This document shows positions 1 to 32,000 of a DNA stretch of 32,000 bases, piece after piece. The notes under the pieces were generated by a model, which searched no databases, was not told where the DNA came from, and saw only the letters and a program-made list of their open reading frames with translations. Source of the DNA: Candidatus Saccharimonadota bacterium. GTDB lineage: Archaea > Nanobdellota > Nanobdellia > Pacearchaeales > GW2011-AR1. Numbering within the stretch: the first letter of the stretch is position 1; every line of letters begins with the position of its first letter. Both the position numbers and the translations under genes were made by a program. The DNA lies in NCBI GenBank assembly GCA_049511795.1, contig JBEKXS010000002.1, positions 1 to 32,000 on the forward strand, read 5' to 3'.

Positions 1-7674: not shown

Positions 7675-8742
7675 CTACTTCTCATTTTTCAGAATGCTCT
7701 TTTCCAAATCTTTATTGTTAACTTTTCTGAGCTTTTCCTGAAAATCTTTTGTGAATTTTATAAGCTCATCTGCAAGCCTTTGTTTTACTTCTTTTGTAAG
7801 AATCTTTCCTGTCTTATAATCATGGACAATTTTCTCGCTCTCTTTTTCATTGAGGAAAAGTTTTGTAAGATAAAATATTGAGACGTCTTTCTCTGGGTCT
7901 GCACCAAGCTTTCTCTGCTCTTCTGCAGTGTCTCTTCCTCCTGAAAAAGCCTTGTTTACTTTTTTTCTTATTTCATCAGGGGAATCTTTGAGAAATATTG
8001 CATTGTTCTTTGATTTTGACATTTTCTCGCCGTCTGTTCCAGGAAGAAAGAAAAGATGAAGGATTGAAGGAAGTTCATAGCCAGCCCGCCTTGCAATGTC
8101 TCTTGAAATTCTTATGTGCGCATCCTCATCAGGTCCTATAGGAACAAGAACATTTTTTATTCCAAATTTTTCCTGGGGAAAAAGGATATGCGCTGCCTGC
8201 ACTGCTGGATAAAAATGAACACCTATATTTTCCTCGTTTTTGTAGCCATATGTTGCTTTTATTTCAGAGAGATTTATTTTTTTTGAAAGTTTTATTGCTA
8301 GATTGTAGATGTTTGTGTATATCTGATCGATTATGAAATATGTTTTTCTCGGATCGAAACCATAAGCAAGAAGCTCGCGAGCAAGTTCCATTGAATTCTT
8401 CAAAGCTTCTTCCTGGGTTTTTACTTTTCCAGTCACATAGCTTTCATCATCAGATATAGGAATAAAGACAGGAATACCATATTTTTTCTGAAAAAACAGG
8501 TTTGTGTCAAAAACAGGCTTATGTCCCAAATGAATTGTTCCAGAAGCATTGAATCCTGAGACAATGGCACATTTTTCTCCTTTCTTTAAGGCAGAGAAAA
8601 ACTGGTCAAAATCCCTGTGCGAATATACAAGTCCTCGCTTAAATGTGTAAAAATCAGGAGTTTCCTTTATTTTTGACATAGCTCCAGCTCCGAATTTCTC
8701 CACAAGCTTCTTATTTTCTTCTTCAAGCATATTCATGTCCAT
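7675..8742 (-). CDS. trpS: Tryptophanyl-tRNA synthetase (archaeal/eukaryotic type)
   Basis: 355 aa class I aaRS. HIGH-type motif TIHLGH, KMSKS motif present, and ISDDESYV resembling the TrpRS TDDEK segment. Confidence 0.85.
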   Translation of the reverse strand: MDMNMLEEENKKLVEKFGAGAMSKIKETPDFYTFKRGLVYSHRDFDQFFSALKKGEKCAIVSGFNASGTIHLGHKPVFDTNLFFQKKYGIPVFIPISDDESYVTGKVKTQEEALKNSMELARELLAYGFDPRKTYFIIDQIYTNIYNLAIKLSKKINLSEIKATYGYKNEENIGVHFYPAVQAAHILFPQEKFGIKNVLVPIGPDEDAHIRISRDIARRAGYELPSILHLFFLPGTDGEKMSKSKNNAIFLKDSPDEIRKKVNKAFSGGRDTAEEQRKLGADPEKDVSIFYLTKLFLNEKESEKIVHDYKTGKILTKEVKQRLADELIKFTKDFQEKLRKVNNKDLEKSILKNEK

Positions 8743-8865
8743 TTTTTATTAAATCACATCAAACTTTTAAATATATCTGACAGATTTCGGAACATTTTAG
8801 CGCATTTTGAGGTTTTTTCAGCTTCCTATAATATAATGCATAATAATCTATAATTTTCATATAAA

Positions 8866-8873
8866 TTTATAAA
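8866..8873 (+). promoter_or_regulatory. TTTATAAA box 29 nt upstream of the ATG at 8895
   Basis: Exact consensus box at the window-typical spacing. Confidence 0.5.
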
Positions 8874-8894
8874 TAAGTTATTGCTTTAAAAATA

Positions 8895-10919
8895 ATGGCA
8901 ACTAAAAGAGGGCTTAATGCAATTCTCATTCTTTCTGTTCTGTTTGTTTTAGTCATTGTTCCTCTTACTTCTGCTGACATAATTATCAATCAACAACCTG
9001 CCAATGTTTACAATCTTGGAGATACAGCTACAATTCCTGTAACAATAAAAACAGCATCAAATGTTGAAGGAATTTTTTACATGGACCTTATCTGCAATGG
9101 CAATGAAATAAATTTCTATAAGGACGGTGTTCAGCTTGCTGCAGGGCAGGAAAAAAATGAGCAGGCATCTTTGGTTTTGTCAAGAACAATTATCGGAAAT
9201 AGTCTTGGAGACTGCACAATAAAGGCATATTTGGGCAGTGATTATTCTCTGACAAGCGCTTTTCAAATCTCTGATGCAATAACAATCACAAGCAACCTTT
9301 CGCAGACAAGCTTTAATCCAGGAGACATAGTATTCATAAAAGGTGTAGCAACAAAGGAAAACCAGAATCCTGCAAATGGTTATGCAGAAGTAATCTTGAT
9401 GGATGGAAATGCAACAATTCTTTCGCAAAACGGAACAGTAAATAATGGATTTTTTTCCTTGAACTTAAGCCTTCCAAACGATACTGCATCAGGAAGTTAT
9501 CTAGTAAGGACAAATGTTTATGAAGAAGATCTTTTAGGCATAACAACAAATCATGGCTCACAGGACAACAACATTTTTGTAAACCAGGTTCCAACAAGTC
9601 TTGAAATTGTTTTCCAAAATCCACAAGTAATGCCTGGAACAGACATGAGTGTTAAGGAAACTCTTTATGATCAAACAGGAATTAAAATAGACACAACAGG
9701 ATTTTTGACAGTAAAAGATAATAACAACAAAATAATTAATCAGGTGCAGGTTTCAACAGACAACTTCACAAATTTCTCAATTGCATCTGACCAGGCACCT
9801 GCAAACTGGACAGTTGTCGCTGTCTCAAACAGGCTTACGAGTGATTCAACATTCACAATCTTGGAAAATGAAAACATAAGCACGACAATAATAAATAATA
9901 CAATCACGATAGCAAACACAGGAAATGTTGTATTCAACAAAACAATTCTTGTTAAAGTGGGAAACCAAAGCTTGAACCTTGATGTTTATCTTCCTGTTGA
10001 CCAAAGCCAGAAATGGGTTTTGACAGCACCAGACGGACAGTACAATGTTCAGGTAATTAATAACGGAGCAATAACAGGAGCAGTTGTTGGCTTGACAGGA
10101 AGCAGTGTAGACATTCAAAAAGCAGGCACTGATTTCTTGAGCATTGTGAAACTTCCTATTGTTTGGGGATTCATGATCTTAATTTTGGGTGCTTTTGCAT
10201 TCATTTTATTCAGAAGAAACTACCAAAAAAATTTTATAGGGTATGCGCCTATATCTTCTAGTAATAAAGGAGGGGCAAGTATTATAGAAAAAAATAAAGG
10301 CATGGACTTAACAATTTATAATCCAAAAAGCAGCAGAGCAGAAGTTGCAATTTCAATAAAAGGCGACAAGCAAGAAGTCAGTGTTTTAGCAGTCAACATA
10401 AAAAACATGATTTCAATCAAGCACACAAAGGGAAGTGGTGGAGAAGAAGTTCTTCAGAAAATAATATCAGCAGCAGAAGACCAGAAAGCTGCAACATATG
10501 ACAATCAAGATTATCTTTACTTCATTTTCGCTCCTGTAAGAACAAAAACATTCACCAATGAAACAACTGCCTTAAGAGCAGCTCAGAAAATAAAGGAGAT
10601 TCTTGACAGCCATAACAGGATTTCAAGGCAGAAGATTGAATTTGGAATCTCTCTTAACTATGGAGAAATAATTGCAAAGCAGGAGCCAGACGTTTTCAAG
10701 TTCATGGGAATGGGAAATCTCATGACAAGGTCAAAAAGAATAGCTTCACTTGCGCAGAATAATATACTCCTTTCTGAAAAAATGACAGACAGGGTAAGGA
10801 CTTCTGTAAGAGTTGAAAAGCTTAAGGTAGATGATTTGGATGTTTATGCACTTACAGAGATGAAGGACGCAAGCAGGAATGAAAAGTTCCTTAAGGGCTT
10901 CATGAAAAGAAATGGTTAA
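8895..10919 (+). CDS. Receptor-like type I membrane protein: signal peptide, glycosylated Ig-like ectodomain, one TM, cytoplasmic cyclase-homology-like domain
   Basis: 674 aa.
- Signal peptide: ..LVIVPLTSA/DII.
- Ectodomain: about 400 aa with more than 10 N-x-S/T sequons.
- TM segment: IVWGFMILILGAFAFILF, about aa 420-440.
- Cytoplasmic part (about aa 480-660) lines up by eye with class III cyclase blocks: VSVLAVNIKNM, QDYLYFIFAP, EFGISLNYGEIIAK, FMGMGNLMTRSKRIASLA..ILLSEKM. Confidence 0.7.
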   Translation: MATKRGLNAILILSVLFVLVIVPLTSADIIINQQPANVYNLGDTATIPVTIKTASNVEGIFYMDLICNGNEINFYKDGVQLAAGQEKNEQASLVLSRTIIGNSLGDCTIKAYLGSDYSLTSAFQISDAITITSNLSQTSFNPGDIVFIKGVATKENQNPANGYAEVILMDGNATILSQNGTVNNGFFSLNLSLPNDTASGSYLVRTNVYEEDLLGITTNHGSQDNNIFVNQVPTSLEIVFQNPQVMPGTDMSVKETLYDQTGIKIDTTGFLTVKDNNNKIINQVQVSTDNFTNFSIASDQAPANWTVVAVSNRLTSDSTFTILENENISTTIINNTITIANTGNVVFNKTILVKVGNQSLNLDVYLPVDQSQKWVLTAPDGQYNVQVINNGAITGAVVGLTGSSVDIQKAGTDFLSIVKLPIVWGFMILILGAFAFILFRRNYQKNFIGYAPISSSNKGGASIIEKNKGMDLTIYNPKSSRAEVAISIKGDKQEVSVLAVNIKNMISIKHTKGSGGEEVLQKIISAAEDQKAATYDNQDYLYFIFAPVRTKTFTNETTALRAAQKIKEILDSHNRISRQKIEFGISLNYGEIIAKQEPDVFKFMGMGNLMTRSKRIASLAQNNILLSEKMTDRVRTSVRVEKLKVDDLDVYALTEMKDASRNEKFLKGFMKRNG

Positions 10920-10939
10920 GGATTAATTCTAAATTAAAA

Positions 10940-11746
10940 TTATTTTTTCTGTTTTTCTTTGTTGGTTTCTTTAGGTTTGTGCCATATCCTAAATCCAATT
11001 CCAGTCAAGAGTAAAACAGTTCCAAGAATTAATGAAAACCAGAAAGTAATGTTTGCAGTAGCCAAAAATATACTAAGCAAAGAGCCAAATTGGCCAAGCA
11101 TGTTTGCAACTGTCTTTATTACCTGTGAAACAAATATTCCAGAGGCAATAAGAAGGGTTCCTATTATTATTGAAGCATTTGCCTTTCTTTGTGCAGCCCA
11201 GAAAAGAAGAGCAATCAGCAAAAGTGTAACAATAACAGCAAGATAAAACTTACCCATGAAATACTGCTGCGACATTTCTGAAACAAGGAAAGTTGGTGGA
11301 TTTACAGTTGAAAAACACTGCGTGAAGCTGCAATTGTATTGTTTGTAGTAAAAAGCAGATACAATGCTGTCAAGGCTTTGATTTATTATTTGTTGAGCAG
11401 AATTAGAGCTTGAAAAATTTACGCTACTGCAAGGAATGCTAATGCTGTATCCTCCAGAGCTATAATTGTAAACATATCCTGGATTTGCTTGGCAGAAAGC
11501 TTTTGCCTGGTCTGTTGCACTTTGTGCATATTGTGTTATGTTTACGTTTTGTGTAACAGCTGAAGGAAGAATGTTATTTGCTCCTGTGCTTGTTCCTGAT
11601 AAATCCTGAACAAGGGGGTACAATCCCGCTTTAACATTGTCATATTTCAATGATGTTCCCAAAACAAATAATGTATTTGAAGCAATTAATGAAACAAAAA
11701 GAAGTATGCTAAGCAAAACAATAGCTAGCACTCTTAAAAAACCCAT
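10940..11746 (-). CDS. Integral membrane protein with a Cys-containing extracellular loop
   Basis: 268 aa. An N-terminal TM segment, an extracellular segment of about 140 aa with 6 Cys and several sequons, then 3-4 C-terminal TM segments and a Lys-rich tail. A TTTATAAA box at 11768-11775 lies 29 nt upstream. Confidence 0.65.
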   Translation of the reverse strand: MGFLRVLAIVLLSILLFVSLIASNTLFVLGTSLKYDNVKAGLYPLVQDLSGTSTGANNILPSAVTQNVNITQYAQSATDQAKAFCQANPGYVYNYSSGGYSISIPCSSVNFSSSNSAQQIINQSLDSIVSAFYYKQYNCSFTQCFSTVNPPTFLVSEMSQQYFMGKFYLAVIVTLLLIALLFWAAQRKANASIIIGTLLIASGIFVSQVIKTVANMLGQFGSLLSIFLATANITFWFSLILGTVLLLTGIGFRIWHKPKETNKEKQKK

Positions 11747-11767
11747 TTTTAATAAAAGTAAAAAGTG

Positions 11768-11775
11768 TTTATAAA
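11768..11775 (-). promoter_or_regulatory. TTTATAAA box 29 nt upstream of the ATG at 11746
   Basis: Exact palindromic consensus box at the typical spacing. Confidence 0.5.
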
Positions 11776-11789
11776 TTTTAACAAAAACC

Positions 11790-11797
11790 TTTATTAA
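11790..11797 (+). promoter_or_regulatory. TATA-like box TTTATTAA 29 nt upstream of the ppsA ATG at 11819
   Basis: Spacing rule. It is separate from the neighbouring box that serves the divergent gene. Confidence 0.45.
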
Positions 11798-11818
11798 TCT
11801 GAAATATTTTTACTATTT

Positions 11819-14302
11819 ATGCTGGTGAAAAAAAGAGGCGCTGATTCTAAAACAGAATTCGTGAAATGGTTTTCTGAATTAAACAAGAGCTCTGGCAAGG
11901 TTTCTGGCGGAAAGGGAGCGAACCTAGCAGAAATTTTCAATCTTCATGTTCCTGTTCCTCCTGGATTTATAATAACAGCGCAGGCATATGATTACTTCAT
12001 AAAAAAAGCTGGAATCGATGCAAAAATAAAATCTCTTCTTGAAAAAATAAATTATGAAGATACAAAAGAGCTTGACAAGATAACAAAGCAAATCAGGGAA
12101 ATGATAGAAAGTGCAAAATACACAGAAGAGATGAAGGAAGAAATTCTGGAAGCATATGAAATACTTGGAACAGAAGGAAAAGATGTAAAAGAAGGCGAAG
12201 CAAGCACTGTTTTGGCTTCTTCCCAAAAAAATGTTTTTGTTGCAGTAAGAAGCAGTGCAACAACAGAAGATTTGGCAGAGGCAAGTTTCGCAGGCCAGCA
12301 GGAAAGCTTCCTTAATGTGAAAGGAAAGGAAGAGCTTTTGACTTCGATAAAAAAATGTTTTGCTTCTCTTTTCACTCCGAGGGCAACATATTACAGGAAC
12401 AAAAAAGGATTTGGTAATGAAGGCGTTAGTCTTGCAGTTGTTATCCAAAGAATGATTAATTCAGAAAAATCAGGAGTTATTTTTACAAAGGATCCTTCAA
12501 TGAACCGTGATGGTGTTGTAATAGAAGCTGTATGGGGACTTGGAGAAGGAATTGTTTCTGGAAGAATCACGCCAGACAGATATCTTGTGAAAAATGAGAA
12601 AATAAAGGAAAAGGAAACAGCAGAAAAGAAAATCGCATTCATTAGGGATTCGGAAGGAAAGACAAAAATAATAAAACTTAAGGAAGAAAAATCAAAAGAA
12701 AATGTCCTGAAAGAGCATGAAACGATAAGGCTTGCAGATATAGCATTAAAGCTCGAAGCTCATTACAAAAAGCCTCAGGATATAGAATTCGCAATAGAAA
12801 ATGGCGAGATTTTTATTGTTCAAACAAGACCAATAACAACATTGGGAAAAACAGGGGGTTTAAAGGAAGGAAAAGAAATCAAAGGCCAGGTTGTTCTCAC
12901 AGGTCTTGCAGCTTCTCCAGGCATAGGCTCTGGAAAAGTAAAAATTGTTCACAAAATAGAAGATTTGGATAAAATCGAGAAAGGAGATATTCTTGTGACA
13001 GAAATGACAAATCCAGATATGGTTGTCACAATGCAGCGCTGTTCTGCTATTGTTACAGATGAAGGGGGAATAACAGCACATGCAGCAATTGTCTCAAGGG
13101 AAATGGGAATTCCTGCAGTTGTTGGAACAGAAGAAGCTACAAAAAAACTTGAAGAAGGTGAAATCATAACTGTTGATGGTTTCAATGGCAAAGTTTACAG
13201 GGGAAAAGTTTCTGAAACAGTGCAAAAAGAAATAAGGCCTGTTGTCCATAAAACAAAAACAAGAATAAAAGTTATCATCGACCTGCCAACATATGCAGAG
13301 CATGCTTCTAAAACAGGGTTGAAAGGAATTGGTCTTGCAAGAATTGAAGGAATAATTGCAGAATCTGGAAAACATCCCTACTATTTCTTGGAAAAAGGCA
13401 AAATGAAAGATTATGAGGAAATTATTTTCCGTGGAATTAAAAAGCTGGCGGAATATTTTGATGAGATATGGGTAAGAACTTCTGATATAAGAAGCGACGA
13501 GTTCCAGAACCTTGATGGTGCTCCTAAAAAAATCGAGGCAAATCCAATGCTTGGAATGCACGGCATCCGCTTCTCGCTAAAAAATCCTGAAATTCTCAAG
13601 GCAGAAATAAAAGCAATGAAGCGTGTTTCAGAGCATGACAAAGGAAAAACAATAGGTCTTATGTTCCCCCAAATTATATCTGTTGATGAAGTGAAAAAAG
13701 CAAAAGAAATTGTGAAAGAAGTTGGATTCCAAAAAGCAAAAATTGGGATTATGGTTGAAACTCCTGCAGCTGTCCAGGTAATAAATGAAATATGCGCAGA
13801 AAAAATTGATTTCATTTCTTTTGGTACAAATGACTTAACTCAGTTCACGCTTGCAATCGACCGTGGCAACGAACAGGTTCAGGATTTGTACAATGAAATG
13901 AACCCAGCTATTCTTCATCAGCTTGCAACTGTTATAAGAGCATGCAAAAGAAACAATGTTGAAACAAGCATCTGCGGGCAATCTGGCAGCAAAAAAGAAA
14001 TGGTTAAGTTTCTTGTTGAAAACGGTATTGACAGCATAAGTGTTAATTCAGATGTTGCAGCAGATATTGCAGAATATGTTTCCGAGCTTGAAAAGGTGGG
14101 GAACAAAAGCAGCAAAAGTGAGCACAGAAATTATGAGCCACTAGATGAGCGTCCGCCAAAGAAAATTGACAAAGAATTAAGGGAAGAAAAGCCTGTTTAT
14201 GAGGAAGATATATCAAAAGAAGATTTGCCTGTAATTCCAGGTACAGAAGCAGACAGTGTAAAAGATGGAATGGATCCTCTTGAAAGCAATGATGTGTTTT
14301 AG
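11819..14302 (+). CDS. ppsA: Phosphoenolpyruvate synthase (pyruvate, water dikinase)
   Basis: 827 aa.
- N-terminal ATP-grasp domain with GGKGANLAE.
- Swivelling phosphohistidine domain: TDEGGITAHAAIVSREMGIPAVVG.
- C-terminal PEP-utilising barrel: FISFGTNDLTQ.
- An acidic C-terminal extension of about 65 aa. Confidence 0.9.
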   Translation: MLVKKRGADSKTEFVKWFSELNKSSGKVSGGKGANLAEIFNLHVPVPPGFIITAQAYDYFIKKAGIDAKIKSLLEKINYEDTKELDKITKQIREMIESAKYTEEMKEEILEAYEILGTEGKDVKEGEASTVLASSQKNVFVAVRSSATTEDLAEASFAGQQESFLNVKGKEELLTSIKKCFASLFTPRATYYRNKKGFGNEGVSLAVVIQRMINSEKSGVIFTKDPSMNRDGVVIEAVWGLGEGIVSGRITPDRYLVKNEKIKEKETAEKKIAFIRDSEGKTKIIKLKEEKSKENVLKEHETIRLADIALKLEAHYKKPQDIEFAIENGEIFIVQTRPITTLGKTGGLKEGKEIKGQVVLTGLAASPGIGSGKVKIVHKIEDLDKIEKGDILVTEMTNPDMVVTMQRCSAIVTDEGGITAHAAIVSREMGIPAVVGTEEATKKLEEGEIITVDGFNGKVYRGKVSETVQKEIRPVVHKTKTRIKVIIDLPTYAEHASKTGLKGIGLARIEGIIAESGKHPYYFLEKGKMKDYEEIIFRGIKKLAEYFDEIWVRTSDIRSDEFQNLDGAPKKIEANPMLGMHGIRFSLKNPEILKAEIKAMKRVSEHDKGKTIGLMFPQIISVDEVKKAKEIVKEVGFQKAKIGIMVETPAAVQVINEICAEKIDFISFGTNDLTQFTLAIDRGNEQVQDLYNEMNPAILHQLATVIRACKRNNVETSICGQSGSKKEMVKFLVENGIDSISVNSDVAADIAEYVSELEKVGNKSSKSEHRNYEPLDERPPKKIDKELREEKPVYEEDISKEDLPVIPGTEADSVKDGMDPLESNDVF

Positions 14303-14321
14303 AGCATAAATATTCTAAAAA

Positions 14322-14329
14322 TTTATAAA
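14322..14329 (+). promoter_or_regulatory. TTTATAAA box 30 nt upstream of the ATG at 14352
   Basis: Exact consensus box. Confidence 0.5.
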
Positions 14330-14351
14330 CAAAAAATACCTCTGAAAATAG

Positions 14352-14981
14352 ATGGCTAAAAAGACTTTTTCTAAGATGAAAAAAGGGGTAAAGGCAAAAA
14401 GCATAAAGAAAAAACTAAACCCTGGAGCAAAATCAACAGAGGTAGTTTATCATTCAACAAAGGAAATAAAAGTTGAGAAAGCGCTTATTGACAATTTTAT
14501 AGGTCTGCAAAAAGTTATGGTTGGTCTTTCAACTAAATTTGATAGTCTTTCTGACCAGATATCAAAGCTCCTTGACCTTTTCGAGATTTCTGCAAAATCG
14601 CTTGCAAGAAAAGAGCTTTCATCTCCGGGAACTATAAATACTCAAGCAAACCAGGCAGATGCAAGAAGAATATTGGACAGGCTTGATAATATTTCAAAAC
14701 AGGCCGGACTGATTGGAAGAGGCCTTGCATTAATTCACGAAGTAGGAACAGAAAATGCAAATCCTGTAATTCCCTTAAATATTAACAAGAATAGATTAAA
14801 TCTAGGAACAATGCCAGCGATAAGCAAGCCTTTCCCAACAATGCCGAAGACAGACCAGTCAGTGCCTGCACCTTCAGATTCAGGTTCTGACCAAACGAAC
14901 TCGGCACCAGCAAAAAAAATGACAATGGAACTTGACAGTTTTGAAAAATCATCATCAAGAGACAGCAATAATGTGCCTTAG
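14352..14981 (+). CDS. Hypothetical protein: Lys-rich N-terminus, predicted coiled-coil segment, disordered S/P/N-rich C-terminus
   Basis: 209 aa. ..EKALIDNFIGLQKVMVGLSTKFDSLSDQISKLLDLFEISAKSLARKE.. shows heptad-like spacing. It is followed 3 nt later by the next ORF, so the two are probably co-transcribed. Confidence 0.55.
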   Translation: MAKKTFSKMKKGVKAKSIKKKLNPGAKSTEVVYHSTKEIKVEKALIDNFIGLQKVMVGLSTKFDSLSDQISKLLDLFEISAKSLARKELSSPGTINTQANQADARRILDRLDNISKQAGLIGRGLALIHEVGTENANPVIPLNINKNRLNLGTMPAISKPFPTMPKTDQSVPAPSDSGSDQTNSAPAKKMTMELDSFEKSSSRDSNNVP

Positions 14982-14984
14982 AAA

Positions 14985-15755
14985 ATGTTGGAGCAGACTT
15001 CAAATGATTTCAGGGAAAGATTTCTTCTAAAATTGACAAAAGAGATAATTGAAAATACAAATTATTACCGCGGATTCAAAGTTAATTTTGAAGCACAAAA
15101 CCTTTTCAGGGCAAAACAGGGAAATAAGGAAGACGAGAGAAAGATTTTGGGAATTTTGAACGCTCCAAAAACACTTGACATAGAAAGGCACAATCAAGCA
15201 ATGATTAAAAAGCAGAAAGAAGAAATCAAGGCAAGCATTAAGGACAAAATAAAAGATGAGTCTGAAAAACTTTCTGAGATGAAAAAAAGCAACCTTGCAG
15301 AAGAGCTCAGCTCTTTTTCAAGAAAATTCCAGAGGCCAATGTTTGTTCCATTTGGACAGCCAGGCTCTGTATTTCAAAGAAGATTCCAGCCATTAATGAT
15401 ACCTGAGCAGCCTCTTCCAGAAACAGTAAGCTATGTAAGACCAATTGCAACTTCTGAAGAAATAGATTTGGGAAGAGTAAATATTCTTATACATGACCCG
15501 TTAGTTAAAATTATAGAATGTGATGGTCCTAATGACAATGTTTATGTTATGGGCATTATGGGAAGAAAGAAAACCCCGATAAAGCTCAGCAAAGAGGAAA
15601 TAGAGCAGGTTGTAAAATCTTTTTCTGAGTCTGCAAAAATACCAAGCACAGAAGGCCTCTTCAAGGCAGCTGTGGGAAATCTCGTAATTTCAGCTGTTAT
15701 TTCAGACATAGCAGGAATACAGTTTATTATAAGAAAAATTGCCCCGGAATTCTAA
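14985..15755 (+). CDS. Protein resembling only the N-terminal (pre-Walker A) domain of archaeal FlaI/PilB-type secretion ATPases
   Basis: 256 aa. The C-terminal approximately 95 aa read LGRVNILIHDPLVKIIECDGPNDNVYVMGIMGRKKTPIKLSKEEIEQVVKSFSESAKIPSTEGLFKAAVGNLVISAVISDIAGIQFIIRKIAPEF. This follows the remembered FlaI pattern G.i.pLm.DP.iEDIsCDG....VYV.....g...Tni.f..eEeld.fi..la...gk.is...p..da.l......fTIRKF. The protein stops right after the IRK motif. There is no P-loop. Confidence 0.55.
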   Translation: MLEQTSNDFRERFLLKLTKEIIENTNYYRGFKVNFEAQNLFRAKQGNKEDERKILGILNAPKTLDIERHNQAMIKKQKEEIKASIKDKIKDESEKLSEMKKSNLAEELSSFSRKFQRPMFVPFGQPGSVFQRRFQPLMIPEQPLPETVSYVRPIATSEEIDLGRVNILIHDPLVKIIECDGPNDNVYVMGIMGRKKTPIKLSKEEIEQVVKSFSESAKIPSTEGLFKAAVGNLVISAVISDIAGIQFIIRKIAPEF

Positions 15756-17152
15756 TAATTATAATTTCCGTAAAGGCCACTAACATTCTGTGCAGAAGGA
15801 TTTTGCTGAGAAAGGCTTGCTGCAATGTCTTTAAGGAATTTTATTCTGTCTTCTCCCATTAATGAATTCAATGTTGCATTATCCAAATTAGAAGGATAAG
15901 AATTCTCAATCCAGTATGTTCCTATTTCATATCTTACAACAATGAATCCGTTTAATGCTTGTGCTTCTGTAACCTGCACAGAAATATTTCCAAATTCATT
16001 AATCAATGTATTTTTTTCAGCATCTGTCAATACAAGATTTTGAGTTATAATTGGTGTTGTATTTTCTTGAGGAATAATATTTGTCTCATTTGAAGTTGGT
16101 GTTTGTGGAGAAGTTCCTGTGACTCCTCCTTGGCTTAAGTCTGTATCTATTGAAACTATTTCCTGGCCATTGTATAATATTCCAACATGCATTGGTCCTT
16201 GCTGAAGAGATGAAAGATTCAGCTGATTAAGATTTATTGAAATATCTTTTGTATCTGTTCCTGTGAAATCGCTTCCAAAGCCTTGCTCTTGGGTTGAATA
16301 ACTTGATGTGACAGAAACAATGTTTCCATTTGTTGTTAAGCTGATTGTATTGTCTGGAAGTTGTTGGCCAGAATCAGTATGAACACTAGTTGGTTTTATT
16401 TCAGCTATTTCTCCAGGCTGTAATGTATATGTAAATGTCTGATTCCAAGAAACATTTCCTGTAACTTCATTTTGGAATTGAACAACAGCATGTCCTGTAG
16501 GAGTTAATCCCAGGAAGAAGTTTGCAACAACTCCAATCAAACCAGTTCCATTTGAATTATTATCTTGTGTTGTTAATGGACTGTTTTCTGCAGGCGTTGA
16601 ATTTTCAGTTGGAGTTGTGTTTTCTGTGCCTGAACTAGAAACTTCTGAACTGTTTGTTGAAGAAATTATTAAAGTAAATTGAATATCTGGATAAACAGTT
16701 TTTGTTCCAGCAAGACCAAAACCATCGCCAGAACCGCCTATATTTTGCCCATTAACAAAATAATTTCCCTGTGATGTTTGTTCAGAAACCAAGCTGCTTA
16801 AAGGATACTGATAAGTTTGCCCTCCATTCTCAAAAACAACATTTGAAGAAGCAGGTATAAGTTCACCTTGATTCAATGAAATTTTTAGTTGCCCATCAAG
16901 TGTTTTTCCTTCCTGATAATTTGCATTCAGGTTGAGTATTGCATGACCTGTTGAACTACCATGTCCTTGCCCAATAAGATATGCTCCAAAAATTATGACC
17001 AATGCAACAGGGATTATCCATGCAAACTTTCCCAAAGAAAGTTTTTTCTGACCCTGATATTCAGAAACAACTTTTCCGTCAACTCTTTTGCTTTGGTAAA
17101 GGTAAGGACCGTAAAGCTTGCCGTCTTTTTTTATGTACTTTTCATAAGCCAT
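15752..17152 (-). CDS. Type II membrane-anchored surface protein with T/P/N/E-rich linkers
   Basis: 466 aa.
- Cytoplasmic N-terminus: MAYEKYIKKDGKLYGPYLYQSKRVDGKVVSEYQGQKK.
- One TM segment: FAWIIPVALVIIFGAYLI.
- Large ectodomain with many sequons and linkers such as GTENTTPTENSTPAENSP.
- The stop codon overlaps the convergent stop of 14985..15755. Confidence 0.65.
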   Translation of the reverse strand: MAYEKYIKKDGKLYGPYLYQSKRVDGKVVSEYQGQKKLSLGKFAWIIPVALVIIFGAYLIGQGHGSSTGHAILNLNANYQEGKTLDGQLKISLNQGELIPASSNVVFENGGQTYQYPLSSLVSEQTSQGNYFVNGQNIGGSGDGFGLAGTKTVYPDIQFTLIISSTNSSEVSSSGTENTTPTENSTPAENSPLTTQDNNSNGTGLIGVVANFFLGLTPTGHAVVQFQNEVTGNVSWNQTFTYTLQPGEIAEIKPTSVHTDSGQQLPDNTISLTTNGNIVSVTSSYSTQEQGFGSDFTGTDTKDISINLNQLNLSSLQQGPMHVGILYNGQEIVSIDTDLSQGGVTGTSPQTPTSNETNIIPQENTTPIITQNLVLTDAEKNTLINEFGNISVQVTEAQALNGFIVVRYEIGTYWIENSYPSNLDNATLNSLMGEDRIKFLKDIAASLSQQNPSAQNVSGLYGNYNY

Positions 17153-17214
17153 TGTGTAGGGTAACTAACTTACAATAAGAAATTTAGAATATATTTAAAG
17201 GTTTCTCGGATTTT

Positions 17215-18312
17215 TTATTGCCCGCAGTTTGGGGCTCCCCAAATGTTATATCTTTCACTAGAACTTATATTTGCAAGAGTGTTACCAGAAGGAATATACA
17301 GACCTACTTCAGACATGTTAATATCAGGATAATAAAATGCAGAAGAAATCCCAAAGCAGTTCTGTTCATTAGAACCTGTAAAATTTACTGAATAAGTTGT
17401 ATAACCACTTAAATTGTCTTGATTTTTTGGAAGACTATCACTCTGAAATCTATTTGCACTTCTAGTTTGGGGCCATACTAAAGAAATTATTCCTGTATTT
17501 ATTGGGGGATTTAGATTACACCCGCCTGAACCATCTGCTGTGTATCCTTGAGGACATTGACAGTTAATCTGGCATTTGTATCCTCCATCACAAACTACAC
17601 CTGAATCTTCAGAGCCAGGAGTCCATGTTCCATTACATGAAGAAGGAATAGTACAGTCTACAGGGCAGTTACCTGGAGTTTCCCCTAATGATACCTCACA
17701 AATTCCATTTCCGCAAACAGCTCCACCAGGACCAGTACAATCTATAGGGCAATTTGAAGCAGTTTCTCCTGTTTCACAAATTCCATTTCCGCAAACAGCT
17801 CCACCACCAGTATTTCCACCTGTTCCGCCTGCAGGTGGTGTTCCGCTTATTGTTGCAGTGTCTGTTGGATTTCCGACTGTATTCTGTCCTGAAACAATAT
17901 AAATAGGCGCAACAGAAACGGTATCACCTGCGCTGATTCCAGGAATCTGTGAAGAAGTAAAAGTAAATGTTCTTGTATCCAATTCATTTATTGAAACATT
18001 TTCATCAACACTTACACTTTGTGTATTATTTATAAAAACAAATTTCATTCCGCCCAAAGTTCCTCCGCCTGCGCTTCTTCTTACAGTAACTAAAATGTTT
18101 GATCCAGAAACATATGCAGATTTTATCGCTATATCAAAAGTGAACTGATTAAGATTAACCTGTTTTGAGCCGCTTGAAATAATATTATTAACAACAACCC
18201 AAATAGCGCCTATAGCAACAAGTGCAAGAAGAATAAGAATTAAACTTGAAACAACTGTAGACAAACCAGAATTATTTTTTTTAAGATTAAAAATATTCCT
18301 CTTTTTACGCAT
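17215..18312 (-). CDS. Archaeal type IV pilin-like protein (class III signal peptide) with tandem Cys-rich CGNGICE modules
   Basis: 365 aa. The N-terminus MRKKRNIFNLKKNNSG/LSTVVSSLILILLALVAIGAIWVVV matches the archaeal pilin N-terminal pattern: a charged n-region, a small residue, then about 20 hydrophobic aa. Two tandem modules read AVCGNGICE(x4-6)GE(x3)NCP(I/V)DCT. A further Cys-rich segment follows (CNGTW..CDGGYKCQINCQCPQGY..GGC). Confidence 0.65.
   Translation of the reverse strand: MRKKRNIFNLKKNNSGLSTVVSSLILILLALVAIGAIWVVVNNIISSGSKQVNLNQFTFDIAIKSAYVSGSNILVTVRRSAGGGTLGGMKFVFINNTQSVSVDENVSINELDTRTFTFTSSQIPGISAGDTVSVAPIYIVSGQNTVGNPTDTATISGTPPAGGTGGNTGGGAVCGNGICETGETASNCPIDCTGPGGAVCGNGICEVSLGETPGNCPVDCTIPSSCNGTWTPGSEDSGVVCDGGYKCQINCQCPQGYTADGSGGCNLNPPINTGIISLVWPQTRSANRFQSDSLPKNQDNLSGYTTYSVNFTGSNEQNCFGISSAFYYPDINMSEVGLYIPSGNTLANISSSERYNIWGAPNCGQ
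17697..17806. repeat. Perfect 32-bp direct repeat (two copies, 78-bp period) inside the pilin-like gene
   Basis: cacaaattccatttccgcaaacagctccacca occurs at 17697-17728 and again at 17775-17806. On the minus strand it encodes the GGAVCGNGICE core of each 26-aa module. Confidence 0.9.
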
Positions 18313-18333
18313 TGCTAAAAAAAGACAAAGCTC

Positions 18334-18341
18334 TTTATAAA
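18334..18341 (-). promoter_or_regulatory. TTTATAAA box 29 nt upstream of the ATG at 18312
   Basis: Exact consensus box. Confidence 0.5.
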
Positions 18342-18353
18342 ATTACCGAACAT

Positions 18354-18674
18354 TTATGATGCTGGAGCTGTTGTTCCTGTTGTTGGGGCTGTCTGTGCTG
18401 CTGCGTTTTGCTGTTGTGCCTGTTGCAAACATTCAAGTGCTACCAAATGTATTGTCTGGTTTCCTACAGGCAAAGCGAAGGTCTGACATTGACCTACAGT
18501 GTTCACAATCTGGGAAAGCACATAATTTGCTCCCTGGACTGCGCCTTCATTCTGCTTCTGAACAGTGTATCCAGAAATTGCAGGCTGTATCACAAAGGCA
18601 TATATCATAACCAATGCCATAATGACAACAACTAAAGCAAGAACAGTTATCCAAATGCTTTTTGTATCTGCCAT
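18354..18674 (-). CDS. Small N-terminally anchored protein, possibly pilin-like
   Basis: The track ORF starts at a TTG (18677). The next codon is an ATG (18674), which sits 29 nt from a TTTTTAAA box, so I call 106 aa. The sequence begins MADTKS-IWITVLALVVVIMALVMIYAFVI. It continues as a short ectodomain with 2 Cys and ends in a Q/A/T-rich tail. Confidence 0.5.
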   Translation of the reverse strand: MADTKSIWITVLALVVVIMALVMIYAFVIQPAISGYTVQKQNEGAVQGANYVLSQIVNTVGQCQTFALPVGNQTIHLVALECLQQAQQQNAAAQTAPTTGTTAPAS

Positions 18675-18695
18675 CAATAGATTAAATAAAAGCTG

Positions 18696-18703
18696 TTTAA
18701 AAA
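18696..18703 (-). promoter_or_regulatory. TATA-like box (TTTTTAAA on the minus strand) 29 nt upstream of the ATG at 18674
   Basis: Spacing rule. It supports the ATG start rather than the TTG start. Confidence 0.45.
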
Positions 18704-18762
18704 ACTTATGTTGCTGTAACAGTTATAATCTTTAATAATAAAAATTAGTAAGTAAAAGTAGT

Positions 18763-19521
18763 CTAACTGTTCGTTGTTATCTCAACCATTGTTATTACAT
18801 CTCTCCAAGCAACATTTCCAGTGTTTGTTGCGACGACCGAAATAACATCGCCTGCCTGGAAATTAACAATTCCTTTTTCCTGAACATCATAGTCTTTCTT
18901 CATTCCAATTGCTGTTGCGTCTATTGTGTTGCCGAAACTTATTGGCTGCCCATTCTTGAGTATTACAATATTTATTTCTCCAGGATTTCCCTGAATGACT
19001 TCAAGGTTTGTTGATATTGCAGTTATGCTTCCGTCTCTAGGCATAACATATCCTTTTGAATCACTTGTCTGAACTCCTGCTCCTGTATTCAAAAATCCAG
19101 ATTGATTCATTATTCCACTGTATCCAAAGTCCAAGAAATTTCTCTTGTCGCTTGCAACAATCAAATCCCCTTGTGCCTTAAGCTGCTCAAGTGAATATGC
19201 GACGACATAAACCTGTTTGTTCTGGTTGTTTTGTGAATAATTTATCTGGTAAATTGCAAGATTATTGTCATTGACATTTTTTATATTGACTTCTTTTGGA
19301 AGAGAATTGAAATCAACCTGACCAACTCCTGTTATTGAATTCTGATCTATTCCTCTTTTAGATGCAAATTGTGCTACAAAGCCAGAAACCTGACTGCTAA
19401 GCTGTCCTATAACACTGCTGTTTGTCTGTGAGTTTACGTTTGTTGCTTCTGCAGAAATAACAAAAGCACCTATTGCAAGAACCAGCAAGACAACAATTAT
19501 TCCTAAAAATATTTTCCTCAT
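18763..19521 (-). CDS. Secreted hypothetical protein
   Basis: 252 aa. Sec-type signal MRKIFLGIIVVLLVLAIGAFVISAEA/T, followed by beta-rich sequence. Confidence 0.65.
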   Translation of the reverse strand: MRKIFLGIIVVLLVLAIGAFVISAEATNVNSQTNSSVIGQLSSQVSGFVAQFASKRGIDQNSITGVGQVDFNSLPKEVNIKNVNDNNLAIYQINYSQNNQNKQVYVVAYSLEQLKAQGDLIVASDKRNFLDFGYSGIMNQSGFLNTGAGVQTSDSKGYVMPRDGSITAISTNLEVIQGNPGEINIVILKNGQPISFGNTIDATAIGMKKDYDVQEKGIVNFQAGDVISVVATNTGNVAWRDVITMVEITTNS

Positions 19522-19613
19522 TTTTATTTTAGTAGATAGAGGGTTTCATATTTAAATATTTCTTAACCAGAGAATATTTAAAAATACCTTGATTTAGATG
19601 AATTATAAAGAAA

Positions 19614-19901
19614 ATGGAAAGACAAGATAAAATAACAGAAGAAAAGCTTGAGAAATACAAGAAACTCACATCAAACGCACTGAAAACTGTAAAATCTTCT
19701 GTAATAAAGGGTAAGGAAAAGCAGGCAAAAGAAATTATTGAAATGGTTGAGAATTACCTGTCAGATGCAGAATATTTTGAAAAACAGGGAGATTTTGTAA
19801 ATGCATTCGCTGCATTGAATTACGCACATGGATGGCTTGATTCCGGCGTTCGCCTTGATGTTTTCAGCGTAAAAGACAACAAGCTTTTCACAATTAAGTA
19901 A
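19614..19901 (+). CDS. DUF357-family small archaeal protein
   Basis: 95 aa. The remembered hallmark ..YLSDAEYFEKQGDFVNAFAALNYAHGWLDSGVRL.. is present. Confidence 0.65.
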   Translation: MERQDKITEEKLEKYKKLTSNALKTVKSSVIKGKEKQAKEIIEMVENYLSDAEYFEKQGDFVNAFAALNYAHGWLDSGVRLDVFSVKDNKLFTIK

Positions 19902-19903
19902 GA

Positions 19904-19911
19904 TATAAAAA
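19904..19911 (+). promoter_or_regulatory. TATAAAAA box 29 nt upstream of the ATG at 19933
   Basis: Spacing rule. Confidence 0.45.
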
Positions 19912-19932
19912 TAAAAATTTCCTTAATAAATT

Positions 19933-20622
19933 ATGAAAAAGAGGATTATTGTTCTAAGTCTTGGCGGAAGCCTGATAATTCCTGATGATGTTGACTTCAG
20001 TTTTCTCAAGAAATTCAAGCAAGTAATTCTAAGAAATACAAAAAGATACAAGTTCCTGATTGTCTGTGGCGGTGGTTCAATTGCAAGAAAGTACATTAAT
20101 GCGCTGAAAAAAGAAGGACTTAACGAAAAATTCCAGAGTTTTTCAGGAATTTCAGCAACAAGAATGAATGCAAGGTTCATGAACTATTTTTTTGGAATAA
20201 ACCCTGATCTTGGGATTCCCCATACTACAAAAACAATGGAAGAATATGAAAGCAAAAAAGATGTTGTTTTTTTCGGGGGTCTTGAATACAAACCAGATCA
20301 GACTTCTGACTCAACAGCTGCACAAGCTGCAAAGCATTTCAAGACGATTTTCATAAATCTTACAGATGTCTCAGGTTTGCATGACAAAAATCCTAAGGAA
20401 TACAGGGATGCAAAGTTCATACCTAAGATTAGCTGGAAAGATTTTTACAAGATGGCAAACAAATCAGCATACAAGCCAGGCCAGCATTTTGTTCTTGATC
20501 AGACAGCTGCAGAAATAATAATGAAACATAAGGTTACAACTTACATTCTTGGAAAAGATTTAAAACAACTGGAAAACGTTCTCCATGGAAAGCCATTCAG
20601 GGGCACAATAATAAGTGGTTAG
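19933..20622 (+). CDS. pyrH: Uridylate (UMP) kinase, archaeal type (amino-acid kinase fold)
   Basis: 229 aa. Motifs: LSLGGSLI, CGGGSIARKYI, FGGLEYKPDQTSDSTAAQAA, TDVSGLHDKNPKEY. Length and motifs match archaeal PyrH rather than isopentenyl phosphate kinase. Confidence 0.8.
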   Translation: MKKRIIVLSLGGSLIIPDDVDFSFLKKFKQVILRNTKRYKFLIVCGGGSIARKYINALKKEGLNEKFQSFSGISATRMNARFMNYFFGINPDLGIPHTTKTMEEYESKKDVVFFGGLEYKPDQTSDSTAAQAAKHFKTIFINLTDVSGLHDKNPKEYRDAKFIPKISWKDFYKMANKSAYKPGQHFVLDQTAAEIIMKHKVTTYILGKDLKQLENVLHGKPFRGTIISG

Positions 20623-20629
20623 CTCAATT

Positions 20630-20637
20630 TTTATAAA
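20630..20637 (+). promoter_or_regulatory. TTTATAAA box 29 nt upstream of the ATG at 20659
   Basis: Exact consensus box. Confidence 0.5.
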
Positions 20638-20658
20638 TGAGCCTTATTTCTTTAAAAT

Positions 20659-21108
20659 ATGGATTACATAACTGTTTCAGGCAATGATTTCAATGAAATC
20701 AGAAAGAAAATAAGAGAAAGCAAAGGGAAAAAAGTCATTTTCTCAAGCAGTGATGATGACATAGCAAGAAAAGTTCTGGAAAAGGAAAAGATAAATGTAC
20801 TTTTGATAAGCCTTATGGGGAGAAGGGACAAGTTAAAGCAAAGAAATTCTGGATTTAATCAGGTTTTGGCAAAACTTGCAAAGAGAAAAGATGTTGCAAT
20901 AGGAATAAATCTTGACGAGCTTGTTAATTCAAGCAAAGAAGAAAAAGCAGAAATTCTGGGAAGAATAAGGCAAAACATAGTATTGTGCAATAAGAATAAG
21001 CTAAAAATGATTTTCATATCAAAAGAATCAAAGGACAGTTATAATTTAAAAGCGCTGGGGCTTGTTTTAAGCATGCCTACATGGATGGCAGGAGTTTTGA
21101 CAATATAA
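20659..21108 (+). CDS. Short RNase P protein component 3 (Rpp30/Rnp3)-like protein
   Basis: 149 aa. ..ARKVLEKEKINVLL..RRDKLKQRNSGFNQVLAKLAKRKDVAIGINLDELV...RIRQNIVLCNKNKLKMIFISKES....LKALGLVL resembles the C-terminal two thirds of the Rpp30 barrel. It is shorter than the usual 210-240 aa or so. Confidence 0.5.
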   Translation: MDYITVSGNDFNEIRKKIRESKGKKVIFSSSDDDIARKVLEKEKINVLLISLMGRRDKLKQRNSGFNQVLAKLAKRKDVAIGINLDELVNSSKEEKAEILGRIRQNIVLCNKNKLKMIFISKESKDSYNLKALGLVLSMPTWMAGVLTI

Positions 21109-21109
21109 A

Positions 21110-22633
21110 ATGCAAGACATAAACAAAATTTTGGAATCTTTAAGTCCTATCGAGCAAAAAATTCTTCCTCATATTGAAGAAAAAAATGTTTCAGAAATCT
21201 GCAAAAAATCAAGCCTTGACAAGACATCTGTTATAAGAGCTTTAAGTTACTTGAAAAGTAAGGGAATTGTAAATCTCATAACAAAAGAGAAAAAAATAGT
21301 TGATGTTGGAATAAACGGCGCACTTTACAGAAAAAAAGGCCTTCCTGAAAGGCGATTGATGCAGCTTTTGGAAGAAAAAAGAATAATGAAGATTGATGAA
21401 GCAAGCAAGCAGAGCAAACTTTCTGAAGAAGAGTTCAAGGCTTCTCTTGGAGTTCTGAAAAAAAAGGCATTTATTGAACTGAAAAATGAAAAAATATTTC
21501 TTACAGCGAAAAAAGAAGAAATATCAAAAAAAAGCATTGAGGAAATTTTTCTAGATTCCCTACCTTTGGAGCTTGACTCTTTAAGCCAAGAACAGCTTTA
21601 TGCGCTGAAATCCCTGGAAAAAAGAAGAAACATGCTCCAGATTTCAGATGAAAAAACAACACAGGTTGAAGCAACAGAGTTTGGAAGAAAAATAATGAGC
21701 TTAAGCATGGGAACAAATGGAAAGGGATTTATTGAGCAGATAACCCCTGAAATTATAGCTGATGATTCAAAATGGCATGGAAAAAAATTTAGAAGATATG
21801 ACATCGCAATTCCTGTTCCTAAATTATATGGTGGAAAAAGGCATTTTGTCAACCAGGCAATTGATTATGCCCGCGGATTGTGGACAGAAATGGGATTCAA
21901 GGAAATGTCAGGAGATATTGTTGTCAGCAGCTTCTGGAATTTCGATGCTCTTTTCACAGCGCAGGATCATCCTGTAAGGGAAATGCAGGACACGTTCTTC
22001 ATAGACAAAAAAACAGATCTTCCTGATAAAAAGCTTGTAAAAGAAGTGAAGGAAAGCCATGAATTAGGCGTTTCGGGCAGCATTGGCTGGGGTTACAAGT
22101 GGGATGAAGAAGAAGCTAAAAAGCTTGTTCTCAGAACTCATACAACATGTCTCTCTTCACAAACTCTCGCACAATTAAAAGAAAAAGATTTGCCTGCAAA
22201 ATTCTTCGCAATCGGAAAATGTTTCAGGAATGAGACAGTTGACTGGAGCCATGGCTTTGAATTCAATCAGACAGAAGGAATTGTTGTGGATCCAAGGGCA
22301 AACATGCGTCACCTTCTAGGTTATCTTAAGCAGTTCTTCAAAAAAATGGGTTTTGAAAAAGTTCGTTTTAGGCCTGGTTATTTCCCATACACAGAGCCAA
22401 GCGTTGAAATAGATGTTTTCCATCCAGAAAGAAAAGTATGGCTTGAATTAGGCGGAGCAGGTATTTTCAGGCCAGAAGTTGTTGTTCCTCTTCTCGGAAA
22501 AAATATTCCTGTGCTTGCATGGGGCCCTGGTTTTGACAGAATTATTATGGATTACTATAAAATAAAAGACCTCCGTGATTTTTACAAAAACGATATAAAT
22601 CAATTAAGAAAAATGAAATTTTGGGTGAAATAA
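21110..22633 (+). CDS. pheS: Phenylalanyl-tRNA synthetase alpha subunit (archaeal type)
   Basis: 507 aa. N-terminal winged-helix repeats. Class II core with FRNETVDWSHGFEFNQTEG and GAGIFRPEV. Confidence 0.92.
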   Translation: MQDINKILESLSPIEQKILPHIEEKNVSEICKKSSLDKTSVIRALSYLKSKGIVNLITKEKKIVDVGINGALYRKKGLPERRLMQLLEEKRIMKIDEASKQSKLSEEEFKASLGVLKKKAFIELKNEKIFLTAKKEEISKKSIEEIFLDSLPLELDSLSQEQLYALKSLEKRRNMLQISDEKTTQVEATEFGRKIMSLSMGTNGKGFIEQITPEIIADDSKWHGKKFRRYDIAIPVPKLYGGKRHFVNQAIDYARGLWTEMGFKEMSGDIVVSSFWNFDALFTAQDHPVREMQDTFFIDKKTDLPDKKLVKEVKESHELGVSGSIGWGYKWDEEEAKKLVLRTHTTCLSSQTLAQLKEKDLPAKFFAIGKCFRNETVDWSHGFEFNQTEGIVVDPRANMRHLLGYLKQFFKKMGFEKVRFRPGYFPYTEPSVEIDVFHPERKVWLELGGAGIFRPEVVVPLLGKNIPVLAWGPGFDRIIMDYYKIKDLRDFYKNDINQLRKMKFWVK

Positions 22634-22634
22634 A

Positions 22635-23033
22635 ATGGAAACAGATAAAAATTGTATATTTTGCAGAATAATTTCTGGAGAAATACCTTCAGTAAAAATA
22701 TGGGAAGATAAAGATTATTGGGTTATGCTAGATGCACATCCAATTAATCCAGGACATACATTAGTAATTCCAAAAAGGCACAGTGACTATATTTTTGACT
22801 TAAATGACAGAGATTATGTTGAATTAATGCTAAAATCTAAAACAATTGCTAAAACTCTAAAGGAAAAGCTAAAGCCAAAAAGAGTTGGGATTGTTGTTGA
22901 AGGTTTTGGTGTTCACCATGTTCACATTCATCTTATTCCTATAAACAAGGGAGAGGAATTAAACTCAAATAGGGCAAAAAACATGGATGAAAAAGAATTA
23001 AATAAAATTGCACAGAAAATAAAAGGAAATTAA
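22635..23033 (+). CDS. HIT-family (histidine triad) nucleotide hydrolase/transferase
   Basis: 132 aa. CIFCRII, LDAHPINPGHTLVIPKRH and the triad HHVHIHLIP. Confidence 0.9.
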   Translation: METDKNCIFCRIISGEIPSVKIWEDKDYWVMLDAHPINPGHTLVIPKRHSDYIFDLNDRDYVELMLKSKTIAKTLKEKLKPKRVGIVVEGFGVHHVHIHLIPINKGEELNSNRAKNMDEKELNKIAQKIKGN

Positions 23034-23040
23034 AACTAAA

Positions 23041-24693
23041 ATGGCAATAATAACATTCAGCAAAAAACAATTTGAAAAAGATATTGGAAGCTTTGATGAA
23101 AAAATAAAGGACAAGATTGCAATGTTTGGAACTCCTTTTGAAAGAGAGGAAGGAGATGAAATAAGCATTGAAGTTTTTCCCAACAGGCCTGACTTGCTTT
23201 CATATCAGGGATTCAAGCGCGGCTTCCTTGGATTTTTGGGCAAAAAAACAGGTTTGGTTCAGTATAAATTAAACAAGCCTGAAGAAAATTACAAAGTTAT
23301 AATTGATTCTTCTGTAAAAGACATAAGACCTTACACAGCATGCGCAATAATCCGCGGATTGCAACTTGATGATGAAAAAATAAAGGAGATAATTCAGGTT
23401 CAGGAAATGCTGCACTTGACTTTGGGAAGAAGAAGGAAAAAAGCAGCCATAGGAATTTACCCATTAGAAAAAATCCAATTGCCAATAACTTTCAAGGCAG
23501 TTGAACCTGACAAAATAAAATTCACTCCTCTTGAAATGGACAAAGAGCTTTCTGGCCTTGAGATTCTTCAGAAACATTCTGCAGGAAAAGAGTATGCTCA
23601 TCTTCTTGCAGGAAAAATAAAGTTTCCTATTTTTGTGGATGCAAAAGACCAAATCTTGAGTATGCCGCCTATAATAAATTCTCAGCAAACAGGTCGTGTG
23701 ACTTCAGAAACAAAAGATGTTTTTGTAGAATGCTCTGGCTCTGATATGAACACACTAAAAATATGCCTTAACATAATAACAACATGTTTTGCAGACATTG
23801 GCGGAAAGATTTACCAAATGGAACTTTCACGCGGTCAGCTTAGAGGAAAAGAATTAACTCCTGATTTCACACCAAGAGTTATGAAAATTTCTCTTGAAAA
23901 TACAAACAAGCTTTTGGGAACAGACATCAGTGAGAAAGAGCTTAAAGAATTCCTGGAAAGAATGGGATACAATTATAAAAACAAGCTGGCAGAAATTCCA
24001 GCATGGAGAACAGATATTTTGCATGAAGTTGACTTGATAGAGGATGTTGCAATTGCATATGGCTATGAAAATCTTGTTCCTGAAATTCCAGAGATATCAA
24101 CAACAGGAGAAGAAAGCGGAAAAGAAAAGATAAAGAGAGGCATTGCCAATATTCTTGCAGGTCTTAGTTTCTTGGAAGCTTCAAGTTATCATCTGACAAA
24201 CAAGAAAGCACAGCTGGAAAATATGAATTTGCCTGAAAAAGAAAAAGTTATAGAAGTTGAGCAGTCAAAAACAGAGTATAACGTTCTTAGAAAAAATCTT
24301 ACTCACTCTTTATTGAAAATTCTTTCTGAAAATGTAGATTCAGAATATCCACAGAAAATATTTGAAATTGGAAAGATATTCAACATGGTTTCTGAAAAAA
24401 TAGTTGAAAAAGAATCTCTTTCCTTGGCAATTGCGCCAGGAAACTTTACAGAAGTAAGGCAGGCAATTGAATATCTTTTCAGAATGCTGGAAATAAATGT
24501 TTCTTTTTCAGAGCCAAAAAACATGCTGCCTTGGTTCATAGACGGAAGGACAGCTGAGATCTCATTAAACGGAAAATCTCTTGGCTTCATAGGAGAAATT
24601 CATCCAAAAATCCTGAAAAACTGGAAGATAAAAATGCCTGTGGCCCTTTTCGAGATTGATTTAGATGAAGTTTTCAAGAAGTTGTTAGGCTAA
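23041..24693 (+). CDS. pheT: Phenylalanyl-tRNA synthetase beta subunit (archaeal type)
   Basis: 550 aa. B3/4 and B5 domain patterns (..WRTDILHEVDLIEDVAIAYGYEN..). It belongs to the same tight cluster as pheS. Confidence 0.9.
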   Translation: MAIITFSKKQFEKDIGSFDEKIKDKIAMFGTPFEREEGDEISIEVFPNRPDLLSYQGFKRGFLGFLGKKTGLVQYKLNKPEENYKVIIDSSVKDIRPYTACAIIRGLQLDDEKIKEIIQVQEMLHLTLGRRRKKAAIGIYPLEKIQLPITFKAVEPDKIKFTPLEMDKELSGLEILQKHSAGKEYAHLLAGKIKFPIFVDAKDQILSMPPIINSQQTGRVTSETKDVFVECSGSDMNTLKICLNIITTCFADIGGKIYQMELSRGQLRGKELTPDFTPRVMKISLENTNKLLGTDISEKELKEFLERMGYNYKNKLAEIPAWRTDILHEVDLIEDVAIAYGYENLVPEIPEISTTGEESGKEKIKRGIANILAGLSFLEASSYHLTNKKAQLENMNLPEKEKVIEVEQSKTEYNVLRKNLTHSLLKILSENVDSEYPQKIFEIGKIFNMVSEKIVEKESLSLAIAPGNFTEVRQAIEYLFRMLEINVSFSEPKNMLPWFIDGRTAEISLNGKSLGFIGEIHPKILKNWKIKMPVALFEIDLDEVFKKLLG

Positions 24694-24699
24694 TAAAAA

Positions 24700-25194
24700 T
24701 CACCCGAAATAGCCTTTGTTATTCTCTTCTGGTTTTGTCTCATGGCTTTTTTCTATCTTTTCAAATATTTTAGCCATGTCTTTTTTTATTCCTTGCCACA
24801 TATTGAATGATTCTATAATAAATTCAGCTTCTTTCTGTTCATTGTATTCAAGGTCTCTCTCTATGAATTTTACCTCATTCTGCATAAGTTTCTTGTAAAC
24901 TTCTGAAAGAGTTCTTTTGTCTTCAGGACTCATTATTTTTATTATTGTAAAAACAAACATTGGCGCATTCACTGGATTCAAAAGATTCTCGATAAATCTC
25001 ATGTAATTTGCGCATTTGTCGCCAACCATCCTTCTTATTTCCCTTATCAACATGTCTGTTTCATTTTCAGCTATTTTTTCTATGTAGAATTCTTCATTCA
25101 TTTCCTTGAAGCTTGGCAGTTTTTCATTTTTCTGCAGCTTTTCATATTCCTTCTTCAGCTGCTCCAAACCCATGCCATTGCCTGTTTTCTCCAT
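24700..25194 (-). CDS. Hypothetical cytoplasmic helical protein
   Basis: 164 aa, charged and probably helical. I recognise no motif. A TTTATAAA box at 25216-25223 lies 29 nt upstream. Confidence 0.6.
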   Translation of the reverse strand: MEKTGNGMGLEQLKKEYEKLQKNEKLPSFKEMNEEFYIEKIAENETDMLIREIRRMVGDKCANYMRFIENLLNPVNAPMFVFTIIKIMSPEDKRTLSEVYKKLMQNEVKFIERDLEYNEQKEAEFIIESFNMWQGIKKDMAKIFEKIEKSHETKPEENNKGYFG

Positions 25195-25215
25195 GACTGA
25201 TTTTATTGTTTCCCA

Positions 25216-25223
25216 TTTATAAA
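25216..25223 (-). promoter_or_regulatory. TTTATAAA box 29 nt upstream of the ATG at 25194
   Basis: Exact consensus box. Confidence 0.5.
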
Positions 25224-25234
25224 CATGTTGAGAA

Positions 25235-25308
25235 AGCCTCGGCCGAGGATTGAACTCGGGACCTCGTCCTTACCAAGGACGCGCTCTAACCAACTGAGCC
25301 ACCGAGGC
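25235..25308 (-). tRNA. tRNA-Thr (anticodon GGU)
   Basis: The reverse complement folds as GCCTCGG-TG-GCTC-AGTTGGTTA-GAGC-G-CGTCC-TTGGTAA-GGACG-AGGTC-CCGAG-TTCAATC-CTCGG-CCGAGGC-T. All stems are perfect. Length 74 nt. Confidence 0.9.
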
Positions 25309-25387
25309 TTTAATTCAAGGCTAAAACAAACCTTGTAATAAAAGAAAAATTATACTATATAAAGTGTGTGCAAAAAAGGAATTGTAA

Positions 25388-25645
25388 CTACTTTCTTCCT
25401 GACTTAACAATAAGCAGAATAATCAAAATAATCAAAAGAGCCAGTGAAAGGAATCCAAATACTATAAACAATATTTCAAAAAGATTGAAGAAAATTGAAT
25501 GTTCAGTTGAAAGGAAAAAAAATCCAAGTGAGACTATAAAAAGAATTAAAAAAAGTACAAGATTCTTCCATAGAATATGTATCCTTCTTTGCAACGGACT
25601 GTTGTCCTCTCTTTGCCTCACCACTCTTCTTTTTCTTCTAGGCAT
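25388..25645 (-). CDS. Small membrane protein (Arg-rich N-terminus, 2 TM segments)
   Basis: 85 aa. I chose it over the overlapping plus-strand ORF for two reasons. It has clean TM segments, and an exact TTTATAAA box (25667-25674) lies 29 nt upstream of its ATG. Confidence 0.55.
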   Translation of the reverse strand: MPRRKRRVVRQREDNSPLQRRIHILWKNLVLFLILFIVSLGFFFLSTEHSIFFNLFEILFIVFGFLSLALLIILIILLIVKSGRK

Positions 25646-25666
25646 TGTAATATATAGTTATTTTAG

Positions 25667-25674
25667 TTTATAAA
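25667..25674 (-). promoter_or_regulatory. TTTATAAA box 29 nt upstream of the ATG at 25645
   Basis: Exact consensus box. Confidence 0.5.
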
Positions 25675-25688
25675 GATTACTCGAAGCG

Positions 25689-25946
25689 TTAGCCGGTAGT
25701 GCCATTAGAAATATTATTTACAGCAGGATTTGAAGCTGCATTCATGTTTTTTTCAGGAAGCCAATCAACTTTAATGACATATGAAGTCACGTCAACAGCT
25801 TTGTTAAAAAGATTTCCCAACCATGCAGAGTAATCTTGAAAAAAAGTCTGCCTTTCAGTAGAAACTGCTAAATGAAGATTCTGGTTGCTGATTATAAATA
25901 ATGCGCCGAGAAATAAAAGTTTTACAATAAGTATGGGAATTTTCAT
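25689..25946 (-). CDS. Small secreted or anchored protein with a C-terminal PAVNN motif
   Basis: 85 aa. Signal or anchor MKIPILIVKLLFLGALFIIS. The C-terminus is ..NPAVNNISNGTTG. The ATG lies 1 nt after the stop of the upstream gene. Confidence 0.5.
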   Translation of the reverse strand: MKIPILIVKLLFLGALFIISNQNLHLAVSTERQTFFQDYSAWLGNLFNKAVDVTSYVIKVDWLPEKNMNAASNPAVNNISNGTTG

Positions 25947-25947
25947 T

Positions 25948-26238
25948 TTATCCTGTAGAATTATTTACAGCAGGTCCAATTACCTTTCCTGTAAACTGGA
26001 AAACATTTGTAACAAGTCCTTTAATCCACAAAAAATATCCTTTGAATGAGGAAAATACATTATCAATTGATGAAAATGAGAAATTAGAGCCGCTTACAAA
26101 AAGAAAAACAACAAATAGTATAAAAAGAACTCCAATAAGGATGAAAAAGAAAGCAAACTGTGTCCTTAAATGACTTAATTTAAGAAGTATGTAGATAATT
26201 ATAACTGCGGCAATTGCGATTATCAAAAAAGTATTCAT
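25948..26238 (-). CDS. Small membrane protein (2 TM segments) with a C-terminal PAVNN motif
   Basis: 96 aa. The C-terminus is ..GPAVNNSTG. A TTTTTATA box (plus-strand 26260-26267) lies 29 nt upstream. Confidence 0.55.
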   Translation of the reverse strand: MNTFLIIAIAAVIIIYILLKLSHLRTQFAFFFILIGVLFILFVVFLFVSGSNFSFSSIDNVFSSFKGYFLWIKGLVTNVFQFTGKVIGPAVNNSTG

Positions 26239-26259
26239 AAAAAACTAAGTCTTTCCCAA

Positions 26260-26267
26260 TATAAAAA
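26260..26267 (-). promoter_or_regulatory. TATA box (TTTTTATA on the minus strand) 29 nt upstream of the ATG at 26238
   Basis: Spacing rule. Confidence 0.45.
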
Positions 26268-26289
26268 TATTTCTAGTTAATAATTACTG

Positions 26290-26748
26290 TCAGAATGGGC
26301 TGAAAAGCATGACAGCAATAAGAACAAGATCTGCAATAGCAAGGGTATAAAATATTACCTTATCTGTTAGTCCGCCTGATTTTATGAAGCCTTTTGAAAC
26401 TCCTTTGAATGGCCAGAAAGGCCTTATTCCTTGAACAGTGAATGCGTCTGCAAAAAGATGAAAGCTGTATCCCAAGAAAAATGGAAGAGCTACAATAGGA
26501 AGTAAAAAAGCAATAAGAATTGAAATCGCAACGCAAAATGTGTAGCTGTGAACTATTCCTCTATGGTCTGTAGTCATTTGAATAGGTTTTGCAAGAGGAT
26601 TTTTTCCTATGTATGAAAATCCAGAATCAACGTCAGGAAAAAGGCTTGATACAAGAACAATCGGAATGAACAAAAGCGGCTCTGTAACATGCGGCGCAAA
26701 AAAAAGCGCGACTGCAAGCCCAATGGCAAGATGTGTTTTCCACTGCAT
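26290..26748 (-). CDS. Membrane-bound metal-dependent hydrolase, YdjM/DUF457-like
   Basis: 152 aa. Motifs: MQWKTHLAIG, LFPDVDS, HRGIVHS, HLFADAFT..GI..FWPF. Confidence 0.75.
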   Translation of the reverse strand: MQWKTHLAIGLAVALFFAPHVTEPLLFIPIVLVSSLFPDVDSGFSYIGKNPLAKPIQMTTDHRGIVHSYTFCVAISILIAFLLPIVALPFFLGYSFHLFADAFTVQGIRPFWPFKGVSKGFIKSGGLTDKVIFYTLAIADLVLIAVMLFSPF

Positions 26749-26836
26749 AAAATATAATAGAAAATCAGAGATATAAATTTAACCTAAAAGGCTTGAAAGA
26801 AAGCTTTTAAAATATAAGCGATACTTAAACAATTAT

Positions 26837-26909
26837 AGCCCCATAGTATAGCGGTCAAGTATACGGCCCTCTGAAGGCTGTGACCCAGGTTCGAATCCTG
26901 GTGGGGCTA
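26837..26909 (+). tRNA. tRNA-Gln (anticodon CUG)
   Basis: Hand-folded, 73 nt.
- Acceptor stem: AGCCCCA / TGGGGCT, with the A1-U72 pair typical of archaeal tRNA-Gln.
- Anticodon arm: CGGCC-CTCTGAA-GGCTG.
- T arm: CCAGG-TTCGAAT-CCTGG.
- The D stem (GTAT/GTAT) is weak, with two G-U pairs. Confidence 0.85.
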
Positions 26910-26950
26910 TTCCTTGTAATCTTTAAAAAATCTTTTTTAAAAGTCTAGAA

Positions 26951-27121
26951 TTATAATTTTATTCTGAAATCAGAGGCTGTCTTTGGGTTTTTCTCATGCT
27001 GGTCCATCTCTCCTCTTTGAAGGCAGTCATAGCAAACATGAACTGTTCCGTCTTTTTCTTTTATTCTTCCAGTGCCTTTGCATTTTGGACAATTTGGGTT
27101 TGCGCTTGGCATGAATTTCAT
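26951..27121 (-). CDS. Small zinc-ribbon protein with a DnaJ-type CxxCxGxG motif; not in the ORF track
   Basis: My translation gives MKFMPSANPNCPKCKGTGRIKEKDGTVHVCYDCLQRGEMDQHEKNPKTASDFRIKL, 56 aa. The ATG is plus-strand cat 27119-27121 and the TAA stop is at 26951-26953. There are four Cys in CxxC...CxxC spacing. An AT-rich box lies about 28 nt upstream. It fills an otherwise empty gap of about 300 nt. Confidence 0.55.
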   Translation of the reverse strand: MKFMPSANPNCPKCKGTGRIKEKDGTVHVCYDCLQRGEMDQHEKNPKTASDFRIKL

Positions 27122-27180
27122 AATAAACCAGTGTATTTAAGTATTATTAGTCTAAAAAACAACAACCAATAATCAACAAA

Positions 27181-27188
27181 TTTAAATA
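27181..27188 (+). promoter_or_regulatory. TTTAAATA box 29 nt upstream of the ATG at 27210
   Basis: Spacing rule. Confidence 0.45.
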
Positions 27189-27209
27189 TGAATGGCACTT
27201 GTATAAATA

Positions 27210-27464
27210 ATGGCAGAAGAAAAGGAAATCGGAAGGATTTCAGGCTATTTTAGCCATGTTGGAGTTGCAGCTATAAAGCTTTCAGCTGGCTTGAAAGTCG
27301 GGGATACAATCCACATAAAGGGGCATACAACTGATGTTGAAGTAAAAGTTGGAAGCATACAGATAGACAGGGCTCCTGTAAAGATGGCTAAGAAAGGCGA
27401 CCACATTGGAATAAAGGTACCAGACAAAGTAAGACCAAATGATGTCGTTCTTCTTGTTCAATAA
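27210..27464 (+). CDS. Small beta-barrel protein resembling EF-Tu domain 2 (translation-factor-like)
   Basis: 84 aa. ..GVAAIKLSAGLKVGDTIHIKG...V.VGSIQIDRAPVKMAKKGDHIGIKV fits the domain-2 barrel pattern. Confidence 0.55.
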   Translation: MAEEKEIGRISGYFSHVGVAAIKLSAGLKVGDTIHIKGHTTDVEVKVGSIQIDRAPVKMAKKGDHIGIKVPDKVRPNDVVLLVQ

Positions 27465-27538
27465 ATTCTTTCTTTAAACAAATAGTCGCTACCACTGACA
27501 AACCTTAAATATACTTCTCAGCTTAAAAAATAATAACT

Positions 27539-27611
27539 GCCCCTGTAGTTCAGAGGCCAAGAATACGGCCTTCTCAAGGCTGTGACCCGAGTTCGAATCT
27601 CGGCAGGGGCG
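27539..27611 (+). tRNA. tRNA-Glu (anticodon CUC)
   Basis: Folds as GCCCCTG-TA-GTTC-AGAGGCCAA-GAAT-A-CGGCC-TTCTCAA-GGCTG-TGAC-CCGAG-TTCGAAT-CTCGG-CAGGGGC-G. Length 73 nt, followed by a T5 run. Confidence 0.9.
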
Positions 27612-27620
27612 TTTTTAAAA

Positions 27621-28073
27621 TTATTGAGTAGAATCTGTTTGAATTTCTCTAGCAGGTTCAAAAGTTCCGTCTCCTCTGCCTTTTGCTAACATTTTTTTTG
27701 TGCCAAAAACATAAAAAAGATCTGCTTTTCCATCACCATCAAAATCTTTAACTGCAAATTCACTTATTTCTCCATGTATAGGTTTTGAAATAGGTTTTTT
27801 TGGTCCAAATGTTCCATTACCATTACCATGAGCAAAATAAAAAGCATAATCCATATCATAAGACTGACCTAAACCAGGCATACCTCTGTGGATATGTGTT
27901 CCATCATGCATATCAACTACATAATAATCAATAAAGTCATAAGAGATAGCATCAGCTTTTCCATCACCGTCTACATCTTGGTAAACTGTATCATAATGTC
28001 TAGGAATATTAACACAACCTAGACTAAATCCTAATGCACCTAAAGCAATTAATTTGCTAAGTGTTTTTCTCAT
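27621..28073 (-). CDS. FG-GAP/VCBS-repeat lipoprotein-like protein
   Basis: 150 aa. Signal with a lipobox-like LGFSLGC. Two Ca-binding-type repeats, DVDGDGKAD and DFDGDGKAD. Confidence 0.7.
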   Translation of the reverse strand: MRKTLSKLIALGALGFSLGCVNIPRHYDTVYQDVDGDGKADAISYDFIDYYVVDMHDGTHIHRGMPGLGQSYDMDYAFYFAHGNGNGTFGPKKPISKPIHGEISEFAVKDFDGDGKADLFYVFGTKKMLAKGRGDGTFEPAREIQTDSTQ

Positions 28074-28139
28074 TATTTTCTAAGTCTTATAATGACTTAT
28101 AAAGATTGTGAATTTTATGTTCATAGCTATTCCACTAGA

Positions 28140-28147
28140 TTTTTAAA
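28140..28147 (+). promoter_or_regulatory. TTTTTAAA box 29 nt upstream of the L41e ATG at 28169
   Basis: Spacing rule. It supports the micro-ORF as a real transcription unit. Confidence 0.45.
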
Positions 28148-28168
28148 CCAAATTTTCTAAGTTCTATT

Positions 28169-28285
28169 ATGAAAAGAAGCTCAAGGCGTTGGAAAAAGAA
28201 AAGACAGATGAGATGGAAATGGCAACGAAAGCGCCTTAGAAAAGAGAAGCACAAAAGAAAGGTAAGAAGACAAAGAAGTATCTAA
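28169..28285 (+). CDS. rpl41e: 50S ribosomal protein L41e; not in the ORF track
   Basis: My codon-by-codon translation gives MKRSSRRWKKKRQMRWKWQRKRLRKEKHKRKVRRQRSI, 38 aa with a TAA stop at 28283-28285. The extremely Arg/Lys-rich sequence with the RRWKKK..MRWKW..KRLR pattern matches archaeal L41e as I remember it. A T-rich tract follows. Confidence 0.7.
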   Translation: MKRSSRRWKKKRQMRWKWQRKRLRKEKHKRKVRRQRSI

Positions 28286-28417
28286 TTTTTCTATTTTTTC
28301 TGTTGTTTTTCACAAACAATACAACAATATTTATAAGCAGCAACTTCTTCAAAAAATTAAGCCTCACGTCAAAGGCCAAATTGACGGTCAAATTAAATTT
28401 GACAAATATAAAATAAA

Positions 28418-29377
28418 ATGGTTTCTGAAATATGGACAGAGAAGTATAGGCCATCAAAATTTATAGATGTTGTAGGTCAAGATGACACTGTAAAAAAAAT
28501 TGAATCTCTTACAGGCTCGCTTAATATTCCTCATCTTCTTTTCGCGGGTCCTGCTGGAACAGGAAAGTCAACGCTCGCCTTGATTATAGTAAAAGAGCTT
28601 TTTGCGAAAAACTGGAGAGAAAATTATCTTGAATTAAATGCCTCTGATGAGCGTGGTATTAACATTATCAGGGAAAAAGTAAAGAATTTTGCAAGGACAA
28701 AATCAATAGGAAATGTTCCTTTCAAAATAATCTTCCTTGATGAAGCAGACGCACTCACGCCAGAAGCTCAGCAAGCTTTGAGAAGAACAATGGAAAATTA
28801 TTCATCAACTTGCCGTTTTGTTTTGTCATGCAACTATTCGAGCAAAATTATTGACCCTATTCAATCGCGTTGTGCAATCTTCAGGTTCAAGCTTCTTGAA
28901 AAGAAAGACATTGCACGCGTTATTCAAAAAATAGCAGATGGAGAAAAGCTTACAATAAATCCAGATGCACTTGAATTAATTTACGAAGGCAGTGAAGGAG
29001 ACTGCAGGCGATGTATCAACATTCTTCAGTCAACAGCATCAATTTCTCCATCAATAAACTTTGATTTAGTTTCAACAGTTATTTCAAATGCAAAGCCAAA
29101 AGACATCAGGATTGTAATGGATTATGCAATTTCTGGAGATTTCCAGAAAGCAAGAGAAAAACTTTTGGATTCAATGTTAAGGGATGGTATTTCAGGCCAG
29201 GATGTCATAAAAGCAATACAAAAAGAACTTTGGAACTTGCCTGTTGAGCCAGAAGTCAAGGTCAAGTTAACAGAAAAAACAGGCGAGGCAGAATTCAGGA
29301 TTGTCGAAGGCAGTGACCCTTTCATTCAACTGCAATCTCTTCTGGCAAGTTTTGTTCTTGCTGGCTTGGGATTGTAA
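28418..29377 (+). CDS. rfcS: Replication factor C small subunit
   Basis: 319 aa. WTEKYRP, Walker A GPAGTGKST, Walker B FLDEADALT, and the SRC motif SRCAIFRF. No intein. Confidence 0.92.
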   Translation: MVSEIWTEKYRPSKFIDVVGQDDTVKKIESLTGSLNIPHLLFAGPAGTGKSTLALIIVKELFAKNWRENYLELNASDERGINIIREKVKNFARTKSIGNVPFKIIFLDEADALTPEAQQALRRTMENYSSTCRFVLSCNYSSKIIDPIQSRCAIFRFKLLEKKDIARVIQKIADGEKLTINPDALELIYEGSEGDCRRCINILQSTASISPSINFDLVSTVISNAKPKDIRIVMDYAISGDFQKAREKLLDSMLRDGISGQDVIKAIQKELWNLPVEPEVKVKLTEKTGEAEFRIVEGSDPFIQLQSLLASFVLAGLGL

Positions 29378-29386
29378 AGAGGATAA

Positions 29387-30589
29387 ATGGTAGAACCTGA
29401 AAAAGCGGAAACATGGACAGAAAAATACAGACCTGAATATTTTGTAGAAGTTGAAGGTCAGCAGCAAGCTGTTTTACTTCTGAAAGATTTTCTTAAAAAA
29501 TTCGCAGCGGGAAACAAGGCTATTATAATTCATGGGCCTCCTGGAACAGGAAAGACAAGCCTGGCTTTCGCAGCTGCAAATGAAAACCATGCAGAACTTT
29601 TTGAATTGAATGCCTCTGACTTGAGAAACAGGGAAAAGCTGATTGAAATACTAAAGCCAGCAACAGAACAAAGGTCTTTGACAAAAGAAAAAAAGATAAT
29701 TCTTGTTGATGAAGTTGATGGTATTTCAGAAACAGATAAAGGTGGGCTTCTTGAACTCATTGCTCTTGTTGAATCTTCGTCATATCCAATGATAATAACT
29801 GCAAATGACATCTGGGACAGGAAATTCACTGCATTAAGAAAAAAAGCAGACATGATTCAGCTGAAGGAAATAGATTACAAGACAATAAAAAACGTCTTGG
29901 TTTCAATTTTAAAGAAAGAGAAAAAATTCATTGAAAGTGACGTTGTGACAAACATTGCAATAAAGGCACGCGGAGATTTGCGTGCTGCAATAAATGATTT
30001 GCAGATAGCTTCTGGAATGAAAAATCCAGGGCAGATAATTGTCGATGAAAGAAACAAGGAAATTGATATTTTCTCTGCATTAAGGATGATTTTCAAGGGC
30101 AAACCAACAGAAAGCATGCTTCAGCTTCTTGATTCAGTTAACATGCCTATTGATGAAATAATGCTTTGGGTTGAGGAAAATATTCCTGCGGAATATCAGG
30201 GCCAGGAACTTGCAAAGGCAATTGATGCATTAAGCAAAGTAGATATCTTCAAAAGGAGAATTTACAGACAGCAATACTGGCGTTTCCTTGTTTATGAAAA
30301 TGCGTTATTGAGTTATGGTATTTCAAGCGCAAAGAAAAATGTCAAAACAGGCTTCACAAGCTACAAAAAACCTACAAGAATTCTGAAAATCTGGCTAAAC
30401 AATCAGAAATATGACAAAAAGAAATCAATCTCAAGAAAATATGCAGAATATGTTCACATCGGAGAAAAAAGAGCTTACAAGGAATTCCCAGAAGTGCAGG
30501 CTTTTCTCATGAGACCGGAAATCCAGAAAGAGCTCAGGCTTTCTGAAGAAGAAGTTGCATATTTGCACAATGCATCCAAAGCAGAATAA
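29387..30589 (+). CDS. rfcL: Replication factor C large subunit
   Basis: 400 aa. WTEKYRP, GPPGTGKTS, LVDEVDG. A GAGG motif lies just upstream and the gene starts 9 nt after rfcS. Confidence 0.88.
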   Translation: MVEPEKAETWTEKYRPEYFVEVEGQQQAVLLLKDFLKKFAAGNKAIIIHGPPGTGKTSLAFAAANENHAELFELNASDLRNREKLIEILKPATEQRSLTKEKKIILVDEVDGISETDKGGLLELIALVESSSYPMIITANDIWDRKFTALRKKADMIQLKEIDYKTIKNVLVSILKKEKKFIESDVVTNIAIKARGDLRAAINDLQIASGMKNPGQIIVDERNKEIDIFSALRMIFKGKPTESMLQLLDSVNMPIDEIMLWVEENIPAEYQGQELAKAIDALSKVDIFKRRIYRQQYWRFLVYENALLSYGISSAKKNVKTGFTSYKKPTRILKIWLNNQKYDKKKSISRKYAEYVHIGEKRAYKEFPEVQAFLMRPEIQKELRLSEEEVAYLHNASKAE

Positions 30590-30602
30590 ATTTTGCACTA
30601 AT

Positions 30603-30610
30603 TTTATAAA
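30603..30610 (+). promoter_or_regulatory. TTTATAAA box 29 nt upstream of the ATG at 30632
   Basis: Exact consensus box. Confidence 0.5.
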
Positions 30611-30631
30611 CATCTTCAACTATTTATTATA

Positions 30632-31942
30632 ATGGGCTATGACATAACAGTTGGAAGAGATGTTTCTGACAAAAAATCATTTGGTAACCGTGGTTTAGTT
30701 TATGTTGGTAAAGGTTATGTTAAAATGGGGCAATACACTTCCTTAAGCAATAAAATTTTCATGGACGTGGCCCGTTCTCATGTTATTCTTGTGGCTGGAA
30801 AAAGAGGCTCGGGAAAATCATATACTCTTGGCGTCATAGCAGAAGAGCTTTCTGCACTTCCAAAAGAAGCAAGCCAGAACATTGGCTCATTAATTTTTGA
30901 TACAATGGGAATTTACTGGACAATGAAATTCAAGAATGAAAAAGACAAGGACCTTTTGGCTGAATGGGGCCTTAAGCAAAAAAATCTTCCTGTAAAAATA
31001 TTTGTTCCTTTCGGTCATTATAATACTTATCTTGAAAAGGGCATTCCGGCAGATGAAACTTTTGCTTTGGATGTTAATGAATTAAATCCAGAAGACTGGA
31101 TTCTTACTTTTGGCCTTGAATTGATTAATCCTATTTCAGTTGTTATACAAAGGGTTCTTACAAGATTAAAAGAGCAGGGAGCTTATGACCTTGATGATAT
31201 TATTGTTGCGTTGGATTCAGATGAAAAAACTCCCCAGGAAATAAAAAATGCAGCCAGTGGTTTATTCGAAGCTGCAAATACATGGGGAATTTTTGCAAAA
31301 AAAGGAGAAGAAGCAACAAAAGTTGAGCAGCTTGTTTCAGCAGGGATTACAACTGTCTTGGATCTTAGCGTTTACAATTCTGTTGGTGTTTTTAACATCA
31401 GAGCTCTGGCAATAAGCCTTCTTTGTAGAAAAATTTTCAACCAAAGAATGGATTCAAGAAAAGAAGAGGAAACAGAGTCAGTTGCGCAAGGCCTTGACTA
31501 TCTTTCAAGAAGCATAAAAAAAGACAATCCTCTTGTCTGGATTTTTATTGATGAAGCTCACGAATTTCTGCCTTTGAACGGAAAAACAGTTGCAACAGAT
31601 GCTCTGATTCAATTATTGAGAGAAGGGAGGCAGCCTGGAATTTCTCTTGTTCTTGCAACACAGCAACCAGGGCAAATACATCATGATGTCATGACACAAT
31701 CAGATATTGTTATAGCTCATCGTGTGACTTCCAAGCCAGATATAGAAGCATTGAATTACATAATGCAGTCATATGTTCTTGAAAGCATAAAAAAGCAGAT
31801 GGATGATCTTCCTGCTTTGAAAGGTTCTGCTGTTCTTCTTGACGACAATTCAGAGCGTCTTTATCCAATAAGAGTAAGGCCAAGATTTACCTGGCATGGT
31901 GGAGAAGCGCCAACTGCAATCAAGGCAGAGAAGAAACTCTGA
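30632..31942 (+). CDS. HerA/FtsK-like P-loop ATPase (DUF87-type)
   Basis: 436 aa. Walker A is VAGKRGSGKSYTLG and Walker B is VWIFIDEAHEF. The later motif LVLATQQPG is typical of HerA/VirB4-like ATPases. Confidence 0.7.
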   Translation: MGYDITVGRDVSDKKSFGNRGLVYVGKGYVKMGQYTSLSNKIFMDVARSHVILVAGKRGSGKSYTLGVIAEELSALPKEASQNIGSLIFDTMGIYWTMKFKNEKDKDLLAEWGLKQKNLPVKIFVPFGHYNTYLEKGIPADETFALDVNELNPEDWILTFGLELINPISVVIQRVLTRLKEQGAYDLDDIIVALDSDEKTPQEIKNAASGLFEAANTWGIFAKKGEEATKVEQLVSAGITTVLDLSVYNSVGVFNIRALAISLLCRKIFNQRMDSRKEEETESVAQGLDYLSRSIKKDNPLVWIFIDEAHEFLPLNGKTVATDALIQLLREGRQPGISLVLATQQPGQIHHDVMTQSDIVIAHRVTSKPDIEALNYIMQSYVLESIKKQMDDLPALKGSAVLLDDNSERLYPIRVRPRFTWHGGEAPTAIKAEKKL

Positions 31943-31953
31943 TTTTCATAAAC

Positions 31954-31961
31954 TTTAAAAA
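31954..31961 (+). promoter_or_regulatory. TTTAAAAA box 29 nt upstream of an ATG at 31983
   Basis: The spacing rule predicts a new leaderless gene starting at 31983. Confidence 0.35.
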
Positions 31962-31982
31962 GTAAAAATATGCAGTTAGGTT

Positions 31983-32000
31983 ATGGAACAAGAAGTTAAT
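31983..32000 (+). CDS. First 6 codons (MEQEVN) of an unidentified gene running off the right edge
   Basis: Only the ATG and the upstream box at the canonical distance support it. The product is unknown. Confidence 0.3.

Follow-up and report, generated by a model that had tools for sequence, protein, structure and literature searches.

The window analysed here, a stretch of 32,000 nt, contains on its forward strand a complete open reading frame (ORF) at positions 8895 to 10919 that encodes 674 aa plus a stop codon. The ORF list and the homologues identify its product as a type I membrane protein of a family combining an MG ectodomain with a probable pseudo-cyclase; all features of this gene given below lie on the same strand. 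Upstream, a 152-nt divergent intergenic region common to this gene and the TrpRS gene includes a TATA-like element, TTTATAAATA (8866 to 8876), that is placed ∼20-28 nt 5′ of the ATG and may, as read from the sequence, serve as promoter. Downstream, the reverse strand (10940 to 11746) encodes a membrane protein of 268 aa that crosses the membrane several times and has a Cys-rich loop on the outside; a Pfam search gave no match for it. This neighbour is conserved: in three related loci (L003, L004 and L005), homologues with 28-29% identity follow the family gene, one or two genes further downstream. By position it is a conserved companion and may be a partner of the family protein. In relatives at 43-47% identity the gene order is ThrRS-TrpRS, family gene and PEP synthase, and in the window the ORF is surrounded by housekeeping genes. 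Scanning of the 32-kb window revealed no protein with a cNMP-binding, GAF or phosphodiesterase domain, an absence of effectors that says little on the genome as a whole.

Homology searches with a cut-off of E ≤ 1e-3 retrieved 171 homologues. Almost all of them have a length of ∼660-690 aa and align collinearly with 96-100% of the query. More than 100 relatives are conserved over the full length, with 40-78% identity, which is more than chance would produce. The family comprises 711 clusters when grouped at 50% identity; among the best 150 of the 711 matches, the cytoplasmic domain always formed the C-terminus or lay close to it, and the length of full-length members was ∼650-700 aa. Family members were named only in Nanoarchaeota/Pacearchaeota MAGs, where they are annotated as ‘hypothetical’, and nothing on this family was found in the literature on cyclases or macroglobulins of DPANN, Pacearchaeota and Woesearchaeota.

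The protein consists, in order, of a signal peptide, four all-β ectodomains, one transmembrane (TM) helix, a linker of ∼37 aa and a cytoplasmic domain of ∼195 aa. Hydropathy analysis detected only two hydrophobic segments (residues ∼4-24 and 421-441), and together with the AF2 model it confirmed the four-part architecture of signal peptide, ectodomain, single TM segment and cytoplasmic domain that a preliminary description of the gene had proposed. The first segment belongs to a putatively cleaved signal peptide (residues 1-27, MATKRGLNAILILSVLFVLVIVPLTSA|D; 8895 to 8975), modelled as a helix at residues 4-21. Its last two residues, S26-A27, which directly precede the mature N-terminus, hardly vary in the family, whereas identity over the other residues is only 27%. 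The second is the TM helix (residues 421-441; 10155 to 10217), which the AF2 model also places at 421-441. It is directly followed by the basic stretch RRNYQK, which fits a cytoplasmic location of the C-terminus.

The ectodomain was expected to be β-rich, and residues 28-412 are indeed all-β in the AF2 model, with four domains in total. β-sandwich 1 (residues 28-126; 8976 to 9272), modelled as all-β with pLDDT >90, carries C67 and C107, the only cysteines of the protein, both of them invariant and probably joined by a disulphide. β-sandwich 2 (residues 127-231; 9273 to 9587) is MG2-like: Pfam MG2 matched residues 140-206 with an E-value of 7e-5, under the gathering score, and a precomputed PF01835 match is present in many homologues. 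β-sandwich 3 (residues 232-324; 9588 to 9866), the most conserved of the ectodomains, contains the invariant motif D259-Q260-x-G262, and β-sandwich 4 (residues 325-412; 9867 to 10130) contains the invariant N341-x-G343-N344. In Foldseek searches the whole ectodomain matched the MG arrays of C3/C4/C5, A2M, TEP1 and CD109 (E ∼1e-14 to 1e-11). With the sub-threshold Pfam match, this identifies the ectodomain as an array of tandem MG domains as in alpha2-macroglobulin and the complement proteins. A motif search found no thioester CxEQ motif in the protein. The same region had also been described as dense in N-x-S/T sequons. This is literally correct, as it has 12 of them, but 7.9 are expected from composition (P = 0.07) and the median in homologues is 5, so the density is neither significant nor conserved and we rejected sequon enrichment as a feature.

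Between the membrane and the cytoplasmic domain lies a disordered juxtamembrane linker of variable length (residues 442-478; 10218 to 10328). Residues 442-476 had a pLDDT <50 and no helix in the AF2 model, and a helical coiled-coil or transducer element between the membrane and the next domain was not found there. Among 95 homologues the linker ranged from 29 to 69 aa. Mean identity to the window protein was 22% in this segment, in contrast to 49% in the cytoplasmic domain, a value equal to that of the ectodomains, and this pattern indicates that the cytoplasmic domain is under purifying selection. The protein ends in an amphipathic helix (residues 659-674; 10869 to 10916), modelled at residues 659-673, in which F665, F669 and R672 are conserved and which is lengthened by K/E-rich tails in homologues.

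The preliminary description had matched the cytoplasmic region by eye to adenylate/guanylate cyclases, a proposal that the lack of any significant profile or structural match for residues 470-674 would have contradicted; such a match was obtained, and the proposal is supported. We modelled residues 476-674 with AlphaFold, template-free and from an alignment of family members only, and obtained a pLDDT of 91.7 and a pTM of 0.85. The top 50 Foldseek matches of this model in the PDB, among them the GC-A cyclase domain (9bcv), were all class III AC/GC catalytic domains, with E-values from 1.3e-11 to 2.4e-9 and TM-scores of 0.58-0.77 (maximum 0.69 query-normalised and 0.77 target-normalised). According to the model, residues 479-658 (10329 to 10868) have the class III nucleotidyl-cyclase fold, that is, a cyclase-homology domain (CHD), in a catalytically degenerate form. 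No other CHD-like ORF was found in the 32-kb window.

Sequence profiles gave a fainter signal. Neither the window protein nor its residues 470-674 matched Pfam PF00211, even at E ≤ 10, or any cyclase or GGDEF model of Pfam and NCBIfam, but Guanylate_cyc gave weak matches in 11 of 37 family members (best E 1.9e-4). GGDEF, mCpol and Cas10-palm were matched by only one or two of the 37 each. With an HMM built from five cyclases verified against the PDB, divergent family members reached scores as high as 26.5 bits in almost full-length alignments; in the reverse search, where the five cyclases were scored with the family HMM, the scores were negligible. The top match of a family-profile hmmsearch of the PDB was the cyclase 3mr7, with a non-significant E-value of 0.54, and phmmer returned a DosC GGDEF match at an equally non-significant 0.56. 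A GGDEF diguanylate cyclase (PF00990) was rejected, given that the protein has no G[GAS][DE]EF motif and no Pfam match, that GGDEF matched weakly in only 2 of 37 relatives, and that the structure favours class III cyclases. Global hhalign against the five cyclases produced a sensible register at a non-significant probability of 0.1%; a local hhalign match to the single Rv1625c sequence was meaningless and was discarded. Because the profile-profile statistics are non-significant, residue mapping rests on the fold match together with the concordant local alignments. All four blocks aligned by eye were reproduced by hhalign and the local HMM alignments, including VSVLAVNIKNM with vsvlFaDIvgF, FGISLNYG with RvGihtG and MGNLMTRSKR with wGdtVNvAsR; only the second, QDYLYF with GDaymv, was off by up to one residue.

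With the register taken from the global hhalign and local HMM alignments, we counted residue composition at the catalytic positions in 262 family members. Codon 501 (Asn; 10395 to 10397) aligns with the first metal-binding Asp of the cyclases (Rv1625c D256), and alignment of the VSVLAVNIKNM block bears out the earlier assignment of this Asn. Across the family the position is K in 149 members, N in 49, R in 23 and H in 12. Codon 539 (Asp; 10509 to 10511) lies at or next to the second metal Asp (Rv1625c D300), the register here being uncertain by one residue, and is not conserved (D 109, N 56, E 47, G 33). The two metal-binding aspartates of Rv1625c are thus missing as a pair, with Asp at both positions in a single member of the 262. 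In raw counts that ignore phylogeny, K501 was combined with D or E at 539 in 123 members and N501 with N539 in 36, and a co-varying Lys-Asp/Glu pair appears, from these sequences, to have taken the place of the metal aspartates. Where cyclases carry their base-specifying pair (Lys/Glu on β2 and Asp/Thr/Cys on β5), the family has Y535 (94%) and M604 (73%); the β2 position would be E536 if the register moves by one residue. The Asn-Arg pair on α4 is also lost, position 611 of the transition-state Asn varying among T, S, N and I. A nearly invariant basic pair remains at codons 614-615 (Lys-Arg; 10734 to 10739): residue 614 is K in 247 members and R in 14, and residue 615, the position of the transition-state Arg (Rv1625c R376), is K in 223 (85%) and R in 34 (13%). 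Of the six canonical catalytic positions, five are therefore lost family-wide and the Arg alone survives, as K/R, so that the case for a degenerate domain is stronger than when only the first Asp was considered. No Asp or Glu of the domain is conserved as a single residue in at least 90% of members, and E556 is the sole near-invariant acidic position. Overall, ∼18 polar or charged positions of the cytoplasmic domain are near-invariant in the 262 members. Several of them coincide in the alignments with canonical nucleotide-contact positions. Motifs specific to the family (K503-N504, T550-K-T552-F-x-N555-E556, N574 and K614-K615) are nearly invariant as well.

Since the residues needed for cAMP/cGMP synthesis are missing, the cytoplasmic domain is most likely a pseudo-cyclase that would make no cyclic nucleotides by the two-metal mechanism. 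We considered whether it could still work as a receptor-type nucleotide cyclase with non-canonical residues, in view of its intact CHD fold, the basic residue kept at position 615, the Asp at 539 in the window protein itself and the constraint that persists on the old pocket. Two-metal nucleotidyl transfer requires two invariant carboxylates, however, and here the first position is Lys in 57% of members, the second drifts among D, N, E and G, and the base-specifying pair and the Asn are gone as well. The preliminary description had left room for unusual chemistry, which is unlikely in a domain without an Asp or Glu at 90% identity and with one near-invariant acidic position only, and we judge a working cyclase of this kind very improbable. 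The loss of metal aspartates would alternatively be expected in the non-catalytic half of a heterodimeric enzyme, comparable to AC C2 or sGC, to which a second CHD protein encoded elsewhere would contribute the metal Asp. Heterodimeric class III cyclases do have one chain without metal Asp, and IIC2 aligns with Ser at both positions. But a C2-type half must provide Lys, Asp/Thr, Asn and Arg, and Y535, M604, the variable position 611 and K/R615 leave three of these four missing; the 32-kb window also holds no second CHD-like ORF, and we give this arrangement hardly any credence.

It is also conceivable, though unlikely, that the protein is purely structural or adhesive, for example an S-layer or envelope component, with the CHD-like domain as an inert plug or oligomerisation anchor that neither binds a ligand nor signals. 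The ectodomain is a rigid Ig-like MG array of a kind common in surface proteins, a disordered and unconserved linker speaks against signalling by conformational change, and the surrounding genes are housekeeping genes. Yet an inert plug is unlikely to keep 49% identity together with ∼18 polar or charged positions that hardly vary among 262 diverged members, several of them at canonical nucleotide-contact positions, and the high conservation of the ectodomain is more in keeping with a fixed partner than with host surfaces that vary.

We therefore favour, with a probability of about 0.7, a type I membrane protein that is specific to the lineage of Nanoarchaeota-type DPANN archaea and inherited vertically, in which an MG ectodomain is joined to a non-catalytic CHD pseudo-cyclase, probably a dimerisation and binding module. 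Because the positions of the old pocket stay constrained and new near-invariant motifs have arisen, the role of the domain is most likely that of a CHD-type dimerisation and binding module, whose remodelled, lysine-rich pocket would hold an anionic ligand or a cytoplasmic partner. Positions that probably line the canonical triphosphate pocket carry new residues that remain strongly constrained (K503-N504, Y535 and K614-K615), with the K501-D/E539 pair in place of the two metal aspartates; these conserved residues could also be structural and not ligand-binding. As no rigid helical transducer follows the TM helix, any coupling between the ectodomain and the inside would proceed by clustering or dimerisation and not by a piston or rotation signal. 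A more specific and distinctly doubtful version is that the remodelled pocket is a metal-independent sensor of a nucleotide or phosphorylated metabolite, coupled via dimerisation to the MG surface array. Lysines in place of the Mg2+-binding aspartates would then read a cytoplasmic or host-derived status or, in the opposite direction, the protein would report surface contact to the cytoplasm.

Comparison with known systems places the family next to, and apart from, several groups. With class III AC/GC domains (PF00211; Rv1625c, RhoGC, Cya2, CyaC and mammalian AC C1/C2) it has fold and topology in common over ∼180-195 residues, and it keeps as hallmarks the RxGxxxG-like FGISLNYG, the β5 F/Y...G and the basic residue on α4. 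In contrast to these cyclases, it lacks both metal Asp, the specificity pair and the transition-state Asn, the window protein falls under all Pfam thresholds, and the invariant G490, K503-N504, T550/T552/N555/E556 and N574 are found in the family alone. The order of ectodomain, one TM helix and cytoplasmic CHD follows the logic of single-pass receptor cyclases, such as animal GC-A/GC-C and the trypanosomatid receptor adenylyl cyclases. The ectodomain of receptor cyclases has a periplasmic-binding-protein fold, whereas that of the family is an MG array; moreover, the family protein has no kinase-homology domain or helical dimerisation/transducer segment, its linker is disordered, its CHD is, by its residues, probably catalytically dead, and its host is an archaeon. 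Class III cyclases are described as rare in archaea (PMC8646023, citing Bassler et al. 2018). Mammalian AC C2 and sGC subunits, the degenerate CHD halves, likewise have a CHD fold without the metal Asp pair. They retain, however, the residues for base specificity and the Asn-Arg pair, which the family has lost, and form an active site jointly with a partner. On the outside, the tandem MG-type β-sandwiches are those of alpha2-macroglobulin, C3-C5 and TEP arrays; unlike these, the family protein has four domains only, no thioester motif, and a membrane anchor with a cytoplasmic domain, and neither a bait region nor a TED/CUB module was matched. DUF2652 proteins, as described by Ramakrishnan et al. 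2016 (PMC4886424), are similarly tied to class III cyclases by remote homology only. In that description they are bacterial and cytosolic, without TM or signal peptide, and keep potential cyclase function-conferring residues, whereas the present family is archaeal and membrane-anchored and has lost such residues.

Taken together, these findings place a CHD-fold domain within a large, conserved and wholly unannotated family of Nanoarchaeota/Pacearchaeota-type DPANN archaea that no Pfam or NCBIfam model detects. For annotation, the label ‘adenylate cyclase’ would be wrong for this gene. The family also offers an example of a pseudoenzyme whose metal aspartates have apparently been swapped for a co-varying Lys-Asp/Glu pair. 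Little is known of how archaea with tiny genomes recognise other cells and stay attached to them, and this membrane protein, conserved, single-copy and under purifying selection on both faces, is a concrete candidate for a role in the envelope or in cell contact. If the pocket did act as a metal-independent sensor, the family would represent a new class of archaeal receptor built on a pseudo-cyclase, and possibly a core contact-sensing component of these partner-dependent organisms.

The ORF listing placed the gene where the preliminary description had it, at 8895..10919 on the + strand, encoding 674 aa within an AT-rich stretch of housekeeping genes (about 35% GC). Hydropathy analysis revealed only two hydrophobic segments, at about residues 4-24 and 421-441. 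The first ends in T-S-A|D, and S26 and A27 are nearly invariant across the family while the remainder of the segment is not, a pattern that fits a cleaved signal peptide. RRNYQK directly follows the second segment, which fits a cytoplasmic C-terminus, and the type I topology deduced for the protein is well supported. A template-free full-length model, built from a 95-sequence family alignment (mean pLDDT 88.3), contained four all-beta domains (about residues 28-126, 127-231, 232-324 and 325-412), a TM helix (421-441), a low-confidence linker (442-476, pLDDT below 50) and, at 481-673, a compact alpha/beta domain. When the whole model was compared with the PDB using Foldseek, arrays of macroglobulin-type (MG) domains dominated (complement C3/C4/C5, alpha2-macroglobulin, TEP1 and CD109; E 1e-14 to 1e-11), in line with a weak MG2 match in Pfam (residues 140-206) and with precomputed PF01835 matches in many homologues. 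The window protein has no thioester motif, and its only cysteines, C67 and C107, are both invariant in the family. We dropped the earlier idea of a sequon-dense ectodomain: its 12 N-x-S/T sequons compare with 7.9 on composition shuffling (p = 0.07), and the homologue median is 5.

The by-eye claim of a class III cyclase-homology domain in the cytoplasmic part gained clear structural backing: the structural match whose absence was to count against it is present. A template-free model of residues 476-674, from 37 sequences that were all family members, reached pLDDT 91.7 and pTM 0.85, with strands and helices in the order of a cyclase homology domain (CHD). All of its best 50 Foldseek matches in the PDB were class III adenylyl/guanylyl cyclase catalytic domains, including RhoGC, Cya2, Rv1625c, CyaC, mammalian IIC2, GC-A, sGC, CyaB and Rv1900c (E 1.3e-11 to 2.4e-9, TM 0.58-0.77, 178-204 aligned columns). 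In profile searches, the window protein had no cyclase match in Pfam or NCBIfam, and the best PDB sequence match of the family profile was a non-significant one to the cyclase 3mr7 (E 0.54). When the 37 domain sequences were scanned singly, Guanylate_cyc was by far the commonest family (11/37, best E 1.9e-4), with GGDEF, mCpol and Cas10-palm appearing once or twice each.

Residues were mapped on five PDB-checked cyclase domains, namely Rv1625c (residues 222-443, 100% identical to 4p2m) and VC1, IIC2, CyaC and GC-A (each scoring about 2.1-2.3 bits per residue when compared with its own PDB chain). Global hhalign of the family against the five was non-significant by itself, yet it yielded a register that local HMM alignments gave independently. 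Divergent family members scored up to 26.5 bits with the five-cyclase HMM, and the alignment of P0249 spans HMM positions 14-181. All four cyclase blocks picked out by eye hold in this register, the second (QDYLYF/GDaymv) being uncertain by one residue.

Mapping of the catalytic positions (Rv1625c numbering) onto 262 family domains showed extensive replacement. The first metal Asp (D256) corresponds to position 501, which is K in 57%, N in 19%, R in 9% and H in 5%; the window protein has N, as the preliminary description had noticed. The second (D300) falls on 539 (D 42%, N 21%, E 18%, G 13%) or 540 (N/Y/T/S), and the specificity Lys (K296) on 535 (Y 94%) or 536 (E 74%). The specificity Asp (D365) corresponds to 604 (M 73%), the transition-state Asn (N372) to 611 (T/S/N/I) and the transition-state Arg (R376) to 615 (K 85%, R 13%). 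Asp occupies both metal positions in 1 of the 262 sequences, and nowhere in the domain does Asp or Glu reach 90% identity, the sole near-invariant carboxylate being E556 (E 89%, acidic 92%). Two-metal-ion nucleotidyl transfer is the defining chemistry of class III cyclases; given the loss of the metal Asp residues and of any Asp/Glu at 90% identity, such transfer by the family domain is very unlikely. Residues 501 and 539 change together: K pairs with D/E in 123 sequences, and N is matched by N in another 36 (raw counts that ignore phylogeny). As the two canonical metal Asp are spatial neighbours in cyclases, this co-variation supports the register, and the pair would fit a salt bridge or hydrogen bond in the former metal site.

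The domain is nevertheless constrained. Mean identity to the window protein was 49% in the cytoplasmic domain, on par with the ectodomains, versus 22% in the linker. Near-invariant residues common to true CHDs are structural hallmarks (G584 and G590 of an RxGxxxG-like motif, F603 and G607). K503-N504 replaces the x-G of the cyclase DIxGFT, the equivalent of the phosphate-binding loop, and K614-K615 lies in the alpha4 equivalent, where residues differ from cyclases. Other near-invariant residues are family-specific: G490-x-K-Q, Y535, P547-x-x-T550-K/R-T552-F553-x-N555-E556, H573-N574 and, in the last helix, F665, F669 and R672. This set would describe a pocket or interface that is remodelled yet still functional.

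The homologue search returned 171 matches, nearly all about 660-690 aa and collinear, annotated as "hypothetical" throughout; those with a named origin came from Nanoarchaeota, Nanoarchaeia or Pacearchaeota MAGs. When 1.84 billion representatives were searched exhaustively with an HMM, 711 clusters fell within E <= 1e-3, of which 596 also passed E <= 1e-10, and in the best 150 of the 711 matches the domain was always at or near the C-terminus. Three relatives (43-47% identity) carry the gene in the same place, upstream of PEP synthase and divergent from TrpRS-ThrRS. As judged from gene order, this shared neighbourhood shows vertical inheritance and not a specific functional link, because the entire block is syntenic. 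Just downstream, 10940-11746 (-) encodes a multi-pass membrane protein of 268 aa that lacks a Pfam match and has an outside loop rich in Cys and Asn/Ser. In three distant relatives a homologue of it (28-29% identity) follows the family gene at a distance of 1-2 genes downstream. The protein may be a partner, but the block is syntenic as a whole.

Archaeal neighbours include ThrRS with an archaea-specific editing domain, TrpRS, PEP synthase/PPDK, PheRS alpha and beta, RFC subunits and RNase P p30. A divergent AT-rich intergenic region of 152 nt (8743-8894) separates the family gene from TrpRS. Its TATA-like TTTATAAATA, about 20-28 nt ahead of the ATG, suggests that the leader is very short or missing. 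An Rfam tRNA match at 1948-2068 (+) (121 nt, 53.2 bits), for which ARAGORN made no call, is probably an archaeal tRNA with an intron; four ordinary tRNAs are Glu-TTC (2693), Thr-GGT (25234), Gln-CTG (26836) and Glu-CTC (27538). An Elp3-type architecture (Radical SAM, Radical_SAM_C and a weak GNAT) is encoded at 3099-4586 (-). A 241-aa ORF without Pfam match at 5203-5928 (-) recurs downstream of ThrRS in all three relatives' loci L003, L004 and L005 (31-62% identity). The run of ORFs without Pfam match at 14352-19521 (209, 256, 466, 365, 107 and 252 aa) is lineage-specific dark matter, its 209- and 256-aa members being kept beside PEP synthase in L003 (54% and 40% identity). The 150-aa product of 27621-28073 (-) carries FG-GAP-like repeats (E 8.8e-11) along with a faint SLH-like stretch and is possibly a further surface protein.

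Judged by its modelled fold, the domain is a member of the class III cyclase superfamily; judged by its aligned residues, membership fails on the defining catalytic features, and Pfam does not detect it. The reading best supported by these data, at a probability of roughly 0.7, is that of a type I membrane pseudo-cyclase. An active cyclase with non-canonical chemistry is highly improbable, as conserved carboxylates are absent. Slightly less probable still is the C2-like half of a heterodimeric cyclase, for the C2-type residues are missing too; the 32-kb window holds no second CHD, nor any cNMP-binding, GAF or PDE protein. That this is a purely structural surface protein, its cytoplasmic part an inert plug, is unlikely, since the polar residues of the domain are under a strong constraint that such a role hardly explains.

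For a pseudo-cyclase, the CHD fold suggests that the cytoplasmic domain may dimerise, and the lysine-rich remodelled pocket that it may bind an anionic ligand or a partner. Any coupling between outside and inside would occur by clustering, as argued by a disordered, variable linker without the helical transducer of true receptor cyclases. In layout the protein recalls the single-pass receptor cyclases known from animals and trypanosomatids; it differs in its MG-array ectodomain, missing transducer helix and dead catalytic domain. The bacterial cyclase-like DUF2652 proteins are described in one report as cytosolic and as keeping potential function-conferring residues (PMC4886424). A literature search found no paper on the family that joins an MG ectodomain to a pseudo-cyclase. 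With its function inferred, the family represents a tidy pseudoenzyme case and a solid, testable lead for the envelope or contact biology of DPANN.

Follow-up and report, generated by a model that had tools for sequence, protein, structure and literature searches.

In full-length secretion ATPases, the N-terminal domain packs on the ATPase core, its fold being represented by 2oap (Archaeoglobus fulgidus GspE) and 4ii7/4ihq (Sulfolobus acidocaldarius FlaI). The archaeal type IV pilin 8fk7 combines an N-terminal helix with a beta-sandwich, and large extracellular proteins with a pilin-type signal and anchor are found in the Sulfolobus bindosome (Bas) and among other class-III-signal non-filament proteins. 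Archaeal pilus-related genes may also be flanked by genes for small intracellular helical proteins, such as haloarchaeal arCOG07564 and FlaC/D/E; these cytoplasmic coiled-coil accessory proteins are thought to be regulatory (PMC4858521).

The locus described here lies in a 32,000-nucleotide stretch of DNA (the window) from a tiny Pacearchaeota-type (GTDB Nanoarchaeota) archaeon. It has two elements in common with the archaeal type IV pilus and the archaellum: one of its proteins, P4, carries the pilin signal, hydrophobic helix and beta-sandwich, and another, P2, has as its C-terminal domain a homologue of the N-terminal domain found in their ATPase. Unlike those systems, however, neither the locus nor its 72 relatives have an ATPase core, platform or peptidase gene nearby, P4 is the only pilin-like protein among the four envelope proteins, and the two halves of the locus are convergent and evolutionarily separable. 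Two adjacent modules, P1-P2 and P3-P6, fit the data better than a single integrated appendage machine.

The original prediction had described six consecutive genes over about 5 kb (14352-19521, a stretch of 5.2 kb). All six ORFs were confirmed with the same coordinates and strands, in agreement with the JGI gene calls on contig Ga0187850_10000165. The features are as follows:

14322..14329, plus strand: TATA-like element TTTATAAA, seen in the sequence itself; the P1 start codon follows after 22 nt
14352..14981, plus strand: P1, 209 aa, cytoplasmic (ORF call, homologue alignment)
14985..15755, plus strand: P2, 256 aa, cytoplasmic (ORF call, alignment, AF2)
15390..15752, plus strand: P2 C-terminal domain (residues ~136-256), the part homologous to the N-terminal (N2) domain in secretion ATPases of the FlaI/GspE/VirB11 type
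15752..17152, minus strand: P3, 466 aa, N-in membrane-anchored envelope protein (ORF call, TM prediction, alignment)
17051..17152, minus strand: P3 residues 1-34, near-invariant cytoplasmic motif MAYxKYIKKxGKxYGPYxYxSKRVDGKVxSEYxG, preceding the TM segment
17215..18312, minus strand: P4, 365 aa, type-IV-pilin-like and greatly extended at the C terminus (signal motif, AF2, Foldseek)
17218..17826, minus strand: P4 residues 163-365, Cys-rich and beta extension, candidate binding head
17851..18312, minus strand: P4 residues 1-154, pilin module (class III signal, helix 18-48, beta-sandwich 61-154)
18354..18674, minus strand: P5, 106 aa, N-terminal TM anchor (ORF call, TM prediction, homologues)
18763..19521, minus strand: P6, 252 aa, Sec-type signal peptide (..ISA↓EA; ORF call, signal motif)
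19522..19613, no strand: divergent P6/DUF357 intergenic region, with TATA-like elements facing both ways; right-hand border of the P3-P6 slot

Homologues were found across the 72 related loci (P1 in 66, P2 in 72, P3 in 38, P4 in 27, P5 in 31 and P6 in 27), and all six genes had intact ORFs across dozens of species. Given these many homologues, P1 to P6 are genes and not chance ORFs. None of them reached a Pfam threshold. Flanking housekeeping genes were kept on both sides (PEP synthase, DUF357, amino-acid kinase, RNase P p30 and PheRS), and the whole region is a frozen block of such genes. In the synteny check set beforehand, synteny of the gene set held in 72 species, and, with P3 or P4 homologues as the starting point, reverse look-ups found P1-P2 within 10 kb in all five testable cases. 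However, the housekeeping genes on either side are just as syntenic, and the synteny of P1-P6 is therefore not in itself evidence of a functional connection. The proposal that all six products belong to the cell envelope held for P3 to P6, whereas P1 and P2 are cytoplasmic.

P2 is made up of conserved N-terminal helices, a long charged helix (residues 64-101), a Pro-rich linker and the C-terminal domain. The N-terminal domain of FlaI/GspE/VirB11-type ATPases has a homologue in the last ~120 residues of P2. NCBIfam (FlaI, E 4.6e-4), a profile search against the PDB (FlaI, E 0.008; afGspE, E 0.012) and an AF2 model (pLDDT ~90 over residues 165-255) all agreed with the ATPase-less FlaI/PilB N-domain that had been proposed. 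With this model, Foldseek ranked 2oap first (E 1.2e-5), with 22% identity and an rmsd of 1.9 A over 98 columns, ahead of CpaF/TadA, VirB11, PilT and PilB. A signature around D-P-x-V..I-E/x..G is common to P2 and the GspE/FlaI N-domains. In contrast to GspE and FlaI, P2 is a stand-alone protein of ~250 aa with a conserved, helical, charged half ahead of the domain. It stops at ..FIIRK, 5 residues past the conserved IRK strand, where the ATPase core would start, and has no RecA-like domain with the Walker A/B, Asp-box and His-box region. P2 is a relative of the secretion-ATPase N-domain, not a member of the PilT/VirB11/FlaI ATPase family, and, lacking a nucleotide-binding core, it cannot power anything. 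The family comprises 1612 unannotated sequence clusters (1481 at E 1e-10 or better), and the best 150 of them were all 137-321 aa long, with the domain at the C-terminal end. The domain alignment contained 22 invariant columns, with 50-70% identity to the window copy. No stand-alone type-IV-pilus motor N-domain was found in the literature consulted, which included a census of archaeal type IV pili from 2016 (PMC4858521).

P1 adjoined P2 in 66 of the 72 loci. With a spacing of 3 nt here, and of at most 5 nt or an overlap in 55 of 66 loci, the two genes are a translationally coupled pair, in line with the suggested co-transcription. The TATA-like element at 14322..14329 is a candidate promoter of the P1-P2 operon itself, to be read against the AT-rich genome. 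P1 consists of a Lys-rich N-terminal tail, a conserved two-helix amphipathic core (~41-131), a Pro/Gln-rich linker and a C-terminal 'E-G-Y-Q-K-S-I-S' motif conserved among homologues. Its two amphipathic segments had a periodicity of 3.4-3.6 residues, matched by 3% and 1% of shuffles; the coiled coil that had been proposed is plausible. No TM segment was found in P1, nor any significant match in Pfam or the PDB. It resembles arCOG07564 and FlaC/D/E as a small intracellular helical protein beside pilus-related genes, but it has no significant sequence similarity to them, and its partner is an ATPase-less domain protein rather than a motor. Weak FlaC_arch matches were obtained with 3 of 22 P1 relatives (E 0.069).

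P4 is an archaeal type-IV-pilin-like protein by its class III signal and its helix/beta-sandwich fold. The signal reads ..NNSG↓LSTVV (family consensus, [KR]G↓[LIM]S), with Gly16 (-1) and Ser18 invariant in the family alignment and, in the window copy, Ser instead of Lys/Arg at -2. This copy stayed below the TIGR02537 cut-off of 20 bits, at 16.2, and 27 of 40 P4 relatives matched the model (best E 7.3e-6). AF2 placed a hydrophobic alpha-helix at residues 18-48 and strands at 61-154 (pLDDT ~90), and the best Foldseek match was the Pyrobaculum calidifontis archaeal type IV pilin 8fk7_A (E 4e-5; TM 0.57 over the whole pilin), whose helix and beta-sandwich correspond to P4 residues ~17-154. Compared with 8fk7, P4, at 365 aa, adds ~200 aa of Cys-rich repeats plus a second beta domain. 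In this extension, two CGNGICE..NCP.DC repeats are accompanied by a Cys-rich knot that is conserved and by a C-terminal beta domain (pLDDT >90) whose last residues are ..CGQ. P4 contains 16 Cys, in accordance with the Cys-rich modules described originally. Among its relatives, Cys-rich repeat profiles were matched by 12 of 40 (TIGR02232, best E 6e-14) and by several (PF13948); the window P4, whose two CGNGICE..NCP.DC units are shorter, matched neither at E 1 or better. From this architecture, P4 would be more like a minor/tip pilin or adhesin than a major filament subunit. Like the bindosome proteins, it is large and extracellular with a pilin-type signal and anchor, but a solute-binding domain is missing from it, and its surroundings contain neither an ATPase nor a platform gene of the BasE/BasF type. 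BasA was weakly matched by 8 of 40 P4 relatives (best E 2e-4), which is below any curated threshold.

The anchored, glycoprotein-like character of P3 and its convergence on P2 (4-bp overlap) were upheld. It is Ser/Thr/Asn-rich, with a single N-terminal TM segment (residues ~43-63), three conserved extracellular regions and 13 N-x-S/T sequons, versus 8.0 expected from composition; neither Pfam nor the PDB gave a match. The cytoplasmic motif ahead of the TM segment, with 15 invariant columns (alignment A6), is the best-conserved part of P3 and, among related loci, is confined to the P3 family. P5 is N-terminally anchored and P6 secreted, as proposed. P5 has a conserved P-A-x-[ST]-G-Y motif, a conserved G-N-Q-T sequon and, in most homologues, two conserved Cys. 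Past its signal, P6 has a ~200-aa conserved domain, and its C-terminal end carries a weak SH3-like signature. The [KR]G↓hydrophobic class III motif was sought in P3, P5 and P6 and was absent.

The minus-strand cassette P3-P6 occupies a fixed slot, with P2 on one side and DUF357 on the other. Both borders were kept in 49 of the 72 related-species loci, to which the following counts refer. The slot was empty in 17, contained all four genes in 10 and was partially filled in 22, and these states were scattered over the P2 tree; P4 was present in 17 of the 32 occupied slots and missing from 15. P1-P2 were kept in every species, including those with an empty slot. The cassette was ancestral in the slot and was lost wholly or partly many times, while P1-P2 was always kept, and so P1-P2 does not depend on P3-P6. 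In other species, unrelated giant surface proteins follow P2. A TATA-like element lies ~25-40 nt before the start codon of each cassette gene.

The search for pilus machinery covered window ORFs of at least 85 aa, the next 10 kb of the contig and 10 kb around the loci of the 72 relatives. Profiles for the T2SSE ATPase/PF00437, T2SSF/FlaJ and the A24 peptidase gave no match among the scanned window ORFs, in line with the expected lack of a platform protein, prepilin peptidase or full ATPase in the window. Neither the next 10 kb of the contig nor the 10 kb around the relatives' loci contained an ATPase core, FlaJ/TadC or A24 peptidase, and in the 72 loci no ORF with GxTGSGK[TS] and no distant P2-domain match was found within 10 kb. 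The only multi-TM neighbour, g268, had no Pfam match. The description of the locus as unlike a canonical archaeal pilus or archaellum operon, yet containing pieces of one (the pilin P4 and the P2 N-domain), holds.

We give about even chances to the reading that P1-P2 and P3-P6 are two separate, vertically inherited modules side by side. P2, with its amphipathic-helical partner P1, would then be an accessory, adaptor or regulator, as its one recognisable domain suggests, docking on a type-IV-pilus-type ATPase/platform, or another hexameric ATPase, encoded elsewhere. A prepilin peptidase would cut P4, and pilus machinery whose genes lie elsewhere would insert it, for a role as a minor/tip pilin or a pilin-anchored adhesin. 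P6, exported via Sec, and P5 and P3, anchored by their N termini, would be further, fast-evolving surface (glyco)proteins that serve contact. The partners this reading calls on were not seen in the window, in the next 10 kb of the contig or in the 10 kb around the relatives' loci, which counts against it. The single novel appendage locus proposed originally fared unevenly: its parts, including the pilin P4 and the motor-derived P2, stood, but its unity found less support, given the 17 empty slots and a synteny no stronger than that of the flanks. One integrated, motor-poor contact/adhesion apparatus, in which a P1-P2 base grips the P3 N terminus and P4-P6 build or decorate the exterior, is nonetheless worth weighing, though unlikely. 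The near-invariant cytoplasmic end of P3, its best-conserved part, implies a cytoplasmic partner, which P1-P2 could be, favouring one system; however, the motif is absent in ~8 P3 homologues. Similarly, the cassette adjoins P2 in 32 of the 49 two-border loci, distant clades included, and the pilus-derived domain and the pilin lie 1.5 kb apart, but P1-P2 outlasts the cassette, P4 is often missing from occupied slots, transcription is convergent with separate TATA-like elements, the flanking genes are equally syntenic, and P3, P5 and P6 have no class III signal. The very stable linkage of P1-P2 to P3/P4 homologues in the reverse look-ups (5/5 testable) favours the integrated apparatus and is a counterpoint to two modules. 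An extension of the same idea, that P1-P2 is the cytoplasmic part of an undescribed pilus-derived contact device of Pacearchaeota/Woesearchaeota and the six genes form one episymbiont-specific host-attachment system, seems to us improbable; in it, P2 may either belong to a split secretion ATPase, as its detachable N-half, or serve as an adaptor that links an ATPase encoded elsewhere to the P3 tail and P4.

A role of P1-P2 unrelated to the envelope, with the N-domain fold reused in cytoplasmic housekeeping or regulation, perhaps with PEP synthase, and the cassette a mere neighbour, is likewise a doubtful explanation. It would account for the position of PEP synthase 5' of P1 in 56 of the 72 loci (spacer of at most 60 nt in 40 of the 56; median, 41 nt), for a surrounding block of tRNA synthetase, RNase P and replication genes, and for a pair that outlives every cassette loss; the strongly basic P1 tail could, by its composition, bind nucleic acid. 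Nevertheless, a TATA-like element sits between PEP synthase and P1, several loci (e.g., L039, L051 and L077) keep the pair without a detectable adjoining PEP synthase, the similarity of P2 is specifically to FlaI/GspE N-domains, and we know of no link between that domain and PEP synthase. That the locus is the remnant of a decayed type IV pilus operon, with P2 a truncated ATPase, P4 a leftover pilin and no joint function today, is very improbable. The stop of P2 exactly at the boundary between N-domain and ATPase core, the lack of a platform or peptidase gene nearby and a cassette eroding in many lineages would suit decay, but the P2 domain is strongly constrained, as its invariant columns and numerous close clusters indicate, P2 has gained a conserved N-terminal half of its own and a fixed partner gene, and all six ORFs are intact in dozens of species.

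Pacearchaeota and Woesearchaeota are abundant, uncultured archaea with small genomes. For their attachment to other cells, the locus gives concrete candidates, namely the pilin-like P4 with its large putative binding head and the conserved envelope proteins P3, P5 and P6, and the fixed slot, where surface genes have repeatedly been lost and replaced, marks a hot spot in the evolution of their envelope. In the P2 family, for its part, N-domains of secretion ATPases stand alone, each beside a fixed helical partner; the family is large (1612 clusters) and unannotated. If P2 regulates or completes a pilus motor, type IV filament machines would have a new mode of control; a role elsewhere would make P2 a clean case of domain reuse.

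The six open reading frames that the original prediction had placed between 14352 and 19521 were found at those coordinates, in agreement with the gene calls on the source contig (JGI 3300017941 Ga0187850_10000165, 90 kb), which comes from peat and recurs in identical form in SRR7027xxx runs.

14352..14981, plus strand: P1, protein of 209 aa
14985..15755, plus strand: P2, motor N-domain protein of 256 aa
15752..17152, minus strand: P3, envelope protein of 466 aa
17215..18312, minus strand: P4, pilin-like protein of 365 aa
18354..18674, minus strand: P5, envelope protein of 106 aa
18763..19521, minus strand: P6, envelope protein of 252 aa

None of the six proteins reached the Pfam threshold. 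Their relatives came without exception from Pacearchaeota, Woesearchaeota or Nanoarchaeota MAGs, and P3 is identical to an NCBI entry of 'Candidatus Pacearchaeota archaeon'; therefore, a DPANN-type small archaeon is the right frame. The remaining genes of the window are archaeal housekeeping genes (Thr-, Tyr/Trp- and Phe-tRNA synthetases, PEP synthase, RNase P p30, RFC and tRNAs), and housekeeping genes also occupy the 10 kb to its right. As had been claimed, no ORF in the window matched a secretion ATPase, a FlaJ/TadC platform protein or an A24 peptidase. The ATPase encoded at 30632-31942, immediately after two RFC subunit genes, gave weak Zot and TrwB matches and is of the HerA/DUF87 type, not a PilT/VirB11-family secretion ATPase. 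Between tRNA-Thr and a YdjM-family gene, small membrane proteins of 85, 85 and 96 aa are encoded in tandem (25388-26238, minus strand); two of the three share a similar C-terminal tail, ..P-A-V-N-N-(I)-S-x-G.

In NCBIfam, P2 showed a weak match to FlaI positions 101-208 (E 4.6e-4). Its 78 close homologues measure ~230-260 aa, none of them annotated, and their alignment has a charged, variable middle followed by ~120 strongly conserved C-terminal residues ending in ..F-I-I-R-K. While the full-length profile matched the PDB weakly (E 0.1), that of the C-terminal domain alone gave FlaI (E 0.008) and Archaeoglobus fulgidus GspE (E 0.012) as top sequences. Residues 165-255 were modeled by AlphaFold at a pLDDT of about 90, and Foldseek ranked the N-terminal domain of afGspE first as its structural match (E 1.2e-5, rmsd 1.9 A, 98 columns, 22% identity), ahead of CpaF/TadA, VirB11, PilT, PilB and EpsE. 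Residues 225-249, "TM-like" in a KD-scan, belong to the buried beta-sheet of this domain and not to a membrane helix. The Walker A/B core, which defines the secretion ATPases, does not fit, there being no room left for it. Therefore, the proposed identity of P2 as an ATPase-less FlaI/PilB N-domain protein was confirmed. An exhaustive profile search yielded 1612 cluster representatives (1481 at E <=1e-10); the best 150 of these 1612 are all 137-321 aa long, and in each of them the domain is C-terminal. P2 belongs to a large stand-alone family for which there is no Pfam or NCBIfam model.

P1 consists of a Lys-rich tail, a conserved core with two amphipathic helices, a linker rich in Pro and Gln, and a short motif at the C terminus. 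The periodicity of the helices (3.4-3.6 residues) was equalled in 3% and 1% of shuffles. Neither the P1 profile (22 sequences) against the PDB (best, designed helical filaments at E 1.1) nor the search against Pfam (best, FlaC_arch at E 0.069, in 3 members) gave a significant match. P1 adjoins P2 in 66 of 72 related loci, and in 55 of those 66 the two genes overlap or are separated by 5 nt or less, which bears out their predicted cotranscription: P1 and P2 are an operon. In most relatives, P1 starts 30-42 nt after PEP synthase, a very regular spacing. The PEP synthase of the window (11819-14302) has a ~76-residue acidic, Pro-rich tail beyond its last Pfam domain, and its homologues range from ~690 to >1000 aa.

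The N terminus of the P4 family reads [KR]-G|[L/I/M]-S, followed by ~22 hydrophobic residues, Gly16 and Ser18 being invariant; the window copy has ..N-N-S-G|L-S-T-V-V at the signal site. The archaellin/type IV pilin N-terminal model TIGR02537 was matched by 27 of 40 relatives, the Cys-rich repeat TIGR02232 by 12 of 40, and bindosome BasA, weakly, by 8 of 40. In the structural model, a helix (18-48) and a beta-sandwich (61-154) come first, then a Cys-rich stretch that was poorly predicted, then a C-terminal beta domain; the sandwich and the C-terminal domain are both confident. The best PDB match was the archaeal type IV pilin of Pyrobaculum calidifontis, followed by FN3- and CBM-like sandwiches. 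Thus, P4 is a pilin module with a ~200-aa head. The predicted class III signal and Cys-rich modules are both present, and P4 has the testable features of archaeal type IV pilins. It would fit better as a minor pilin, a tip pilin or a pilin-anchored adhesin than as a major subunit.

No class III signal was found in P3, P5 or P6. P3 has a single TM segment and 13 sequons (8.0 expected), and its profile (28 sequences) had no match in the PDB or Pfam. Its best-conserved part is a cytoplasmic motif at residues 1-34 (17051-17152, minus strand), MAYxKYIKKxGKxYGPYxYxSKRVDGKVxSEYxG, with 15 invariant columns; it is missing in about eight homologues and confined to the P3 family among ~1000 genes of related loci. 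Judged from this conservation, the motif implies a putative cytoplasmic partner. P5, which is small and anchored N-in, has a conserved P-A-x-[ST]-G-Y motif and likewise conserved Cys residues, as well as a G-N-Q-T sequon. In P6, a Sec-type signal (in relatives, ..V-F-A|Q/E) precedes a conserved domain that gave SH3-like profile matches only, all below threshold. At its C terminus (18763-19000), 7 of 22 homologues gave such matches on a conserved D-Y-D-x-Q-S..F..G-D-V-I-S stretch, which may form an SH3-like beta-barrel. A similar short motif directly follows the N-terminal TM segment of P3 (S-T-G-H-A-I-L, 16940-16960) and P5 (A-I-S-G-Y-T-V, 18570-18590), is conserved within both families and recurs at the equivalent position in an unrelated 158-aa ORF (S-T-Q-G-Y-A-I, 2149-2625). 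This motif may serve for processing or sorting.

A search of GTDB species representatives with the P2 profile gave 74 loci, whose ORFs were then scanned by iterated HMM searches. A single conserved order emerged: g674, g268, PEP synthase, P1 and P2, then P3 to P6 on the opposite strand, then DUF357, amino-acid kinase, RNase P p30 and PheRS. The first two genes (8895-11746) encode a 674-aa Sec-signal protein with a weak MG2-domain match and a second TM segment (g674) and a multi-TM protein of no family (g268), a pair that 28-34 related loci conserve ahead of PEP synthase and that adds envelope genes to the frozen block. The window copy of g674 begins MATKRG|L.., but its homologues carry ordinary Sec signals (..SA|EIII), and its candidacy as another protein with a class III signal was dropped; the idea that g268 is a divergent prepilin peptidase found no support. 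The contents of the slot between P2 and DUF357 were counted in the 49 loci containing both borders.

Contents of the slot between P2 and DUF357 (49 loci)
Empty: 17
P3, P4, P5 and P6: 10
P3, P5 and P6: 8
P3 and P6: 5
P4 and P5: 4
P3, P4 and P5: 2
P4, P5 and P6: 1
P3 alone: 1
P5 alone: 1

These states are scattered across the P2 tree, which points to an ancestral cassette (P3-P6) that was lost repeatedly. When distant homologues of P3 or P4 were taken as the starting point, P1-P2 lay within 10 kb in all five testable loci; in two of the five, the P4 homologue was on the far side of PEP synthase. Across the related loci, neither a Walker A motif of the secretion-ATPase type nor any distant P2-domain relative was present. 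In relatives, variable insertions between g268 and PEP synthase, considered as a site for pilus machinery, held LemA-like and peptidase-like housekeeping genes (Pfam labels). In a few species (related loci L052, 10763-20612; L070; L062), the place of P3-P6 after P2 is taken by unrelated LamG-like surface proteins of giant size (up to 2888 aa, partial). The slot seems to be a hot spot of surface-protein genes. A 3.2-kb contig labeled "uncultured Pirellulales bacterium" (L067, CAZKYP010000318.1) bears the archaeal PEP synthase-P1-P2 block and is probably misbinned.

Loss of colocalization in relatives was looked for, and the genes remain together. To this extent the proposal of one appendage locus stood; however, the flanking housekeeping genes are equally syntenic, so synteny here is frozen gene order and not necessarily shared function, and P1-P2 outlasts the cassette. 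A single apparatus formed by P1-P2 and P3-P6 would account for a pilus-derived domain (P2) lying 1.5 kb from a pilin (P4) and for the invariant cytoplasmic tail of P3, which needs a partner, but we consider it unlikely. Two modules are favored because P1-P2 is never lost while the cassette often is, because the pilin-like gene is missing from 15 of the 32 occupied slots, and because the two sets are transcribed convergently, with what appear, in this AT-rich genome, to be separate TATA-like elements for each cassette gene and ahead of P1. (A scan for sigma-70 promoters and intrinsic terminators, of a type not suited to archaea, gave counts equal to those of shuffles.) The lack of a class III signal in three of the four cassette proteins argues in the same direction.

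A role of P1-P2 unrelated to the envelope is somewhat less probable still than a single apparatus, and a decayed operon is highly improbable given the strong conservation of P2. We give about even chances to two modules. P1-P2 would then be a cytoplasmic accessory derived from a motor N-domain, and the P3-P6 cassette would consist of fast-evolving envelope genes, among them a candidate for a pilin-like adhesin.

ATPase, platform and pilin loci are described in a 2016 census of type IV pilus systems in archaea, as are coiled-coil accessory proteins of the cytoplasm; a stand-alone ATPase N-domain is not described in the parts consulted (PMC4858521). Three of the four features that define a type IV pilus gene cluster are absent here, P2 is without the ATPase core and P4 has the testable pilin features; the locus is thus a variant of type IV pilus-related parts, as anticipated from its unlikeness to a canonical operon of which it contains pieces. 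Field studies have reported pilin-like genes and pili in ultra-small prokaryotes (PMC9938205). On the two-module reading, the candidate adhesin P4 would depend on machinery encoded elsewhere.

What the first reader, a model, noticed from the sequence alone, without database searches (positions are those of the whole stretch)
14985..15755. Stand-alone FlaI/PilB N-terminal domain lacking the ATPase core
The last approximately 95 residues track the N-terminal domain of archaeal secretion ATPases, including the DP..I.CDG...VYV block and the closing F.IRK motif. The ORF terminates 6 codons after that motif, where the Walker A domain would normally begin. Downstream DNA is occupied by a convergent gene whose stop overlaps this one, so there is no frameshifted remnant of an ATPase. 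Two explanations are possible. It may be a domesticated regulatory or adaptor domain, for example one competing for membrane or platform binding. Alternatively it may be an old truncation that remains intact as an ORF with a promoter-proximal partner gene.
Basis: partly seen in the sequence, partly recalled or inferred. Interest (0 to 1): 0.6.

Follow-up and report, generated by a model that had tools for sequence, protein, structure and literature searches.

The report
ATPase-less pilus-motor N-domain protein
This gene encodes a conserved protein of tiny-genome (DPANN) archaea that is a stand-alone copy of the N-terminal domain of the type IV pilus/archaellum motor ATPase without the engine part, always encoded with a small coiled-coil partner, so it is a previously undescribed two-gene module and not a broken gene.

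Summary
ORF 14985-15755 (+, 256 aa) ends 5 residues after an F-I-I-R-K motif. Residues ~158-254 are a true homologue of the N-terminal (N2) domain of FlaI/GspE/VirB11-type secretion ATPases:
- Foldseek top hits are FlaI and afGspE (E 4e-7, rmsd ~2 A).
- In VIA-align the top 13 chains are all this domain (Z 7.6-12.8).
- hhalign against the genome's own 514-aa ATPase family gives E 1.7e-6.

There is no Walker A/RecA core and no remnant of one downstream.

It is not a decaying truncation:
- The family occurs in 114/121 genomes of the order, always short.
- It has 1,628 50%-identity representatives and dN/dS of 0.1-0.3.
- It has no Pfam or NCBIfam model.

New here: it is invariably preceded (median gap 2 nt) by a helical-hairpin protein (14352-14981). 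The pair is class-wide (partner in 275/401 genomes) and missing together in one family that keeps its ATPases. Relatives in other orders carry almost the whole ATPase N-domain. The first nucleotide-sensing arginine is lost (0/45).

Function is inferred. Most likely it is a non-catalytic accessory or regulator of the pilus motor acting by N-domain mimicry (~45%). Genomic linkage to pilus genes is weak (1 of 40 distant loci), so an unrelated co-opted role (~35%) stays open.

The parts
14352..14981 (+). Partner gene 'up209' (209 aa). It has a basic disordered N-terminus, a conserved helical hairpin of ~85 residues (NF..LQ.V...LFE.SAK...G...H) and a disordered P/Q-rich tail.
   Evidence: It lies directly upstream of the NTD-only gene in the 36 close ortholog loci, in 20/20 distant loci of the order and neighbouring orders and in 16-18/20 class-level loci. 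The median gap is 2 nt. AF2 models two helices, 36-90 and 98-130. It was found in 275/401 genomes of the class. No PDB, Pfam or Atlas relatives were found.
14985..15755 (+). The finding: a 256-aa ATPase-less protein carrying a secretion-ATPase N-domain.
14985..15323 (+). Residues 1-113: a conserved N-terminal amphipathic helix (F13, L15 and Y28 nearly invariant) followed by long K/E-rich helices (coiled-coil-like). No detectable similarity to the ATPase.
   Evidence: AF2 helices 7-24, 26-55, 64-101 and 104-113. hhalign of this half against the ATPase gives E=0.68. Only generic coiled-coil structure matches, Z about 5. An N-terminal Phe is conserved class-wide.
15324..15455 (+). Residues 114-157: a low-confidence linker ending in the conserved IPE.LP.TVSY..P motif (L144, P145 and P153 invariant).
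   Evidence: The motif aligns to the Y.L.RD..G helix that precedes the alpha/beta domain in class-level relatives and in the ATPases.
15456..15746 (+). Residues 158-254: an N2/PAS-like alpha-beta domain (H-EEE-H-EEE) homologous to the N-domain of FlaI/GspE/VirB11-type ATPases.
   Evidence: pLDDT 93-98. Supported by Foldseek, VIA-align, hhalign and BLASTP.
15723..15737 (+). The F247-I-I-R-K251 motif. It is the last strand of the N-domain, and the protein stops 5 residues later.
   Evidence: I249 and K251 are invariant and F247 nearly so. Most family members sampled end within a few residues of F.I[RK][RK].
15752..17152 (-). Convergent 466-aa anchored surface protein whose stop overlaps the ORF's stop. 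It is context and not part of the module.
   Evidence: It is present downstream in many but not all ortholog loci and absent in distant lineages.

Best explanation
Shown: the gene encodes a conserved, selected, non-catalytic paralogue of the N-terminal domain of the archaeal type IV filament motor ATPase (the FlaI/GspE2-like, ~514-aa type). An unrelated N-terminal helical region is attached to it. It is co-transcribed, and probably translationally coupled, with a small helical-hairpin protein, and the two form one inherited unit. Inferred: the two proteins form a stoichiometric cytoplasmic complex through their helical parts. The N-domain copy docks onto the pilus motor by mimicry. It would bind either the surface of the ATPase C-terminal domain that normally packs against a neighbouring subunit's N-domain, or whatever the ATPase N-domain crown contacts (platform protein or membrane). 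In that way it would regulate or scaffold assembly of the hexameric motor without hydrolysing ATP. Because the first nucleotide-sensing arginine is lost, it cannot replace a catalytic N-domain. It would act as a modulator or adaptor, in the manner of a truncated 'microprotein' paralogue.
For: Homology and fold. Relatives in other orders match the ATPase HMM over positions ~8/29-220 with E down to 5e-35, and a class-level profile hits full-length ATPase N-domains at E down to 5e-20. In the tree the family groups with the ~513-aa FlaI-like ATPases and not the ~750-aa type. Selection and conservation: 114/121 genomes of the order, 1,628 representatives, dN/dS 0.11-0.30. Partner: adjacency in nearly every locus sampled, median gap 2 nt. 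The pair is absent together in family f25, where 0/40 genomes have up209 and no short NTD frames appear. Non-catalytic: no P-loop; ATPase R210 and R229 are invariant in 21/21 ATPases, but the family has 0/45 R at the first site and 34/45 at the second. Link to pili: in G014 the pair heads a same-strand array of ATPase, platform and pilin-like genes. In the window's own family it abuts a cluster of pilin-like and surface genes. The N2D-to-CTD packing interface and the arginine sensors of this ATPase family are described in PMC5424180. A recent census argues that ATPase N-terminal regions are the docking sites for accessory proteins (PMC13705601).
Against: No interaction was tested. Only 1 of 40 distant loci places the module next to pilus genes, and that arrangement is not conserved even in its own family. 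Families f25 and most of f9 keep both ATPases without the module, so it is not an obligate motor subunit. Adjacency to surface genes in the window's family may be inherited synteny, because the whole PEPS...pyrH region is collinear. The ATPase is present in 120/121 genomes of the order, so co-occurrence says nothing. The weak FlaC_arch match of the partner (3/14 members, best E 0.004) is typical of coiled-coil noise.
Confidence: 0.45

Rival explanations
1. The module descends from the pilus ATPase N-domain but has left the pilus system. In this reading the PAS-like domain plus coiled coil serves as a protein-interaction scaffold or sensor in some other core process of these reduced cells, such as envelope or division organisation, or regulation of a housekeeping enzyme.
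For: It is an independent transcription unit in 39/40 distant loci, with varying housekeeping neighbours: a PEP-synthase-like gene in this order, a thermosome-like gene in two lineages (L073 and L075), and tRNA synthetases. It is lost in f25 and most of f9 without loss of the ATPases. It evolves about 5-10 times faster than the ATPase N-domain, and ATPase-specific residues are eroding.
Against: No alternative partner or process recurs in the neighbourhoods. Fold-defining motifs specific to the archaeal ATPase N-domain are retained (D171, G181, F247, I249, K251). The G014 operon links it to the pilus system.
Confidence: 0.35
2. Split ATPase: the protein supplies an N-domain in trans to a C-terminal-domain-only ATPase encoded elsewhere, rebuilding a working motor.
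For: The protein ends exactly at the N-domain boundary. N-domain and C-domain of neighbouring subunits normally form a packing unit (PMC5424180).
Against: The genome has only two T2SSE-type ATPases and both carry their own N-domain. The first nucleotide-sensing arginine is lost in 45/45 members. No longer or fused relatives were found.
Confidence: 0.05
3. A neutral relic: an old truncated duplicate of the ATPase gene that happens to remain open.
For: It is ATPase-less and evolves faster than the ATPase.
Against: Intact short frames in 114/121 genomes of the order and across the class. 1,523 representatives at E<=1e-10. dN/dS 0.06-0.21 in the domain. Invariant residues. A conserved partner.
Confidence: 0.02

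Closest known systems
N-terminal domain of archaeal secretion ATPases: FlaI/ArlI (PDB 4II7, 4IHQ) and A. fulgidus GspE (2OAP)
   Same: Same alpha-beta fold (rmsd ~2 A over ~95-100 residues, 23-26% identity). It shares the D-P..(I/V)-E..-G and F.IRK motifs, and the C-terminal boundary matches the end of the N-domain.
   Different: No linker or RecA-like C-terminal domain, so no Walker A/B, Asp box or His box. The first nucleotide-sensing arginine is replaced by V/I. The part N-terminal to the domain is an unrelated coiled-coil region. It is encoded with a dedicated partner and away from the platform and pilin genes.
N-domains of VirB11/HP0525, CpaF/TadA, PilB/PilT, GspE/EpsE and DotB
   Same: Same superfamily fold, Z 7.6-12.8.
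   Different: Only 8-15% identity, and the same absences as above. In all solved examples the domain is covalently joined to the ATPase core.
Stand-alone or re-used T2SSE_N/MshEN (N1) domains of bacterial PilB/MshE-type ATPases (own knowledge: c-di-GMP-binding modules, Pfam PF05157)
   Same: A precedent that an N-terminal module of a secretion ATPase can exist apart from the ATPase core and act as a regulator.
   Different: A different domain (N1 helical module, not the N2 alpha-beta domain). No PF05157 match here at E<=1. Bacterial, and not paired with a coiled-coil partner.
Coiled-coil motor accessories of archaeal type IV filament machines: FlaX/ArlX, FlaC/D/E (ArlCDE), halobacterial arCOG07564
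   Same: Cytoplasmic coiled-coil proteins that scaffold or regulate the FlaI-type ATPase (PMC5019145 abstract; PMC4858521). The partner up209 is a coiled-coil or hairpin protein with a weak FlaC_arch hit.
   Different: No significant homology. None of these contains an ATPase N-domain copy. up209 has no transmembrane segment.
HP1451, the inhibitor that binds the N-domain side of the VirB11 ATPase HP0525 (PDB 2PT7)
   Same: An example of a small non-catalytic protein regulating this ATPase family through the N-domain face (entry title listed).
   Different: Unrelated fold and origin. It is not a paralogue of the ATPase.

Membership tests
T2SSE / VirB11-PilT-FlaI secretion ATPase family (Pfam PF00437) | N-terminal N2 (PAS-like alpha-beta) domain ending in F.IRK | tested here: met
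   Foldseek E 4e-7; VIA Z up to 12.8; hhalign E 1.7e-6.
T2SSE / VirB11-PilT-FlaI secretion ATPase family (Pfam PF00437) | RecA-like C-terminal domain with Walker A (G..G.GKT), atypical Walker B, Asp box and His box | tested here: not met
   The protein ends 5 residues after F.IRK and has no GKT motif. There is no ATPase-like sequence in the window.
T2SSE / VirB11-PilT-FlaI secretion ATPase family (Pfam PF00437) | Scores above the Pfam gathering threshold | tested here: not met
   No PF00437 hit at E<=1. The genome's true ATPases score 115 and 48-50 bits.
T2SSE / VirB11-PilT-FlaI secretion ATPase family (Pfam PF00437) | Two N-domain arginines that sense the nucleotide of the neighbouring subunit (PilB R271/R286; R210/R229 here) | tested here: not met
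   ATPases have R at both sites in 21/21. The family has 0/45 R at the first site (V/I) and 34/45 at the second.
FlaI/ArlI archaellum motor ATPase (NCBIfam NF058587, equivalog) | Full-length match above the curated cut-off (550 bits) | tested here: not met
   19 bits, E 4.6e-4, model positions 101-208 only.
PilB3_N (Pfam PF23990) and T2SSE_N (PF05157) N-terminal modules | Match to the Pfam model | tested here: not met
   No hit at E<=1 for the window protein, nor at E<=0.1 for relatives from other orders. PF23990 was only an Atlas lead.
The family defined here: up209-linked stand-alone N-domain proteins of Nanobdellota | Short protein (about 150-410 aa) ending within a few residues of F.I[RK][RK] | tested here: met
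   Window protein. Family.
The family defined here: up209-linked stand-alone N-domain proteins of Nanobdellota | Immediately preceded on the same strand by an up209-type helical-hairpin gene | tested here: met
   3-nt gap in the window. Median gap 2 nt over 37 loci.

The most novel reading that the evidence does not exclude
An ancient two-protein module, found across this class of DPANN archaea, consists of a 'pseudo-ATPase' (the motor's N-domain without its engine) and a coiled-coil partner. It would be a new kind of regulator or structural adaptor of the type IV filament motor. For example, it could cap or sequester ATPase protomers, or couple the motor to the host-contact apparatus on which these episymbionts depend. 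That would make it the first truncated-paralogue ('microprotein'-type) regulator described for any secretion ATPase.
Probability: 0.3. Interest if true: 0.75.

Novelty: new variant of a known kind. Interest (0 to 1): 0.6.

Why it matters
Type IV filament motors are studied as ATPase hexamers whose N-domains dock accessory proteins. A widespread, selected protein that consists of that N-domain alone was not described in the papers I could search, and it has no Pfam or NCBIfam model. It is a core gene in 0.5-0.9 Mb genomes that have discarded most non-essential functions, and it always comes with one specific partner, so it probably matters to the cell. If it modulates the pilus motor, it gives a handle on how uncultivated DPANN archaea control the appendages thought to mediate host attachment. 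It would also be a natural example of regulation by a catalytically dead, truncated paralogue. If it has left the pilus system, it documents exaptation of an ATPase sub-domain into a new complex. In either case, two large families of 'hypothetical proteins' can now be annotated.

Tried and rejected
- Pfam scan of the ORF and its neighbours gave nothing meaningful.
- Single-sequence PDB search gave only noise.
- A search for longer or fused relatives of residues 140-256 found none. This is weak evidence by the tool's own caveat.
- The search for related loci with the 45-sequence alignment failed for lack of a conserved stretch. With the single protein it found nothing. A 12-sequence alignment gave 7 named loci.
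- The partner up209 gave nothing informative: no PDB profile hit, only coiled-coil noise in Pfam plus a weak FlaC_arch lead, no relatives in the Atlas, and an AF2 model of two helices. I did not run a fold search on it because helical hairpins match non-specifically.
- I considered an ESCRT-III-like reading of up209 (basic N-terminus, hairpin, C-terminal PLPEF.F motif). I dropped it for lack of any supporting hit.
- Co-occurrence with the ATPase is uninformative, because the ATPase is in 120/121 genomes.
- The G014 operon arrangement was checked in its family and is not conserved.
- The idea that the linker motif TVSY..P derives from the ATPase's Y.V.EP.L motif was rejected. It aligns with the Y.L.RD..G helix instead.
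- Literature searches found no description of a stand-alone N-domain.

Full report
**Observation.** The window is from a 530-kb, 3-contig, 92.5%-complete archaeal genome. It carries an archaeal-type ThrRS editing domain. Close relatives are labelled Nanoarchaeota, Pacearchaeota or Woesearchaeota MAGs, plus SAG AAA011-D5, so I infer from those names that it is probably Pacearchaeales. ORF 14985..15755 (+) encodes 256 aa. It starts 3 nt after the stop of a 209-aa ORF (14352..14981, called 'up209' here). Its stop overlaps by 4 nt the stop of a convergent 466-aa gene. It contains HDPLVKIIECDG..NVYV and ends F247-I-I-R-K251 plus five residues. A PF00437 search of the whole genome finds two full-length ATPases on another contig (514 aa and 760 aa) and nothing in the window. 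There is therefore no ATPase remnant downstream.

**Is the similarity real?**
- Pfam finds nothing. NCBIfam's FlaI model matches residues 116-222 to model positions 101-208 at E=4.6e-4.
- A profile of 45 homologues (A1) searched against PDB sequences returns FlaI (4II7/4IHQ) and A. fulgidus GspE (2OAP) as the three best hits, at their N-domains (E 0.055-0.2).
- BLASTP against the genome's own 514-aa ATPase aligns residues 160-253 to 131-232 (26% identity, E=0.002) and ends at F.IRK in both.
- A profile-profile comparison of the trimmed domain with a 21-sequence alignment of that ATPase from related genomes gives probability 90% and E=1.7e-6 over 93 columns. The N-terminal half shows nothing (E=0.68).
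- AlphaFold2 models residues 163-251 as H-EEE-H-EEE at pLDDT 93-98.
- The top 8 Foldseek hits are FlaI and afGspE chains (E 4e-7 to 4e-6, 98-101 columns, rmsd 1.8-2.3 A, 23-26% identity). CpaF, VirB11, HP0525, PilB, PilT and GspE follow.
- An exhaustive VIA-align scan of 48,161 chains puts 13 N-domains of this ATPase superfamily on top (Z 7.6-12.8). It then drops to generic coiled coils at Z<=5.7, and those match only residues 1-120. The ESM Atlas structure search also lands on T2SSE proteins.

**Not a relic.**
- The word-indexed search found 78 homologues of 153-264 aa, all unnamed or 'hypothetical'.
- The exhaustive profile search found 1,628 50%-identity representatives (1,523 at E<=1e-10). 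The best 150 are all 178-321 aa.
- In 121 genomes of the same order, 114 have it (61 of 62 high-quality ones), in frames of about 170-320 aa. The same profile also hits the ~510-545-aa ATPase frames weakly in more than 25 genomes, always at profile positions ~135-195.
- No longer or fused form was found.
- Nei-Gojobori dN/dS is 0.11-0.30 for the whole protein and 0.06-0.21 for the domain. The least saturated pairs give 0.18 (dS 0.85) and 0.24 (dS 0.78).

**The partner and the range of the module.**
- In 36 ortholog loci the order PEP-synthase-like gene, then up209, then this gene is essentially constant. The convergent surface and pilin-like genes downstream vary.
- In 20 loci from distant families of the order and from other orders, synteny with the PEP-synthase-like gene is lost, yet up209 still directly precedes the short N-domain gene in all 20.
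- In 20 further loci from other families of the class, a complete short N-domain gene follows up209 in 16, with partial hits in 2 more. The gap has a median of 2 nt, and 30 of 37 loci lie within -10 to +30 nt.
- A profile of up209 finds it in 275 of 401 genomes of the class, usually once per genome.
- Family f25 has no up209 (0/40). There the class-level N-domain profile hits essentially only full-length ATPase frames and no stand-alone genes, although 39/40 genomes keep both ATPase types.
- Four of five genomes of family f9 also lack the module but keep their ATPases. The two genes are thus present together and absent together.
- up209 is predicted as two long helices with disordered basic and P/Q-rich tails. 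It has no recognisable relatives.

**Origin.**
- Members from other orders (270-411 aa) match the ATPase HMM over positions ~8/29-220, with E down to 5e-35. That is nearly the whole N-terminal region of the ATPase, preceded by an extra helical segment of about 100 residues.
- One such protein reaches full-length FlaI-annotated ATPases (PF00437 + PF23990) by single-sequence search.
- The window's subfamily aligns to them at E=1.2e-14, but only over the last ~110 columns. In this order the first half of the N-domain has therefore been replaced or has decayed into the coiled-coil and linker region.
- In a maximum-likelihood tree of the domain (85 rows, 122 columns), the stand-alone proteins sit with the ~513-aa FlaI-like ATPases and not the ~750-aa type. 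All 50 fall on one side of a branch in the best tree (support 73), and 47 form a group at SH-aLRT 89. Their branches are several-fold longer than the ATPases'. One ancient truncation is the simplest reading, but it is not proven.

**What it can and cannot do.** It has no P-loop. PMC5424180 describes the N2 domain packing against the neighbouring subunit's C-domain (~1,600 A2), with two N2 arginines that sense the bound nucleotide. The equivalents in the ATPase here, R210 and R229, are invariant in 21/21 ATPases. The window's subfamily has V/I at the first site (0/45 R) and R in 34/45 at the second. Class-level relatives keep R/K in 14/20 and 13/20. Fold-defining residues are kept (D171, G181, F247, I249, K251). 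It therefore cannot act as the catalytic-cycle N-domain of an ATPase, but it may still use N-domain surfaces for binding.

**Mechanism (inferred).** I favour a stoichiometric complex of the two proteins that docks on the type IV filament motor by N-domain mimicry and modulates or scaffolds it (about 45%).
- For: specific descent from the pilus ATPase; one genome (G014) where the pair heads a same-strand array of ATPase, platform, a membrane protein and two pilin-like genes; and the pilin-like and surface gene cluster next to it in this window.
- Against: that linkage is 1 of 40 distant loci and is not conserved in its own family; the module can be lost while the ATPases stay; and adjacency in the window may be inherited synteny.
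- The main rival (about 35%) is that the module has been co-opted to an unrelated process.
- A split ATPase is disfavoured because no N-domain-less core exists in the genome and the first arginine is lost. A neutral relic is refuted.

**Novelty.** No Pfam or NCBIfam model covers either protein. Two censuses of archaeal type IV filament systems do not mention a stand-alone N-domain in the passages and sections I searched (PMC4858521 and PMC13705601). The 2026 census treats DPANN systems as sparse remnants. The domain itself is well known. What is new is its stand-alone, partner-linked, class-wide form.

**Limits.** Genome samples are draws from larger groups, and related genomes are not independent. 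ORF starts in other genomes were taken as the first start codon of the frame. An earlier first-reader note on this window (e1-2754417) read 14352-19521 as one surface-appendage locus. My synteny analysis shows that only the first two genes form a conserved unit.

Noticed in passing
L060 (G014:C6:54000-66000), 1087-7278, minus strand: In one distant genome the up209 and N-domain pair lies directly upstream of, and on the same strand as, a 524-aa ATPase, a 435-aa platform protein, a 279-aa membrane protein and two pilin-like genes. This is the only case in 40 distant loci, and it is not conserved in that family.
   Followed up: yes
A4 alignment: L060, L063, L064, L069, L072, L075 and others: Distant up209 homologues often end in a conserved C-terminal PLPEF.F peptide after a disordered linker. 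The window's subfamily lacks it and has a Y.KS..S motif near the end. It may be a short docking motif.
   Followed up: no
L002:286-2568 (G000 contig 1); also L106-L111: A second, ~745-770-aa T2SSE-type ATPase with a long N-terminal extension, followed by a platform-like membrane protein. It is conserved across the class, including family f25. Its function is unknown.
   Followed up: partly
class-level genome sample, families f25 and f9: Family f25 (0/40) and 4 of 5 genomes of f9 lack both up209 and the stand-alone N-domain protein while keeping both ATPase types. These lineages are natural 'knock-outs' that could be compared for what else differs.
   Followed up: partly
window 11819-14302 (+): An 827-aa PEP-synthase-like gene with an acidic, disordered tail of about 65 residues lies immediately upstream of the module throughout the order but not beyond it. 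This is probably inherited synteny.
   Followed up: partly
window 17215-18312 (-): A 365-aa protein with a weak archaeal pilin-type N-terminus (TIGR02537, E 0.005) and duplicated CGNGICE...NCP.DC cysteine modules. Orthologues are present in only some related loci.
   Followed up: no
L073 2010-3611 and L075 2170-3771: In two genomes from other orders the module lies next to a 533-aa gene that looks like a thermosome (group II chaperonin), judging only from its N-terminal sequence.
   Followed up: no
L001:315-995 and 2794-3654 (G000 contig 1): The genome's 514-aa FlaI-like ATPase is flanked by a 226-aa pilin-like gene upstream and a platform-like membrane protein downstream. This is a compact pilus locus far from the window.
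   Followed up: partly
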